Shown here in pieces: positions 1 to 64,000 of a DNA stretch of 64,000 nt (position 1 is its first letter; each line of letters begins with the position of its first letter). Source of the DNA: a virus (Duplodnaviria > Heunggongvirae > Uroviricota > Caudoviricetes). A program made the position numbers and the translations under genes. A model generated the notes under the pieces. That model had not been told where the DNA came from and did not search any database. It was given only the letters and a program-made list of their open reading frames with translations. The DNA lies in IMG/VR virus record IMGVR_UViG_3300022660_000042; one strand, given 5' to 3'.

Positions 1-706
1 TAAAAATTGGTATATATTTTTTAAATCGCACATAAATTGCATTTTTTAAAACATGTAATTCATTTGCAAAATCTTCAAGTTTATAGTAATTTCCTGAATG
101 ATATTTGTCCCATAATTCCCTAGATAATTTCAAAGATTCATTATATCTTGTAATTGTAAATGTTGTTTTATGTTTTTTATGTTTTTTATGTTTTTTTACA
201 CCATATACAATTTTGTTTGATTCACCATGAAAAAGGTTTCGACCTTCAATCCAGAAATCTTCTAATGGTTTTTCTTTAAACTTCTTAGATTCTCCAGTAT
301 TACGATTTGTATACCATTTAGTTCCAAACTGTGAATTTTTATTACCTTGTTGATTCTTACTTGTTATTTTACTTATCGTTTTTGCAAACTCCATGCGTAA
401 TGCTTCATATGCACGAGAATTTATATAACGATGTTTTTCTTTAGTCGTTTGCCCTTGCATTCGCCAAAGTGCACATAACATTTTATTTCTTTCAATAGTT
501 CCTTTATCATACATTTTAACAAGTAACCAATGACAGATAAAATGTTCACGTGCAGTTAATCTAACAAGATTTTCATTATCGTTTGTACCTCCTAATGATT
601 TTGGTTGAATATGATGTTTTTCATAATAACCTACATATCTGTTCCCATTTTCTGTTTCCCTTTTTGCTTTTTCAATTATCTTATAATATATAGCTTTATA
701 ATTCAT
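1..706 (-). CDS. HNH homing endonuclease, runs off the window edge (not in ORF track)
   Basis: ATG at 706; MNYKAIYYKIIEKAK..YEKHHIQPKSLGG..NLVRLTAREHFICHWLL; close paralog of 19748..20518. Confidence 0.85.
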   Translation of the reverse strand, partial: MNYKAIYYKIIEKAKRETENGNRYVGYYEKHHIQPKSLGGTNDNENLVRLTAREHFICHWLLVKMYDKGTIERNKMLCALWRMQGQTTKEKHRYINSRAYEALRMEFAKTISKITSKNQQGNKNSQFGTKWYTNRNTGESKKFKEKPLEDFWIEGRNLFHGESNKIVYGVKKHKKHKKHKTTFTITRYNESLKLSRELWDKYHSGNYYKLEDFANELHVLKNAIYVRFKKYIPIF

Positions 707-764
707 ATATTATATATAATTTTTTCGTTTTCCGAACCTGTCAAATATAATTAGACAGACTTAG

Positions 765-835
765 CGGTCTCAACGGGTCACGATCCCGTACCTCCAGCGT
801 GACAAGCTGGTGTCCATCCATTAAACGATGAGACC
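765..835 (-). tRNA. tRNA-Asp(GTC)
   Basis: Cloverleaf GGTCTCA/TGAGACC, loop TT-GTC-AC; atypical T-loop ATCGTGA. Confidence 0.85.
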
Positions 836-871
836 AAAATAAAAAAGATTCCTGTGAGCGACACAGGAATC
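836..871 (-). terminator. Attenuator terminator 1
   Basis: GATTCCTGTG-loop-CACAGGAATC + T-tract, between leader ORF and tRNA-Asp. Confidence 0.85.
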
Positions 872-897
872 AATCTAAAACTTTTTACAGTTAAAAA

Positions 898-999
898 CTA
901 GATGACCCTGTGCTTGTGTCGATCCTTATCATGCTTACCGAAACCTCGTCCGTCGCGGCGAGTCTTGCAATCATGAGTGTCAACTACAAACTTAGTCAT
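898..999 (-). CDS. Putative attenuator leader peptide MTKFVVDTHDCKTRRDGRGFGKHDKDRHKHRVI (D/R/K/H/G-rich)
   Basis: AGGAAAAA SD before ATG 999; the track start at 1131 overlaps a tRNA; GCACAGGGTC at 904-913 can pair with the terminator 5' arm. Confidence 0.75.
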   Translation of the reverse strand: MTKFVVDTHDCKTRRDGRGFGKHDKDRHKHRVI

Positions 1000-1072
1000 T
1001 TCGTTTTTCCTTTCTATTATATATAAAAATTTTTTTCCTGTTTTCGCAAAATAAACAGCGAGCAGTAACTTG

Positions 1073-1146
1073 TGGAAATAAGAGTTGGACTCGAACCAAC
1101 GATCTTTGCATTGCTGCAACGCTCTAACCAACTGAGCTATCTCATT
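1073..1146 (-). tRNA. Atypical tRNA (Cys-like GCA, T73, encoded CCA) with a 4-6 nt anticodon loop
   Basis: Good acceptor, D and T arms; anticodon arm TTGCA-GCAA-TGCAA. Confidence 0.6.
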
Positions 1147-1193
1147 GATTATAGGAACCGCTTGTGCTGTTCTATTGTGTTTTAACGTTGTTA

Positions 1194-1222
1194 AATATAG
1201 TAAAGTTTTTTCCTTTTGTAAA
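1194..1222 (-). promoter_or_regulatory. sigma70-like promoter TTTACA-N17-TATATT
   Basis: Consensus repeated throughout the window. Confidence 0.75.
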
Positions 1223-1258
1223 CCCTATTTTTAAAAAATTTTTTAAGTTCTGTATTTC

Positions 1259-1576
1259 CTAAAGTTTATTTAATGCTATTTCAGTATCAAGTCCCATTAC
1301 ACGAAGCCTAATCTTGGCCGGATCTTTCAACTTCAGGATGTCTTCGATTATATCCAAACTTTTTGCTATGAAAATTGGCATACACCAGATTTGAGACTTC
1401 GATTTATAATCTTCATACAGAATTAACTGCCAGATAACGTTATCAGATGCCAATCCCGTTGCATAAATCCCATCGTTAATGTTTTTCGGATATAAGTATA
1501 AATCTCCAGACTCATTAATGATTCTCTGGAGAACTTCCATCTTGGCGAACGCACGTTTTACATTGTTTTTTGTCAT
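1259..1576 (-). CDS. hypothetical protein
   Basis: ORF track, tightly packed minus-strand run. Confidence 0.7.
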   Translation of the reverse strand: MTKNNVKRAFAKMEVLQRIINESGDLYLYPKNINDGIYATGLASDNVIWQLILYEDYKSKSQIWCMPIFIAKSLDIIEDILKLKDPAKIRLRVMGLDTEIALNKL

Positions 1577-1884
1577 AGCACCTTGTCCAGCATAATTTCC
1601 AGTTTCATATTTTCATATTTGGCCTTGAGACGGTCAAACGTTTTGCACTTGTGAATTTCTGGAATTAACTTTAACAATAAGTTCTTTTCTTCACTGTATT
1701 TAATTACCAAATCATTTCCAAGTTCATATTTATTGGTTACATCTTGAAACCGGATATAATCAGAGTAAACATGCATTTCAATATTATTAAACTTACGGAA
1801 TGTAGCATAGTTATGACGATAGTCAAGGGCAAAATTTTCCTTGGCCAATAACTTATCTACTTTTTCTTGAAAACGTGATAACAT
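1573..1884 (-). CDS. hypothetical protein
   Basis: ORF track; follows promoter at 1892-1920. Confidence 0.7.
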   Translation of the reverse strand: MLSRFQEKVDKLLAKENFALDYRHNYATFRKFNNIEMHVYSDYIRFQDVTNKYELGNDLVIKYSEEKNLLLKLIPEIHKCKTFDRLKAKYENMKLEIMLDKVL

Positions 1885-1891
1885 ATTTTAT

Positions 1892-1924
1892 AAAATAGAA
1901 AAAAGGTTGACTTTCGTCAACCCT
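1892..1924 (-). terminator. Terminator hairpin overlapping a promoter (TTGACG in the stem)
   Basis: GGTTGAC-GAAA-GTCAACC-T6; -35 to -10 spacing 17. Confidence 0.75.
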
Positions 1925-1946
1925 TTAATATTTCCAGGAATTAAAT

Positions 1947-2171
1947 TTAGATTTTCTCATTTTCTTTTTTAAGTGCATTTCCGAGTTTTTCGATGTCATT
2001 GACAAATAGCTGAACAATTTCATCTACAGTTCCAAGTGGAACCATGCCATTATCAGATTTCAACTTGAATAGCTTATCTTTCAGCTCATCTGACACAAAT
2101 TCGGTCCAGACGTGTTTTGGAAAATTTCCAATATTTTCTTCATTAGTTATATCTTCCAATACTTTGTTCAT
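1947..2171 (-). CDS. hypothetical protein
   Basis: ORF track. Confidence 0.65.
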   Translation of the reverse strand: MNKVLEDITNEENIGNFPKHVWTEFVSDELKDKLFKLKSDNGMVPLGTVDEIVQLFVNDIEKLGNALKKENEKI

Positions 2172-2422
2172 TATTTAATCTCTTTTACTTGAACCGTGGC
2201 ATCTATTTCACCAAGAAATAACTCATTCATTGATGCACTATAATATGACTTACTTTTTACACAGTAAGACATCTTACTCTTTGCTGAGCGTAAATCAGCA
2301 AAATGTGTAGCTTGGCTTAAATCAGTTACCCAACTAACATAACCCTTTTTAGAACCCCAATAATAGACTATACCATCAACAGTTCTACAAAGAATCCATG
2401 TTTTTAATTTCGCATTGAACAT
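2171..2422 (-). CDS. hypothetical protein
   Basis: ORF track. Confidence 0.65.
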   Translation of the reverse strand: MFNAKLKTWILCRTVDGIVYYWGSKKGYVSWVTDLSQATHFADLRSAKSKMSYCVKSKSYYSASMNELFLGEIDATVQVKEIK

Positions 2423-2425
2423 TAC

Positions 2426-2884
2426 TTACCATCCATTGGAATGCTTTATTTGCTCATAACGGTCCACAACAGCACTCGTCACTGCTCTTTGTGTACGTTC
2501 ATTTATACCGGATAGAGTCTTCGGTTCGACAATACTGTATTCTCTTGTAGTGTCATTATACCTAAGATTGAGACCCTTGAAAGTCAGGAACCAAGTATCG
2601 TTCGTAACCTCAACGTCGGCCATAGCAACAAGATCCGGGTCGTTAGAGGCCTCACAGAAGTCGAGACGTAAAACCTTGACCTTAATCTGGTCACTCATAG
2701 TTGCCTCCAACTTAGCCTTTGCTTTCTCGCCTTCCAGAGACGTACTGGTCCAGCCACCTTTGTCGTTCAAGTACATGACATTGACACCGGCTGTTGTACT
2801 GTTTGCAATACATGCTTCAAGGTCCTTGTCACCGATATATTCTTTTAACTCTGTGAGTTCATCAATTATTTTACTTATTTTCAT
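2426..2884 (-). CDS. Protein with a possible C-terminal SpoVG-like domain
   Basis: LVAMADVEV..LTFKGLNL..IVEP..INERTQRAVTSAVVDRY resembles the SpoVG pattern. Confidence 0.4.
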   Translation of the reverse strand: MKISKIIDELTELKEYIGDKDLEACIANSTTAGVNVMYLNDKGGWTSTSLEGEKAKAKLEATMSDQIKVKVLRLDFCEASNDPDLVAMADVEVTNDTWFLTFKGLNLRYNDTTREYSIVEPKTLSGINERTQRAVTSAVVDRYEQIKHSNGW

Positions 2885-3183
2885 AATGTATCTCCTTTAG
2901 AAGTTTCAACCATTTGTGCTCGCTTTATGCCAAGAAGCTCTCTATACATCTGAAGCTGGTTCAACTTAAGATTTCTGTTAATACAATCAGAAGAAAGGAC
3001 ATATTCTAGGTCCTTGATTTCATTCTCAAGCCAATGAATTTTCATTTCTTCTGTCTTCAATCTATTTGCATTCATGTCTAGGGTTTCTGTATCAGATTTC
3101 CCTTTTGTTAATTCATTCAAGTATATTTTTTTCATCATGTTATTTATCCTTATTATTGAAAATTCGTCATCATTAACCACCAA
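2881..3183 (-). CDS. hypothetical protein
   Basis: ORF track. Confidence 0.6.
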   Translation of the reverse strand: MVVNDDEFSIIRINNMMKKIYLNELTKGKSDTETLDMNANRLKTEEMKIHWLENEIKDLEYVLSSDCINRNLKLNQLQMYRELLGIKRAQMVETSKGDTL

Positions 3184-3457
3184 GCATCAAACATTCCAAC
3201 GACTTTATGCTAGCCTTTTCAGCATCGGTAAGAGGTTCAAAGTCCTCGTTAAAGTACCGCACTGCGTCACGGATTTTATCCTTGATGTTATCCAGTGCTA
3301 CTTTCCGTGGGTCAATCGGACTTGCCGTCTTATAGCTGATGTCAAGTCGGTCTGACCTATCTACAAGAGACAGTTCTGTAATGTCCATGTCGCCGAAGTG
3401 AGACTCCATTGTGGTGAGTTCATCTATGATGTTTTTCTTGAGTTTACTGATTTGCAT
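3173..3457 (-). CDS. hypothetical protein
   Basis: ORF track. Confidence 0.65.
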   Translation of the reverse strand: MQISKLKKNIIDELTTMESHFGDMDITELSLVDRSDRLDISYKTASPIDPRKVALDNIKDKIRDAVRYFNEDFEPLTDAEKASIKSLECLMLGG

Positions 3458-3626
3458 AATGTTTCTCCTTTGGAATTTTTACCCATTTACCTTTATGCTG
3501 GTCTTCCCAAGCATCCTCGCCAGCATCATAATCCTGCCATTTAAGACCTATATCTGCGGCTGCCTCTTTCATTTCTTGGATAAGGCTTTCCTGCTCTTCA
3601 AGTTTGTCGAGCACATCCTTACACAT
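3444..3626 (-). CDS. hypothetical protein
   Basis: ORF track. Confidence 0.55.
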   Translation of the reverse strand: MCKDVLDKLEEQESLIQEMKEAAADIGLKWQDYDAGEDAWEDQHKGKWVKIPKEKHYANQ

Positions 3627-3724
3627 TTCACGAAGGTTAGTTTGAAATGTGAAATATTGCTCATTTTCGCGTTTCTTTATTTCAACACGAAGCCCGCGCT
3701 TGATGTCATATCTATATGCATAAA

Positions 3725-4018
3725 TTAATCCTTTAACGTAAAGTCAATAATTAAACACAAAGGAATAAATGAAAGTAATCCTGATATAATTGAAAGTATT
3801 ATTAAGGTGACACTATTAATTCCACTTCCATCTATTGGATTAATAACTCCGATAAAAGCCAGGAATGCAATTAGCCAATTAAATCCAGTCCATATTGAGC
3901 ATAATATTATTGCAAATACAGCCGTAAATGGATCAGTATGCTCTGGATTACCACCTGCTCTTCTGTGTATCATTCTTCCAGTAACATTCATCTGACCCGG
4001 AACCCATGAACCTATCAT
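3725..4018 (-). CDS. hypothetical membrane protein
   Basis: Two hydrophobic segments. Confidence 0.65.
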   Translation of the reverse strand: MIGSWVPGQMNVTGRMIHRRAGGNPEHTDPFTAVFAIILCSIWTGFNWLIAFLAFIGVINPIDGSGINSVTLIILSIISGLLSFIPLCLIIDFTLKD

Positions 4019-4019
4019 T

Positions 4020-4574
4020 CTACTTTACCTCCCTCAATAATGCTTCAACCCGTTCCTTTACATCAGTCCACTTATTAGATATAGCAAGATAGTCCTTATT
4101 TTTCTCAGTAGCCAAATCGTTATGGTGCTGTAATCTTGCCATAGCACCATAGTAATTTTCAGCATACGTAGCTATTTGTCTGGTTTTCCGTAGATTGTCC
4201 TGTTTCATATTCCGTAACTGTTCATCTTGATACCTTATTACTTGCTTGTACGCTTCAGTATCATGAAAAAGGGAATTAATTATATCATTCTGTTCATCTG
4301 TTTTCGATTTATCTAAATTACTTTGTGCTTCTTTTGTATTCTCCATACAAAAAAGATAAGCAGTTTGTTCATGTATTTTAGCAAGTTTTTCAATACATAT
4401 TTCACGAGGATATTCATGTTCTTGAATATCTAAAGCCACCGCCTGTATTTTTTCAAGCACTTCTCTAAACTCGTCAAATGATAAATTAAGCGATACGTTA
4501 TCAAGCGGTTTCTTCATATAACTCCTTTTATCTGATAGAGCTATCCTTATATACGGATAAACTCTTTTTAACAT
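4020..4574 (-). CDS. hypothetical protein
   Basis: ORF track; promoter directly upstream. Confidence 0.7.
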   Translation of the reverse strand: MLKRVYPYIRIALSDKRSYMKKPLDNVSLNLSFDEFREVLEKIQAVALDIQEHEYPREICIEKLAKIHEQTAYLFCMENTKEAQSNLDKSKTDEQNDIINSLFHDTEAYKQVIRYQDEQLRNMKQDNLRKTRQIATYAENYYGAMARLQHHNDLATEKNKDYLAISNKWTDVKERVEALLREVK

Positions 4575-4675
4575 AATAATATAGCAAAAGGATTGACTTC
4601 TGTCAACCCTTTAATATTATTTTCTGAAAATTAAACTGACTCAAATAAAAAATCAGTAACCAACTCATATTTTTC

Positions 4676-5284
4676 TTAATTTTTCTCAGAACGATCACGA
4701 ATAGCGACAAAGAGGTCGTCACAGTCTTTTTGGAACTGGTCTAAATCAGTCGGAACGACTTTGCGGTTGAGCCATTCTTCCTTCGACTTAATGCCGTCGA
4801 TATTGAAGAAAGTGTCTTCTTTTAGAGTCTTGGCGATGATTCGAGAGTGTGTGATGACGAGGAGGCCATAAGACTTTTTGAGTACTTCATCCTTAACAGA
4901 GTTGATGTAGTTAGCAACTGCGAGCTGGAGCTCTTCTCCCATGCCGAGCTCTACTTCATCGAGAACAATGAAGCGTTCTTCATGGTTAATAATCGACTTG
5001 AGCAAATGGACAGTGTTGTCTCCCGTAGAAGTCCATTCAGAGTCACGAAGGAAGTTGATTCCTATTGTGCTGCTGAGTCCAGCACGTGACATGAAGGACA
5101 GAGAGCTGACCAGACGTTCTGGGCTGTCTTTTCCGAGCTTCTTTTGAATTCGTGTCGGAAGAATCTTACGAATTACAGACTTTCCAGCGCCATTCGACCC
5201 AGTGAGAATGGTAAGTTTTCCAAGTTCGATTGAGTCAGCAATCTCAATCAGTCGGTCAATGTGCTTATTCCATTCTTTTTTCAT
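4676..5284 (-). CDS. ABC/AAA-type P-loop ATPase
   Basis: Walker A GSNGAGKS, Walker B FIVLDEVE; start moved to MKKEW (the track start overlaps tRNAs). Confidence 0.8.
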   Translation of the reverse strand: MKKEWNKHIDRLIEIADSIELGKLTILTGSNGAGKSVIRKILPTRIQKKLGKDSPERLVSSLSFMSRAGLSSTIGINFLRDSEWTSTGDNTVHLLKSIINHEERFIVLDEVELGMGEELQLAVANYINSVKDEVLKKSYGLLVITHSRIIAKTLKEDTFFNIDGIKSKEEWLNRKVVPTDLDQFQKDCDDLFVAIRDRSEKN

Positions 5285-5348
5285 TGTTATTTTTCCTTTT
5301 TCTTTAAATATAAAAAAAGGATTGACTTTCGTCAACCCTTTAATATAG

Positions 5349-5423
5349 TGGAGGCGATTGGAATTGAACCAATCAAGAGAGGAACATTCTGTGCAAAAGT
5401 TGCGGAAAGTAACCTTTGCCCCC
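5349..5423 (-). ncRNA. tRNA-Ala/tmRNA-like acceptor-T minihelix carrying the repeated structured module
   Basis: GGGGGC/GCCTCC with G3:U70 and A73, T arm ATTGG-TTCAATT-CCAAT; no D or anticodon arm. Confidence 0.7.
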
Positions 5424-5428
5424 ATTAG

Positions 5429-5502
5429 TGGATCCAGTGGTATTCGAAACCACAACCTCCCGCTTGCAGGGCGGGTGCTCTGCCAAATTGAGCTATGAAC
5501 CC
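5429..5502 (-). tRNA. tRNA-Ala(TGC)
   Basis: Cloverleaf, G3:U70. Confidence 0.9.
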
Positions 5503-5509
5503 ATGTTAG

Positions 5510-5582
5510 TAGCGGCGTCGGGAATCGAACCCGAATGCCAGGATTGAAGGTCCCGTGAACTAAGCCGTTATTCTACGTCGCC
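5510..5582 (-). tRNA. tRNA-Glu(TTC)
   Basis: Cloverleaf, loop CC-TTC-AA. Confidence 0.85.
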
Positions 5583-5592
5583 ATAATTTTAG

Positions 5593-5665
5593 TAGTCCTA
5601 TACAGATTCGAACTGTAGTAACTTGGCTGAGAACCAAGTGGCCTTGACCGCTAGCCGATAGAACC
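5593..5665 (-). tRNA. tRNA-Glu(CTC)
   Basis: Cloverleaf, loop TT-CTC-AG. Confidence 0.85.
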
Positions 5666-5672
5666 ATATTAG

Positions 5673-5747
5673 TGCCACCGACAGGGGTCGAACCTGTGAC
5701 GCGAAGATCTTCGGTCTTCCGCTCTACCAAAACTGAGCTACAGTGGC
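5673..5747 (-). tRNA. tRNA-Phe(GAA)
   Basis: Cloverleaf. Confidence 0.9.
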
Positions 5748-5759
5748 ATATATTTTTTA

Positions 5760-5834
5760 TGGACCGTAGGAGGCTCGAACTCCTGACCCCCAGAATGCAA
5801 ATCTGGTGCTCTACCAAAACTGAGCTAACAGCCC
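5760..5834 (-). tRNA. tRNA-Ala(TGC)
   Basis: Cloverleaf, G3:U70. Confidence 0.9.
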
Positions 5835-5884
5835 GAAAATAAAACTGACCTTACTCATCTCAACGCGTACTATTGACTTTCGGT

Positions 5885-5957
5885 AAGCGCATACGGGATT
5901 CGAACCCGTGACCAGCGGCCTTCACACCGCCTGTTCTACCGCCGAACAAAATGCGTT
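5885..5957 (-). tRNA. Degenerate tRNA (His GTG or Phe GAA ambiguous)
   Basis: Good T and D arms; anticodon arm GCGG-TGTGAAGG-CCGC is irregular. Confidence 0.5.
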
Positions 5958-5968
5958 ATCAGTTTTAG

Positions 5969-6042
5969 TGGACACATATGGGATTCGAACCCATGACGTT
6001 TTCCCTGCCAGGGAAACATTCTACCAACTGAATTAATGGCCC
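5969..6042 (-). tRNA. tRNA-Ala(GGC)
   Basis: G3:U70; 1-nt bulge in acceptor; near duplicate of 6137..6210. Confidence 0.85.
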
Positions 6043-6053
6043 ATGATTTTTAG

Positions 6054-6127
6054 TAGCGCTGTCGGGACTCGAACCCGAATTTCCGACTTGAAAGGCCGGT
6101 GAACTGAACCAGTTATTCGACAGCGCC
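6054..6127 (-). tRNA. tRNA-Glu(TTC)
   Basis: Cloverleaf. Confidence 0.9.
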
Positions 6128-6136
6128 GAAATTTAG

Positions 6137-6210
6137 TGGACACATATGGGATTCGAACCCATGACGTTCTGCGTGCAAAGCAGACATTCTACCAACTGAA
6201 TTAATGGCCC
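6137..6210 (-). tRNA. tRNA-Ala(TGC)
   Basis: G3:U70; same body as 5969..6042 with a different anticodon arm. Confidence 0.85.
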
Positions 6211-6219
6211 AAATGTTAG

Positions 6220-6292
6220 TACTCCGTCCCGGATTCGAACCGGGGTTATCCGATAGAAAGTCGGATGGCTTAAACCGCTGGCCGAACGGAGC
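6220..6292 (-). tRNA. tRNA-Glu(TTC)
   Basis: Cloverleaf. Confidence 0.9.
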
Positions 6293-6303
6293 ATATTTTG
6301 TAG

Positions 6304-6377
6304 TGCCAAGTTCCGGAGTCGAACCGGATTTCTGGGATTTTCAGTCCCGTCCATTCCCACGATTGGATGCCATGGCA
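6304..6377 (-). tRNA. tRNA-Phe(GAA), atypical D arm
   Basis: Loop CT-GAA-AA; mismatches in acceptor. Confidence 0.7.
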
Positions 6378-6411
6378 TAAAAGAAAAGTTCCTGTGCTTG
6401 TGCACAGGAAC
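6378..6411 (-). terminator. Attenuator terminator 2
   Basis: GTTCCTGTGC-ACAA-GCACAGGAAC + TTTTCTTTT. Confidence 0.9.
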
Positions 6412-6436
6412 CGTTTTTAAAACTCTAATCGGTTAA

Positions 6437-6550
6437 CTACCTGATCCTATGCACTGTATTTGAATCAAATGCTTCAAACGCTGCAGCTGCAAATTCAGCT
6501 GCGGCACGTTCTGCTGCAAAAAATTCATGTTCAAATACGTTCATAGTCAT
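6437..6550 (-). CDS. Putative attenuator leader peptide MTMNVFEHEFFAAERAAAEFAAAAFEAFDSNTVHRIR
   Basis: 10 Ala, 6 Phe, 5 Glu; precedes the Ala/Glu/Phe tRNA cluster; GTGCATAGGATC (6443-6454) is complementary to the terminator 5' arm. Confidence 0.9.
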   Translation of the reverse strand: MTMNVFEHEFFAAERAAAEFAAAAFEAFDSNTVHRIR

Positions 6551-6682
6551 TTTGTTACCTTTTGTTATTATATATAAAAATTTTTTTCCTGTTTTTGCAA
6601 AAGTTTGATTCGGCCAATGGACTCCATCCAAAGTTTTACGTCAGCTCTGCACCGAATCATCTGATGCATCAGTTATGTGTTA

Positions 6683-6711
6683 AATATAGTAAAAAGTTGT
6701 TGGTTTGTAAA
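6683..6711 (-). promoter_or_regulatory. Promoter TTTACA-N17-TATATT (repeated at 6926-6954 and 7169-7197)
   Basis: Three near-identical copies in a tandem unit. Confidence 0.75.
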
Positions 6712-6734
6712 CCCCTTTTTAAAATATTTTTTCG

Positions 6735-6846
6735 TGGGGAAGGCAGGATTCGAACCTACGACACACGCCTTGGAATGGAAATAGGAACGTTATATGCATT
6801 TCTACGAAACGTAAATACCGTTGCTCTACCACTGAGCTACTTCCCC
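6735..6846 (-). tRNA. tRNA-like gene with a 40-nt structured insertion; spliced form would read ACGCC-ATTCCAA-GGCGT (TCC)
   Basis: Perfect acceptor, D and T arms; the insert contains the repeated module. Confidence 0.7.
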
Positions 6847-6851
6847 GAGTG

Positions 6852-6918
6852 GTTAACGCGAAATGTATGAACTCATCTAAAAAATAATGCTTTTGATAGG
6901 AACATTCTTTGCGTTAAC
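6852..6918 (-). ncRNA. Structured module copy in a 5' leader
   Basis: GTTAAC-GC-AAA-GAATGT-TCCTAT...ACATTT-C-GC-GTTAAC. Confidence 0.65.
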
Positions 6919-6976
6919 GATGTTAAATATAGTAAAAAGTTGTTGGTTTGTCAACCCCTTTTTAAAATATTTTTAG

Positions 6977-7091
6977 CCGGCGAGACTGGATTCGAACCAA
7001 TAACCCAAAGTACCCTTTAGATAGGAAGCATTGGTGCTGAAAGCGAATACTAAATCTTAAACTTTTGCTCTACCGATTGAGCTACTCGCCG
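6977..7091 (-). tRNA. tRNA-like gene with a 49-nt anticodon loop containing the module; anticodon unresolved
   Basis: CGGCGAG/CTCGCCG acceptor, AAAGT/ACTTT anticodon stem. Confidence 0.7.
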
Positions 7092-7095
7092 AGAT

Positions 7096-7161
7096 GTTAA
7101 CGCGAAATGTATAAACTGATCGAAAATAATGTTTTTTGATAGGAACATTCTTTGCGTTAAC
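7096..7161 (-). ncRNA. Structured module copy in a 5' leader (direct repeat of 6852..6918)
   Basis: Same arms, diverged loop. Confidence 0.65.
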
Positions 7162-7201
7162 AGGGTTAAATATAGCAAATTGCTTTGTGTTTGTCAACCG
7201 C

Positions 7202-8539
7202 TTATTGTAACTTTTTTTCCTCCTTCAAGTTTTTTCTGGAACGTTCTTTTTGTTCTTCAAGTAACTTGTTGAAACCGTCAAGGTCAACGGTAAGGTTATG
7301 CTGTTCACAAAGCATTTGTGTCAAGTCGACAGGAAAACCATAAGTATCATAAAGCTTGAAAGAATCAAAACCAGACAATACATTTCCATCCATCTTGGAA
7401 ACAATATTGTTAAACTGCTTGATTCCGCTATCAAGGTTCTTCAAGAATCTTGATTCTTCATTCTTGATAACTTCAGTTACGAATTCTTGTCTTTCCTTAA
7501 TTTCCGGATATACGTCACCCATTACGTCGATAACAACCGGAACGAGCTTATACATAAACGGTTCATTGATATTTAACATCTTGCAGAACAAAGAACCTCT
7601 GCGAAGAAGCCTTCTCAATACATATCCGCTTCCCTTATTAGAAGGCTGAAGTCCGTCAGTAATAGAAAATACAAGAGAACGAATATGGTCACTGATAACC
7701 CTGTGAGGCGTGCCGGATTCATCATTCTTATATTCTACACCGCTAAGTTCAACAATCTTATCAATAAGTGGTTTAAACAAGTCGGTTTCATAATTACCGT
7801 TTGTATTCTGAAGAATAGAACAAATACGTTCAAATCCCATACCGGTGTCGATATTCTTCGTAGTCAACGGAATAAGCGTTCCATCAGAAAGTCTTTCTTT
7901 CTCCATGAATACAATATTCCAGATTTCTACGTAACGGTCATTTTCACCGTTTACACCAAGGATAGGATCCTTGAATGTTTCTTCTTGAGTATTCAAATCG
8001 CCACGGTCATAATGAATTTCAGAACAGGGACCGCATGGACCAGTATCACCCATTTCCCAGAAGTTATCTTTTTCTCCGAATCTCATAATACGGTCATCAG
8101 GTAGATTGGAAACTTCCTTCCAGATTTTCCAACTTTCATCATCGGTCTTATAAACAGAAACAAACAATCTTTCCTTAGGTAACTTCCATACTTTCGTTAA
8201 AAGCTCCCAAGACCAAGAAATAGATTCCTTTTTATAATAGTCATTGAAAGACCAGTTTCCAAGCATTTCAAAGAACGTATGATGATAGTTATCACGACCG
8301 ACAACATCGAGGTCATTATGCTTTCCAGATACACGTAAGCATTTCTGGCTGTTACATACACGTTTTAATCCTTGCGGGTTTTGACCAAAAAAGATTGGTT
8401 TAAACTGGTTCATTCCGGAATTCGTGAATAACAACGTCGGATCGTTATTGGGAATAACGGAAGAAGACTTGATAAACTGATGATTTTTTGACATAAAGAA
8501 ATCAATAAAACTTTTTCTAATTTCGCTCGAGGTAAGCAT
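7202..8539 (-). CDS. alaS: Alanyl-tRNA synthetase, N-terminal aminoacylation domain only (445 aa)
   Basis: DPTLLFTNSGMNQFK, SQKCLRVSGKHNDL, HHTFFEMLGNWSF, DTGMGFERI, FKLYDTYGFPVDLT; stops before the editing domain. Confidence 0.95.
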   Translation of the reverse strand: MLTSSEIRKSFIDFFMSKNHQFIKSSSVIPNNDPTLLFTNSGMNQFKPIFFGQNPQGLKRVCNSQKCLRVSGKHNDLDVVGRDNYHHTFFEMLGNWSFNDYYKKESISWSWELLTKVWKLPKERLFVSVYKTDDESWKIWKEVSNLPDDRIMRFGEKDNFWEMGDTGPCGPCSEIHYDRGDLNTQEETFKDPILGVNGENDRYVEIWNIVFMEKERLSDGTLIPLTTKNIDTGMGFERICSILQNTNGNYETDLFKPLIDKIVELSGVEYKNDESGTPHRVISDHIRSLVFSITDGLQPSNKGSGYVLRRLLRRGSLFCKMLNINEPFMYKLVPVVIDVMGDVYPEIKERQEFVTEVIKNEESRFLKNLDSGIKQFNNIVSKMDGNVLSGFDSFKLYDTYGFPVDLTQMLCEQHNLTVDLDGFNKLLEEQKERSRKNLKEEKKLQ

Positions 8540-8551
8540 TTTTATTCTCCT

Positions 8552-8587
8552 ATAAAAATTAAAAGGTTCCTGTTGTGCACAGGAACC
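8552..8587 (-). terminator. Attenuator terminator 3 (before alaS)
   Basis: GGTTCCTGT-GCACA-ACAGGAACC + TTTTAATTTTT. Confidence 0.85.
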
Positions 8588-8622
8588 AAAGTTTAGTTAA
8601 TGAATATACCCATACACATATA

Positions 8623-8682
8623 TTATGTCATAATATATGCGGCTGCTGCGAAAATGCGAGTATTTAATATATTCATCGTCAT
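8623..8682 (-). CDS. Putative alaS leader peptide MTMNILNTRIFAAAAYIMT (not in ORF track)
   Basis: Four tandem Ala codons GCA GCA GCC GCA; lies between a TATATA promoter and the terminator. Confidence 0.8.
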   Translation of the reverse strand: MTMNILNTRIFAAAAYIMT

Positions 8683-8723
8683 GTCTTAAATATATATAAT
8701 TTTTCTATTTTTGTAAATGCTTT

Positions 8724-9146
8724 TTATTCAGGATGTTTGATGTCTTCTATTTCTCGTACCATGTCTCTTTCCGGGCTTTCTGAATTTTCATCCAAATAAC
8801 GACCAGTAAGAATCATAGTATCATGGTCGGTAAATTCAAGATTCGGTTTACCTTCGGCCATATTCTCATAGTCCTCAGTAACAAGGTCTCTCCAAGAAGT
8901 ATAACCGATTTGGTCCCAATTCCTATCGAAGAATTGGACTGCATTAGTTCCAACTTCCTTGGCGACAACTGCACCGAACATTCCATCCTTTCGCATTATA
9001 GATAAACCAGAAATGAATTTACCCTTTTTGGTGGCACAAGAATGCATAATCTTCAACGGCTTATTCTCAAAAACAATTCTAAGCATACCGAAAATATCAA
9101 GTGCCTTTACCGGATGTTCAACAGTTTTAATTTCTGGAAGTTCCAT
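8724..9146 (-). CDS. hypothetical protein
   Basis: ORF track. Confidence 0.7.
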   Translation of the reverse strand: MELPEIKTVEHPVKALDIFGMLRIVFENKPLKIMHSCATKKGKFISGLSIMRKDGMFGAVVAKEVGTNAVQFFDRNWDQIGYTSWRDLVTEDYENMAEGKPNLEFTDHDTMILTGRYLDENSESPERDMVREIEDIKHPE

Positions 9147-9679
9147 TAGTATTCAAGCTCCTCTTTATATCCGGCTAAAAGTTTTGCACGGACTTCATCA
9201 AGAACCTTACCAAGGCGGTTTTCGCCTTTCCAGTTTGCCTCGTCATTAATCAACGGGTCAAATTCACCGAGACCGACACCCCAGATTTTGTCAACCGGAC
9301 TAGCTTCGACGAATTTCTTACCTTCAAGGGCAGGATCCGTAATCTTGTCGAACAGAATCTTATTCTGACTATACTTACTCAAACATGCGTTGAGCATGAT
9401 ATTGTAAGAAATCTTATTCCATTCGTCCTGATTAAAACCTTCGACCATACGGCCAAGCTTCTTGGCCTTATAGGAATCAGCTTCCTTGAAATTAAGAGCT
9501 TCAATTTCATTCAGCGTAGCCATATCGTTAAAACAATATGCCTTATGCCACATATAGCATTGTTCAGAACTGAAAAATTCATGAATCTGCCCGTCAAGAC
9601 ACTTGGTCTTCATCGGTGCCCAAGCGAAATTTGACGGCCAGTCGCCCCAAAATAAAATGTGCTTATCTGTAATTGTCAT
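9146..9679 (-). CDS. NADAR (YbiA-like) family hydrolase
   Basis: SSEQCYMWHKA, AKKLGR, FVEASPVDKIWGVGL; start set to MTITDKHILFW. Confidence 0.9.
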   Translation of the reverse strand: MTITDKHILFWGDWPSNFAWAPMKTKCLDGQIHEFFSSEQCYMWHKAYCFNDMATLNEIEALNFKEADSYKAKKLGRMVEGFNQDEWNKISYNIMLNACLSKYSQNKILFDKITDPALEGKKFVEASPVDKIWGVGLGEFDPLINDEANWKGENRLGKVLDEVRAKLLAGYKEELEY

Positions 9680-9680
9680 A

Positions 9681-10406
9681 TTAAATAAACCAAATAATTG
9701 AAGATTTACCGGATTCTTTAAGTTCAATTTTGTCGTAAACTTTACGTATTCTTGTAATCTGCCAAAGGAATGCATCACATGTTTTGGCGTAATCATTTTC
9801 GTCAATTACATTAGTAAATGGAATAGGCGTTTCCTCAGACAGCTTTACATCTGTAAATTTAGTTTCATCAAGCTTATAGTACCAGGCTGGCATTTTCTTC
9901 AGAAACTTATTAAATGTAAATTCAGAATCCTTATTATAAAGTTTACTATGCAAATACAAATGCAATTCGACCAAATCTTCAATAGAAAGAATGAAACCGG
10001 TATTATACTGTTTTTCGTTTGAAGCTTTTTCGATTATCTTGCATCCACGTTTCTTAAGGAACTTAACAGCTTCCTTTCTTAACATAATGCGGGTAAGCTT
10101 TACAATATAATGCTCGTTGGCCTTGTTTCCAATGACAGGAGAATCTTCCTTGAATAAAGCCATATCGTTGAGCTTTTCAAGTGAATTACAATATACTGTC
10201 ATCGAAAGCTCGTCGTTATACAACTTATCAATCAATGCAAGATAACGTTTAAGCTTTTTGTTTTCGACAATACTATAGAAATCACTACAGTAAATGCCAG
10301 AACCTTCTTCACGAACATTATACATTCTTTGATAGACATAAAACGCCAAAGATTCACGTTGACATTCATAGGTGCTTACTATTCTTGATAGTTCATATTT
10401 TGACAT
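9681..10406 (-). CDS. hypothetical protein
   Basis: ORF track. Confidence 0.7.
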   Translation of the reverse strand: MSKYELSRIVSTYECQRESLAFYVYQRMYNVREEGSGIYCSDFYSIVENKKLKRYLALIDKLYNDELSMTVYCNSLEKLNDMALFKEDSPVIGNKANEHYIVKLTRIMLRKEAVKFLKKRGCKIIEKASNEKQYNTGFILSIEDLVELHLYLHSKLYNKDSEFTFNKFLKKMPAWYYKLDETKFTDVKLSEETPIPFTNVIDENDYAKTCDAFLWQITRIRKVYDKIELKESGKSSIIWFI

Positions 10407-10412
10407 TTGTCA

Positions 10413-10727
10413 TCACCCTTTAAGACAATTTAATTCGAGAATATCTTTTAATGCAAATAAATGATTATTGAAAGTATCAATATTTTTTATTTTTAAAAGT
10501 TCTCGTATAGTTTTTTCGTTGCGTTTCATATTAATAACAGCGTACCAAATTGGTTCCTGTGTATCAGCAGTCTTAAGAACCCAAGTACGGGAATTTGGTA
10601 CTTCTGTTACCGAAGGATAGTGTAAATCTGGAGTATTATATGACAATGGATATAAAACATACTTTCCACCGTTTTCTACACGGCAGATAAGCTTATATGA
10701 CAATTTACTCCAAATGTTCCAGGCCAT
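10413..10727 (-). CDS. hypothetical protein
   Basis: ORF track. Confidence 0.65.
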   Translation of the reverse strand: MAWNIWSKLSYKLICRVENGGKYVLYPLSYNTPDLHYPSVTEVPNSRTWVLKTADTQEPIWYAVINMKRNEKTIRELLKIKNIDTFNNHLFALKDILELNCLKG

Positions 10728-10978
10728 TACTTAACTTCTGACTTTAAGAGTTCATCATAGCGCTCACGAATATCGGCGCTGAGTTCCTTGCGTCCTTCGA
10801 CAGCAGAAGAATGAGAAGCCCAGAACGAAATGAGGATAAGCAGGGTAACGAACGGACCCATGCAGATACCCATAGCGGCGAGCAAAACATTAATAGCATT
10901 ATCGAGCTTGACACGCTTAAAGATTACACATGCGTTAAAGATACCGCACAGAATCCAAAGAATTGTACTGATTTCCAT
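10727..10978 (-). CDS. hypothetical membrane protein
   Basis: Hydrophobic helices. Confidence 0.65.
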   Translation of the reverse strand: MEISTILWILCGIFNACVIFKRVKLDNAINVLLAAMGICMGPFVTLLILISFWASHSSAVEGRKELSADIRERYDELLKSEVK

Positions 10979-10979
10979 A

Positions 10980-11552
10980 TTAGTTTTCCTTTTCTGTATT
11001 GTTTAACTGTTCAGTTTCTTGAGTATCAACATATTGACACGTAATTCGATTAATCTTGACCTTAGACATAAAATATTCAGCCATGTCAAGAGTAAATTCT
11101 TCATAAACTTTCGGATTGTTATGACAGATAGATTCAAACAGTTCCTTATAGAGCTTCTGAATATCCTTTTCATAAACATATTCTACATTTGTAAGATACT
11201 TGATTGTCAGACCAACAGCGTCCTGCAATCTCATATCCGGAAAAGCATCATTAATGGATGAATAAATCTTAAACAACTTCTGGTGAACGTTGTCCAGTTC
11301 CTTATAGACCTTTTTGAGGTAATGCTTGAGAGTAAACTTATAATTTACTGGAATGCTCATTTTCTTTGTAAATACATAGCATTCATAAGTAAGTTCATAA
11401 TAATTAATACTGAACTTTGCAACTAGCTGTTGGTCTACATAGCAATTAATGTACTGATATGGTGAATTGACACGTTCCTCAAAGGTAACGCGATCCTTAC
11501 CGAAAACATCAGTACAAATCTTTTTAAAGTATGTTGCATTAATTACGAACAT
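10980..11552 (-). CDS. hypothetical protein
   Basis: ORF track. Confidence 0.7.
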   Translation of the reverse strand: MFVINATYFKKICTDVFGKDRVTFEERVNSPYQYINCYVDQQLVAKFSINYYELTYECYVFTKKMSIPVNYKFTLKHYLKKVYKELDNVHQKLFKIYSSINDAFPDMRLQDAVGLTIKYLTNVEYVYEKDIQKLYKELFESICHNNPKVYEEFTLDMAEYFMSKVKINRITCQYVDTQETEQLNNTEKEN

Positions 11553-11560
11553 TTTATCCC

Positions 11561-11758
11561 CTAGTCGTCAGCATCAAGCCAGCCTTTATGTTTCGCCACA
11601 TCGTATGTAGCAGTAATAATGGATTCAATAGTTTCATCATACTTGTCCTGAAGTAAAAACTTGATATGACTCAAAAACATCTTTTTCGCCTTATCGTCAT
11701 TGTTCTTTGACTGTCTCAAGTTTTCTTCGAGAACTTCTTTAAAATATTGATACATCAA
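11561..11758 (-). CDS. hypothetical protein
   Basis: ORF track. Confidence 0.6.
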   Translation of the reverse strand: MMYQYFKEVLEENLRQSKNNDDKAKKMFLSHIKFLLQDKYDETIESIITATYDVAKHKGWLDADD

Positions 11759-11992
11759 TTACCACCTGATAATAAAATCGTCTGCAGGTTGCTTAAGATA
11801 TTCATCTTTCTTAAATAGCTCATGACAAGCACCGCCGAGTTCTTCACCCAGCCACGATAACGCATTACAAAGATTTCGCCTTTCAACATCATTAAATTCA
11901 AGAGGCTCGCCAAGCTTAAGCTTCAAGTAAAGCTTATTCATATTCTTGCGATGCCAGCTTTCTTGTAAACTGTTCCATGCTTCGTCTGTCAT
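11759..11992 (-). CDS. hypothetical protein
   Basis: ORF track. Confidence 0.65.
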   Translation of the reverse strand: MTDEAWNSLQESWHRKNMNKLYLKLKLGEPLEFNDVERRNLCNALSWLGEELGGACHELFKKDEYLKQPADDFIIRW

Positions 11993-12034
11993 AATACTAC
12001 CTTAAACATAATATAGCAAACTATACTAAGTTCG

Positions 12035-12499
12035 TCAACCCTCTAATATGTCCAACGTCTGTTCAATCTTTTTATTCTGCTGTTCGATATAATACTTCTT
12101 AAGAAGCGCCATCATCTTTTCATATTCTGCGGTAAACATTTCCGGCCAGTTTTTAACATTGGTAGAAACATAAGTACATTCTTTCGATATGTTAGATAAT
12201 ATAAGTTTGTTTCTCATATCCAATCCGCCGATATGTGTAAACTTATATCCATGACGCGGAATATAACGAATCATTATATTCATGCCAGGAAGTCTAGTAT
12301 TACGAAAGAATAACCCGCAAAAAATAGGATGTTCGATTACCCCGCTTACAACCGGACCGCCATAAATCTGGTCATTATAAAATCCATCTGTCTGATGCGG
12401 TATTCCACGTAAATCGAAAAAATCTTCAGCCATTTTCAGCTCAGAATTAAACGCATCTAACGCAGCCATACTATCGATTTTATCTCTCAAAAAGTCCAT
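12035..12499 (-). CDS. hypothetical protein
   Basis: ORF track. Confidence 0.65.
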   Translation of the reverse strand: MDFLRDKIDSMAALDAFNSELKMAEDFFDLRGIPHQTDGFYNDQIYGGPVVSGVIEHPIFCGLFFRNTRLPGMNIMIRYIPRHGYKFTHIGGLDMRNKLILSNISKECTYVSTNVKNWPEMFTAEYEKMMALLKKYYIEQQNKKIEQTLDILEG

Positions 12500-13217
12500 A
12501 GTTCTTCAACTCGTTCCAACGTGTAACAAGAAGCTCGCCATAGGTCTGGCTGCTCATATTATAGCTTCCGCAACTGAATGCGTCATTTACCTCGATAAGA
12601 GCGGTCTCACCGTTATCGAGAACACCTACGTCAAGGCAGTAAGCTTTAGGAGAATCCGTCCAGGCTTTCACCATGTCGTTCACTACTGACTTATCTACCA
12701 TGACATTAGGATCGCCGAAATAATTGCAATAGTCCCTGGCCTCGCCGTTAATAACCGGAATACGATACTCAGTAACCCATTTTACCGGATCCGAGCAAAT
12801 AATCCTGGTACTGTCAGAAGCACCGTCCGTAAGAAACCAATCATCCAATGAATTCAATACGAAACCGGTAAACTTCTTGAGCTTATCTTTCGGCTTGATA
12901 AATACAGATTTTGAAAGCTCGCCATTAAATGCCTTATCCTTCATATATCCAAGACTTCCTTCCCAGATACGGCGTTTCAGGTATTTCTGTAACGGCTCAG
13001 GATAATCGTCATGCTTATAAAGAATCTTGCATTTCTTCATAGCATTGAACATGACAGGAATTTCACCGGCGATGAAATCAACGGCATAGAGATGAAACCG
13101 GTTCTGAAGAAAATGCTTCTTATAGAACGTGGTATATCTTCCCTCACCGAAATAATCGGCGAGTTTCTGCTCATCATGCCCGAGCTTTCCCTTATCATTT
13201 AATTGTAAGTAGTTCAT
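12480..13217 (-). CDS. ATP-grasp domain protein (DUF4343/R2K-like)
   Basis: VFIKP..KKFTG, EYRIPV, YCLDVGV..ALIEVNDAFSCGSY. Confidence 0.8.
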   Translation of the reverse strand: MNYLQLNDKGKLGHDEQKLADYFGEGRYTTFYKKHFLQNRFHLYAVDFIAGEIPVMFNAMKKCKILYKHDDYPEPLQKYLKRRIWEGSLGYMKDKAFNGELSKSVFIKPKDKLKKFTGFVLNSLDDWFLTDGASDSTRIICSDPVKWVTEYRIPVINGEARDYCNYFGDPNVMVDKSVVNDMVKAWTDSPKAYCLDVGVLDNGETALIEVNDAFSCGSYNMSSQTYGELLVTRWNELKNYGLFER

Positions 13218-13771
13218 TCTGCTTTTACGTGTTTAAAACCTAAATTCATTGCTTCGGCGACAGTAATCTCGTCACCGTCCTTATAAGTCTTTCCAGTCTT
13301 TTCATTGGCTTCACCTGATTTGAACGTAGAAGCCTGAACAGGATTTCCCGGATGGAAAGTATACATTACGTCACCGATACCTTCTTCAGGTCCGATAATC
13401 AGAATCGTGAAGTCAACATCCTGACGCTTATCCGTCTTGATACAAAGAGAAAGAAAACCTGTACTCTTCGGATCACGGAAATGGCAGACATCATCTGGGT
13501 TAAAATCGGAAAGGTTGAGCATTCCATGATGGCCATGAATATCTGTGGTAATCACTGCACTGCAACCAGGAGTAAGAACACCTGTAGAATCTATCCACGG
13601 TGACCAATTCGCGCTCATCAGGGCCTTTTCTAAGTCTTCGACTGACGTGTAGTCGGTCGTGGAACCGAGGCCGTTAGAGAGCCTTTGCTTCAGACAAGAA
13701 TTAAAGTAACCCGGAAGGGCATTCTTGGTCTTTTGGATTAAATCATAGATTTGCTTGTTAAAATAGTTCAT
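13214..13771 (-). CDS. hypothetical protein
   Basis: ORF track; likely start MNYFNKQ. Confidence 0.7.
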   Translation of the reverse strand: MNYFNKQIYDLIQKTKNALPGYFNSCLKQRLSNGLGSTTDYTSVEDLEKALMSANWSPWIDSTGVLTPGCSAVITTDIHGHHGMLNLSDFNPDDVCHFRDPKSTGFLSLCIKTDKRQDVDFTILIIGPEEGIGDVMYTFHPGNPVQASTFKSGEANEKTGKTYKDGDEITVAEAMNLGFKHVKAE

Positions 13772-14124
13772 ACCTGAAATTTTTTCCATGCACTAGGGTT
13801 TTGTTCGATTCTCGCGATAAGGTGACAAATAAATTCAGCCACTTCGTTATCGTGAGATGCCGGATAATTCAATATAACTGTTTTATCCGGATTCAACAGA
13901 TGGATAAGCATATTGATAGCTTCCTTATCGGATATTGTCGGCCAAAGATGCTTATCATTATCATGCAGACTTTTGAATTTTGCCATGTATTCCTTGGCGA
14001 GAGCTTTGTTCTTTTTTCGCATAGTCCACCAGTCAAGGAACCAAAAACCCAAACCAAGTCCGAGACAGAAACAAATTCCGATTACCACGACTCTGAGTAA
14101 AAACTCTACAGAAAGTAACAACAT
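13768..14124 (-). CDS. hypothetical membrane-anchored protein
   Basis: N-terminal TM segment. Confidence 0.6.
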   Translation of the reverse strand: MLLLSVEFLLRVVVIGICFCLGLGLGFWFLDWWTMRKKNKALAKEYMAKFKSLHDNDKHLWPTISDKEAINMLIHLLNPDKTVILNYPASHDNEVAEFICHLIARIEQNPSAWKKFQV

Positions 14125-14330
14125 TATTGGTTATCCTTATCTGCGTTCTTTTGCATTTCAACTTGGCTCTGGAACTGCGGGGACTTAGAAAGCATTTCTG
14201 CTTGCTTTGCAAGTTCGAGAAGATTTCCCATAAGAATATTCGAAATAATCTTTTCTTCAGCAGAGTCTGTATTATTATGAAGCAATTCAAGGCGTCGAGC
14301 CGTAGCTTTCAATTCATCGATAGCAATCAT
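14124..14330 (-). CDS. hypothetical protein
   Basis: ORF track. Confidence 0.6.
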   Translation of the reverse strand: MIAIDELKATARRLELLHNNTDSAEEKIISNILMGNLLELAKQAEMLSKSPQFQSQVEMQKNADKDNQ

Positions 14331-14332
14331 TT

Positions 14333-14881
14333 TTATCCTAACAAGTTAAGTTTTTCAATCAGTGCAAGGCGAGCTTTTTCACGGATTTCCTGAAGTTGTA
14401 TTTCGTCAAGAATTTTCGGATTTTCATTCTTTTCGCTGATAGTCATACGTTCCATAGAACAGATATGCTTTCCGTTTTCAGAAACGTCGATAGCCGTATA
14501 GCCGGACTGTTTCGGCATATTCAAACGGATATTACAGTCAATAGATACTTCAATTTCGTACTTTACTGCGTCATCCTGATGATAGACATTCTTTACTTCC
14601 CTGATTTTTACAAGTCTGTAACCAGTATCACCTTCATAAGAATAACGGTCAGAGCCGTGGAGCTTTACCCACTTTCCTTCGTACTTATCCTTATACTTCT
14701 GGATAACCTTTTCGTAATATTCTTTGTTTTCGAGTTCTTTGAGCTTGGCGTTGCACTGGTCAAGCAAGGCACGAATCTGCTTAGCGTTCATACCGCTGAC
14801 GTCGATGACTTTGAGATCAGTATTAATCTTATGCTTCATAGCGAGGACTTTGGTGTCCGTTGTTTTAATCTTATTCTTCAT
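14333..14881 (-). CDS. hypothetical protein
   Basis: ORF track; promoter 14888-14916. Confidence 0.7.
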   Translation of the reverse strand: MKNKIKTTDTKVLAMKHKINTDLKVIDVSGMNAKQIRALLDQCNAKLKELENKEYYEKVIQKYKDKYEGKWVKLHGSDRYSYEGDTGYRLVKIREVKNVYHQDDAVKYEIEVSIDCNIRLNMPKQSGYTAIDVSENGKHICSMERMTISEKNENPKILDEIQLQEIREKARLALIEKLNLLG

Positions 14882-14930
14882 GCGCTAAATATAATAAAAA
14901 ATACCCGTTTTGTAAACGGGTATTTTTTCG

Positions 14931-15043
14931 TCGGAGAGGCACGGCTCGAACGTGCGACCTGCGGGTTATAAGCCATTAATAGGAACAACCTGTGCCATGA
15001 GCGGGTAGTAAAGTACGCTGCTCTACCACTGAGCTACTCTCCA
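14931..15043 (-). tRNA. tRNA with a 41-nt structured insertion; spliced form GCGGG-CTTATAA-CCCGC = tRNA-Ile(TAT)
   Basis: Canonical acceptor, D and T arms; insert lies between nt 29 and 30. Confidence 0.75.
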
Positions 15044-15057
15044 AAAGTAAACTTAAA

Positions 15058-15240
15058 AGTGTCCGATACGATTCACATATCTTTATCACGAACTACGACA
15101 CGAAGCCCGGAGCGAACACGTTACAACTATTACGCTCATAGCCGGCCGCATTAACGCATCGGCGACGCCACACGCTCATATATAGTCATTTGCGCAAAAC
15201 TATATACTTTTACGGTTGAAGACTCCGTATCGGCATGGAT
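15058..15240 (-). ncRNA. Candidate structured ncRNA
   Basis: Terminal stem CCGATACG/CGTATCGG with internal hairpins; no ORF. Confidence 0.45.
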
Positions 15241-15251
15241 TCTTTTAAAAG

Positions 15252-15409
15252 TTGGCGGGAAGTAAAACCAATAAGAACAATGCATGTTAAAATAGGAACT
15301 TCCTGTGCCTAAAATCAAAGGGGCGCGACTCTAATGGCTCCAGCCCGAAATGAAACCCGTTTAGCTAATCCAGATTTCAAATGATGTTCGCCAAACATCT
15401 TCTCGCCAA
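15252..15409 (-). ncRNA. Structured RNA ending in a module copy (15254-15309), with an alternative terminal stem
   Basis: GGC-ACA-GGAAGT-TCCTAT...ACTTCC-C-GCC; upstream TTGGCGAGAAG can pair with CTTCCCGCCAA. Confidence 0.6.
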
Positions 15410-15414
15410 TTTTA

Positions 15415-15490
15415 TAGCGGGAGTTGGATTCGAACCAACGACCTTTGGATTATGAGCCCAACGAGCTAAACCGGACTGCTCTATCCCGCG
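15415..15490 (-). tRNA. tRNA-fMet(CAT)
   Basis: CGCGGGA acceptor, C1 unpaired, loop CT-CAT-AA. Confidence 0.85.
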
Positions 15491-15648
15491 TCAAAACTAA
15501 AAATATGGTAAGTGGCCGACACTGTTCAAGACACGCATTCAATTCCTCGTGCACTAGGCAGAACTCTGGAATTTACTTAATGTCAGCCTTAAGGCACACT
15601 TACCGTACCTACAGTCTTTTCTTTTAAGTAGAAAGAAAATATATGTAA

Positions 15649-15768
15649 AAATAAACTCAGTTGCTTTAAAGTAGAAGAACATGAAATAACTCGGCTGCTT
15701 TGAAGTAGAAGAGCTTTGAAATAACTCAGTTCTTTGAAGTAGAAGAACCTGAAATAACTCAGTTTTTT
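15649..15768. repeat. Tandem repeat, 33-35 bp unit, about 3.5 copies
   Basis: AAATAACTCAGTT(G)CTTTGAAGTAGAAGA repeated head to tail. Confidence 0.85.
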
Positions 15769-15789
15769 ATGGAAACTTTGAAAAACCGT

Positions 15790-16112
15790 TTTCAAACACA
15801 CTGCCGGAATCCCGATTCTCCACCGGCCATGACGTCTATCAACTGCACATTCTATCGGTCGACTTCTTATAGGGTACAAACTCCGTCATCTAGCATTTTA
15901 TTGATCGTCTAGCTATATCAAACTCACAAAATACTCTTCATGCCACGCTGCTACATGAATTCAGCGCTCACTAAACGTAGTATACATCGATTTCTCTATA
16001 CAAGAGGTTTAGCTCAACGCGTTGTCAGGCCAGGGCACTTACGCATTCCCGAGTGTTATCCCAGCTCTTCAGTCTTAATGATGGTGCGTCCGTCAAAAAG
16101 CACACGCGCTTA
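15790..16112 (-). ncRNA. Candidate large ncRNA
   Basis: GC-richer, no credible ORF, own TATATAAT promoter at about 16117-16130. Confidence 0.45.
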
Positions 16113-16139
16113 AGTATATTATATATAAAAAATTTCGTA

Positions 16140-16460
16140 TGCTTACAGGCGTCCTAATTGCAAGGACCGATTAAGGAGCACAACAGGTGGTTAACCCAGA
16201 GTTTCTCTCCGCTCACTCTTATTTCAAGTGGCCTCACGTGGCATATTTTAGTAGAGCCAATACTACACCTCTGCGACCATCATTCTGGTATTCATCTAGT
16301 TCGCAGAGACAGATTCCTCATCCCAGAGTTTTCCCCATCTGGGTTAGCCCGTTAGCATGAAATCAAGAATGATGCAACACGGGTTCTACTCACATACGAA
16401 ATTCATCTCTCTCCAAAAATTTCAATCTTCCGAGACACTCGGTGGTAGTCTCAATCATTT
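16140..16460 (-). ncRNA. Candidate large ncRNA
   Basis: Several hairpins (CCCAGA/TCTGGG, CTCTGCGA/TCGCAGAG, AACCCG/CGGGCT); promoter at about 16471-16499. Confidence 0.45.
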
Positions 16461-16532
16461 ACGTTATATAATATAGTAAATGTTTTTGCGTTTGTCAACC
16501 CCTTTTTATAAAAAATTTTTATTTATCCGGGC

Positions 16533-16710
16533 TTATTTTTCAATATCAATAATTTGTTGTGCAGCAATTTCAGGTTCTATACCAGCATTATAGCAAGAAT
16601 CAATTTCTTTTTCATAACTTTCTGCATAAACATCATAATCAATCGATGTGCAATAGCCAAATCCTATACAGATTAAACCTTTAACTTTTTCAAAGTATAC
16701 ATCTCTATCC
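16533..16710 (-). CDS. hypothetical protein
   Basis: Likely start MDRDVYF within the track ORF. Confidence 0.5.
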
Positions 16711-16737
16711 ATTATTATATTCCGGGGGGTTTTATTT

Positions 16738-16956
16738 TTACCAATGTTTATACGGTTCTTCGTCAAATCTTGGTCGTCCATTAGATACTTCAATCCCATG
16801 TTCATCCAAGAGCTTCAAAAGATGCTTGGCAAAGCGTAACTGCGAATTCATAAAGGCATAATCTGCATTTGCCCTATGCTCACGAGTATACTTTTCCATC
16901 TGGGAAATAAACGTAGGATCCAATTCTTCGTAATAATCAATTTTCTTCGTAGCCAT
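16738..16956 (-). CDS. hypothetical protein
   Basis: ORF track. Confidence 0.65.
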   Translation of the reverse strand: MATKKIDYYEELDPTFISQMEKYTREHRANADYAFMNSQLRFAKHLLKLLDEHGIEVSNGRPRFDEEPYKHW

Positions 16957-16959
16957 AAT

Positions 16960-17361
16960 TTATTCCTTCGGCAAAGAATTTACCCACTGGTTAAAAGCGG
17001 CATAAGCCTGAGAATCTGCAAATACCTGCAAACTGTGCTTGAATTCATCACTATGCTTAACCGGAATATCTTCATTGAGCGTAGCGAGCGGCTTAACACG
17101 TTTACAATCAAGATTCTTGTTCAAACCGATTTCAATAGTCTTCTGACCCAAAAGCTTCGCAATTTCCATATTGGCACTATTATCAAAATCAAAAATAATA
17201 CGAGTACCGGAATAGTGACCGCTGTCGATTCGCATTCCGTCAAACAAACCGTTTAAACCGAGACCACAATTACGACGTGTTCCGAAATTGGGTACTTGCT
17301 GACGGTAATATTCCATAACATCTTCAGATGTGATATGTTCTACTTGTTCGATTCGTACCAT
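16960..17361 (-). CDS. hypothetical protein
   Basis: ORF track. Confidence 0.7.
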   Translation of the reverse strand: MVRIEQVEHITSEDVMEYYRQQVPNFGTRRNCGLGLNGLFDGMRIDSGHYSGTRIIFDFDNSANMEIAKLLGQKTIEIGLNKNLDCKRVKPLATLNEDIPVKHSDEFKHSLQVFADSQAYAAFNQWVNSLPKE

Positions 17362-17429
17362 ATTGTTATTCCTTTTTGTTTATATGCATAATATAGAAAA
17401 AGGGCTGACTTTCGTCAACCCTTTTTATC

Positions 17430-17505
17430 TCTCCCCTCCTGGATTCGAACCAGGGTTATTTCTGCTTGTAGGGCAGACGCCATTAACCTGCTAGGCGAAG
17501 GAGAG
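17430..17505 (-). tRNA. tRNA-Val(TAC)
   Basis: Cloverleaf, loop CC-TAC-AA. Confidence 0.8.
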
Positions 17506-17509
17506 TTAA

Positions 17510-17568
17510 GGCGGGCAGTAGTTTTGCGATAATCCTAATTCATCTGTTAAATAGGAACTGCCGTTGCC
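17510..17568 (-). ncRNA. Structured module copy just 5' of tRNA-Val
   Basis: GGC-AAC-GGCAGT-TCCTAT...ACTGCC-C-GCC. Confidence 0.7.
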
Positions 17569-17781
17569 TAAAATCTTTTTGACTATATCTTCATAGTCTC
17601 TTAATTGGCAGCCACTCTCGGACATTCAGGTGACCCATCAAGATCTTCAATTATCAGTCCTGATTTCTTACGCTTAGAGTAAGAACTCTACTATTTGGTG
17701 CCTTCCGACATATAGCGTAAATCAACATAACGTATATAGCTATATGAAACTCGTTTCCTAGCGATCTTGCTAAACTTTTAG

Positions 17782-17854
17782 TAGCGGGGGTCGGACTCGA
17801 ACCGACGACTTCAAGGTTATGAGCCTTGCTTGCTAGCCACTGCATCACCCCGCG
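17782..17854 (-). tRNA. tRNA-Met(CAT), fMet-like acceptor
   Basis: CGCGGGG acceptor, loop CT-CAT-AA. Confidence 0.85.
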
Positions 17855-17997
17855 TCAATAAAACTCGAATGTACTGTTACTGGAGGTCTCTGATTATACC
17901 AGCTCTTCCCGCAGCTGACATCCCGTTGCTGCACCCGGCTTAGCATTATAAAGAGTCTGCAGCTTCTAAATAACGCCTAACAGTATATTATTTATAG

Positions 17998-18070
17998 CGC
18001 TGGAAGAGAGAATCGAACTCCCAACTGCCTGATTACAAATCAGGTCTTCTACCTATTGAAGTATTCCAGC
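17998..18070 (-). tRNA. tRNA-Thr(TGT)
   Basis: Cloverleaf. Confidence 0.9.
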
Positions 18071-18374
18071 AAAAGGTGTAATTGTGCTTGTCAAGCTTGG
18101 TTCGATCTAGTTATCTGCAAGTAATCCCAATCGGGTGCTTTACATTAACCTGCAACCATCATGTCCCTTCGCTCCAATTACAAGAGCGTTACGTTATTAA
18201 AGCTTACGCCACGGGTAACGAACCCCCTGCACTCATATTTATGGATTGCTCCACGCGTTGTGTTGGAACCCACGCTTCCGTTTTGACACCAGTGGAATAT
18301 TCCTGGGGTTTTACTTTCGGTTAAAGCAAGTAAGTAACTTTGAGGATCACAATGCAATCGACCCACAGGTTGTA

Positions 18375-18450
18375 TCGGCGTACCTGGATTCGAACCAGGG
18401 AAACCTCTTGATCCCAAATCAAGCGCTCTACCAGACTGAGCTACACACCG
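18375..18450 (-). tRNA. tRNA-Pro(TGG)
   Basis: C1-G72, A73. Confidence 0.9.
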
Positions 18451-18502
18451 CAAGTTTTTAAGGTGGTTCCACCACCAGCTGACTACAGCTATAACGTTTT
18501 AG

Positions 18503-18575
18503 CTGTCCTTCCTGGACTCAAACCAGGGACCAAGTGATTAACAGTCACCGACTCTACCTACTGAGCTAAAGGACA
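18503..18575 (-). tRNA. tRNA-Asn(GTT)
   Basis: Cloverleaf, G73. Confidence 0.9.
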
Positions 18576-18657
18576 ATGTTTTAATCATTCATTTACGTCG
18601 TATAATATAGTAAATTATGCTCCGTTTGTAAACCCCTTTAATTAAAAAAATTTTTAA

Positions 18658-19383
18658 TCAACTGAGTTTTTCTTTAATACTTTCCCAAGTTAAATTGTTT
18701 TTATCCAATATGATTATTCGTATTCCATTCTGTTGTTGTACAATCGCAATCTTTTCAACATCAGTAATACCAAATTTTTTAGTTTTATTATTTATTAAAT
18801 AATCATTTTTTGGATCTAGATATACATCATATTCAGGAAGGTAAAAATCAGGATAATAACGATGTTTTATACCTTTAGTATCTTCCCAAATAAAATATGT
18901 AGGTCTTTCCCATTTTACTTGGTTTTCATCAAGCGTTTTTGCTACCTCAAATTCATATGTAGAATCAAGACTTGTTCCTTTATATTCTATAGTTTTTGAA
19001 GTATGCCAACCACCTAAATGACGTTCAAATGCAATTTCTCTCAGTTTTTGTTTATGCTCTTCAGATTGCGGATGACTAAAAATTCGTTTTCCTTCATCAG
19101 TTCCTTTATAACGCTCTGAAAATGTTTCACCTTGTTTCCTTACGCGTTCATCACTATCTTTAGTTAATCCTTTATTCCAAGCATAACTACCCGGAGCTAA
19201 TTTTCTTTTACCATTTTCATCTATAATATATTTTTGACTAGTTTTAATAGTATTTAAATCACATTCCTTTTTATGTTCATTTAAAAGACGTCTAGTCCTA
19301 AATATATTTTGACAAAATGGGCAAATCCAATTATTATATGCATTTGCTTGTTCTCTAACAACTTTATATCTACAATTTTTCAT
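18658..19383 (-). CDS. Putative homing endonuclease (Zn finger + NUMOD-like + PD-(D/E)xK domain)
   Basis: CPFC..H, WNKGLTK, DSTYEFEVAKTLD..RYYPDFYLPEYDVYLDPK; TATAAATA at 19388-19395. Confidence 0.75.
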   Translation of the reverse strand: MKNCRYKVVREQANAYNNWICPFCQNIFRTRRLLNEHKKECDLNTIKTSQKYIIDENGKRKLAPGSYAWNKGLTKDSDERVRKQGETFSERYKGTDEGKRIFSHPQSEEHKQKLREIAFERHLGGWHTSKTIEYKGTSLDSTYEFEVAKTLDENQVKWERPTYFIWEDTKGIKHRYYPDFYLPEYDVYLDPKNDYLINNKTKKFGITDVEKIAIVQQQNGIRIIILDKNNLTWESIKEKLS

Positions 19384-19425
19384 ATTGTATTTATATGAGT
19401 TGGTAGAGCAGTTGTTTATTTTTTA

Positions 19426-19496
19426 CGCTTCCACCTGGACTCGAACCAAGAAATCCGGACTACTAAACCGGCATTTTACCATTGAATTATAGAAGC
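19426..19496 (-). tRNA. tRNA-Thr(AGT)
   Basis: Loop TT-AGT-AG; A34. Confidence 0.75.
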
Positions 19497-19505
19497 TAAA
19501 AATTT

Positions 19506-19573
19506 GGCGGGCCGTAAAACCTTTTGATTACCAATCAACTGCTCATCTGAGCTAAATAGGAACGACCTATGCC
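19506..19573 (-). ncRNA. T-armless tRNA-Thr(GGT)-like RNA closed by the structured module
   Basis: GGC-ATA-GGTCGT-TCCTAT-T-TAGCTCAGATGAGC-A-GTTGA-TTGGTAA-TCAAA...ACGGCC-C-GCC. Confidence 0.65.
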
Positions 19574-19577
19574 ATTA

Positions 19578-19660
19578 TCAGGGTAGCAGGATTCGAACCT
19601 GCGATGTCACGAGGACGCTAGCTCCCGAAGCTAGTGGCAAACCAACCTGCCGCTACCCTG
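19578..19660 (-). tRNA. tRNA-Pro(CGG) with a long variable arm
   Basis: C1-G72, A73; variable region CGTCCTCGTGACATC. Confidence 0.8.
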
Positions 19661-19674
19661 TTTTAATTTGTTCG

Positions 19675-19747
19675 TCAGAGTGGCTGGGCTCGAACCAGCG
19701 ACCCCTCGCATCCTAGGCGAGCTCTCTACCAACTGAGTTACACTCTG
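19675..19747 (-). tRNA. tRNA-Pro(AGG)
   Basis: C1-G72, A73, loop CT-AGG-AT. Confidence 0.85.
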
Positions 19748-20518
19748 TTATTCAAACACATTTACCAAATTTTTATTTGGTAAAAAATGCTTACGTTTTT
19801 GTTCATCATGTTTACTATAGATTGGAATATATTTTTTAAACTTATTATGTAAAGCAATTTTAGATATTCCAAGTTCAATAGCCATATCTTCTAGTTTGTT
19901 ATAATTACCAGAATGATATTTATTCCATAACTTTTCAGCCAATATTTTTCCATTATCATGAAGTAATTTTATCCAAGCAGCTTTATTTATTGTTATACTA
20001 TACTTACCAGATTTTTTTACTTTAATAATACTAGTTTCTCCATGAAAAAGATTTCGACCTTCAATCCAAAATGGTTCTAGTGGTTTTTCTTTAAACTTTT
20101 TAGATTCTCCAGTATTACGATTTGTATACCATTTAGTTCCAAATTGTGAATTTCTTTTTCCTGATTGGCTTATACTTGTTAATTTACTTATTGCCGTAGA
20201 AAATTCAATTCTTAATTTTTCATAAACACGCGAATTAATATATCGTTTATGATTTTCATTAATACCTTGCATTCTCCATAATGCACATAACATTTTATTT
20301 CTTTCAATAGTTCCTTTCTCATACATTTTAACAAGTAACCAATGACAGATAAAATGTTCTCTAGCAGTTAACTTAACAAGATTTTCTTTTTCGTTAGTTC
20401 CTCCTAATGATTTAGGTTGAATATGATGTTTTTCAAAATAACCTAAACTTCGCTTCCCATTTTCATTCTCCGTTTTTGCTTTTTCAATTATTTTATAATA
20501 TATGTTTTTGTAATTCAT
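19748..20518 (-). CDS. HNH homing endonuclease
   Basis: EKHHIQPKSLGG..NLVKLTAREHFICHWLL; NUMOD-like SQFGTKW. Confidence 0.9.
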   Translation of the reverse strand: MNYKNIYYKIIEKAKTENENGKRSLGYFEKHHIQPKSLGGTNEKENLVKLTAREHFICHWLLVKMYEKGTIERNKMLCALWRMQGINENHKRYINSRVYEKLRIEFSTAISKLTSISQSGKRNSQFGTKWYTNRNTGESKKFKEKPLEPFWIEGRNLFHGETSIIKVKKSGKYSITINKAAWIKLLHDNGKILAEKLWNKYHSGNYNKLEDMAIELGISKIALHNKFKKYIPIYSKHDEQKRKHFLPNKNLVNVFE

Positions 20519-20573
20519 ATATTATATATAATTTTTCATTTCCCGAACTTGCAGAATACAAGTTAACAGTTAA

Positions 20574-20657
20574 CTGATAGGGTTGGATTCGAACCAACGG
20601 CGGGCTTTCGCCAACGGCTTAACAGGCCGCCCCCTGCTACCACTCGGGTACCTACCA
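20574..20657 (-). tRNA. tRNA-Asn(GTT) with a Tyr-like body and long variable arm
   Basis: CCCGAGTGG D arm, loop CT-GTT-AA, variable TGGCGAAAGCCCGCC, G73. Confidence 0.8.
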
Positions 20658-20666
20658 ATAATTTAG

Positions 20667-20746
20667 CTGACTACAACGGACTCGAACCAATATCTCTTCT
20701 CTATGCATCGAGAAGCGCTCTGACCAAAAAATTGAGCTAGTAGCCA
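20667..20746 (-). tRNA. Atypical tRNA-like gene with a 10-nt anticodon loop
   Basis: CTTCT-CGATGCATAG-AGAAG; weak T stem. Confidence 0.5.
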
Positions 20747-20786
20747 AAAATAAAAAATCCTGTAAGTTTTTATATCTTACAGGATT
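20746..20786 (-). terminator. Attenuator terminator 4
   Basis: AATCCTGTAAG-loop-CTTACAGGATT + T-tract. Confidence 0.9.
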
Positions 20787-20821
20787 CGTTTAAATTCTCG
20801 TTTTATTCGATGAACCAAAAA

Positions 20822-20884
20822 CTAATCCTGTAGTACCTCAGGGTTATTCGGATTGACGGTATTTGTGTTCATCGTGAAAGTCAT
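20822..20884 (-). CDS. Putative attenuator leader peptide MTFTMNTNTVNPNNPEVLQD (not in ORF track)
   Basis: 5 Asn, 4 Thr, 2 Pro, 2 Val, 2 Met; CTACAGGATT at 20824-20833 is complementary to the terminator 5' arm. Confidence 0.88.
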   Translation of the reverse strand: MTFTMNTNTVNPNNPEVLQD

Positions 20885-21004
20885 TTTGTTTTCTCTCTTT
20901 TAATATTATATATAAAAATTTTTTTGTTGTTTTTGCTTTTTGTTTTAACGTTGTTAAATATAGTAAAGTTTTTTCCTTTTGTAAACCCCTAAAAAGATTT
21001 TTTT

Positions 21005-21562
21005 TTAAAGGTCAGGTTGTCTTTCTGCTTCTTCTGCCATTTTCTCAAGTTTGTTATTCAGCAGGCCGAATACAAGACCCAATACGCCGCCGATAAAATG
21101 TGCACCATGGCCGATACCATCGTTGGCATTGATATTGGAAAGTTCAGGAATGAGCTTCAAGAGAATAAGCACGATACAAGTAAACGAGATTCCAGTATTT
21201 TCCTTACAGAAACAGTGAAGCAGGATAAACATAAAACAAATATCCGACATACCGATTCCTGCAACGTTACGTAACGAACCAACGTAACTTGTTGCCAGGG
21301 TGGTCAAGATAATCATAATTACAGTTCTGATAATTCCGTAACGACGTTCGATTACCGGACCAAGCAAGGCGATAATGAAAATATTTGACATCCAATGACT
21401 GGAAATATCAGCATGGACGAGGGTTGTAGTAATCCAAGTCCAGCTAAAATTTGAGGTCATTGTACATGCAGACTTCAATGCCGGAACAGCCGTAATGATA
21501 AAGCTACTGATAATGAGGACTGCAGTGATAATTTCATTCTTGAAGAAGTTACTAATTTTCAT
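21005..21562 (-). CDS. Rhomboid-family intramembrane protease
   Basis: LVHADISSHWMSN, GIGMS, GHGAHFIGG; multiple TM segments. Confidence 0.8.
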   Translation of the reverse strand: MKISNFFKNEIITAVLIISSFIITAVPALKSACTMTSNFSWTWITTTLVHADISSHWMSNIFIIALLGPVIERRYGIIRTVIMIILTTLATSYVGSLRNVAGIGMSDICFMFILLHCFCKENTGISFTCIVLILLKLIPELSNINANDGIGHGAHFIGGVLGLVFGLLNNKLEKMAEEAERQPDL

Positions 21563-21614
21563 GACCTATAATATAGTAAAATAGGCCCAATTAGTAAATA
21601 CTTTTTATTTAGTC

Positions 21615-22364
21615 TTACTTCCAAAAACAGTAAAGACACTGATGTTTACATCTGGCCGGCTTTACATTAAGAATCTGTTTCTTGGCCAGACACATACAAT
21701 CACCTCGTTGCTTATTTTCTGGTTGACCATATTCTGAAATATCTACGCCAAGTATAGTCAGGTCAGCATAACTTGCGCAACCGATTTGTGTAACCAGGTT
21801 TGTACTGAACTTCTGTTCGGCACAGGATTCAAAAACAAATATGTCTTTGAAATTAGAAAGAGTATCTTCCACTTTCTGGAAATATTCATTAGACGCAGTG
21901 AACGTATTCCAAGGAACTGTAATAGTAGAATTCTTAGAAATACGTTCCTTTACATGGTTATACATATCAATCATGGAAATACGGCAACGGACCTTTTTCT
22001 TTATACTGACTAGATATGATTTCCACAGATTCAATACATTTACAGTATTATTTAAGATGTCGTCATTGAACGGCATGATAGGATCTACTCTGAGAACATA
22101 ATGAGAAATCGGAAAACCGCGTTCGATTAATTTCTTAAACTGTTCAAATTCATGTTCAGTAGATTTAACGTTTGGTTCAAGAACAGAATTTCCTTGTCCT
22201 GTAACAGTATGATGAAAAATTACCCTATCTTGGACGATGAGTAACTTTTCAATCATTTCATCGGAAAGTTCTTTAGAAATAATGATATTTGCTTCTAAGA
22301 GTTTTACTTCCCAATCAGAAACAAAACATGGGTCAAACGTTTCTGTTATTCCGATTTGTTTCAT
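21615..22364 (-). CDS. DUF1848-like protein
   Basis: VLRVDPI, C-terminal RGDCMC..CKHQCLYCFW; start set to MKQIGITE. Confidence 0.6.
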   Translation of the reverse strand: MKQIGITETFDPCFVSDWEVKLLEANIIISKELSDEMIEKLLIVQDRVIFHHTVTGQGNSVLEPNVKSTEHEFEQFKKLIERGFPISHYVLRVDPIMPFNDDILNNTVNVLNLWKSYLVSIKKKVRCRISMIDMYNHVKERISKNSTITVPWNTFTASNEYFQKVEDTLSNFKDIFVFESCAEQKFSTNLVTQIGCASYADLTILGVDISEYGQPENKQRGDCMCLAKKQILNVKPARCKHQCLYCFWK

Positions 22365-22365
22365 T

Positions 22366-22809
22366 TTAATCCTTATAAAGCTGGTATTTCTTACTAAGTT
22401 TATGGCTGATTTCATCCGACAACGGTTTAAACCAGATTCCTACGCGACAACGACCAACACCGTTTTCATCAGTAAATTCCGGAGTAAGTTCAGTCTTACA
22501 TACATCGTCGATAAAACCATAATCAGTACCTTCAACAAGACCGAGTTCTTTAGCAATATCAACAACCTTCATCAAATGATTAAGGTTCTTTGCTTCACAA
22601 ATAGTCTTCGTGAAGATACCGTTAATATAATCTGACATTATATCATTGTCGATAACTATCGATACCAAAGTACCGGGACCGTCATTAAATGGTCTGTTTC
22701 CAGATTTGATAAGATTCATCCAGTAACATTCTGCACAATGCCCTATCATGGCGGCCAGTTTACCACCTGTAAGATGTAAATCTTTTCGAATAATAAATAA
22801 ACGTCTCAT
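22366..22809 (-). CDS. Peptidyl-tRNA hydrolase type 2 (Pth2)
   Basis: IIRKDLHLTGGKLAAMIGHCA, IDDVCKTE. Confidence 0.8.
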   Translation of the reverse strand: MRRLFIIRKDLHLTGGKLAAMIGHCAECYWMNLIKSGNRPFNDGPGTLVSIVIDNDIMSDYINGIFTKTICEAKNLNHLMKVVDIAKELGLVEGTDYGFIDDVCKTELTPEFTDENGVGRCRVGIWFKPLSDEISHKLSKKYQLYKD

Positions 22810-22821
22810 ATTAAAACCACT

Positions 22822-23169
22822 TTACTTCACATAGTTTTGTGAAATTATCTTTTTAGTTGTTGAATATTGGAATACTTTGATTTGACTTGGGTCATGTTTG
22901 TTATAAAACCTACAAGTGCTGCCAACGCCAAAAACAGTTTCTTCTTCCCAGTCTGCCGTAGGTAACAATGTACAGCGATTACCGCTATATTTAGGGCAAA
23001 TCTGGTACATATCATACTTACTATCTTCATCAATCTTATAGTTGATATAATATGCGAGACCACCGTTCAATACGGCAATACCCAGAATTATAATATATAT
23101 CGAACTATAATGACGAAAATGATCGCCAATAATATAAAACATATTTTTAAAACTATAACTCATAGCCAA
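22822..23169 (-). CDS. hypothetical membrane-anchored protein
   Basis: ORF track. Confidence 0.6.
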   Translation of the reverse strand: MAMSYSFKNMFYIIGDHFRHYSSIYIIILGIAVLNGGLAYYINYKIDEDSKYDMYQICPKYSGNRCTLLPTADWEEETVFGVGSTCRFYNKHDPSQIKVFQYSTTKKIISQNYVK

Positions 23170-23528
23170 TCCTTTATAGCGTTAAGAAACTTGATAAGTT
23201 CAGGCATAGAATAATATCTATCTTCGACATTCCCAATACAATAGGTATCAACACCGTTATCATATTGTTCGTTAATATTCCATGTATATTCAAACGGATG
23301 GTCTTCATGAACAAATACAGAAATATCATAACCGTGTCCGAAATCAAGCTTTACGGCATTTGAATATACCTGAGAAATCTTTGTAGGAAACTCAAGTTCC
23401 AAACGTTTCTTAAGAGTATCGACATTTGGTTTCAGTCGTTCTCTTTCAGCCTGAAGCTCTTTACCGTATTCCTCGATAACTTCATCCATACGGCGCTTTT
23501 CTTCTTCTGTTAATAATATTTCTTGCAT
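23160..23528 (-). CDS. hypothetical protein
   Basis: ORF track. Confidence 0.65.
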   Translation of the reverse strand: MQEILLTEEEKRRMDEVIEEYGKELQAERERLKPNVDTLKKRLELEFPTKISQVYSNAVKLDFGHGYDISVFVHEDHPFEYTWNINEQYDNGVDTYCIGNVEDRYYSMPELIKFLNAIKDWL

Positions 23529-23696
23529 TTGATTACCTTTTCAGTTGTTTAGGATCCTTCTTATCGAAATATTCCCAAATTTCGATATTAGATAGTTTTC
23601 GCTTAGTCTTGACATTTGTCTTATGCAACCACATAAAACAACGCAAGCGATTCAACTGGTGTTTTAACAGTTCAATTTCTTTATCTTTTTCATCCA

Positions 23697-24887
23697 TTAG
23701 AATGCAGCCTTGAAATTATAAACCGGCTTGATAATCTTTTCGATAGAACAAGTAGGTTCAATATTCAACATGATTTCTTCCATCGGCTTATAGGCCATAG
23801 GAGACTCATCGATAGTCGCAGAAGAAACACAAGAGGTAAAGATTCCCTTCATTGCTTCCTTATAATCCTTCATGGAAATAGAATTCTTGGCATCTGCACG
23901 AGTCATCAAACGACCGGCACCATGAGGAGCAGAATAGTTCCATTCCGGATTTCCCTTACCGACGCAAATCAAAGAACCATCACGCATATTCATCGGAATA
24001 ATGACACGTTCGCCTTCCTGTGCAGAAATAGAACCCTTACGGAGAATCATATTCTTGAGGTCGATATAGTTATGGATAGTTTCAAATTTTTCTACAACCT
24101 TGAATCCCATTTCCTTGACGATAACATCAAGCATGGCTGCACGGTTCATAACTGCAAACTGCTGGACAATTTCCATATCATGCAGATAACCTTCCATGTG
24201 CTCACCAGTCAAATAAGACAAATTCTTAGGAACGGAGAAATGGTCATAATCCTTCATGAGTTCCTTAATTTCTGCATCAGTCTTTCCTTGATTCTTATAC
24301 TTAGCAATTTCGGCACCACGAATGGCTGTCAAATCAGCACAATCCTTGATTGCGATATTCTGCCAGTATTCACAAGTAGCTACGCCCAAATGGCGTGAAC
24401 CGGAATGGATAACAACATAGAAAGCACCATCGTCGTCCTTATCTACTTCAATGAAATGGTTGCCTCCGCCGAGTGAACCTATAGATAAAAGCTCTTCACG
24501 GCGAACATCTGCAATAAGCTGTTCAAACTTTTCATCGAATTCATTACCGAAACGGTGACGGTTAGTACGATGTTCCTTACCGGACGGAATCTTTTCCTTG
24601 ATAACCTTATCGAGCTTACCAAATTCGATAAACTTATCCTTGAGCTTTGCAACCAACATTCCGCAACCAATATCGACTCCAACAAGATTAGGAACAACCT
24701 TATCCTTGATAGTCATAGTGGTTCCGACAGTACAATCCTTACCCGCATGCACGTCAGGCATGATAGCGACATTAACATCCCTTGCCCAACATTGACACAT
24801 CATATTCAAAATCTGTGAATATGCAGCATTATCGATGTTATCGGTAAAAACCTTAGCTGTATTATATTTTCCCTGTATATCTAACAT
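23697..24887 (-). CDS. rtcB: RtcB-family RNA ligase
   Basis: IMPDVHAG, VGVDIGCG, GSLGGGNHFIE, HSGSR, HNY, RKG, SAPHGAGR, DESPMAYK. Confidence 0.95.
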   Translation of the reverse strand: MLDIQGKYNTAKVFTDNIDNAAYSQILNMMCQCWARDVNVAIMPDVHAGKDCTVGTTMTIKDKVVPNLVGVDIGCGMLVAKLKDKFIEFGKLDKVIKEKIPSGKEHRTNRHRFGNEFDEKFEQLIADVRREELLSIGSLGGGNHFIEVDKDDDGAFYVVIHSGSRHLGVATCEYWQNIAIKDCADLTAIRGAEIAKYKNQGKTDAEIKELMKDYDHFSVPKNLSYLTGEHMEGYLHDMEIVQQFAVMNRAAMLDVIVKEMGFKVVEKFETIHNYIDLKNMILRKGSISAQEGERVIIPMNMRDGSLICVGKGNPEWNYSAPHGAGRLMTRADAKNSISMKDYKEAMKGIFTSCVSSATIDESPMAYKPMEEIMLNIEPTCSIEKIIKPVYNFKAAF

Positions 24888-24896
24888 AAAAATTCC

Positions 24897-25142
24897 TTAA
24901 ACTGGTGTGTCGTCATTAACAACTTTCTGAACTTTACCATGGAATGTACCAGGTGTAATATATTCAGATACAACGACATCCGTAATGAGTTCATTATCAA
25001 ATAAAAGCTGAATTTTTTCTTGAGTTACATCTTCAACAGTTTTTCCAAGAAAAAAATCAGGCATTTCTTTCATAGTTCTTTCAGAAACAAGCTTAAACTT
25101 CAAATGTTCCTTCAGAGCTACTTTCAATTCATCATTCTGCAT
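24897..25142 (-). CDS. hypothetical protein
   Basis: ORF track. Confidence 0.6.
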   Translation of the reverse strand: MQNDELKVALKEHLKFKLVSERTMKEMPDFFLGKTVEDVTQEKIQLLFDNELITDVVVSEYITPGTFHGKVQKVVNDDTPV

Positions 25143-25151
25143 ATTTTTCCT

Positions 25152-25457
25152 CTATCTTGTCACTTTCGGTAAAAATGTCCAGAAAGCTACAGAATCCCAC
25201 GGTTCATGGTCAGAATCCTTATCATAACAGGTATCTTCTACCCAAGTCCAGTCAAAATGACCATCGTCATAATAGGCTCTACCTACTGCACGTAAATCAT
25301 AGCTTCCGTCTTTATAAAGAACCCATAACATCTTACCCAACATATAGTCATGCGGTTCCTTATCTAAACTATACCAAGTCTGTCCAGGAGTATGAACAAA
25401 CTTGGTATTTTCAGGTAAACTTTCTAATAATTTCTTATTGTCTTCAACGTAAGACAT
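25152..25457 (-). CDS. hypothetical protein
   Basis: ORF track. Confidence 0.65.
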   Translation of the reverse strand: MSYVEDNKKLLESLPENTKFVHTPGQTWYSLDKEPHDYMLGKMLWVLYKDGSYDLRAVGRAYYDDGHFDWTWVEDTCYDKDSDHEPWDSVAFWTFLPKVTR

Positions 25458-25719
25458 AATTCGTTATATTCCTAACAACCATACCGTCATTGCATTTAAA
25501 GTTAGTTACATTGGTTACACCGACAGTAACTACTTCATGCTTTCCGATACAGACATGTTTAAACACTCCATTCGTAAAAATATCGAGACGTTCCTTGCCC
25601 ATATCGGATTCCAAAAGTCCCTGTGGATGAACATCACATCCATTTAAGGAATAACCAATAACCACAAAAACAACACTGACTAAAACGATTTCGCCCAAAA
25701 TTCTTAAAAACTTCTTCAT
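25444..25719 (-). CDS. hypothetical exported or membrane protein
   Basis: N-terminal hydrophobic segment. Confidence 0.6.
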   Translation of the reverse strand: MKKFLRILGEIVLVSVVFVVIGYSLNGCDVHPQGLLESDMGKERLDIFTNGVFKHVCIGKHEVVTVGVTNVTNFKCNDGMVVRNITNYVLR

Positions 25720-25721
25720 CG

Positions 25722-26426
25722 TTAAGCCTTCTTAATCATTTCAAAAATATCTTCACACTTCTTGTTTTCCGCATCACGTGCTGCTTCAGCGTCAAGGCGT
25801 GCCTCGTTTTTTTCAAGCCAGTTCATATACGGTTCAACAACACGAATCGTATCATATTCATATTTTGCACCTTCATCCAGCTTAAACTGCTTAAGCACAT
25901 AGTTCTTATATTCAGGCAAATACTTTAACGGACACTTAGCTTCAAGGAATTCAAAATAATCCTTAATTTCATTGGTCTTAATGCAATTACCAAAAACATA
26001 GTTAGTTTCACCGCGCTGTGTTGCAAGAGTCGGGTTAAATACAAAATCCTTATTCTTTCTATAGATTTCAATACAACGCTTGATTGAAGCTTCTGCCTTT
26101 TCAGTAATGCCGTTAATAATAGCAAGAGCACATTCCTTACCGTGATCAGTAAGCTTGTCGTCAATAAAAACCGTACCCGTAGTATTAAGCCAATGGAAAT
26201 CAGCCATCGGACGACCGACAATGAACTCACTAGTCTTATAATCCGGCTTATCCGCATCTACAGACTTAAACGTAAGTTCGTTCAATTCTTCAAAAATATC
26301 AGTACCCTTAATACGGACACATTCATTTTCTACGTCGTAATAGAAATTTTCCTTACGTTTCATATCTTCATTGAGAGATTCGAAAGTATGAAGATTGTAA
26401 ATTTTCTTTTTGAAGAAGTTAAACAT
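25722..26426 (-). CDS. hypothetical protein
   Basis: ORF track. Confidence 0.75.
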   Translation of the reverse strand: MFNFFKKKIYNLHTFESLNEDMKRKENFYYDVENECVRIKGTDIFEELNELTFKSVDADKPDYKTSEFIVGRPMADFHWLNTTGTVFIDDKLTDHGKECALAIINGITEKAEASIKRCIEIYRKNKDFVFNPTLATQRGETNYVFGNCIKTNEIKDYFEFLEAKCPLKYLPEYKNYVLKQFKLDEGAKYEYDTIRVVEPYMNWLEKNEARLDAEAARDAENKKCEDIFEMIKKA

Positions 26427-26477
26427 GTGTTGTTCCTTTTGGTTATGTCCATAATATAGAAAAAAGGGTGACTATTG

Positions 26478-26711
26478 TCAACCCTTTTTCTCAAAGACAC
26501 TTATGATTTCTTTATGAACAATATCAGATTCTACATTCAACCATGCCTTTACTTCGTTCAATACATTCATGATTTCTTCAGAACGTTCGCCGAACTTATC
26601 TTTAACCATGGCATTATTAAAGTTCAAATAAGAAACAAGAGTATTTATGTAACCATTTATATTTTCAAACTGGCTAGGTACTCCCCAGCGATTTTTTCGT
26701 TTTTCTACCAT
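26478..26711 (-). CDS. hypothetical protein
   Basis: ORF track. Confidence 0.6.
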   Translation of the reverse strand: MVEKRKNRWGVPSQFENINGYINTLVSYLNFNNAMVKDKFGERSEEIMNVLNEVKAWLNVESDIVHKEIISVFEKKG

Positions 26712-26718
26712 AAATTAC

Positions 26719-27132
26719 CTAATCTTCGTCAATTAAATCTGTATACTTATCGGCCAAAGAATTGGGATCTTTAATTTCATCTTCTTCCTGTAAAACGACC
26801 TTGAACTTGGAAGCAACTGGGTCATAGCCAAACTTTCGCTTGACTAACGATAACAAATGCTTTGCATAATGCATATTAGGAACTAGTATATCCTTTTCAT
26901 CGTAAATACTGCCTACAGATTCCAATGCAATCACAGTAAAGTCATATTTTTTAGCCAGTTCTTCAGCATTATAATATACGCTTTTCCAATCCGGTTTAAT
27001 CAGACCAAAGAATGACGGATCCTTCTTGTACTGTACAACATAATACGGTTCCTTTCCATGATGCATGTTTTTAAACCTGAAATCATCGTCATACTTGGAA
27101 AGATAATCTACAGAAATAATCCTAAATTTCAT
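26719..27132 (-). CDS. hypothetical protein
   Basis: ORF track. Confidence 0.65.
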   Translation of the reverse strand: MKFRIISVDYLSKYDDDFRFKNMHHGKEPYYVVQYKKDPSFFGLIKPDWKSVYYNAEELAKKYDFTVIALESVGSIYDEKDILVPNMHYAKHLLSLVKRKFGYDPVASKFKVVLQEEDEIKDPNSLADKYTDLIDED

Positions 27133-27133
27133 T

Positions 27134-27571
27134 CTAGTTTCCTTCGAACTTTTGCTTCAGCTTAAGAAACAAATTATATTCTTTTTCAGCATCAGCTTTA
27201 GCTAACGCTTCTTCTTCTTGACGTTCACGCTCTTCTTCTTCGCGACGCTTCTGCTCCCAATATCCCTTATGCCACTTTTGGAATTCCTTAGTAGCTTCTT
27301 CAGTATTACCGTCAAGATACTTCAGGATAATAGAAGTAGGAACAGGAAAACAATAATCTTCTCCTTCTCCCATGATTACTTCTTCCACACAAAGTTCGGT
27401 TGTATTTTCGCCGTATTTCATGCTATTAAAATACCAACCGCCTCGGCAATCAGCAAAAAATGAATGTACCATTTGGCGCAATTCATTTTCGACGACATTA
27501 ACTCTAGCTTGGGCTTTGTTAGCTTCTTGAAGTGCTTCGTTATATTCATGAAGTTTTTCTTGACCGGTCAT
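27134..27571 (-). CDS. hypothetical protein
   Basis: ORF track. Confidence 0.7.
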   Translation of the reverse strand: MTGQEKLHEYNEALQEANKAQARVNVVENELRQMVHSFFADCRGGWYFNSMKYGENTTELCVEEVIMGEGEDYCFPVPTSIILKYLDGNTEEATKEFQKWHKGYWEQKRREEEERERQEEEALAKADAEKEYNLFLKLKQKFEGN

Positions 27572-27579
27572 ATTAACTC

Positions 27580-28074
27580 CTAAAACGGATTTTTTGCATT
27601 AAGAACAGTATCTTGAATATCAGCTACAAGAGCATCAAAACCAGAATATTCCTTCTGAATCTTCGGAAGCAACTGGTTATACGTGATTTTTCCACTGAAA
27701 ATATCCTTAATCTTCAGATACCAGATAACCTTGAAGCTCTTATCCGGTAAACGAACGCGAATCTTCAAGTCATCACGCGTCGTTTCATCCTTTTCCATAT
27801 GTTCACAGATTTCGACAGTGGAATACTTCGCGAGTTCATCCTTAATAGTATTGAATTCAGTATCTGTAAATGCTACATCCTGAGATTCCGGCGTAAAGAG
27901 TTCAGTACGGTGCATAATACAATATGCATCCATATCAAGGTCCGGTTTCTTAGCTCGAAGCGCCTGCAAGCGGTTCCATTCACGCGTATTGACCTGTTCA
28001 GGATGAGCGTTTACTGCATCGACGATATTCTGATAAAGTTTGTCCCAATGTGCCTGACGTTCTGCTGAAGCCAT
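27580..28074 (-). CDS. hypothetical protein
   Basis: Likely start MASAERQ after an AGGA SD. Confidence 0.7.
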   Translation of the reverse strand: MASAERQAHWDKLYQNIVDAVNAHPEQVNTREWNRLQALRAKKPDLDMDAYCIMHRTELFTPESQDVAFTDTEFNTIKDELAKYSTVEICEHMEKDETTRDDLKIRVRLPDKSFKVIWYLKIKDIFSGKITYNQLLPKIQKEYSGFDALVADIQDTVLNAKNPF

Positions 28075-28142
28075 AGTTTTTCCTTTTGTTAAAGTTTTTC
28101 TATAATATAATAAAAAGGTTGACATTCGTCAACCCTTTTTAG

Positions 28143-28231
28143 TGGACCCGACGAGATTCGAACTCGCGACCCATCGCTTAAAAGGCGATTGCTCTACGAT
28201 GTTGCCATCTAACCAACTGAGCTACAGATCC
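28143..28231 (-). tRNA. tRNA-Lys(TTT) with an extra hairpin in the D loop
   Basis: D loop contains GATG-GCAA-CATC. Confidence 0.8.
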
Positions 28232-28237
28232 ATATAA

Positions 28238-28325
28238 TTGAGGCGGCTGGATTTGAACCAGCGATGTGTCATTAACCGTACAGGATTCAAAGTCCCGCGC
28301 CTTCACCGGACTAGGCAACGCCTCA
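28238..28325 (-). tRNA. tRNA-Gln(TTG) with a long variable region
   Basis: T1-A72, loop CT-TTG-AA, 18-nt variable region. Confidence 0.8.
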
Positions 28326-28334
28326 ATAATTTAG

Positions 28335-28408
28335 TACCCGAGGTGAGACTCGAACTCACAGGTGCGGATTAGAAGTCCGCTCGTTTGATCCTATTAACGG
28401 ACCCGGGC
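28335..28408 (-). tRNA. tRNA-Arg(TCT)
   Basis: Loop CT-TCT-AA. Confidence 0.85.
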
Positions 28409-28414
28409 AAAATA

Positions 28415-28500
28415 TCGGCATACAAGGAGTCGAACCTTCCCGGACCGCCCTGGTGTTTGCTACGGGCCGGTTTATAAGACCGGTCCAAGGGAGTATGCCA
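28415..28500 (-). tRNA. D-armless tRNA-like RNA, anticodon TAT, large variable arm
   Basis: TGGCATA/TATGCCG, CCGGT-CTTATAA-ACCGG, T arm GAAGG-TTCGACT-CCTTG. Confidence 0.6.
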
Positions 28501-28539
28501 ATGTAGTTTGTTTAAAGTGAGTAGCTCTCTCACTGTTCG

Positions 28540-28611
28540 TGGACCTATCCAGACTCGAACTGGAATCCGAAGATTAAAAGTCTCCTCGTCTACCTATTGA
28601 CATATAGATCC
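28540..28611 (-). tRNA. tRNA-Lys(TTT)
   Basis: Cloverleaf. Confidence 0.85.
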
Positions 28612-28618
28612 AAAGTAA

Positions 28619-28694
28619 TTGGGGCAGAGAGATTCGAACTCCCGAATAACGATTTCAGAGACCGTTGCCTTAAACCAGACTTGGCGATACCCCA
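28619..28694 (-). tRNA. tRNA-Gln(CTG)
   Basis: T1-A72, loop CT-CTG-AA. Confidence 0.9.
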
Positions 28695-28699
28695 GTATA

Positions 28700-28730
28700 T
28701 AAAAAACAGTTCCTGTATTGCTACAGGAAC
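28700..28730 (-). terminator. Attenuator terminator 5
   Basis: GTTCCTGTA-GCAA-TACAGGAAC + TGTTTTTT. Confidence 0.85.
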
Positions 28731-28760
28731 CGTCTAATCAGATAAAGTGAAACTTATCGT

Positions 28761-28838
28761 CTATTCGCTACCCATAGCAAAACACACAGCAACTTGCTGT
28801 TTTCTTATCTGTTTTACTTGTTTAACGAACCTTAACAT
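28761..28838 (-). CDS. Putative attenuator leader peptide MLRFVKQVKQIRKQQVAVCFAMGSE (not in ORF track)
   Basis: 4 Gln, 3 Lys, 2 Arg (AGG/AGA), Ile ATA; TGCTATGGG at 28771-28779 is complementary to the terminator 5' arm. Confidence 0.85.
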   Translation of the reverse strand: MLRFVKQVKQIRKQQVAVCFAMGSE

Positions 28839-28943
28839 TTTTCTGTTATCCTTTTGATATTATATATAGTTTTTATTTTTTAATTTTCGCTATATAATAT
28901 AGCAAAAACTTTTTCTTTTGTAAACCCCTAAAAGGAAAATTTT

Positions 28944-29384
28944 TTAGTGGTTATCGTTATCAATGATAATCTTGGATTCAGGACAGAATACAAAATTAAA
29001 CAAAGCTTCCGGGTCACGAATGAATGCGCCAAGCATTGTTGCACGATAAACGCTCTGATGGTCAATATAACCTGAAATACCTTCAGTTGTTTCAGGAAGA
29101 ACCAATGTAACCTGCTTGGAAGCAAAATATTCGATAACCTTATCTTTTTCAGTTTCATAACAGTCTGAAAGACCGCCATCCATACTGACAGCTACAAGCC
29201 AGTAATCCAACAATTCAGCAGGGGTTTCCAATACCTCATAACCCCAGTCATAGTTTCCGGAACCTTCTACTTTGATAGTGCAAGGTTCTACATGAAGGTT
29301 CGCGTATGCGCTCGCACACGGGTAACAAATTTCATGCTGAGACGAACTATTTGTTTCAAACACACCAACTCTAAGAGTTTTCAT
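28944..29384 (-). CDS. Conserved phage protein (FETNSSS motif)
   Basis: LRVGVFETNSSSQHEI. Confidence 0.7.
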   Translation of the reverse strand: MKTLRVGVFETNSSSQHEICYPCASAYANLHVEPCTIKVEGSGNYDWGYEVLETPAELLDYWLVAVSMDGGLSDCYETEKDKVIEYFASKQVTLVLPETTEGISGYIDHQSVYRATMLGAFIRDPEALFNFVFCPESKIIIDNDNH

Positions 29385-29396
29385 CTTTTCCTCACT

Positions 29397-29946
29397 TTAA
29401 ATTACATAGATTGAATAAACTTCGTTTAGGTCTATATTTTCATACTTAGTTGAAAGTTCACTGTCTGGAATAATATCGAACCTTTTATGCCCGTCTTTAA
29501 ATTCGACTTGAACAACGGAATATGGAGTAAATTCATGTTTCTTATCTTTAACAATATCGTAAAGAACATTTAATGACGCCAACCATTCACCGTAGTTTTT
29601 ATAATGCGCACGATAAACGGTATTTAACGGAGTTTCTTCACGTTGCCAAATCTTTGAATCATCAAATCGTTTTTCAATTTCCTTATCCAAATCATAAAAC
29701 ATAATATACATATTTTTGGAGGCGCCAATATGACCTCCACATGAAAATTTTGTTTTACAACCGTTATCGTTAAGAACCATCAGCGGGTATGCAATGGCCT
29801 CGTCGATAACATTAAAACCTGCTTCGGCCAGCTGAGTTAAAAGCTTCATACGGTCAGAAGCACGGCAACTCAAGTATCGTCTTTTCTTGAAATCCACAAA
29901 AGTCTGGATTTCTGCAGTTGCATAATGAATTTCACTATCGGTCATA
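29397..29946 (-). CDS. hypothetical protein (GCKTKFSCGGH motif)
   Basis: ORF track; likely start MTDSEIH. Confidence 0.65.
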
Positions 29947-29949
29947 TTT

Positions 29950-30300
29950 TTATCCCAATTTATCGAGCATATCGACAAGTTCAACGTTTTTTATTTTAGC
30001 CATTACACGCTCAGGTACTCTTTCATTTTCAAAAATATAAGCAAGATTTACACAGGGCTTTCCTAGGACACACAAATATAGGTCGTTCATTACGGACTTA
30101 TTATAATATGTCCAAGTTTGATACCACGAATCATTTATTTTTTCTTTTCCATATACGGATAGGTATTTTTTACCGTTATAGTCTTCAAGGGTATGTATAC
30201 TAAGATTGGTGTCTCCCCAATACGGATAATAAACCCTATATTCATTATTTTTAAGAAAATAGGCTACATAAACGTTTTTGCTATAATTCCAACCAATCAT
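29950..30300 (-). CDS. hypothetical protein
   Basis: ORF track. Confidence 0.6.
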   Translation of the reverse strand: MIGWNYSKNVYVAYFLKNNEYRVYYPYWGDTNLSIHTLEDYNGKKYLSVYGKEKINDSWYQTWTYYNKSVMNDLYLCVLGKPCVNLAYIFENERVPERVMAKIKNVELVDMLDKLG

Positions 30301-30659
30301 TTTAAATTACTTTCAATCTGTAAAAGTGTTTTAATATTACTGAGTTTATAATATGCCTTTTCACAAAGTTCTTTATTGTAATTAAACAAGTCTTCAAAAT
30401 GCAAATACTTCTTTCCTTCTATCGAAAGAAATAACGACCTGCTGAAATCTGTATTTTCAAATACAGTCCAATGCTCGTATGACCTATCATCTATATTTTT
30501 TAGGCCACTTATTGCCCAAGACCCGGCATGAAAATTACGTGACATTGCATTAAATAATTTTTCAAAATTATCCAACAGTGGATAACAAACACGAAATAAC
30601 TCTTTTCCGCGTTTATCTTCTAAACCAAAATATACGTCTTTAGTAACTAAAACTAGCAT
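30297..30659 (-). CDS. hypothetical protein
   Basis: ORF track. Confidence 0.6.
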   Translation of the reverse strand: MLVLVTKDVYFGLEDKRGKELFRVCYPLLDNFEKLFNAMSRNFHAGSWAISGLKNIDDRSYEHWTVFENTDFSRSLFLSIEGKKYLHFEDLFNYNKELCEKAYYKLSNIKTLLQIESNLK

Positions 30660-31690
30660 TTTTTAATAGACAGTTTAAAAAGTTCTCTGATATTTTCATC
30701 GCCATTAAACGACCACCGCTTATCCATAGGTGCGGTAGAACTTCTGGCTACTTGCATATTCGGTACGTCGATATACATGGTAGAACAGGTAATATTATAC
30801 ATGTCGTCCATCGTATCATCGTCATGACCCTGGAATAGCGTATTCCATGTTGCCTGGTTAGTCCGTACGGCCTTTTGCGGATTAACCTGATAAATACCTA
30901 GGTCATCAAAAGAAATGGTCTGTGCCTTGAATGTGAGCAAATGGAGCACATCCTTTAGCCAGTTGATATTCCGTTCAATCTTCTCGTAATTCTTAAACTT
31001 ATGTTCATGTCCACGACGAAGATCCTTATAACCGAGGAACAGAATCTTTCTGTTCTTGATTACGTCTACATCCTTTTCTTCAAAAATACCGGCAATGAAC
31101 TGAAGAACGACATTATTACCCAAAGTATCAAGAAATTCAAAATCTTCTTTTTTACTGGAATCGGTTACAGAAACACCGATACCGTTTACAAGATTTTCAG
31201 ATACAATCTTCATGAGAGTATCTTTAAACGGTTTCAAATGCTGCTGGTTAACCGTAATGTTTGTAATGATTCCTTGTTTCTTCAAAAGCTCGAGGAACCA
31301 AATCAAGTCAGGATGTTCGAAAATATTTCCGCCGCCGATAGCGACTTCGGTACCAGGCTGTAAGGTTTTAATCATCGGTTCAATTCTTTTCAAATCACCA
31401 TGTTTTCCGTTAATCGTCGAACCTTCATGGCAATATTTACAACCGCCATTACATACATCCGTAATTTTAATATCAAAATTCTCACAGAACTCATAAGTCA
31501 TATGGTCTGTATCGACATCTACCCAACGGTTAACTCTTTTACCGTCAGAATTCATTTCATTGATATAATAACCAGTTTCTTTTAACTTTGAACCATCTTC
31601 ATAAAGAATAGTTCTATGATTACCATTTACATACTGGCCTAAAATCTTTTTGCCCTTGGTAAATAGTTCAATAACTTCATCCTGCTTCAT
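30653..31690 (-). CDS. Radical SAM protein
   Basis: CNGGCKYC (CxxxCxxC), EVAIGGG, NITVN. Confidence 0.9.
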   Translation of the reverse strand: MKQDEVIELFTKGKKILGQYVNGNHRTILYEDGSKLKETGYYINEMNSDGKRVNRWVDVDTDHMTYEFCENFDIKITDVCNGGCKYCHEGSTINGKHGDLKRIEPMIKTLQPGTEVAIGGGNIFEHPDLIWFLELLKKQGIITNITVNQQHLKPFKDTLMKIVSENLVNGIGVSVTDSSKKEDFEFLDTLGNNVVLQFIAGIFEEKDVDVIKNRKILFLGYKDLRRGHEHKFKNYEKIERNINWLKDVLHLLTFKAQTISFDDLGIYQVNPQKAVRTNQATWNTLFQGHDDDTMDDMYNITCSTMYIDVPNMQVARSSTAPMDKRWSFNGDENIRELFKLSIKKC

Positions 31691-31735
31691 AAACCTAAAT
31701 ATAGTAAAAATAAAACGGGCTGTAAACCCGTTTTA

Positions 31736-32062
31736 TTAAACCAAGCGTCCGCACTTATCGAACAGTTCAGGATGTTTATCCTTAACCCGTTCATATTCGT
31801 TCATAAGCTGAACATAATGACGTGACGCGTCGTCCAGATAAACCATCTTCTGGTCAAGTTCGTCCTTTATAGCCTTCATCGGAATTGCTTCAAACGGAAG
31901 GAAAACAAAAGACGGACTAATATAATCCGGATGCTGTGCCTTAACAGTCGAAAGCTTTTCAAACTGTTCATTATAATGTTCACGTAATGTATTCAAACGA
32001 TTATTGGCTGTTTCAAGATTAGCCTTTTTACGTTCCATACTTTCAGTTAATGTTTCTACCAT
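31736..32062 (-). CDS. hypothetical protein
   Basis: ORF track. Confidence 0.65.
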   Translation of the reverse strand: MVETLTESMERKKANLETANNRLNTLREHYNEQFEKLSTVKAQHPDYISPSFVFLPFEAIPMKAIKDELDQKMVYLDDASRHYVQLMNEYERVKDKHPELFDKCGRLV

Positions 32063-32069
32063 ATTTTCC

Positions 32070-32588
32070 TCACAAATTTTTATCTATGACTTTTTCTAAA
32101 TATTTATTATAACAGATGACCTCATGTTTGACTAAATCTTTTGCTTTCAATTCGTCCAACAATACCTGGGCCTTTTTCATGCTGAGAATGTTCCCGCTTT
32201 CAAATACTTCAACCGGAATACCGTTATATAATGTAGTTAATGTAAAATTCAAAAATACTACATTACTGTTAAACTTGAGCGCGAACTTCAGTCTATCGCA
32301 TATATCCGGATATTTATTACAATAACTCCAAGTAAAATATTCGATAAGGTCGTTACCTATGACGTTTAGTTTTCCGTCATGGATATTAAACCAATTAGCT
32401 ACGGCAAAACCACCGCCGATTACAGTACCAATGGCAAGTAGTATCGCAATAGTTCTAATAACATCATTTTCTGACTTACTGGCTATTGTAATCAAAACTG
32501 CACTAGATACCAGAGCAATACCGAATACTCCGCAGATAAAATACCAAAGGCCAGCTTTACTTGGTTTCAACCATTCAATGTTCTTCAT
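32070..32588 (-). CDS. hypothetical membrane protein
   Basis: Two TM segments; likely start MKNIEW. Confidence 0.65.
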   Translation of the reverse strand: MKNIEWLKPSKAGLWYFICGVFGIALVSSAVLITIASKSENDVIRTIAILLAIGTVIGGGFAVANWFNIHDGKLNVIGNDLIEYFTWSYCNKYPDICDRLKFALKFNSNVVFLNFTLTTLYNGIPVEVFESGNILSMKKAQVLLDELKAKDLVKHEVICYNKYLEKVIDKNL

Positions 32589-32589
32589 A

Positions 32590-33018
32590 TTAAATATTCT
32601 GTAAAATTTCGTTAGTATACTGTTCGCTTGCAAACTTACAATAATCAAAAGCATCTACATTGGTAAGTCTTTTTCTGGCTTTCCTAATTTGATAAACCGT
32701 ACAGATTCGAGCGGTCTCAGTATCAAAATATAGATATTCTTTCAATTTATCATCGTTCGGCTTATATAAAACCTTTATCTGGAAATTAAATGAACGAGAA
32801 AACCATTTTGAACATTTATAACGTTTGTCGACATATACTGAACAGTTTTCAGGAAGATCATTATCCTTCATACTAACAAATAAATCATTCAGCTGATCGG
32901 CCAATTTTTCTAACATACGGTCATGTAAAGATGTTAAAACCATCGGAATTAAAACAGACAGCTGAATTGTTAGCGTTAGTAATTTAGTTACGAGTTCAAA
33001 AATTTCTACACCGCTCAT
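32590..33018 (-). CDS. hypothetical protein
   Basis: ORF track. Confidence 0.65.
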   Translation of the reverse strand: MSGVEIFELVTKLLTLTIQLSVLIPMVLTSLHDRMLEKLADQLNDLFVSMKDNDLPENCSVYVDKRYKCSKWFSRSFNFQIKVLYKPNDDKLKEYLYFDTETARICTVYQIRKARKRLTNVDAFDYCKFASEQYTNEILQNI

Positions 33019-33299
33019 TAAGGATTATCCTCCGCATATTCTTCAGCAGTGTTATAATGTTTCCAGTATGTGATATGGTGCTTTCCAGACCATGTACCCT
33101 TACAGATAACGTTATCCTTAAGCTTTGCAAGGATCTTTTCGAGATTTTCCTTTTCATCTACTTCAATCTTTGCAATATCCCAGCGAGGAAATTCTTTCCA
33201 TTTACGCCAGTCAAAGCTATCCCATGGATTTTCGGAAGTTTTTTCAGCCTTCGTAGATACATCGGACGTATGTTTAAGTTCTGCTTCTACAATCTTCAT
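33018..33299 (-). CDS. hypothetical protein
   Basis: ORF track. Confidence 0.65.
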   Translation of the reverse strand: MKIVEAELKHTSDVSTKAEKTSENPWDSFDWRKWKEFPRWDIAKIEVDEKENLEKILAKLKDNVICKGTWSGKHHITYWKHYNTAEEYAEDNP

Positions 33300-33367
33300 A
33301 CACTAAATATAATAAAAACTAGGCACTTTGTCAATGCCTAGTTTTATTTAATATGTTATTTCAGAAA

Positions 33368-33832
33368 TTACTTGCTACGAATGGTGAATTCGAACGGCTT
33401 TTCCTCTTCAGTCTTCTGAATTGCCGGAATCGTAATGGTCAAAAGACCGTTTTCGATAACAGCGTCGAGCTTGTCGAGGTCGACCGTGTTAGGAATCTTC
33501 CATGCGCCATGCTTAGTAATCTTAATCTTTTTGATTTCGACTAGACGCTTGCTGGCTTTTTCCTCTTCAGCCTTCTTTTCATCTTCTGTCTGTTCGTCTT
33601 CCTGAAGGTCGAAAATCAAGTAATTGACTCCATCCTTGACCTGCTTTGTAAGCTTTACGTTCTTTTCGGTCTTGCCAGGAATTGCCAACCTGATAATATT
33701 CGTACCGTCTTCTTCGACAATCATATCTACCGGAAGAGTAATCTTCTTCATGGTTTCTTCGACAGGATTATATCCCTGCATTGTCAAGAATGGTGTGAAA
33801 AGAGAATCAAATACGTTAAATAATTCGTTCAT
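33368..33832 (-). CDS. Small heat-shock protein (Hsp20)
   Basis: LPVDM..IRLAIPG, VDLDKLDAVIENGLLTITIP; start set to MNELFN. Confidence 0.85.
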   Translation of the reverse strand: MNELFNVFDSLFTPFLTMQGYNPVEETMKKITLPVDMIVEEDGTNIIRLAIPGKTEKNVKLTKQVKDGVNYLIFDLQEDEQTEDEKKAEEEKASKRLVEIKKIKITKHGAWKIPNTVDLDKLDAVIENGLLTITIPAIQKTEEEKPFEFTIRSK

Positions 33833-33969
33833 TTTATTTATCCTTTGGGACCGGTTTCCGTGTCCCTGTTCGCTTCCATTGTTATACCGAATTCCGAACT
33901 TTCGTGAATCCGGTTTCGGCCGTCGAAGCATAACGGCCAAAACTTCTCGTATTCGCTTTATTTATAATT

Positions 33970-35115
33970 TTATTTCGACGGTTCTTGCATTACCGCACCG
34001 GTATGGACATTGATGTCCCAATACTGCATGGCGTTACGGAACCATTCTACCTGTTCCAAAGAAATCGGAGCATAACGGTGATAGTCGATACCAAGGTCAA
34101 AACCGTTAGTCTTTGCAAAGTTTCTGCCATGGATATGTCCGAACAACGTAATATACTTATCCTTTCCGAATTTCTTATCTGCTTCTACAACATAAGGGTT
34201 GATAGGCTCATGTACGCAGAGATAGTTCTTCTTATTCGCAGTAAATGTGTAGTAATCTACGAATTCGACATTTTCGATACCCTTGGCGAGCTTCTTATAC
34301 TTGTCGTAATCCCTACGTTCGTAGTTACCGCAAACCCAGATAAGCTTCTTGAAATTCAAGTTATTGATAATTTCCTTACAACGTTCGAATTCGCCGAAAT
34401 CACCGCAATGAACAACCGTGTCCTGCATGGTTACGTTCTTATTCCAGTTAGAAATCATCTCAAGATCCATTTCGTCTACGTTGACAAACGGACGTCTGGA
34501 ATAATTAAGAGTACGTTCCTGGCTGAAATGAGTATCGGATGTAAAATACATCGTACCCTTACGCTTGGTGGCGTCAACCGCATTCTTCAAGGTCTTATAA
34601 AGAGTAGATTCGTATTTCTTTCCATTTTCCTTGAGACGGACAGCAATATATTCGTTATGTTCCGCATTTTTCGGCCAGCCAAAGAAAGTATTTGGTTTCT
34701 TAAACCATTCGCCAAATTCAATATTGGTAGTACGAGCAGGATGTTCCTTGCTTCTAGGAATCCAGAATACAATAGCGGTAGCCGTAGACATAGCCGTATG
34801 TTCCCACCAGGTTTGCTGACCTAGAGCATCAGTACCGATAATCTTCTGATAATTTTCATTAGTCGGAGTCAATACAGTTCCGGTAAATCCAATCTTTTCA
34901 AGAAGGTCGAAGGCTTCATATCGCCAGTCGTCGGAATAATCCTTACGAGGGCATGGTCCAGCAAGAAAAATAGAATTCTTGCATTTTTCAATTTTGTTAA
35001 ATTCACCCTTGGTATTACAAGGCTTGATAATTTTGAAGTGGTAGTTATTTTTCTTTTCATTAATCATAAAGCTAGGTACTTTATTGTTTAGGTATTCATG
35101 TATTGTTTCTTTCAT
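33970..35115 (-). CDS. Fusion of a nucleoside 2-deoxyribosyltransferase-like domain and a calcineurin-like metallophosphoesterase
   Basis: IFLAGP..DWR..WE..AIVFW..TNIEFG; then SDTHF, HCGDF, GNYE, GHIHG. Confidence 0.8.
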   Translation of the reverse strand: MKETIHEYLNNKVPSFMINEKKNNYHFKIIKPCNTKGEFNKIEKCKNSIFLAGPCPRKDYSDDWRYEAFDLLEKIGFTGTVLTPTNENYQKIIGTDALGQQTWWEHTAMSTATAIVFWIPRSKEHPARTTNIEFGEWFKKPNTFFGWPKNAEHNEYIAVRLKENGKKYESTLYKTLKNAVDATKRKGTMYFTSDTHFSQERTLNYSRRPFVNVDEMDLEMISNWNKNVTMQDTVVHCGDFGEFERCKEIINNLNFKKLIWVCGNYERRDYDKYKKLAKGIENVEFVDYYTFTANKKNYLCVHEPINPYVVEADKKFGKDKYITLFGHIHGRNFAKTNGFDLGIDYHRYAPISLEQVEWFRNAMQYWDINVHTGAVMQEPSK

Positions 35116-35154
35116 ACTGTATTTATTTTATGTTATTACTATCTTTTGGATAAT

Positions 35155-35455
35155 GTTGAACGGAGAGATCTAGCCTAGCAGGAATCACTAGACTAAACAC
35201 AGCTACTCTACTTTTGGCATAAAGTTTCGCGTGTCAATCTGGGGGACTTATGAACACTCTTACTGGTCGGTCATCCTGTACTCAGGCTACATAGTGTTCA
35301 GCCATGGCGGCAAGTGTATAGTTTGCTAAGCTATACTCGATAATCGAATCGCCTTTAACGTATACTTCCGATTTCAAAGTATACAGCGGCTTAGCCTCTA
35401 CCGATAATACCATTGGATTGGATTTCGTTCCGAGGACTAAGGCTCGAATGTCAGG
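35155..35455 (-). ncRNA. Candidate large structured ncRNA
   Basis: About 300 nt without ORF, TATATT at its 5' end, many hairpins. Confidence 0.5.
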
Positions 35456-35522
35456 TTAAATATAGTAAAAAAGAAAAAGCACCTATTTTCATAGGTGCTT
35501 TAAAATTTGGATTTTCTTTTCT

Positions 35523-36503
35523 TTACGGTACGTAAAGGATTGTAGGGTTGTCATGGTGTATATCCATTTGTTTCATCCAGATACCCTTGCTGAGACAGTG
35601 TTGGTGCCAAAGCTGTTTGAAATCGTCAAAGTCTAACTTACTGACATGGATAATAGTCTTATTCTTGTCGATAACATCAACTGTAACGTCATTACAAACA
35701 CCTTTAGCGAGATTTGCAAAATCATCAGCATGCTTCAAATACATACCTGTAAGGCTAAAGTGATACATAGGATCAGGGTCCGCATTTTCTTTCTTTACTT
35801 GCGGAAGCGGAGCAGTAATCTTGTTTTCAAGAACATAAGTCTGCCACGACCTGCCGAAAGCGGCTAAGTTAAACGGACGAACGATAATATGCTTACCAGA
35901 TTTTGTCGGAAGCGTAAAGAAGTTTTTCTCGATATGATGCTTCTTAGCTTCTTCGAAAGTAATAGCCGAAAGATTCTGTAATGTTTCAATATTCGACTTA
36001 TGCGGTTCACATGCACAAATCATATTAACAATATCAGATTCGAACGGAATGTATTCCTTATCGAGGTCAACCACCCAAGTCTTGTGGTCACCGGCATTGT
36101 TAACTGAACCGTTTGCCGAAGCAATCATGTGATATGGACTTCCAAAAGTATCGCTCTTAAGTTGCTTTACAAGCATATCGAGAGCTTCGATAGCGATACC
36201 GCGGTAAGTACGCTTATTGAGTCGAATATAGGCTCGTACGTTCTGGACCTTACAGAGAGCAACCATTTCATTCTTGAGCTCAAGAAGATGGTCTGCGGAA
36301 TGAATAAGGTAGTCCTTGAGTGAACGGCTATGCATGTTGCCATGATAAGCCGGATCCGGAACACCGTTAATCATCGGGTCATCCGACTGACGACGAAGAA
36401 GCTGAACATACCAAACATCGCCATCGGTTCTTTGACCTGAAATAGTTTCCGTTAATTCAAGATCTCTAAGATATTTTGCTACTAAATCAAAATTGTCAAC
36501 CAT
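35523..36503 (-). CDS. Conserved phage hypothetical protein
   Basis: RAYIRLNKR, WVVDLD, TKSGKHII motifs. Confidence 0.7.
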   Translation of the reverse strand: MVDNFDLVAKYLRDLELTETISGQRTDGDVWYVQLLRRQSDDPMINGVPDPAYHGNMHSRSLKDYLIHSADHLLELKNEMVALCKVQNVRAYIRLNKRTYRGIAIEALDMLVKQLKSDTFGSPYHMIASANGSVNNAGDHKTWVVDLDKEYIPFESDIVNMICACEPHKSNIETLQNLSAITFEEAKKHHIEKNFFTLPTKSGKHIIVRPFNLAAFGRSWQTYVLENKITAPLPQVKKENADPDPMYHFSLTGMYLKHADDFANLAKGVCNDVTVDVIDKNKTIIHVSKLDFDDFKQLWHQHCLSKGIWMKQMDIHHDNPTILYVP

Positions 36504-36505
36504 TA

Positions 36506-36913
36506 TTACCTCTTATTTTTAGAAGTGATATTTTTAAGTTTTTCAATACGCTTGTATTCTTTTTCAAACGCGAGAGCTATCTTATTCAAATCCGCTGTAA
36601 GAAGTTTATCAATCTTTGTAAAGATAGCAGTACGTTGATTTTCAGAATTATATGCCAGCGGAATACGAACGCGGTCATACATATCGGCAATAGTAACCCA
36701 ATTAAGTTCACCGATAGTTTCTACTTCGCCAAAACAAATATACGGAATAATATCGTCATAGAACGCATCGGAAATAAATGATTCCATTTTTACATTTTTA
36801 TAAACGATATAATCGCCAAGATAAAAACCGAGCATAGGAAACTTATCTTTGATATATTTCTTTATAGCCTTAATCGGGATTATTTTGGTATTTTTTGTTA
36901 CATCGATATTCAT
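36506..36913 (-). CDS. hypothetical protein
   Basis: ORF track. Confidence 0.65.
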   Translation of the reverse strand: MNIDVTKNTKIIPIKAIKKYIKDKFPMLGFYLGDYIVYKNVKMESFISDAFYDDIIPYICFGEVETIGELNWVTIADMYDRVRIPLAYNSENQRTAIFTKIDKLLTADLNKIALAFEKEYKRIEKLKNITSKNKR

Positions 36914-36916
36914 AAA

Positions 36917-37183
36917 TTAATTTTCCTCGATATGATTTGTCATTAGCTTTGCGTTATTGGATAGAATATTGTAGGCCGCAGATTTAACTGCCATTGTAAT
37001 TTTATACTGGTCCTTTTCGTCAACCTTTTTAGGGTCATAGTCTGAACGCAGCTGTTTACTCGAAAATTCAAGAAACAAAAACTTGTATTTTGTTTTGACG
37101 ATATAAAAGTTAATAACCTGGGTATCGATAACCCTTATATCTTTCTTGAGAATCGTCGAAGTTTTCTCATATAGCCAAGACAT
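36917..37183 (-). CDS. hypothetical protein
   Basis: ORF track. Confidence 0.6.
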   Translation of the reverse strand: MSWLYEKTSTILKKDIRVIDTQVINFYIVKTKYKFLFLEFSSKQLRSDYDPKKVDEKDQYKITMAVKSAAYNILSNNAKLMTNHIEEN

Positions 37184-37857
37184 TATTCTACCATACCGTT
37201 ATTGGGTGTTTCATCCTTAGTTACGATTTCTTCTTTATCAATTTCAAGCCAGTTATCAGGAGTTTCCTTATAAGTAACTTTCTTCGTAACATCACCACAG
37301 CATTCAAGATAACCGAACGGTGTTTCTTGAACATGTTTCATGTTATCGACATAACGTTGAATATCTTCCTCAGGAAGTTCACCGACAGCATTTTCAAGAA
37401 CGTACTTTCGCACGCAGTCACGACAAAGATTAGTAATCCAACCACCAGTAGTCCAAATGACTCGCTTACCGTCTTCAGTCCTCGGTTCTTTTCCGCATTC
37501 TGCACAGGTATACATAGAAAGGTCCATAGCGATACTTTCAAGGTGATCCCTGGTACTGAATGAAGTATAGATTCTTAAATTACCATATTTTTCTTTAATA
37601 TCGGTAATATAGAATCTGGACTTTGTTTCATCATCCCAAGTGTCATAAAGCTTGAATAATCTCGGAAGATAACGATTCTTCCAAAGATCTTCCCAACCAG
37701 TATTATCCCAGATTTTATACTTGTTGTGCTCGATATTGTCCTTATCATTGTCATAAACATCGGTTGGATTCTGTGCCCAGAATTTACGATGTTTCAAGAA
37801 CGGGTACTTCTTGAGAAGTTCCAACATCTTTTCGTCTGAAATAGGATATTTACTCAT
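37183..37857 (-). CDS. hypothetical protein (IKEKYGNLR..CAECG)
   Basis: Likely start MSKYPI. Confidence 0.7.
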   Translation of the reverse strand: MSKYPISDEKMLELLKKYPFLKHRKFWAQNPTDVYDNDKDNIEHNKYKIWDNTGWEDLWKNRYLPRLFKLYDTWDDETKSRFYITDIKEKYGNLRIYTSFSTRDHLESIAMDLSMYTCAECGKEPRTEDGKRVIWTTGGWITNLCRDCVRKYVLENAVGELPEEDIQRYVDNMKHVQETPFGYLECCGDVTKKVTYKETPDNWLEIDKEEIVTKDETPNNGMVE

Positions 37858-37902
37858 AAGATAAAATATAATAAAAAATAGGGTCGTTGCCAACCCTAAA
37901 TT

Positions 37903-38229
37903 TTATTCACTTGCAATTTCTGCAATTTTATCATGTAATTCTTCGAATGTTTTAAAATCGATTCGGTCAATTACACGCTTACAACCGTCACCCAAGTGGT
38001 CATGAATCATATAGAACATCGGCTTTTCCAAACCTATAACGAAACGGCGTTTAAACAAAACCATTTCGATACGGTCATCATCGGTTTTTTCTTCATCATA
38101 AGAATTATAACCGAATGAATGCCTAAGTTCAAATGGTATACCAGCTTTAAAAAGCTCGTCAATCAAACCATGTACTTGGGTTTTAATCGGGTCTGTCCAA
38201 TCAACAATCTTTAAAGACATATTAGTCAC
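37903..38229 (-). CDS. hypothetical protein
   Basis: ORF track. Confidence 0.6.
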   Translation of the reverse strand: MTNMSLKIVDWTDPIKTQVHGLIDELFKAGIPFELRHSFGYNSYDEEKTDDDRIEMVLFKRRFVIGLEKPMFYMIHDHLGDGCKRVIDRIDFKTFEELHDKIAEIASE

Positions 38230-38425
38230 CCAAAAGAACTATTCCGCCATCAGCATTGGTGAATGATACAACCTGACCGCCATGATGGTCCATAATTACA
38301 GCATTAGTAATACCTTCAGCCGCAAGAAGTGCCATAATAACTTGATTATACTTACCCGCCTTTTCCTGTTCGATAGCCATCTTGAGAAGTGTGGTAATTA
38401 GAGAATGAAGTTTCTTTTCTTCCAT
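38222..38425 (-). CDS. hypothetical protein
   Basis: ORF track. Confidence 0.6.
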   Translation of the reverse strand: MEEKKLHSLITTLLKMAIEQEKAGKYNQVIMALLAAEGITNAVIMDHHGGQVVSFTNADGGIVLLGD

Positions 38426-38450
38426 AGTATGTTTCCTTTTTAAATTTTAA

Positions 38451-38804
38451 TGGACCCGTTGGGAGTCGAACCCAAGTCTTGAATAACTTCAATATCCGTT
38501 CCTACAAGCTTTCCCTTCGAATTTACTTATTTGTCATACCTATGCCCTGAAGGTCGGCGTCGGTATAAACTAGCCTGTGATTTTCGGAAATAATAGACAG
38601 ACTTAACTATTTCCTAGCCCATTTGCGACTGGACTCTACACCCAACGGGCGAACGATATAGGTCCAGGGTTGCTATTGATTAAGCAGCCATTGCGTATGT
38701 ATTAGCAATTATTGTTTTCAGACTTTTTAACGTGTGTTTTCCCTCGTCTGAGACCACGGCTTGCAACTAATATATTCATCACCCAATCGAAACCAGGCGA
38801 GCCC
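38451..38804 (-). ncRNA. ssrA: tmRNA, tag (A)ANTYAMAA* at 38680-38706
   Basis: 5' GGGCTCGCCTGGTTTCGA, 3' GGGTTCGACTCCCAACGGGTCCA, G3:U70, resume context ATAATT-GCT, 354 nt. Confidence 0.92.
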
Positions 38805-38812
38805 AATAAATA

Positions 38813-39559
38813 CTAGATTCCGAAATGTTCCAGGAAGAAGTCCGGTCGTTTCGGGTCAAAATGATTGATGCGAATCATTTCGAGCTTAAACTTGTTCTTA
38901 TTGTACATATTTATAATCTTATCATAGTTCGGACCATGAACACCCTTACGGATGAGTTCGTTAACTTCATGATAAGTAAAACCGAGCTTATCTTCGTCAG
39001 TAAGCGGCTGAAGACCGTCAATAGGAGTCTTATGAGTAAGTTCATACGGAAGACCGAGGTCATCGCCAATTTCGATAATTTCTTCGGTAGTCAACATGTC
39101 AAGCGGTGCAAAAGAACCACAGGAATCACCCCAAAGTGTAGCATAACCGACAACGTTTTCGCTTCGGTTACAAGTATTGGCCATCAACCAACCATTAGTC
39201 TGAGCGGTGACCATAATCTGATTAGTACGAATACGTGCACCAACATTGGTCTTGGCATCATAGGATTTGTCAGCACCGGGAACCAAAGCGAGAGATTCCT
39301 TAACAAGCGTTTCAATATCTTGAACGTCAAAATCAATACCCAAATGGTCAACAAGCTTATAGGAATCAGAAATATCCTTCTGAATGCCGCACGGGAGCAA
39401 AATACCATGAACATGGTCCTTACCGAGTGCATGCCAGCCAATAGCCGCAGCTACAGAACTATCCTTACCACCAGAAACACCCAAAACCATATCGGTCATG
39501 CCGAGCTTGTCAAAGGTTTCCTTGGTCCACTTAACCACATTTTCTGTCAATTCTTTCAT
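38813..39559 (-). CDS. nadE: NH3-dependent NAD+ synthetase
   Basis: LGVSGGKDS, NVGARIR, NTCNRSE..GYATLWGD, KTPIDGL. Confidence 0.92.
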   Translation of the reverse strand: MKELTENVVKWTKETFDKLGMTDMVLGVSGGKDSSVAAAIGWHALGKDHVHGILLPCGIQKDISDSYKLVDHLGIDFDVQDIETLVKESLALVPGADKSYDAKTNVGARIRTNQIMVTAQTNGWLMANTCNRSENVVGYATLWGDSCGSFAPLDMLTTEEIIEIGDDLGLPYELTHKTPIDGLQPLTDEDKLGFTYHEVNELIRKGVHGPNYDKIINMYNKNKFKLEMIRINHFDPKRPDFFLEHFGI

Positions 39560-39831
39560 AAATTTTCCTTATAGAATTAATTTTGTCTTTTACGTTGTTA
39601 AAGATAGAAAATTATCCTATAGTGAAATGTAAAATTATTTTTTGCATTCGTTCTTTGGCTGTTCAAACCAACGGATATTCCAGAGTTGTTTTCTCAGGTC
39701 CGCCAGCGTGTTTCTTTCCTTAACAATTACACCTCCAACTAGTGTAACCCCCAAAACAGCCAGAATTGCCTTAATTAACTTATTCATTTTATTTTCCTCA
39801 TAAAATTCTGGCTACAATATAGAAAAATATT

Positions 39832-40353
39832 TTACTTTTGTAAACTGTTCACTGACAAAAAATTCGTGAATTTATCAGCCAAAATTCCAGCATCGCTTCT
39901 TTGGTTAAGTTTTTCCAGAAGTGTCATTTCTTCCGGTTTCTTTTCCTTATCCTTGGATTTTTTTGTTTTCGGCTTATCATCATCGACAGTAAGCATAAAC
40001 GGCTGTTCTTTTTTACGTTCATGCTCCATATACCCGTTAATCATATTGATACGGGCATTAATATCCGCAATTTTTTGTCTAGTTTCTTCAATACGGTCGT
40101 CAAGTTCAGCCATACGACGAGTATTTTCCTTGACACGCTTAGCACGACGATAATTGCAATTACTAGCGAATTCGTTAAAATGCTTATCAACCGTTTCTTC
40201 AATCTTATCTAATTCATCGCCATACTTGTTTTCAAATGCTGCATCGTAATAATCTTTACAGCAATCGAGAAAAAACTTGTCATGTTCGTCTTCTTCGTCA
40301 TCAAGATGAAAACCATTTTTTTCGAAAATATCCTTTACGTCATATAGAAACAT
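39832..40353 (-). CDS. hypothetical protein
   Basis: ORF track. Confidence 0.65.
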   Translation of the reverse strand: MFLYDVKDIFEKNGFHLDDEEDEHDKFFLDCCKDYYDAAFENKYGDELDKIEETVDKHFNEFASNCNYRRAKRVKENTRRMAELDDRIEETRQKIADINARINMINGYMEHERKKEQPFMLTVDDDKPKTKKSKDKEKKPEEMTLLEKLNQRSDAGILADKFTNFLSVNSLQK

Positions 40354-40881
40354 TTAATCCCCCGGCAAGGTTTCAAGCAGTCTTTCCATCTGTAAATCAC
40401 CCAGAATAATTTCTGGAGTTTTTCCGGCCTTTACCTTATTGATAACTTGGAAAAACTTGGTAATAAATCTGGTTTTAAAATCATTGGTATAAGTAGTACC
40501 GATATTTCCGCCAATAACTTCAAGTTCTTTTTGACGGTCTTTAGAAAATATAGAAATTTTAAAATTACTGCCGACATCAAATACAAGGTTTACAGCATAT
40601 TCATGTGTTTCATATACACGATACATACCACGTCTAACAAGTTCTTTGTATTTAATGTTGAACGAATCAAAAATCTTCATAAATTCGTCAACACTCTTTT
40701 CATATTGGCGTCGAAGTTCTTCACGTTCTGCTGCCCAACGTTCCATCATAGCAGTAGCCGAATTTTTACTAGCAAAATTAGCAAGGTCACCTACGAGCGT
40801 CATATCTGGACCACCCCAAATAGTTGCAGCATAGGTTTTCTGAAAACGTTGTTCGAACTTTGTCTTTTTATTGTTAAGCAT
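40354..40881 (-). CDS. hypothetical protein
   Basis: ORF track. Confidence 0.65.
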   Translation of the reverse strand: MLNNKKTKFEQRFQKTYAATIWGGPDMTLVGDLANFASKNSATAMMERWAAEREELRRQYEKSVDEFMKIFDSFNIKYKELVRRGMYRVYETHEYAVNLVFDVGSNFKISIFSKDRQKELEVIGGNIGTTYTNDFKTRFITKFFQVINKVKAGKTPEIILGDLQMERLLETLPGD

Positions 40882-40925
40882 AATACAAATATAAGTAAAA
40901 GGTTGACTTTCGTCAACCTGTTATT

Positions 40926-41234
40926 TTAAAGGGTCTTATCAATCATTGCTTCAAGCAAATAGTTATCCATGATTGACTTTGCATGACCAAAATTTCTAGC
41001 TTTCATAAACATTTCAAAAAATTCATGTCTATTTGGCATAGTCAAATTGTCAGTATTTAAAAAATACTTAGAATGTGCAATAATCGTCATGTCGTCAACA
41101 TTTGATAGGTAATAATAATCATTATTAGTATCAGAATATGTTATTTTCATATCGTTTTTCGTATAGACGATATAACTGTAATCAGGCAAGCGTGACCAGC
41201 CATTAGCTTGTAGTTTTCTTCCAAGTTTTGACAT
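40926..41234 (-). CDS. hypothetical protein
   Basis: ORF track. Confidence 0.6.
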   Translation of the reverse strand: MSKLGRKLQANGWSRLPDYSYIVYTKNDMKITYSDTNNDYYYLSNVDDMTIIAHSKYFLNTDNLTMPNRHEFFEMFMKARNFGHAKSIMDNYLLEAMIDKTL

Positions 41235-41239
41235 TTTTC

Positions 41240-42382
41240 TTACCCGTTAAGATCCGCCTTATCAAACGTATGATAGTTTTCAAACAGATTCTTGAATTCG
41301 TTTACTCTGTCCATTTCATCGCAGTGTGTAATTTCCAGAACCTGATTTGTAATACCAGGCATAGAAGCGAGACTGAAATCCTTATCGATACGCTTCTTGA
41401 GGTCCTTGATGTCAAGGAAACCGTATTTAAATTCGCCTTGGAACTTATTCCTGTGATTCATCAAATCGTCCTGAATATCGCCAGAAATATTCTTACGGTT
41501 AACTTCGTCAAATCTTCCTGCACCGTGGCGGGTCAAATACGGACGAGTAACATAATGAATAGTCAAATCGTCAACGAAATACAAATCCTGTTTAGAAACA
41601 GACTGAATACCTGTAATCGAAGGAGTCGTGTGAACATTCTTGGGGTCGTCGTTAAGCAACAATCCCTGTCCGTTTTCAAAAATGTATTCGTCATATCCGG
41701 ACGGAATATTGGAAACGATTTTGACATGATTAAGCATGAACGTGGCATCTTGAATAAAATGCGAAAGCAATCCGTCGCTTTCCCAAATTTCTCGTTCAAG
41801 CTTACTCATTTCATATTTGGCTGTAATACCGACATTCGTATAAGAATCGAAATACTTGGTATTGTAGTAACTACGGATATACTTCAAATATGTCTTTTGG
41901 TTTGTCGGAAAATTGCGAGCGAAATCGGCAAAATCCATAATGACACTATCGCTATATCTTGCAATCGTTTCCCAAATACCCATACCGCAAGAACCGTGTT
42001 CCTGATGATACTTCTGACGATTCTCTTCAATAATCTGGTTTGCCATCATATCGAACGGAGTCGTCCAACGGCAATCCTTATGCATGTATATATTGCACAT
42101 AGGCAGCTTCTGGGCCAGCTTTGCATATTCCTTGACGAATTGCATGGGGTTGACAATAAAGTCCTTAGAGAAGTATATATCAGCCCCAAAACACATGCCA
42201 GAACCGAAGTGCTTGAACGTAAATACTTCACCGTCCTTCACGACGGTATGACCACGTTGAGGACCGCCGTTTGTAAGAACATTCAGAACCTTACCGGTTG
42301 CGTTCTTTGCATAATGGGCTACAACGGTACCTTTACCTTCGTCACCCCAGTTGGATCCAATAATGATTCTTCCCTTAGCCAT
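41240..42382 (-). CDS. purA: Adenylosuccinate synthetase-like protein (divergent PurA family)
   Basis: GSNWGDEGKG, GHTV, FENGQGLLL, TRPYLTRHGAG. Confidence 0.8.
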   Translation of the reverse strand: MAKGRIIIGSNWGDEGKGTVVAHYAKNATGKVLNVLTNGGPQRGHTVVKDGEVFTFKHFGSGMCFGADIYFSKDFIVNPMQFVKEYAKLAQKLPMCNIYMHKDCRWTTPFDMMANQIIEENRQKYHQEHGSCGMGIWETIARYSDSVIMDFADFARNFPTNQKTYLKYIRSYYNTKYFDSYTNVGITAKYEMSKLEREIWESDGLLSHFIQDATFMLNHVKIVSNIPSGYDEYIFENGQGLLLNDDPKNVHTTPSITGIQSVSKQDLYFVDDLTIHYVTRPYLTRHGAGRFDEVNRKNISGDIQDDLMNHRNKFQGEFKYGFLDIKDLKKRIDKDFSLASMPGITNQVLEITHCDEMDRVNEFKNLFENYHTFDKADLNG

Positions 42383-42770
42383 CTAAACCTTCCGTGGTTA
42401 AAATTAGTTCAAGATAATTAATAGCGATTTTAATCTGGTCAACTGATAATTTATCGTCCCAGACATCTTTATCCACTTTAAACACCTTTCCGTTAATAAC
42501 AAGACAATTCGGTTTGTCATAGAACGGAAGGAATGAAAAAGTATGAAATTGAGGATTGGTTTTTAAATGCGACAAATAACCAATAGTCCATTCAGCACCG
42601 TCGAGTTTGCTGTATACGACATATTCCATTCGCTTAAGTTTCTTTTTGGTTTCCCAAATGCCGACAACGATATTTGCACGAGCACGATTTATAAACACTT
42701 CCGGGTTTTCTTTAAACTCTTTAAGTGCGGCCATATGTTCCTCATTGTCCTCAGGGTCAAAATGTTTCAT
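42375..42770 (-). CDS. hypothetical protein
   Basis: ORF track. Confidence 0.65.
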   Translation of the reverse strand: MKHFDPEDNEEHMAALKEFKENPEVFINRARANIVVGIWETKKKLKRMEYVVYSKLDGAEWTIGYLSHLKTNPQFHTFSFLPFYDKPNCLVINGKVFKVDKDVWDDKLSVDQIKIAINYLELILTTEGLDG

Positions 42771-42835
42771 GACTACAATATAAAAAATGGATTGACTTTC
42801 GTCAACCCATTTTGCTCATTTTAAGGAAAGGAAAC

Positions 42836-43294
42836 TTACCTATAAGAATCTAACAGTCTTCGCCATGCTCCAGGATAATGATTCCAACCACATTCATCCG
42901 CATATTCATGGACACGTTCTCTGTAATTATCATCTAATTTTTCGTCGGCCATTAAACGTTCAAAGAATTCATCGGTTTCTTCTCTTCGTCTACGTTCGCG
43001 TTCAAGTTCTTCATGTTCTTCGCGATAATAACGATCCCAGTCGTCTTCTTCGTCTTCTTCATCTTCTTTGTCTAAACTAAAATGATCAGTTATATAATCG
43101 CCAAGTGTTTTAGCTACTTTATGTTTAGCCCTTTCCTCAAGCTTTTTGGTTTCTTCTTCTAGTTCTTTTGGATCTGGCTTTTTCGAAACATCCCAGGAAA
43201 TAACGTCATTATGATATTCCGGTGTTTCAATATTAAACTTATTTTCATCCGGCGGGCTTTCTACATCCCAGCGAATAACGAAATCATCAGTCAT
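42836..43294 (-). CDS. Acidic low-complexity hypothetical protein
   Basis: D/E-rich. Confidence 0.6.
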   Translation of the reverse strand: MTDDFVIRWDVESPPDENKFNIETPEYHNDVISWDVSKKPDPKELEEETKKLEERAKHKVAKTLGDYITDHFSLDKEDEEDEEDDWDRYYREEHEELERERRRREETDEFFERLMADEKLDDNYRERVHEYADECGWNHYPGAWRRLLDSYR

Positions 43295-43384
43295 ATTGCC
43301 TTCCTACGGTAAATTGGTTATTGAAAAAGGAATAAAAATGGTCTTCAAAATCGAAGACCATTTTTTATTATCCTCTAGGATTGA

Positions 43385-44281
43385 TTACCAAGTAATCGCA
43401 CCGTCTTTGGTGGTCTTAACGCCATTGTCTTCGTTAAGAACGTTAACACCGTTATTGCGGCCTTCGATCGATTCAGTGATGCAGGCTTCGATTATGTTCG
43501 GCAAGGCCTGAATTGTAGCAACCTTTGCACGAGGACCGAGCAACTGACCGAAAGAATCTTCGATACGGCGCTTATAGCTGCTGTAGCTAGTAGCCCAATC
43601 ATCCACAGAGATGTGGAAAATATCGAACTTCTTGGATGCTTCAGCATAGAGCTTCTTGGTATCAACATCGGCCTGAGCCTTTGCTTCTTCACCGAGGAAG
43701 TAAGCAACCTTATTGCGAGGAAGCGTCGGATTCAACGGTTCATCGCCCATAGTGATGATAATACCCTTCTTGCCCTGCTTATCGAAGCAATCAAGCTTGG
43801 TCTGGTTAAGACCGAACAGCCATGCAGCCGAATACGATTCGTAAGCGTTTCCGCCACCGCCATGTTCCATGTAAATCTTGTCGATTGCCTTAGCAATACG
43901 AACGTCAGATTCAAACTGAGAAACCTGAAGCGGTGCATTGTCGCATTCGAGGTCACCGATACCCATTACCATAAATTCGATGTCATCCTTCTTATGTTCC
44001 TTCAAGAGGTTAACCATAATCGGACCGAGAGCTTCTGCGGTACGACGACAAGCATCGCCCATAGAACCGGTAACATCGAATGCAAGAATAACCGGCAAAG
44101 TATTCGGATGTTCTGTGCTATTCACACATTCACGGATGACGTTCTTCGGAGACATGGATTCATCCATGCGAGTTTCCTTGAACACCTGACCGCGAGTAAC
44201 ATAACCGCTACTATCTACTGCCTTTCCGACGCTACAGGAATAGCTACGGAAAGAGCTCATATCAAAACTTCCGCCACCCAT
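43385..44281 (-). CDS. vWA domain protein
   Basis: MIDAS-like FDVTGSMG, GGGGNAYESY, ITMGDE. Confidence 0.85.
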   Translation of the reverse strand: MGGGSFDMSSFRSYSCSVGKAVDSSGYVTRGQVFKETRMDESMSPKNVIRECVNSTEHPNTLPVILAFDVTGSMGDACRRTAEALGPIMVNLLKEHKKDDIEFMVMGIGDLECDNAPLQVSQFESDVRIAKAIDKIYMEHGGGGNAYESYSAAWLFGLNQTKLDCFDKQGKKGIIITMGDEPLNPTLPRNKVAYFLGEEAKAQADVDTKKLYAEASKKFDIFHISVDDWATSYSSYKRRIEDSFGQLLGPRAKVATIQALPNIIEACITESIEGRNNGVNVLNEDNGVKTTKDGAITW

Positions 44282-44296
44282 TGTGACACCTCCTTA

Positions 44297-45013
44297 TTAC
44301 TTAGTTACCTTCTTGGTCTTCTTAGCCGGCTTCTTCGGCGTTTCATCTTCTTCTTCACCGGTTTCTGCATCAAGTTCAGCATCTTCATTTTCGATGGTGT
44401 TCCAGGTTGCATCAGTATCGAAGTCAAGGTTGAACATGTTGGTGAAGTCGAGGCCGTTACCAGCACCACCGCCGAACATCTGCTGCATCATGAGCATCTG
44501 ACCCATGCCGCCGAACATATCGCCGCCGTTGCCGTTACCGTTGCCACCCATCATGCTCTTCATGATCATGAGCTGAATCATCTTGCCCATAAGGCCCTTA
44601 CCCTTGAGGCCAGCGTTTCCAAAGAGGGAAACAATCTTGCCGTACCAGAAAGCGTTGCCGAGGAATACGTGACGTTCCGGAACGATTTCACGGATTTCGC
44701 TGGTTTCGTAGTCGATGCACTTAATCGAACGGTCTTCGTCGCAAACACGGAGAACGCACTTCGGCTTGCCGTGGTCGAGAATGACGTCACCCGGCTGGAC
44801 CTTGCTGGTCGGGAGGACGAAGAACATGTCAGAAGCTTCCATACAGAAGTTCGTGACGTTAGTCAAGCGCTTCTTCGCCATGTTGTAAGTCTTGTAACCA
44901 TTGCTGGTCTTGATGGCAATGCCACCGCTCATCGAAAGGGCGCAAAGACCCTTGTCGATCTTGCCGAACATACCCTTGAATGTGTTACCCATGTTGAAAT
45001 CGAAATTGAACAT
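44297..45013 (-). CDS. hypothetical protein with Gly/Met-rich and acidic C-terminus
   Basis: ORF track; abuts the vWA gene. Confidence 0.75.
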   Translation of the reverse strand: MFNFDFNMGNTFKGMFGKIDKGLCALSMSGGIAIKTSNGYKTYNMAKKRLTNVTNFCMEASDMFFVLPTSKVQPGDVILDHGKPKCVLRVCDEDRSIKCIDYETSEIREIVPERHVFLGNAFWYGKIVSLFGNAGLKGKGLMGKMIQLMIMKSMMGGNGNGNGGDMFGGMGQMLMMQQMFGGGAGNGLDFTNMFNLDFDTDATWNTIENEDAELDAETGEEEDETPKKPAKKTKKVTK

Positions 45014-45060
45014 ATTGATTTTCCTTTTTTGTTTTATTGTTATTGTTTTTGTTTAGATTT

Positions 45061-45381
45061 TTACCATCTAATAACGTACTCTTCTGTTTCCTTATCTTCA
45101 GGTTCATAAAGTTCCCAGAAGGTTTCGTTAGGCATCGCATAGAATTGACCGTTAATACCTTTAACGACCCAATCGCCTTCTATGGCTGTATGCTCGCCAG
45201 TAGTTGTCTTGATAGTTACTCTTATTTTATTATGGTTAAAGTAATCGAGCGTATAATCGGTTTCGATAAAACCTTCACCCCAGCCTAAAAGAAGAGGGAG
45301 AGTTTCTTGTGCAATTTTGACCGCTTCTACCGTAATTGGTTTCTTGCGGAATCGAGGAATTTTAACGTCTTGTGTTTCCAT
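45061..45381 (-). CDS. Conserved phage protein (FRKKP..EA / GDW..KG..GQFY)
   Basis: Motif common in phage hypotheticals. Confidence 0.7.
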   Translation of the reverse strand: METQDVKIPRFRKKPITVEAVKIAQETLPLLLGWGEGFIETDYTLDYFNHNKIRVTIKTTTGEHTAIEGDWVVKGINGQFYAMPNETFWELYEPEDKETEEYVIRW

Positions 45382-45575
45382 TTTTAATCTCTGTGGTAAA
45401 TATAATAAAAAAACCGCTTTTTGTAAGCGGCTTTTTGTTAAAATTTTTTGTAAATTTTAATTAATGATATTTAATCAAAATACGACAAAACAAGCCGCGA
45501 TATGTGACTTGCTTGATGATGAAATGTCGTACTTGCGAATAATCATTTTTGTTACCTATGCATTATATATAGGAA

Positions 45576-46286
45576 TTATTTTTTGGTTTTCGCTTTTCTG
45601 AACGAAGTTTTTCTGTCAAAACCATAAGCTTCCAGACGGGTAATGTCGTCGCCTACAGGTACGATAGCATCGTCAGGTCTAGCATGAGTATCATACCAAT
45701 GTTCTAATTCCCATAATGCCATGTATGGATCTTTCGCCAGTTGGAATCGATAATCCTTCAGGCATGGCCAGGAAACAAAATTATAGTTACGCTGCCTATG
45801 CGGAAGTTCATTATATTTGGTCAGATTACGATAATCATCCAAATATAATACAGGACCGAACTTTTCAAATAACTCATAATTCCAGAATTTTACATCATCT
45901 GGATTTTTGTAATTGATATTACGGTCTTCTTTATTGATTCCAAACAATTTGGCTAACGACAGTTCACGATTACTCTTTACGATTTCGTCGAATGTATAAT
46001 ATTGAATTGTCGAAGGATCCGGTATATGATAATAATCTCGTTCTTCAGTAAAGAAATACCACTTTCCGCAGAAACCAATCATATGAAGATACTTATGGCC
46101 AAATGTCTTGCCATAACGTCCATCAAAGATATAGGCCAACTTACCGTCGAAATTTCCTAAGCTTTCAACTTCGCCAGAACGAATAAAATTATCTTTAGTA
46201 TTACGATGAATTACAACTTCAGATTCGTTAAACGAACCTAACGTGCAATCATAATAATCTTGGAATTTAGAAAATAATCTGAGCAT
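45576..46286 (-). CDS. hypothetical protein
   Basis: ORF track. Confidence 0.7.
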   Translation of the reverse strand: MLRLFSKFQDYYDCTLGSFNESEVVIHRNTKDNFIRSGEVESLGNFDGKLAYIFDGRYGKTFGHKYLHMIGFCGKWYFFTEERDYYHIPDPSTIQYYTFDEIVKSNRELSLAKLFGINKEDRNINYKNPDDVKFWNYELFEKFGPVLYLDDYRNLTKYNELPHRQRNYNFVSWPCLKDYRFQLAKDPYMALWELEHWYDTHARPDDAIVPVGDDITRLEAYGFDRKTSFRKAKTKK

Positions 46287-46294
46287 ATTAATCC

Positions 46295-47203
46295 TTAAAT
46301 ATCTATAATAAAATCTTCAAATGTTGTAGGAAATGAAGAACGTTCAATCTTTGGACCGGTGTAATCAACAAAATCACAGTACGCAATCCTTTCACCAGGA
46401 TAACCCAAAGGGTTACATATAATATGAATTACGTTTCCCTTAGAGTTAACATAGTCAGCCATACGTTTACCGTGAACATGACCACAAATCCAGTAGGTAT
46501 CATTATCAAGTTCCTCAAAGAACTTATCACCCTTAAAATAAAATACATAATTCCAAGGGTCATTACGGAAATCATGAGGAATTCCGAGTTCATAAGGAAC
46601 AAAATGAGTAACGACAACTTTTGGTTTCTGCGTTACGACGTTCATCATCTTTTCATCGTAATGATTCCAAATTTTCCCTGGTTCCTGGTTGAAGTATCTC
46701 CAGTGTTTACCGTCGAACCAGTTACGTTTCCAGGCTGTAAAAGCGTCAAGTCCATAAGTAGGAGCTTCACACTTGAAGTCGCACATACCCATGCAACCGC
46801 CAATGCCGTTAATAACTTCACCGTCGAGAATATGAACATTATCATGTTTTGCACAGACAATTTTCATTGCCTCAATTTTCTTTTCAGAAGAAACGAACGG
46901 TAAGTTAGATTTCGACGGTGTAGAACCACGAACAGCCAAGTCATGATTACCAAGAACCAAATAAACTTCTTTATACTTTGCAGCAATCCAAGGAATCATG
47001 CGTGAAAACGTCAGATAATCATTAGAATAATCACCTGCCAAAATAATGCGGTCAACGATAGGAATATTGTAGAACTTCCACAAATAGTCCATACTGTCAA
47101 TAACGACATCGGCCTTCGGGTCATCAAGTTTTAGACGAGAAGGCTTTACTGCATAAGGGAAATGAATATCTACATGTATATCTGATAAAATTAATGTTTT
47201 CAT
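46295..47203 (-). CDS. Calcineurin-like metallophosphoesterase
   Basis: SDIH, AGD, LGNHD, TH, GHVH. Confidence 0.88.
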   Translation of the reverse strand: MKTLILSDIHVDIHFPYAVKPSRLKLDDPKADVVIDSMDYLWKFYNIPIVDRIILAGDYSNDYLTFSRMIPWIAAKYKEVYLVLGNHDLAVRGSTPSKSNLPFVSSEKKIEAMKIVCAKHDNVHILDGEVINGIGGCMGMCDFKCEAPTYGLDAFTAWKRNWFDGKHWRYFNQEPGKIWNHYDEKMMNVVTQKPKVVVTHFVPYELGIPHDFRNDPWNYVFYFKGDKFFEELDNDTYWICGHVHGKRMADYVNSKGNVIHIICNPLGYPGERIAYCDFVDYTGPKIERSSFPTTFEDFIIDI

Positions 47204-47532
47204 GGTGATTCTTTACATTCATGGATAGCATTAATGAAAGCTCCCATGTTATTTGAAATACAGGTACTTTCACCAAGCTGTATATTTTCTTGTTTTTGCC
47301 AGTTCTTTGCGTTAGTATTTACATAGATTTCAACCCAAGGATGTTTCTTCTGGTCAAAATAATCAAGCAACATGATATACGGCATATCAGAATTTGCATG
47401 ATAGAAAAGTAAACCACTAAACTTGTCTTCGGCTGTAGGCAAACAACCAAACGTCATACATTCGTATTTTTCAATATATTTACGAAACATCTGTAAACGT
47501 TTTGGCAAGTATTCGATTTTTGCAATAAGCAT
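47200..47532 (-). CDS. hypothetical protein
   Basis: ORF track. Confidence 0.6.
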   Translation of the reverse strand: MLIAKIEYLPKRLQMFRKYIEKYECMTFGCLPTAEDKFSGLLFYHANSDMPYIMLLDYFDQKKHPWVEIYVNTNAKNWQKQENIQLGESTCISNNMGAFINAIHECKESP

Positions 47533-47546
47533 CGTTATTTCCTCGA

Positions 47547-48077
47547 TTAAAGTTCTGTAGGATTGACCAAGACAATCTTGACCTTTCCGCCGTAAAGTTC
47601 TATAGTTTCCTTTTTCTCTACCAAATCATCGATAAGCCAAAATTCAACAGGATCCTTAACTGTTGCATTGGCCTGTTTAAGCAATGTTTCCGATATACCC
47701 ATCTGAACGAATTCAGTAAAACAGCTTACCTTAGAAATACCGAATTCACTCATCATACCAGGTTCGATTGCTCGGTCAAAATCTTCCTGCTTTAACCAAC
47801 CAGTTTCAATGGCTGTCTGAACGCTTGCACTTTTCGGAATAACCCGGCAGTCACATCCGATATTCAATGGGTCGATACCAAGTTTAACCAACATAGAATT
47901 GACTATGTTAATATCGACATCTGTAGGCATTTTCCAGCCCCAAGTGAAGAAGTTAAAACAGACAGGATCTTCTTCCTTAAGAAGCTTTGTAATCTTCTTA
48001 CAGTTTTCTTCAAGAAAATTACAGTTAACCAAATCGTCGATAATGGTATTTTCTATGTCGGTAAAAATAAAACGCAT
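47547..48077 (-). CDS. Possible HAD-like hydrolase
   Basis: FIFTDIENT, LIDD. Confidence 0.5.
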   Translation of the reverse strand: MRFIFTDIENTIIDDLVNCNFLEENCKKITKLLKEEDPVCFNFFTWGWKMPTDVDINIVNSMLVKLGIDPLNIGCDCRVIPKSASVQTAIETGWLKQEDFDRAIEPGMMSEFGISKVSCFTEFVQMGISETLLKQANATVKDPVEFWLIDDLVEKKETIELYGGKVKIVLVNPTEL

Positions 48078-48118
48078 ATTGCAAATATAGCAACATGCGT
48101 TAATCTTGTAAACCCTGA

Positions 48119-48406
48119 TTACTTCAAATTATTTAAAATTATATCCATTTTCCATTTATTGAGATATTGTATGGTTTCATTTAACGGAGGCAATGGTTTA
48201 TTCTTAAAATGTTTCTGTATATGCGACCATGCATTACCGATTCCATAACGTATTGCCATATCTTCAGATAAATGTTTTTCATTAATTATATTTGAGAATA
48301 CATCAAGATAAACATCTACATATGCCGTTATAAAATCTAAAACGTCATCTTTATAATACTTATAAGACGCTCTATTTTTAAGATGATATTTATCTTCCAG
48401 CAGCAT
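48119..48406 (-). CDS. hypothetical protein
   Basis: ORF track. Confidence 0.6.
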   Translation of the reverse strand: MLLEDKYHLKNRASYKYYKDDVLDFITAYVDVYLDVFSNIINEKHLSEDMAIRYGIGNAWSHIQKHFKNKPLPPLNETIQYLNKWKMDIILNNLK

Positions 48407-48408
48407 AA

Positions 48409-48591
48409 TTATTCAGAAAGCAAATACTTACCTACGAAATACACGATCAGTCCGAGAATAATAATCGGAGCGAACATGTAGCAAAGCAGACAGATAAGGA
48501 TAATCTTCGGGATATTCAAGTAATTCTTTCCTGTGCAAATGAAGTAAATGCAGAGGACAGTTGCGAGGATTAACCAGAAAGATACGATCAT
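48409..48591 (-). CDS. Small membrane protein
   Basis: Two TM segments. Confidence 0.6.
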   Translation of the reverse strand: MIVSFWLILATVLCIYFICTGKNYLNIPKIILICLLCYMFAPIIILGLIVYFVGKYLLSE

Positions 48592-48592
48592 T

Positions 48593-49114
48593 TTATTCTC
48601 CTAATACGGTTGAGTTTTTTAAGCCTGCGGTTTTACAAAGAGTATCGAATACGAAAGTATTGAAATGCAAAAGACCATGTGCATAACCAATAACTTTTAC
48701 AAGTATTCCATACTTTTCAAACAAATACTTTTCAATGAATAAACCGACCGCGACAGAACGGCGTTTACCAGAACGACAATGGATATACCATGTAGACTGT
48801 GACTTATTCTGTTCGATAAAATCTATAATAGTCTTTGCATTATCTTTGGTAATACCCTGTGCAAGACCATATTCGGTTTCTTTTGAAGGACAAGTAATAT
48901 CGTCAAATTCGATATTAAGCACATTGCTATGATTTTCGCTGAACCAGTGTTCATCGGTTTCATGCTTGACATTTTCAAGATAATTATGCTTTATTTCCGG
49001 TAGACAACAAATGGAAATAAATGCACAAGTTGATGGAATATCACAATCATTCCACTTATTGGCCTTCATCAAGGCATCAAAATGTGTGTGCGGATAAACA
49101 TAGCAAGTAATCAT
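48593..49114 (-). CDS. Tyrosine/dual-specificity phosphatase-like protein
   Basis: IHCRSGKRRS (HCxxGxxRS). Confidence 0.8.
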   Translation of the reverse strand: MITCYVYPHTHFDALMKANKWNDCDIPSTCAFISICCLPEIKHNYLENVKHETDEHWFSENHSNVLNIEFDDITCPSKETEYGLAQGITKDNAKTIIDFIEQNKSQSTWYIHCRSGKRRSVAVGLFIEKYLFEKYGILVKVIGYAHGLLHFNTFVFDTLCKTAGLKNSTVLGE

Positions 49115-49312
49115 ATAACAAATATAATAAAGAAAACCCGTTTTGTCAACGGGTTATTTTTACTTTCCAAAAATTATTATTCCCAACATTATAATTATTC
49201 CGAGTCCAAGAAGTAAAATTGTTAGGTCATAATTCAATGTAACTTTTTTATTATATACAGGTTCTAACTTAGGTACCTTATCTGTCCTTTTCATTTTTCC
49301 TCCTTGTATTAT

Positions 49313-49843
49313 TTATACTTCAGGAAGAACAGTATCATTTTTCTCCTTTTCTAAATAATACGCATCAAGTAAGGCACGAATATCTTTGAATAACATATTC
49401 TGTGAAAACTTTTCATCAAATGCTTCACAATATTCTTTTAGCCTTGATATACTTTCGTCAAGCTTAGTTTCTTTTTCATTATTGTCAACAACTTCTGTTT
49501 CTACGTCGATTTCTTTAAACTTAGCAAAGAACTTGTCAAACTTATCGAAATTAAAACGTATCGGCTTACCGTCAGCATATTCAAAGTATTCCGACATTAT
49601 AAAATCCTGAAGATCGTATTTCTTTTTAAGATATTCATACGGTCTTAGATTACAATATGTATACGTATCGGTTACTCGGAACGTTATGATACCGAGGATT
49701 TTTTCCTTATACGATACATACCAAATGTCATCGTTCATTATTGTGTTTTTAACTATATCAAAACCGTTTCGTATCAGATTCAACCGAAACAAATACGACG
49801 TATTATTGAGATAGTTAAATTTTTTAATGTCGTCTGGCAGCAT
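49313..49843 (-). CDS. hypothetical protein
   Basis: ORF track. Confidence 0.65.
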   Translation of the reverse strand: MLPDDIKKFNYLNNTSYLFRLNLIRNGFDIVKNTIMNDDIWYVSYKEKILGIITFRVTDTYTYCNLRPYEYLKKKYDLQDFIMSEYFEYADGKPIRFNFDKFDKFFAKFKEIDVETEVVDNNEKETKLDESISRLKEYCEAFDEKFSQNMLFKDIRALLDAYYLEKEKNDTVLPEV

Positions 49844-50015
49844 TGTTATTATTTATTCAGGAATTTATCGAAATCAGAAAGAACACCCTTAAGCGTCGGC
49901 TGAGGCTTCACTTCCTTATATGAATATGTTGTTTCACTGTTATCATAGTCATTCAACATATAAATGAGCATCATAAGAAAACACGGAATTGTTACAAAAA
50001 GCAATAAAGCTAAAA

Positions 50016-50855
50016 TCATACTTCAAATACCTTCTTGAAAGTGTCATAATTTGTCGTGTCTTCGCTGGAGCAATATACGGCGAATACGATATTCTTGAAC
50101 GTATGTGTAAAGTGCTCAGAAATAACCTTCTTATAGGCCTTTGCTACAACTTCCGGCGGATTCCTGAAAGCGCCACAGCCAAATGCACCAAGAATAACGG
50201 TTTCATTTCCGTGGAATGCAGCACAGGAAAGAATCTTAAATGCACGGGTTTCATGGAGCTTCTGAAGTTCTGCATTCGAAATCTTAACGCCTTCGCCATT
50301 TTCATGGTTATAGGCATTGGCCGGAGTTTCACGAAGATTCGGAGCCGCACAGGTAATGACGTTTACCTTAGCATTCTGGAAAAGGTTATTATAACTGTCA
50401 GACTTAAGGATAACGACATCAGGAGTATAGATAATGTCATCATTGTGCAACGGCGTTCCATTCGTCTTATGGGGCGTGTAGAACAGTTCTTTTGCCCAAT
50501 CAGTATTTAGACACTGGTAGAGCGTAGAACAGCGACAGAGACACTCTTCTTGAGCACTGGAGCCCTTCGTGACACCACCACCCGGATTAGTAGCCGAAGC
50601 AAAGTTCAAAACGGCAACCTTTCCGCCATACTTACGAGCAGTATTGAAAGAACCGTCCTTACATACAGTAATCTTTGCCGGAGCATCAAACGACTGTTTT
50701 CGACCGTTCTTAAAATATTCGATAGACGATGCATCAGAATAGAATACCTGGTTCTTGTAAGAATACTTAACGGATTCCTGCAACTTAGGATCCTTTGCAA
50801 TCTGGGCGAGCGTGTCGTTAAAAATCTTAATGTTTTCTGCTTTCTTGGAGTACAT
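50016..50855 (-). CDS. Microbial-type PARG / macrodomain (TIGR02452, DUF2263-like)
   Basis: LNFASATNPGGG..AQEECLCRCSTL, LGAFGCGAFRN. Confidence 0.9.
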   Translation of the reverse strand: MYSKKAENIKIFNDTLAQIAKDPKLQESVKYSYKNQVFYSDASSIEYFKNGRKQSFDAPAKITVCKDGSFNTARKYGGKVAVLNFASATNPGGGVTKGSSAQEECLCRCSTLYQCLNTDWAKELFYTPHKTNGTPLHNDDIIYTPDVVILKSDSYNNLFQNAKVNVITCAAPNLRETPANAYNHENGEGVKISNAELQKLHETRAFKILSCAAFHGNETVILGAFGCGAFRNPPEVVAKAYKKVISEHFTHTFKNIVFAVYCSSEDTTNYDTFKKVFEV

Positions 50856-50920
50856 AGTTTTTCCTAATGAAATTTTTTCCTAATATAGAAAAAGGATTGA
50901 CTTTCGTCAACCCCTTTTAT

Positions 50921-50988
50921 TGCAGCCACCTGAATCGAACAGGTCCTCATAGTCAATGGACTATGTAATGCGCCATACAACAGACTGC
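50921..50988 (-). tRNA. Degenerate tRNA-like element
   Basis: T arm ACCTG-TTCGATT-CAGGT, GCAGTC/GGCTGC acceptor, irregular CATAGT-CCATTG-ACTATG arm. Confidence 0.4.
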
Positions 50989-51058
50989 GGTCCCATTTTA
51001 TATTTCAACCGCTCAAGACACATTTAAGTCTATGTTGCGGTATGGGTTTTAGAATCAA

Positions 51059-51706
51059 TTAGCCGTTCTGATTCTTGTATTCGCGAACAGCGTCTTCGAA
51101 TTCAAGGTCAATCACGCTGGACTTGAGGTCGTTCTTGTGCGGATGGACGATTTCAGAGACTTCCTGCTTTGCTTCCATGCGGAACTGCGTGGTCTGGACT
51201 TCCTTTTCGATTTCAGCGATCATTTCGTTGCAATCGAGACCGAAGTCACCGAGAGTGGTGCTGGAGCACATCTTGCAAGTATCGATCTGGACCTGAAGAG
51301 TCGTCAACTTAGCTTCCATGAGAGCCTTGTTGGTATCGATGTTCTTGAGGGTGTCACGGACCTTGACACACTGCTTTTCAGTGTTCTGCCAAGCATTTTC
51401 GATGGTGTCACGAGCAGACTTGAGGCCCTTCCAAGTGATGAACTTGATCTTGGCTTCATCGGTCTTGTTACCGTCAACGAGACGTTCCCAGTCACGGCGA
51501 GCCGTAGCGGTCTGAACGTCGAGTTCGTCAAAGCGCTTCTTCAAGGTCTTAGCATTCACCAGCATGTCTTCTGCAGACTTGATGTACTGAGCAGCGTTCT
51601 TGTTGTACTGACGACGAATTTCTTCAATCTTATCCTTGGTGGAGATGAGAGATTCGATGCCATTCTGAGCCTTGTGAGCGAAGATTTTGAAGATATTGAA
51701 CTTCAT
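51059..51706 (-). CDS. Coiled-coil protein, possibly PspA/IM30-like
   Basis: Long helical repeat pattern. Confidence 0.5.
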   Translation of the reverse strand: MKFNIFKIFAHKAQNGIESLISTKDKIEEIRRQYNKNAAQYIKSAEDMLVNAKTLKKRFDELDVQTATARRDWERLVDGNKTDEAKIKFITWKGLKSARDTIENAWQNTEKQCVKVRDTLKNIDTNKALMEAKLTTLQVQIDTCKMCSSTTLGDFGLDCNEMIAEIEKEVQTTQFRMEAKQEVSEIVHPHKNDLKSSVIDLEFEDAVREYKNQNG

Positions 51707-51793
51707 AGTATTTTTCCTTTTTTGTTTGGTGTTAAATTGTTGTTGTGTTGTTAAATATAGTAAAGTTTGTTTGTTTTGTCAACCCGGTTTTTT

Positions 51794-52030
51794 TTACTTG
51801 ACAGTTTCAAGGGATTGAAGACCGTCACGCTGAACAGGCATTGTCGGAACCTTGAGAACAAGGTCTTGATTTACCTGTACCGGATTTGACATGTAGACGT
51901 TAATAGCTTCAACAGAATTAAGAGGCTTGACTTCCTTGCTCTTGCTATACGCTTCGGCGCCGAAATAAACGCCAGCCGAGATACCAAGAACCGCGATAGT
52001 CGATACCGTAATCTTAATGTATGAATTCAT
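51794..52030 (-). CDS. hypothetical membrane-anchored protein
   Basis: N-terminal TM segment. Confidence 0.6.
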   Translation of the reverse strand: MNSYIKITVSTIAVLGISAGVYFGAEAYSKSKEVKPLNSVEAINVYMSNPVQVNQDLVLKVPTMPVQRDGLQSLETVK

Positions 52031-52101
52031 TTTGTTTCCTTATTGGTTATTCATTTAACGATGTAAATATAGCAATCTTTTTTAGTTTTGTCAATGCTTT
52101 T

Positions 52102-52362
52102 TTATCTAAAAACTTGAGGCATGATAGTATACATATTAACCGTGCTCTTGTCGACATTCTTATAAGTGTCAAAGCGGTGTTTATATTCTTCGATACTTAT
52201 AGACATTGCCTTCATACGTTCAGCCTTAGCATATTCCTTTTGACCATCATTAATGGTAAAATCATTGATACCACCGGCAATAACTAAAACCAGCATGCAC
52301 AAAAGACTAGCGATAGCTGTAAAAGCAAGTTCATCGTCATAATTATGTTCATTTGAACGCAT
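52102..52362 (-). CDS. hypothetical membrane protein
   Basis: TM segment. Confidence 0.6.
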   Translation of the reverse strand: MRSNEHNYDDELAFTAIASLLCMLVLVIAGGINDFTINDGQKEYAKAERMKAMSISIEEYKHRFDTYKNVDKSTVNMYTIMPQVFR

Positions 52363-52366
52363 AAAA

Positions 52367-52873
52367 CTACTTCCTTATAAATTGATTAACATCTTTCATC
52401 ATATTGTCAAGATTATTCTTGATATACTTTTCATTAGCAATATCTTCGTTCTCACGCTTATTTCTAATCCTTGAAGGTGTTGTAAAGATAAATGCAAGAA
52501 TATCATATACAGGCAATATGTAATAGTAATACTTACTGGAATTGTCAGATACCATTTTAGAAATAAATGTGATTAACAGAAAATATATCGCTAAGATAAA
52601 CAGTTTTTCTACATATTGGAAAAACACGGAAGTCTTATCATCATATTCGATTTTCTTTTCTGCGAAATACCCATTATAGACTTCTTTTAATTCATCTTTT
52701 GAAATACCTGCTCTAATTCGAAGATTTTCATAATTATCGTATTTACAGTCACAGAGACCACCATTATCGGCGGATTCAACTTTATGTTCAGTAATCTCGG
52801 CTGTTGGAATTCCGGTAACTGCGAAAATGATACCTAATACCAATACAGCTTCAATAATAATTTTATGTAACAT
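52367..52873 (-). CDS. hypothetical membrane protein
   Basis: TM segments. Confidence 0.65.
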   Translation of the reverse strand: MLHKIIIEAVLVLGIIFAVTGIPTAEITEHKVESADNGGLCDCKYDNYENLRIRAGISKDELKEVYNGYFAEKKIEYDDKTSVFFQYVEKLFILAIYFLLITFISKMVSDNSSKYYYYILPVYDILAFIFTTPSRIRNKRENEDIANEKYIKNNLDNMMKDVNQFIRK

Positions 52874-53418
52874 TATCTATCTCCGTCTTTAAGAAACTGG
52901 TCATACTTATTCCATATAGCGGCTTCCGCACTTCTAGGCTTATTAGCGTTTTTCTGTTTTACTGCTTGTTTGATATTGGTAATATACAGAATTCCACGTT
53001 CAATGACATCCTGAATACCGACAAAAAACAAAATAATTGCAGTTATTGAAAAATATACAAAACCTAACGGCGAAAGTACAGTATATACCCATAGATAGAT
53101 AAGATAAAAGATTCTTTGCTTATCATTATAACAGGGATGACTACAACCAGCCTTTATTGCACATATGAGAATCAAAAACAAAATTATTGCCCAGATTGTC
53201 ATATAAGTATAAACGCTAGGCATAGTGTTAAATACTTCGAACGTATTTTGACGATCGTAGATTCCACCCTTAGACCAACCCATAATACCAACAATTAGCA
53301 TAAAAAGATTAAAGAAGGATGAAAGTACAATCTGAACCAAAAATAATATAGATGGTCCATCTTCACCCATATTTCCAGCACGTATTGATCTTGTTGTTTT
53401 TCCAAAAAACGAGAACAT
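52873..53418 (-). CDS. hypothetical membrane protein
   Basis: 3-4 TM segments. Confidence 0.65.
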   Translation of the reverse strand: MFSFFGKTTRSIRAGNMGEDGPSILFLVQIVLSSFFNLFMLIVGIMGWSKGGIYDRQNTFEVFNTMPSVYTYMTIWAIILFLILICAIKAGCSHPCYNDKQRIFYLIYLWVYTVLSPLGFVYFSITAIILFFVGIQDVIERGILYITNIKQAVKQKNANKPRSAEAAIWNKYDQFLKDGDR

Positions 53419-53726
53419 TATTCATCATCTCCTATATTAATTTCGATTACTGAAAACTTTACATTTCCGAAAAGCTTTTTGGCATATCGTCTAATTTCTT
53501 TAAGCTTCGGGCTTATTGTAGTTTCAAACCAAGTCGGTTCCGGTTCAGGTTCTGGCGGTTTTGGCGGATCAGGTTTTTTTTAATAACCGATTATAATCCT
53601 CAATTACACCAGGGAGGTCTAAATCAACTGTCACTTTTGCAGAAATTTCTTCCTTACACCGTTTTTCCCAACGGTTTACAAGAACAAGAGCAACAATAGA
53701 AACAACTATAAGAATAATATAAAATA

Positions 53727-53960
53727 TCATTCGATTCGAACCTCTATCGTCGGAATAACCGGTTCACCATTTAACAGTCTGTCAAAATTCTCCGCAAGTT
53801 TACCAGGTTCTGTAACGTATGTATCTGTCCAGAATTTCTTATTTGCATGTTCAATAAGCTTATTATGTAACATGTCATATAGTGCATAAACAAGACATGC
53901 AAGTATAAACCCGCTGACTATAAAAACAGGAAACATAAAAATTAATTCAATAAATGTCAT
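53727..53960 (-). CDS. hypothetical membrane protein
   Basis: TM segment. Confidence 0.55.
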   Translation of the reverse strand: MTFIELIFMFPVFIVSGFILACLVYALYDMLHNKLIEHANKKFWTDTYVTEPGKLAENFDRLLNGEPVIPTIEVRIE

Positions 53961-53965
53961 ACTTT

Positions 53966-54178
53966 TTATTCCTTTTCAACAATCTGTTTTTGCAGGTTAT
54001 TAACGACAATATTTAAATTCTCTTCTGTAACAGGTTTTCTAAGTTTCTTAAGAATTTCCTTTGCAACTTTCAAAAGCTGTTTTTTATCTGCATTATCTGC
54101 TTTAGATATTAGCCGATTCCAAACTTTATTCAAGTCCATAATACCATCAGTGTTATATCTATTAGGAAACTTCTCCAT
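53966..54178 (-). CDS. hypothetical protein
   Basis: ORF track. Confidence 0.6.
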   Translation of the reverse strand: MEKFPNRYNTDGIMDLNKVWNRLISKADNADKKQLLKVAKEILKKLRKPVTEENLNIVVNNLQKQIVEKE

Positions 54179-54220
54179 TACGTGTTAAATATAGTAAATG
54201 TTCACATGTTTGTCAATGTT

Positions 54221-54802
54221 TTATTTGGTCTTGATTGGAATATTACCTGAGTAATAATCTTGCAACATGTTGTAATCGGCTCCATAATCAAGAAGCTTTG
54301 CATTGTTACCGGTAAAACCCCAAGCAGAACCGCGGCAAATTTCAGTTCTTGGAATATTAAACTTATGCATGAATTCTGTTGTATTCCGAAGAAGCTGTTT
54401 TGTCTTATCGGAAACATTTAAACGATTTATATACGCCTTTGAACCACCGACATGATATGAAAAATCGGCAAAATGAATCTGATAGATTTCTGCAAACTTA
54501 TCATATGTAAATTCTTTCACATATTCCGAAATAAGTACAAGACCGTTATTGATGCATTCATAGGTTTTGACTAATGAATCCTTAGTATCTGCAAACTTAT
54601 ACCAATCATATTCATTATTATTCTGCATTATGCCAACCTTAAAACGGGCAAGCTTAATTACTTTCTTGTTGGATATTCTGAATACAGTACGAGAAGAACC
54701 CATACCGATTTCTTCATAGCCAAGGCGCCACAGTTCGGAACGGATGTCTTTGTACTTTTCTAAATCGGTATAATTCTGGGCTAAATCAAGTGCTGTATTC
54801 AT
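54221..54802 (-). CDS. Protein-kinase-like fold protein
   Basis: IGMGSSRTVF..VIKLA..QNNNE..LLDYG. Confidence 0.6.
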   Translation of the reverse strand: MNTALDLAQNYTDLEKYKDIRSELWRLGYEEIGMGSSRTVFRISNKKVIKLARFKVGIMQNNNEYDWYKFADTKDSLVKTYECINNGLVLISEYVKEFTYDKFAEIYQIHFADFSYHVGGSKAYINRLNVSDKTKQLLRNTTEFMHKFNIPRTEICRGSAWGFTGNNAKLLDYGADYNMLQDYYSGNIPIKTK

Positions 54803-54807
54803 AAGTA

Positions 54808-55158
54808 TTAATCGACAACCTTCTTGATTTCCTTTATGTATTCAAACTCGTCACATTGGTCATTGTCACCGAGATTCTTGAAATACAATCCGGTCCATTT
54901 GTTTTCCAGTAATATAGCGTCTTTCCAAACGCCATCTACGTTATCATTGTTTTCATGCCCCCAGGTAATCTCATAGTGAATATCCGGGCTTGGTTCAGCA
55001 TTAGTCACTTCCTCGACATACGCTCTAGCTAGTTTTTTAGTCAGACGCATGACTTCTCGCCATATCGAATGTTCCATATTGTCAGTTTTACCTGACACAC
55101 CCAGCATATTCTTGGCTTCCGTAAAGAAGTTGTGCATATTATTGTTGTCTGTTTTCAT
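54808..55158 (-). CDS. hypothetical protein
   Basis: ORF track. Confidence 0.6.
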   Translation of the reverse strand: MKTDNNNMHNFFTEAKNMLGVSGKTDNMEHSIWREVMRLTKKLARAYVEEVTNAEPSPDIHYEITWGHENNDNVDGVWKDAILLENKWTGLYFKNLGDNDQCDEFEYIKEIKKVVD

Positions 55159-55159
55159 T

Positions 55160-55522
55160 CTAATTCCTTGCTAAAAACTTGTTAAATTCACGAATTACCG
55201 GACGTAATTTTCGGTTCTGATGTTTAATAAAATTATATTCTTTGGAAATTACATGAGCGTCGAGCCATTCATAACATGAACAAATTTTAATACCAATATG
55301 ACATATCCAAAGAATAATAAAACAGCCTGTTGCAATTGGGCCAAGTATTACACAAGTGACAAAAATGTCAAAAAGATCTTTTTTATCAACCATAGGACGT
55401 TTTCTGTTTTTTTCATTGTAATATGATAATATATTTTCATTAAAATCAATTACATATACAAACAGGATATTAAACACGATACAAGCAGCAAGACTTAAAA
55501 GAATGATTTGTACCATAGTCAT
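55160..55522 (-). CDS. hypothetical membrane protein
   Basis: Two TM segments. Confidence 0.6.
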   Translation of the reverse strand: MTMVQIILLSLAACIVFNILFVYVIDFNENILSYYNEKNRKRPMVDKKDLFDIFVTCVILGPIATGCFIILWICHIGIKICSCYEWLDAHVISKEYNFIKHQNRKLRPVIREFNKFLARN

Positions 55523-55609
55523 AAAAGATTCTCCGTTTTATGTGTTACAATATAGAAAAAAGACCCATTTTTGTAAATGGGTCTTTTTATCTAACCTATG
55601 TTTGCAAGA

Positions 55610-56839
55610 TTAGTTATCGTGTTCGACACGCCACTTGATAGCACCCTTCAGGTTCTGATGATATTCTTCATCCTTACCCATAAACTTGCCATCGTCGTCA
55701 GAAACCTTACAAACCGGAATACCGTTAACTTCAGTCAACTTGATAACCTGGTTCATGGCCTTAAACCAACCAGTATCATTAAGCAACCACGTACCGATAC
55801 CGAACGCAACATTGCAACGAAGTGCAAAACGCTGATAGATAACTTCTGCCTTTGCGAAGTTCAACGAATCGCTGAACAAGAGAGTCTTGTTTGCATACGG
55901 AACGCCAATCTTCATGTAATGGGCGAGCATCTTTTCACCCCAAGCAATCGGATCTGCGGAGTCATGTCGAACACCGCTGAAGAGACGAGCATAGGTTTCA
56001 GTAAAGTCCTTCAAGAAGCAATCTGTAGTGATACAGTCGGTAAGATAAATACCGTTCTTAGTACCATATTCCTTAATCCAGTGCTTCATCATGTAAAGGT
56101 TGGAATATGCCGGGTTATGCTGTGGCAAGCCCTGTCCGACGAGTTCGATAGCTTCATGAGCCATGGTACCAACCGGCTTAGTTCCGAGCAAGAAGCTGAA
56201 GTAAACATTGGAAGTACCAACAAACTTCGTACCGTTAAACTGGAACTGACTGATGTAACGGAGTGCCCATTCCTGGAATTCCTTACAGAAACGACGACGA
56301 GTACCGAATTCGGAGAATACGCCAATCTTGATTTCACCCTTAATAAGCTTATCAATCTTTTCCTTAAAGCGTTGCTTTGCATCTTCGATAATCTGCTTCT
56401 GCTGTTCTTCAGTATAGGACATACGGAACCAAACTTCAGAAACAATAGACATCACCGGAACTTCATGATAAGAAACGTCAACATTGTAGCCGCGGAACTT
56501 AATATCCGGTTGCTGAAGCTTTTCATCGAACGTACAAACAATTTCATTACGGTCGATAGTATAACGCTTGAGGAAACGAACATAGTCGTTCTTCATGAAA
56601 TCAATCTTCTGGAAATGTTCCAATTCCCACGGCGTATAGCGGAGCTTTGAATACAAATCAATCTGATAATTGATTTCATCAATCATTTCGCGAGTGAACT
56701 TGCGTTCAGGATCACGGTTCTTATAAGTCCATTCCACATTCATGTCATGGAACTGGTGAACGAACATCTGACCCATAGTGTACTTATAAAAGTCATTATC
56801 GGTCAAATGTGTGATAATTTGCGGCAAATGCTTTGTCAT
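55610..56839 (-). CDS. pncB: Nicotinate phosphoribosyltransferase
   Basis: LTDNDFYKYTM, SEFGTRRR, GTSNV, GTMAHE, VRHDSAD, FSDSL, FGIGT. Confidence 0.95.
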   Translation of the reverse strand: MTKHLPQIITHLTDNDFYKYTMGQMFVHQFHDMNVEWTYKNRDPERKFTREMIDEINYQIDLYSKLRYTPWELEHFQKIDFMKNDYVRFLKRYTIDRNEIVCTFDEKLQQPDIKFRGYNVDVSYHEVPVMSIVSEVWFRMSYTEEQQKQIIEDAKQRFKEKIDKLIKGEIKIGVFSEFGTRRRFCKEFQEWALRYISQFQFNGTKFVGTSNVYFSFLLGTKPVGTMAHEAIELVGQGLPQHNPAYSNLYMMKHWIKEYGTKNGIYLTDCITTDCFLKDFTETYARLFSGVRHDSADPIAWGEKMLAHYMKIGVPYANKTLLFSDSLNFAKAEVIYQRFALRCNVAFGIGTWLLNDTGWFKAMNQVIKLTEVNGIPVCKVSDDDGKFMGKDEEYHQNLKGAIKWRVEHDN

Positions 56840-56860
56840 TTTAGTTTTCCTTTTTAGTAG

Positions 56861-57218
56861 TTAGTCATTGAAATACTTCATAAGTTGCTGAACCATATAG
56901 TCAATCGGCTTATCAAGCTGATTTTCTTCTGCATCAACACACTTCTGATAAAATGCTTCTTTATAATACTTGGACTTTTCCTTGAAACAAAGTTCATAAA
57001 GTTCATTTACCAACTTGTAACGATGCATCTTACCCTTTTCTTCGATACGGGAATGACCTATAAGATAGTTCAAGCTACGCTTGAGCTTTTTCGGCTTTTC
57101 AGCCAGACATTCCTTGAGATAATATGCACACTGTTGATATTGCTGGCATGTAAGATAACGACCGATGGTTTCATTAATGGTATGATCCGGCCCGAAAAGC
57201 TGTTGAAAAAGACCCATT
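56861..57218 (-). CDS. hypothetical protein
   Basis: Likely start MGLFQQ. Confidence 0.6.
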
Positions 57219-57816
57219 ATGCAGCCTCGCGGAGAATGGTGATTTGACACTGATGCATAACCTTAAGAGCCGCTTCATGGAGCTCAGGAGTACAACCAGC
57301 ACAACAATTTTCGACAACAGTAATCTTCATATTCGGGAAAATTGCACGAAGCATAAGGGCGTTAGAAACAACGCAAATATCCGTACAGAAACCGAAGATT
57401 TCAATTTCGTCAAATTCGAAGTCCTTGAGATAATCCTTCCAGCCAGTCCAGCCAAAAGTATACTTATCAATAGCAAAGAACTTCTTCTGACCATTTGCAT
57501 TCTTTTCATTAAGAACTTCAAGCAATTCAGGATGGATTTCCCAGCCTTCAGTAAGCTTGATACAGTGAGCAGGAAGATCTGCAAACTTGTGTTCATAGGA
57601 ATTTTCGTAAACAATTCCTTCTGCAGGCGGCCAGTTGCTTTCAACTTGAATCTTGTTGAAATGCGTATCATGGGTAGCAATAGTTACGCCATCATGATTA
57701 CGAATACGTGCCTTGAGATTAGGAAGTCGCTTAATCGCGTCTTCATTACGCAGAACGCCATCAATAAAGTCCTTCTGCCCGTCAATTAAAACTTGTAACT
57801 TTTTTGTCTTAATCAT
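57217..57816 (-). CDS. pncA: Nicotinamidase (isochorismatase family)
   Basis: IDGQKDF, THDTH, HC..TEGW, DKYTFG, GFCTDICV. Confidence 0.9.
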   Translation of the reverse strand: MIKTKKLQVLIDGQKDFIDGVLRNEDAIKRLPNLKARIRNHDGVTIATHDTHFNKIQVESNWPPAEGIVYENSYEHKFADLPAHCIKLTEGWEIHPELLEVLNEKNANGQKKFFAIDKYTFGWTGWKDYLKDFEFDEIEIFGFCTDICVVSNALMLRAIFPNMKITVVENCCAGCTPELHEAALKVMHQCQITILREAA

Positions 57817-57836
57817 AATCTATTTCCTTTTAAATT

Positions 57837-58238
57837 TTAAAACTGAAACTTTTCTAAATCACCATACTTTTCACGAAGTTTTACATACAATGCACGTTCT
57901 TCAGCTGCTTTCTTTCCTGCTTCAGCACGTTCTTTATCAAGTGATTCCTTTTCCTTTTTCATATATGCGGCAAATTTATCATTTGGCATAGCTAAATACT
58001 TAAGTTCAATTCGATAAGGGATATTAAGATTATCCGCTGTATAATGACTATACATCCTGCAATCAATACAGCCTTCTGAATTTACAGAAATATCACTAAA
58101 ACGAACTTCTTTCTTTTCTGAAAGCTTAAAGGTATTTCCACCGTAAACATCATCAAGAACAGGGACAATACGTCTCAATTCTTGTTCAATTTTTTCAGAA
58201 ATATCAGAGAATTTTTCAAGGTCTTCTTTAGAAATCAT
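57837..58238 (-). CDS. hypothetical protein
   Basis: ORF track. Confidence 0.65.
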   Translation of the reverse strand: MISKEDLEKFSDISEKIEQELRRIVPVLDDVYGGNTFKLSEKKEVRFSDISVNSEGCIDCRMYSHYTADNLNIPYRIELKYLAMPNDKFAAYMKKEKESLDKERAEAGKKAAEERALYVKLREKYGDLEKFQF

Positions 58239-58241
58239 ATT

Positions 58242-58605
58242 TTATTTTCCTTTATTTTTCTTGTCAATGAGAATCGCCTTGACTTTGGCAATAAATTCTT
58301 CTTCTGTAATTTCTTCCCAAGTAGTTGTATCTACGAAAATCCACGGCTCGTCGTACTGACGGACCATAACCCACTGGCTTCCATTCTTTACAGGTGTTTC
58401 TTTAGGAGTAATCGCAACATACGGCTTACGATTATGATATTCAGGCATAAGTCCCTGATGTAAGTCAATAAGAGCGGGATGTTCTTCATTGGCCGCAACT
58501 ACATTAGTCTTCAGAATAGATCTGAACTTTACTTTTTCAGGCAGGTCCAAATGTTTACGTAAATATTCTTCCGCTTCGATGAAATCACTGAATACTATTT
58601 TCATG
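58242..58605 (-). CDS. hypothetical protein
   Basis: Likely start MKIVFS after a promoter. Confidence 0.65.
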
Positions 58606-58660
58606 CGATATAATATAGTAAAAAGGTTTAACTTTGTAAATAGTTTTATCGTAAAAAAGT

Positions 58661-58668
58661 TATAAATA
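58661..58668 (+). promoter_or_regulatory. T4-late-like promoter TATAAATA
   Basis: Exact motif 4 nt before the ATG of the only credible + strand gene. Confidence 0.6.
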
Positions 58669-58672
58669 CTAT

Positions 58673-59029
58673 ATGAGATACGATTTTGCACATCCAAAAT
58701 TTAGAAATGGCATGGTTACTTTCGATGAAAAGAAGCCAGATTTACTTTATGAATTCCGTATTGCTGCCTCCCGCCGCAAATATGTTTTACGACAGGACAT
58801 GTATCTTTACGATAATAACGGCGAAAAAATGGCAAAAGTCGAAAATTATGGAAACATGCTTTTAGTTACTATGCTTAACAATTCCGACATGGGTTCGCAT
58901 CGTCTTCGTACAAAGAGAGACATTGAAGAATTCTTTAGCATATATGAAAGTGTAGAACCAAGTTCCGAATATATGTCTCTAAATGAGGCTAAGCAAATTC
59001 TGGCAGATAACGGATATACTCTTATTTAA
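58673..59029 (+). CDS. hypothetical protein (only credible + strand CDS)
   Basis: Fills a minus-strand gap; followed by the terminator hairpin at 59035-59060. Confidence 0.75.
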   Translation: MRYDFAHPKFRNGMVTFDEKKPDLLYEFRIAASRRKYVLRQDMYLYDNNGEKMAKVENYGNMLLVTMLNNSDMGSHRLRTKRDIEEFFSIYESVEPSSEYMSLNEAKQILADNGYTLI

Positions 59030-59056
59030 AATAAAAACCGACATTAAGTCGGTTTT

Positions 59057-59383
59057 TTAGTCTAAATACTCAAGTGCTCGTTCAGTTTCAAAATTATTAT
59101 ATCTCGCAACAAACTTACTATAATTAATATTTGGATCCGCCAGTTGTTTAAACATGAAATTAACAGGTTCTTCGTCTAAATGCCAATGCCAGATAATAAT
59201 TATATCGTTTGTATCATGAGCATTTATAATATCTGTATAATCTTCTGTATTTTTTATAAAGAAATCATTTAATTCATATGTGTCCCAAGCGTCTTTATAC
59301 TGCTTAAGACCCATAGCTTCCATTCTATTGACAAGTGCTGATATATTTGGGAATGTTTTTTGATATTCTTCAGGTACTGGCAT
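59057..59383 (-). CDS. hypothetical protein
   Basis: ORF track. Confidence 0.65.
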   Translation of the reverse strand: MPVPEEYQKTFPNISALVNRMEAMGLKQYKDAWDTYELNDFFIKNTEDYTDIINAHDTNDIIIIWHWHLDEEPVNFMFKQLADPNINYSKFVARYNNFETERALEYLD

Positions 59384-59616
59384 TATTTTTTAACCTTTAC
59401 GGTTTTGCCATCTGCAGAAATATCCAGCAATCTGCGATTATCATAGAAATAAACTCTTATGAATTTCTTTCCTGTATAATCTTGCTTATATTCCCACTTT
59501 TTGGCGTCGTTAATTATTTGTTCGTAACAAAAATTAGGATTGCAGATTTCTAAGACTAAAGGTTTCGAAATACAAAGTCCAAATAAAACTAAAACATAAA
59601 AAATAAATTTCTTCAT
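59383..59616 (-). CDS. hypothetical exported protein
   Basis: Signal-peptide-like N-terminus. Confidence 0.6.
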   Translation of the reverse strand: MKKFIFYVLVLFGLCISKPLVLEICNPNFCYEQIINDAKKWEYKQDYTGKKFIRVYFYDNRRLLDISADGKTVKVKK

Positions 59617-59628
59617 GTTTTATTTATG

Positions 59629-59964
59629 TTATTCGAGAACATATTCCTTGCCGTTAATCTTCATCGTTTGTTTCTTTGGCGGATCGTCTTCTTTTACCTT
59701 TTGGCCTGTCTGTGTATATTCATATTTTACAGTATCAATGATTACGGAATAACCGCTATATTTTTCTGGATTTTTTATATCCTTCATATCGCTGTGGGCA
59801 GTAATTGCACCAAAACATGGGCCAAGTGCATCTTCTGAGAATTTGTCAACCACATTTACATGTGTTAATAATGGTGTAAGCATCAATAAAATACCGATCA
59901 TAATAACGCCAAAAACAAAATCCAAGGCTTCACCTGTTGTATTAATATATGGTTTCTTATCCAT
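59629..59964 (-). CDS. hypothetical membrane-anchored protein
   Basis: TM segment. Confidence 0.6.
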   Translation of the reverse strand: MDKKPYINTTGEALDFVFGVIMIGILLMLTPLLTHVNVVDKFSEDALGPCFGAITAHSDMKDIKNPEKYSGYSVIIDTVKYEYTQTGQKVKEDDPPKKQTMKINGKEYVLE

Positions 59965-59972
59965 GATAACTC

Positions 59973-60350
59973 CTACTTCTGTTCCAATAATTGGTTAAAC
60001 TTTGCCAATGTATCGTTTTTATCTTTCTTAACAATCGGTTTCTTCTTTCTGAAACTAACCATACAATTATACAAAAAGATTCCTAAATTTGTAAATACTG
60101 GAAAGTGGGTAAAAACACCCATAATAATAAAATATGGTACTGTAACTACAACCATATTAAATACTGACCACCCGAGATAACATACCCATGAATGTCGGTG
60201 CGCAAAATAATAATGATCGGTTACAATAACTGCCTCATCATGGAAGTACATCCATATACATGTAGCAGCAACCGATATAACAATACAAAAAATAAGTTCT
60301 CGAACCAGAACGTTCCATTCTTCAAGGCAATCGAGTTCTCTGAATGTCAT
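59973..60350 (-). CDS. hypothetical membrane protein
   Basis: TM segments. Confidence 0.6.
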   Translation of the reverse strand: MTFRELDCLEEWNVLVRELIFCIVISVAATCIWMYFHDEAVIVTDHYYFAHRHSWVCYLGWSVFNMVVVTVPYFIIMGVFTHFPVFTNLGIFLYNCMVSFRKKKPIVKKDKNDTLAKFNQLLEQK

Positions 60351-60410
60351 TATAACTCCTTATTACATAGGCAATATAGAAAAAGGTTGACTTAACGTCA
60401 ACCCTTATTT

Positions 60411-61736
60411 TTATACCAAGTCGATAAACTTAGTGTAACATTTATAAGCGCTTTTAATATCGTCTACATGAGCAAGTTCCATAGGCGAATGCATATTCAG
60501 AATCGGAACACCTGCGTCAATAACGTTCATATTGTAGCTGCAGTAAATACTTGCGATTGTTCCGCCGCCGCCTTGGTCAACCTTACCCATTTCGTCGAAC
60601 TGGAAGAGTTCACCATCAAACTGGTTACGAAGTTTTGCAATATATTCAGGAGTAGCGTCATTGGAACCAGCCTTACCACGTGCTCCATTGTACTTGCTGA
60701 GCATCATACCATAACCGAGCTTTGCAGAAGCATGCTTAGAATAAGCATCAGCATAAAGCGGGTCATAAGCGGCCGTAACATCAGAAGAAAGCATATTCGA
60801 ATTTTCTAAAGTATTACGGAACATTTCAAATACACCGTGATCCGTATAAACGGTGCGAGTCATCATCTTGTAAAGGCAGGTTTCGAACCAACTGGAATCT
60901 GCACCAGTATTGCTACAAGAACCAATTTCTTCCTTATCTACAAGAACGACACAAGCTGTATTATGCGGAATACCGGAATAATCAAGAACAGCACGAAGAG
61001 AAGTAAAAGCACAAACTCTGTCGTCCTGGCCGTAACCGGCGACAAGAGACTTATCCAAACCGCAATAAGAAGCCTTAGCTGCAGGTACAAGTTCAAGTTC
61101 AGCAGAATAAAAATCGTCTTCTTCGATATTGTAATTCTTCTTTAAAATATCCAGAACCAAATTCTTTGCAAGATTTTCAGATTCTTTCTTACCCTTTCGG
61201 ATTTTCTTACTGACTACACCAGCGATAACATCGAGATTTTCACCCTTTACGAAGTCTTCTGCCTTCTGTGTAGACAGACGCTTTGAATCCAAATGTGGCA
61301 GCAAGTCAGTAATACAGAAAACCGGTTCATTATCATCTTCACCAAGTTTAATATAAATGGATGTTCCGTCTTTTCTAAAAACAACCCCATGAAGTGCAAG
61401 CGGAGTTGTAACCCATTGGTACTTCTTGATACCGCCATAGTAATGAGTATCGAAATAAGCGACATCATCCTTTTCTACAATGGCAGACTGTTTAATATCA
61501 ATTCTCGGAGAATCAATATGTGCACCAAGAATATTATATTCCTGATGTTCGCCTACAATAAATGCAGCAAAGTTCTTCTTTCGGTTAGTAAAATAGACCT
61601 TATCACCGGGCTGGTAAGTTTTATATGCGTCAAATAACTTAAAACCTTTTCGAATAGCAAGTTTTTCCGCTTCTGCCACACATTCACGTTCAGTCTTACA
61701 TGTATTTAAAAAGTCGATATAATCATCAATTAGCAT
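60411..61736 (-). CDS. M18-family aminopeptidase
   Basis: GAHIDSP, GQDDRVC, DKEEIGS, SSDV, GGGTI, MHSPME. Confidence 0.92.
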   Translation of the reverse strand: MLIDDYIDFLNTCKTERECVAEAEKLAIRKGFKLFDAYKTYQPGDKVYFTNRKKNFAAFIVGEHQEYNILGAHIDSPRIDIKQSAIVEKDDVAYFDTHYYGGIKKYQWVTTPLALHGVVFRKDGTSIYIKLGEDDNEPVFCITDLLPHLDSKRLSTQKAEDFVKGENLDVIAGVVSKKIRKGKKESENLAKNLVLDILKKNYNIEEDDFYSAELELVPAAKASYCGLDKSLVAGYGQDDRVCAFTSLRAVLDYSGIPHNTACVVLVDKEEIGSCSNTGADSSWFETCLYKMMTRTVYTDHGVFEMFRNTLENSNMLSSDVTAAYDPLYADAYSKHASAKLGYGMMLSKYNGARGKAGSNDATPEYIAKLRNQFDGELFQFDEMGKVDQGGGGTIASIYCSYNMNVIDAGVPILNMHSPMELAHVDDIKSAYKCYTKFIDLV

Positions 61737-61871
61737 CGTCGATTTCCTTCATAATGAAATTTCCATTAGCATCCAGCTTATAACGATAAACACGTTTTTC
61801 AGCGTCCCAAACTTCAAGGTATGTTATACCGTTATCTCTGTACTTGTCTTCTTTTTCTTTTTTCTTTGCCA

Positions 61872-62288
61872 TTATGCGTCAGCCTCCTGAATAATAACCT
61901 TTAGCGGCTTTCCTGAGGCCTTAATTCTTTCGATATTACACTTGACACCGTAACTGATACCATTCCAGAAAGCAATAGCACCGTCACAGGCTTCACACAT
62001 GGCCTTATCTTTTACTTGATAAAAATCTTCACCGAATTTTCCTTGAGCTTGTTCCCATAAGGAAACTACATTCGGGAATTCACAGCGTCTAGGTGTTTCA
62101 GTAGAAGTATAAACCGTTACTCGGTCAAAACCGTGAGCTTTAAGATACTTCTGTGCAAGAATATCGACGCCATAGCAATCGCCTACAATAACTTGGACAT
62201 CCTGTTTCATCAATTCATCCAAGCATGCCATCATTTCCGGGTTCAATTTCTTAATTTTCGAACTACCTGAGATAAAAACTGTTTTCAC
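61872..62288 (-). CDS. SLOG-superfamily (YspA-like) protein
   Basis: VFISGS..VIVGDCYGVD..KDKAM..AIAFWNG.S.G. Confidence 0.7.
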   Translation of the reverse strand: MKTVFISGSSKIKKLNPEMMACLDELMKQDVQVIVGDCYGVDILAQKYLKAHGFDRVTVYTSTETPRRCEFPNVVSLWEQAQGKFGEDFYQVKDKAMCEACDGAIAFWNGISYGVKCNIERIKASGKPLKVIIQEADA

Positions 62289-62608
62289 GATTCGCTCTCC
62301 TCGAATTTAAATTCAGGAACTACACCGTCTTGCTTAGCATATTCCATGATTTGTTTAAGTGCTTTATTGAAATCTTCCATTTCTTTATATTCCTGCCGGA
62401 TAATACCAAGCTGGATAACATAATGGTCAGCATAGACTTCAATATAGTTGACATTATCAAAACGAACCGTCCACGCCCATGCACGGTTTTCATCACCGAG
62501 ATCAGACATGCCAATTACCTTATAAGGCAAGTCAGCCCATTCAATCATGTCAATGATATAGCTTACATCGTAATCGTAATAAGGCTTCATACTAATTTCC
62601 GGGAGCAT
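62285..62608 (-). CDS. hypothetical protein
   Basis: ORF track. Confidence 0.6.
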   Translation of the reverse strand: MLPEISMKPYYDYDVSYIIDMIEWADLPYKVIGMSDLGDENRAWAWTVRFDNVNYIEVYADHYVIQLGIIRQEYKEMEDFNKALKQIMEYAKQDGVVPEFKFEESES

Positions 62609-62808
62609 TTCGGGCAGAATTCAATCTTATCTGAAGAAAACCAATGATAAATATCTTCATCTGAATAATTGGATGCTACAACATCTAAACTACTTATACA
62701 TATACGCCAACCATGTTCATCATCGTAATTTAAAAACATCTTGGTGCATTTAGAATTCGCAATCAGATTCTTTGCATTCTTCTTTCTACAATAAGGACAT
62801 TGTTTCAT
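62587..62808 (-). CDS. Small Zn-ribbon-like protein
   Basis: CPYC...FCPKCSRKL. Confidence 0.6.
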   Translation of the reverse strand: MKQCPYCRKKNAKNLIANSKCTKMFLNYDDEHGWRICISSLDVVASNYSDEDIYHWFSSDKIEFCPKCSRKLV

Positions 62809-63155
62809 AGTCTTTTACCGCATTTTGGACAAAAATCAATATATGCACTTCCATAACAAGAAGCTGCAATATCACCTTTCACAATAGACATAATAAAATA
62901 TAGTCCAGTTTCAGACTCTTTAGCCACTCTTTGCTCAAAAACATCTGATAAACTGAAATTCTCTCCACATGACATACCGTAAAGAGTTTCGGACATAGTA
63001 CAACAAGGACAAACCTTCTTGCTTATATTTCCGGCCTTCGGATGAACATGTACTTTCATGACATGATGAGTCGGATATTTTTCGTCGTGTACTTCAATCA
63101 TACTAGCAGATATTAGTTCTGATAAACCAGTCAATGGCTTGGAAGCTGTCAGCAT
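62805..63155 (-). CDS. Zn-ribbon-like protein
   Basis: CPCC...FCPKCGKRL. Confidence 0.6.
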   Translation of the reverse strand: MLTASKPLTGLSELISASMIEVHDEKYPTHHVMKVHVHPKAGNISKKVCPCCTMSETLYGMSCGENFSLSDVFEQRVAKESETGLYFIMSIVKGDIAASCYGSAYIDFCPKCGKRL

Positions 63156-63308
63156 TAGTTACCTTGTTTCCCAGTCCGTCATAAACATAAAAGCACGGAC
63201 GATTAAGCATAAGATTATACTGTTCGATACGGTACGGAATTTTGCCTACGTTAACGCCGACAATCTTACCGTTATCGTCATGGACATATTCGATTTTCTT
63301 CTTAAACA

Positions 63309-64000
63309 TTATACACCACACATTTTTACAAAGTCTTCTTCAGAAATAAGGGTAGTACCTTGTTTTCTGGCCTTCTGAGCCTTACTGGAAGTAGAATTCG
63401 GATCGGCGAGCACGAGGAAGTTTGTAGTTTTCTTCATCGTTTCATCGACGACACCGCCATTCTTTTCAACCAATTCCCAAAGTTCCTTACGAGGACGAGA
63501 TGCGGCACCGGTGAAACAGAAAGACTGACCGTTAAGAACACCAGCGACAAGAGCCTTCGGTACAAGAATAGTGATATACTTCAAAGTTTCACGCATATCG
63601 GATTCGAGCGCCTTCAGACCAGCCTTGAGCTTATCGGACGTAATTTGGCCCACACCTTCGCAAATATAATCATTACAGCTGATGAACTCATCAAATGTAG
63701 TCAATTTCTTTGCATCGATAATCCTCTGGACGATTCTTTCACCCAGGCCTGATATGTTATAGCCTGAAATAAATTGAGCCAATGTGGCTTGTTTATGGGC
63801 TTCTATTTGAGCCTTAATGACTTCAGCCGAACGTTTACCGAAACCTTCGAGGTTTTCAATCTTCTTATAGTCAATTTTGTAAAGATCCGAAATTGTAGCG
63901 AACACGCCAGCATCATAGAGAGTTTCAATGGTAGTCAACCCGAGTTCCATAATCTGAAGTTTTTCAGTCCATTTCGAAAGGCGACCTGAAAACTTGCTCT
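63309..64000 (-). CDS. ligA: NAD-dependent DNA ligase, C-terminal HhH + BRCT part (starts beyond the window)
   Basis: LEGFGKRSA, GLGE, GQSFCFTG, KTTNFLV..SSKAQKARKQG; frame open to the window end. Confidence 0.9.
   Translation of the reverse strand, partial: SKFSGRLSKWTEKLQIMELGLTTIETLYDAGVFATISDLYKIDYKKIENLEGFGKRSAEVIKAQIEAHKQATLAQFISGYNISGLGERIVQRIIDAKKLTTFDEFISCNDYICEGVGQITSDKLKAGLKALESDMRETLKYITILVPKALVAGVLNGQSFCFTGAASRPRKELWELVEKNGGVVDETMKKTTNFLVLADPNSTSSKAQKARKQGTTLISEEDFVKMCGV

Follow-up and report, generated by a model that had tools for sequence, protein, structure and literature searches.

A short upstream unit probably controls six tRNA genes of a large phage by ribosome-mediated transcription attenuation, a mechanism that would place tRNA supply under feedback control. 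The sequence-only reading had proposed an attenuator at this site, reading ahead of Gln, Lys, Arg and Ile-type tRNAs, and that proposal is supported by every defining feature that can be read from sequence, by the geometry of the unit and by its conservation, with the reservation that the Ile identity of one RNA in the block is unproven. The anatomy of the unit, its codon match, its alternative pairings and its conservation are documented below. Translation of the leader, termination and regulated read-through are inferred. No experimental data are available, and neither the host nor its coupling of RNA polymerase to the ribosome and use of Shine-Dalgarno (SD) sequences is known.

The DNA analyzed, here called the window, is a stretch of 64,000 nucleotides equal to the reverse strand of positions 92026-156025 of a 411,059-bp virus record (38% GC; CheckV completeness, 98%). 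The record contains a T4-type Gp23 capsid gene (233.8 bits), and near-identical DNA was found in animal faeces and in bovine or sheep gut metagenomes. The phage is a T4-like gut phage. Approximately 50 to 55 tRNA genes plus a tmRNA are present in the record, and every gene in the window lies on the minus strand, as do all features given below. The phage-encoded tmRNA (38448-38804; tag ANTYAMAA) falls in the same early region as a cow-rumen-2 RNA (35239-35342; Rfam RF02947, 94.5 bits). Recoding of TAG, which would lengthen the leader open reading frame (ORF), was considered and rejected; the long ORFs agree with the standard code, with TAG as an ordinary, less frequent stop (TAA 74%, TAG 13% and TGA 13% of the long plus-strand ORFs).

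The putatively regulated cluster of six RNAs occupies 28140..28694. First in the direction of transcription is a tRNA-Gln(CTG) (28694-28619), followed by a tRNA-Lys(TTT) (28611-28539), a tRNA-like RNA with a TAT anticodon, here called the TAT RNA (28501-28415), a tRNA-Arg(TCT) (28408-28334), an unusually long tRNA-Gln(TTG) of 90 nt (28326-28237) and a second tRNA-Lys(TTT) (~28231-28140). A strong terminator (28112..28139) closes the tRNA transcription unit and overlaps the promoter of the next gene. The D-loop of the second tRNA-Lys(TTT) is expanded, exceeding that of the orthologues in the related contigs L018 and L020 by 13 to 16 nt. The expansion is also found in L017, and the anticodon loop, CTTTTAA, is invariant.

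The identity of the TAT RNA is less certain. Its anticodon loop is CTTATAA (UAU), its core is non-canonical, and it is missed by ARAGORN. A search of Rfam returned only a weak match to tRNA-Sec, at 30.6 bits against a gathering threshold of 47. Across relatives, double changes at 6 pairs show covariation of the acceptor and T stems, and the RNA sequence is nearly unchanged even in a contig in which the neighboring protein is 46% identical. A conserved hairpin lies beside it at 28516-28534. Because its stems covary and it resembles tRNA-Sec, albeit weakly, we conclude that the TAT RNA is a real structured tRNA-like RNA; that it is an Ile tRNA is unproven.

Upstream of the cluster, the unit begins with a sigma-70-type promoter, P1 (28896..28924), in which TTTACA and TATATT are separated by 17 nt and a TG extension is present (10 of 12 matches in the promoter scan). 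A TATATATAATA motif preceded by a T-run follows at 28858..28868 and may be either a second, T4-late-like promoter or part of the 5' UTR. Both P1 and the motif are invariant in relatives. Next is an SD-like AAGGA (28849..28853), about 10 to 15 nt before the ATG and conserved in all three alleles of the leader described below. An SD-like 4-mer at -9 to -14 precedes 57% of the long ORFs of the region, compared with 17% for background, and the SD context of the leader is typical of the phage's own genes. The leader ORF itself (28761..28838) has 25 codons and a TAG stop and encodes the peptide MLRFVKQVKQIRKQQVAVCFAMGSE. Within it, codons 6 to 15 (K Q V K Q I R K Q Q; 28794..28823) form a run of control codons, 9 of 10 of which are cognate to the downstream tRNAs.

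Between the leader and the tRNAs lies an intrinsic terminator. It was the best match of the terminator scan (28701..28735; -15.6 kcal/mol) and has a stem of 11 to 14 bp, with its 5' arm at 28732-28722, its loop at 28721-28718, its 3' arm at 28717-28707 and a T6 run at 28706-28701 that the base of the hairpin overlaps. A spacer of 28 nt separates the leader stop from the hairpin (28735-28704), and 6 nt separate the end of the T6 run from the start of tRNA-Gln(CTG) at 28694. The promoter scan found no promoter-like site between the terminator hairpin and the tRNAs; the sole promoter-like sites are upstream of the terminator. Therefore, transcription of the tRNAs must cross the terminator.

The codons of the leader correspond to the tRNAs of the cluster. 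CAA, CAG, three AAA, AGA/AGG and ATA had been reported in the leader, and all are present, with CAA and CAG twice each and AGG, AGA and ATA once each. Cognate codons make up 10 of the 24 sense codons after the start, where 14% would be expected from the long ORFs of the genome (binomial P = 8e-4). Moreover, the choice among synonymous codons is biased given the peptide (AAA three times, AGR twice and ATA; joint P = 1.4e-3), and it runs opposite to the genome-wide preference, in which AAG exceeds AAA, CGT exceeds AGR and ATT exceeds ATA. When the whole genome was searched in six frames, 10-codon windows with at least 9 cognate codons occurred at only 7 places among 822,054 windows, and one of the seven is the present leader, ~130 nt before the cluster. 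The sequence-only reading had held that four Val codons make the match imperfect. GTT, GTA, GTT and GTG are indeed in the leader, and the cluster lacks a tRNA-Val, such that the codons are unmatched here. The objection is eased by the relatives, in which Val8, Val16 and Val18 are not conserved.

Taken by itself, the codon match has a significance of about 1e-3 and not more. Short ORFs are plentiful, and the leader ranks 33rd by cognate fraction among 2758 ORFs of 15 to 45 codons. Thus, an ordinary promoter might read into an ORF present by chance, the terminator might merely end a short non-coding transcript, and the tRNAs might be made from elsewhere. We regard such a coincidence as very improbable. 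There is no promoter-like site from the terminator to the tRNAs from which they could be separately made, the unit is conserved far above the neighboring genes, its stems covary, and its layout is repeated in a family of six units.

How the leader might act as a switch was explored by folding. The 165-nt leader folds at -49.6 kcal/mol (z = -6.7 relative to dinucleotide shuffles). In the ribosome-free fold, region 1 (28810..28830), which contains the 5' halves of the two 1:2 helices of the minimum free energy folds (ORF nt 9-16 and 21-29), pairs with nt 55-63 and 69-76 in region 2 (28763..28784). The same fold contains a central CAGCA/TGCTG hairpin (28787..28799), pairing between the SD and the spacer, which is also seen in the full-length fold, and the terminator. 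The stem of the central hairpin is kept in all alleles while its loop differs (AGT, GAGA and AATA), and the hairpin is a candidate RNA polymerase pause hairpin. Region 2 may pair with region 1 or instead, via its core at 28780-28771, with the 5' arm of the terminator, and the latter pairing constitutes an antiterminator. The nucleotides of the GTGTTTTGCTATGGG stretch of region 2 are the same in every allele.

To represent translation, a ribosome was modeled as a mask on the mRNA reaching 14 nt beyond the first A-site nucleotide, and the transcript was folded before the 3' arm of the terminator was included. With the A site at codons 1 to 16, a range that includes codons 6 to 16, the truncated co-transcriptional fold is predicted to form a 10-bp antiterminator in which ORF nt 59-68, TTGCTATGGG (28780-28771), pairs with CCTGTAGCAA (28727-28718). 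A pairing of two leader segments had been claimed beforehand, and it was recovered as the core of this duplex. The antiterminator state has an energy of -17 to -24 kcal/mol and is lost from codon 18 on. The duplex alone is predicted at -15.6 kcal/mol, equal to the terminator (shuffle P = 0.008), and a spacer hairpin (28741..28758) is nested within it, the sequence of which is not conserved but the pairing role of which recurs in the three alleles. Mutually exclusive 1:2, 2:3 and 3:4 pairings, and hence three states, were found in the folds of alleles A, B and C. When the complete transcript was folded to equilibrium under the ribosome mask, the terminator was favored (P >= 0.98) at every A-site position other than codons 10 and 11. 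Because the terminator wins at equilibrium, the switch would have to be kinetic, as in the trp attenuator. The leader stop codon is placed directly after region 2. Of the six leaders of the genome, five have an antiterminator segment that runs up to just short of the stop codon (shuffle P, 0.004 to 0.05), so a terminating ribosome would cover the segment.

Relatives of the unit were found through homologues of the ORFan protein encoded upstream, in rumen and faecal metagenome contigs with identities of 89% (A), 71% (B) and 46% (C). A second, independent anchor, the core of the TAT RNA, added eight metagenome stretches. Together they define three alleles of the leader: allele A, present in the window and in L017, L032, L034 and L036, with the peptide MLRFVKQVKQIRKQQVAVCFAMGSE and a TAG stop; allele B, present in L018-L022, L035 and L037, with the peptide MLRFVKQVKQIRKQQRCWCFAMG and a TAA stop; and allele C, present in L024-L026, with the peptide MTRFVKQIKQIRKQQICWCFAMGDK and a TAA stop. 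No relatives were found among viral contigs when two flanking proteins were used as queries, and scanning viral contigs with the leader pattern and the TAT RNA core likewise found nothing. The upstream protein also has more distant homologues (P0010, P0008, P0015, P0026 and, examined directly, P0004), but none had an adjoining Gln/Lys/Arg cluster or gave a further allele. A scan of viral contigs for the terminator motif gave 16 matches, none with tRNAs, and these were discarded as unrelated terminators. In metatranscriptomes, relatives were present as contigs in four runs. One RNA-library contig (run X15) spans the leader, terminator and tRNA-Gln, and two from other runs end within the leader. 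As contigs only, these show neither RNA origin nor ends nor levels.

Across the alleles, the promoters, SD, ORF, region 2 and terminator are conserved, the spacer from stop to terminator cannot be aligned, and conservation of the unit far exceeds that of the neighboring genes. Substitutions within the ORF are mostly synonymous and at third positions. With codons 16 to 18 left aside, third positions account for 8 of the 11 nucleotide differences between alleles A and C (P = 0.009), and the codon changes are 7 synonymous versus 2 non-synonymous between A and C and 9 versus 2 between B and C. Such an excess is the signature of a translated frame, which is indirect evidence; translation itself remains an inference from the DNA. 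Allele C has Ile(ATA) in place of both Val8 and Val16, allele B has Arg(AGA) in place of Val16, and Val18 is replaced by Trp. As a result of the Val replacements, codons 6 to 16 of allele C are all cognate. The cluster of allele C has an additional Lys(CTT) and Arg(CCT), and its leader has an additional AAG codon.

Pairing is maintained along with the frame. The outer 1:2 helix covaries, as GTTCGTTA/TAGCGAAT in A, GTTCGTTAA/TTAACGAAC in B and ATTTGTC/GACAAAT in C, and its 3' partner is coding in A and C and past the stop in B. In the terminator stem of allele C, a compensatory T>C / A>G pair of changes also turns a G-U pair of the antiterminator into G-C. Finally, the SD is paired with three different spacer sequences across the alleles. 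Only three alleles are available, such that the counts of covariation are small; the covarying pairs were read from the folds.

Conservation of the frame might instead mean that the product is a functional basic micropeptide, in which case the hairpin could be a constitutive leaky terminator or a structure for 5' processing of the tRNA precursor and the codon match a by-product of a peptide rich in Lys, Gln and Arg. The amino acid sequence is kept across the three alleles through synonymous changes, as such a peptide would require, and K/Q/R-rich peptides are common, with six other K/Q/R/I-rich windows in the genome. Selection on a peptide, however, leaves unexplained the choice of isoacceptor, namely AAA here but AAG in another leader (leader d, below) and AGR and ATA against the genome preference. 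Nor does it account for the conserved 1:2 and 2:3 pairings, for the stop directly after region 2, or for five other leaders that each match their own tRNA block. Moreover, the C-terminal residues past Gly23 are not conserved among the alleles. We think a micropeptide quite unlikely, and attenuation remains our preferred explanation.

In the relative L024, the attenuator and the tRNAs are separated by an HNH endonuclease gene that carries a promoter of its own, and the tRNAs of L024 may be transcribed partly independently of the attenuator. This copy is 59% identical and stands before the first tRNA (L024:4752-5480). An 8-nt piece of the tRNA-Gln 5' end is repeated at its flanks, suggesting that the insertion is a mobile homing element. 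HNH-endonuclease-like genes are also found inside tRNA clusters of the window (19748-20518 and 18658-19383), with a borderline match to Pfam HNH (21.3 bits). Every HNH-like gene carries a separate AAAAATTATATATAATATATGAATTA promoter, and its end abuts a tRNA gene.

The leader is one of six in the genome. A TTTTTATATATAATA motif stands ahead of six short ORFs, ~20 nt before each, and each ORF is followed by a terminator and a block of tRNAs. Four of the ORFs lie inside the window, at 28761, 20822, 6437 and 898. The leader at 28838-28761, rich in Q/K/R/I codons, precedes Gln, Lys(TTT), Arg(TCT) and the TAT RNA. Others are a T/N/P leader before Asn, Pro, Thr, Met and Val, an E/F/A leader before Glu, Ala and Phe, a D/K/H/G leader (leader d) before Asp, Lys(CTT), Gly and His, an L/S/W leader before Trp, Leu and Ser(GCT), and a short Tyr-containing pair before Tyr, Cys, Met and Ser. 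When leader codons were compared with cluster anticodons in a 6-by-6 matrix, the true assignment was the best of all 720 permutations, and each of the five long leaders was enriched for its own block (P, 6e-4 to 9e-12). Both results wrongly took ATG as read by the TAT RNA; the value of 8e-4 given above for the Q/K/R/I leader is the corrected one. The cognate fraction of the Q/K/R/I leader, 0.42, is the lowest of the five long leaders (0.53 to 0.68 in the others).

Matching extends to the isoacceptor. Leader d has AAG five times before two tRNA-Lys(CTT), the Q/K/R/I leader has AAA three times and no AAG before two Lys(TTT), and the leader before tRNA-Ser(GCT) uses AGY only for Ser. An SD-like 4-mer is present at the spacing typical of the phage in five of the six leaders (P = 7e-4), and a GTTCCTGT terminator arm is common to three of the six terminators.

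Other features recur around these units. A T4-late-like TATAAATAATA motif occurs 10 to 40 nt ahead of the start codons of many genes, and TTTTTATATATAATA, found before all six leaders, is a variant of it. Several tRNA-associated units have a conserved sigma-70-type GGGGTTTACAAAAG...TTGCTATATT promoter upstream of the TTTTTATATATAATA motif, so two promoters may act in tandem. A module containing GTTCCTAT recurs in inter-tRNA spacers (window ~17500-19700) and, in relatives, is located just upstream of the promoter of an Asn/Thr/Pro leader (L023:6990-7060 and L028:4880-4950). Finally, TAG ends five of the six leader ORFs compared with ~13% of long ORFs (binomial P = 2e-4). TAG is likewise the stop of the Asn/Thr/Pro-type leaders in L023 and L028, but alleles B and C of the Q/K/R/I leader end, as noted, in TAA. 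The excess is unexplained; slow release of the ribosome might prolong its masking of region 2.

The shared GTTCCTGT arm raises the possibility that a protein of the phage or the host, or else an RNA (for example, a tRNA acting in the manner of a T-box), determines read-through by binding the leader or the arm and that translation of the ORF is irrelevant. A binding site would fit the nucleotide-level invariance of region 2 and the terminator, as well as the strength of the predicted structure. No T-box or other Rfam regulatory family matched the leader, however, even at E <= 1. In addition, substitutions in the ORF are three-base periodic and synonymous, and the SD is conserved at normal spacing. 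A factor-dependent switch also gives no role to in-frame codon matching over six leaders. Duplication of a cassette can account for the common terminator arm, since the units have their promoter and SD regions in common as well. We therefore consider control by RNA or a bound factor alone unlikely. Each of the alternatives weighed here leaves isoacceptor matching, periodic substitutions or the missing alternative promoter unexplained.

Attenuation by a translating ribosome, our favored reading, would operate as follows. Transcription would start at the conserved upstream promoter or promoters, and a ribosome would translate the 25-codon leader. If tRNA-Lys(UUU), tRNA-Gln, tRNA-Arg(UCU) or the reader of AUA were scarce, the ribosome would linger on codons 6 to 16. 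Region 2 would then be free to pair with the emerging 5' arm of the terminator, and RNA polymerase would enter the six tRNA genes. If decoding were fast, the ribosome would instead reach codons 18 to 26 or the stop, cover region 2 and allow the terminator to form. In the absence of a ribosome, region 1 would be expected to sequester region 2, again with formation of the terminator. The predicted net effect is negative feedback on the decoding capacity for AAA, CAR, AGR and AUA codons.

Leader-peptide attenuation is a textbook mechanism, known for amino acid biosynthesis and a few synthetase genes. In the pheST operon of E. coli, with its pheM leader, phenylalanyl-tRNA synthetase is attenuated in response to charged-tRNA supply, and a single amino acid is sensed. 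The phage unit is similar in that leader-peptide attenuation would act on genes of the translation apparatus, but pheST controls a synthetase protein through one amino acid, whereas the phage unit would control tRNAs through four codon families. T-box riboswitches also choose between terminator and antiterminator according to the state of the tRNA pool and control genes of the translation apparatus. They do so through direct contact with the tRNA, made by one specifier codon and the T-box bulge, and do not depend on translation, whereas the signal in the phage is an in-frame run of codons with an SD and an ATG. The T-box model RF00230 had no match anywhere in the window at its gathering threshold, nor in 28100-28900 with E relaxed to <= 1.

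A close parallel is with the amino acid leaders of enterobacteria. In the multivalent thr and ilv leaders, a shortage of any one species suffices (for the principle, see PMC1183508). The phage unit has in common with thrL (Thr and Ile), ilvL/ivbL (Ile, Val and Leu), trpL, hisL, leuL and pheL a short leader, runs of regulatory codons, 1:2, 2:3 and 3:4 pairings, an intrinsic terminator ahead of the genes under control and a stop codon at which a finishing ribosome would mask region 2. As in the multivalent leaders, several amino acid or tRNA species would be sensed by one leader. Unlike them, the unit is encoded by a phage, it would control tRNA genes rather than biosynthetic enzymes, and its loop would close on decoding capacity with resolution of isoacceptors (AAA versus AAG). 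The phage leader has no sequence similarity to them, the Rfam models of the Trp, His, Thr, Leu and Phe leaders do not match it, and the resemblance is one of mechanism, not homology. Close too are the sister leaders of the same genome. They share the TTTTTATATATAATA motif, the SD, the terminator, an antiterminator that runs up to the stop codon and a short ORF whose codons fit the tRNA block behind it, and they differ in what is sensed: the unit at 28838-28761 would sense Lys(AAA), Gln, Arg(AGR) and Ile(AUA). A full-text literature search, the coverage of which was incomplete, found no account of leader-peptide attenuation of tRNA genes. We conclude that the mechanism is already known in kind and that the tRNA-gene target, the phage setting and the isoacceptor resolution are new.

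The logic of attenuation appears here to regulate tRNA genes directly, as the speed of codon decoding is what is sensed and the tRNAs that read those codons are what is made. The sensed quantity and the product coincide, so the unit would be a minimal homeostat for translational capacity, and for synthetic biology the cassettes would be compact, codon-addressable sensors. One could imagine further that the ~55 tRNA genes, arranged in blocks that each have an isoacceptor-resolved sensor, form a decoding system that tunes itself by gauging, for each codon, what the ribosomes of the infected cell lack. Perhaps the block for Lys-UUU, Gln, Arg-UCU and the AUA reader, all of them tRNAs of split codon boxes with a modified U34, is switched on specifically when anticodon nucleases of host defense or tRNA depletion remove those species, as on-demand counter-defense rather than simple compensation for codon usage. 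We offer this extension as a speculation only and think it doubtful. Attenuation of tRNA genes would nonetheless explain how giant phages with dozens of tRNAs avoid producing them blindly, and it would also explain the sorting of phage tRNA genes into amino-acid-specific blocks. Ultimately, each leader spells out the shortages that matter to the phage, so the purpose of phage tRNAs, whether codon compensation or replacement of tRNAs lost to host defense, becomes directly testable.
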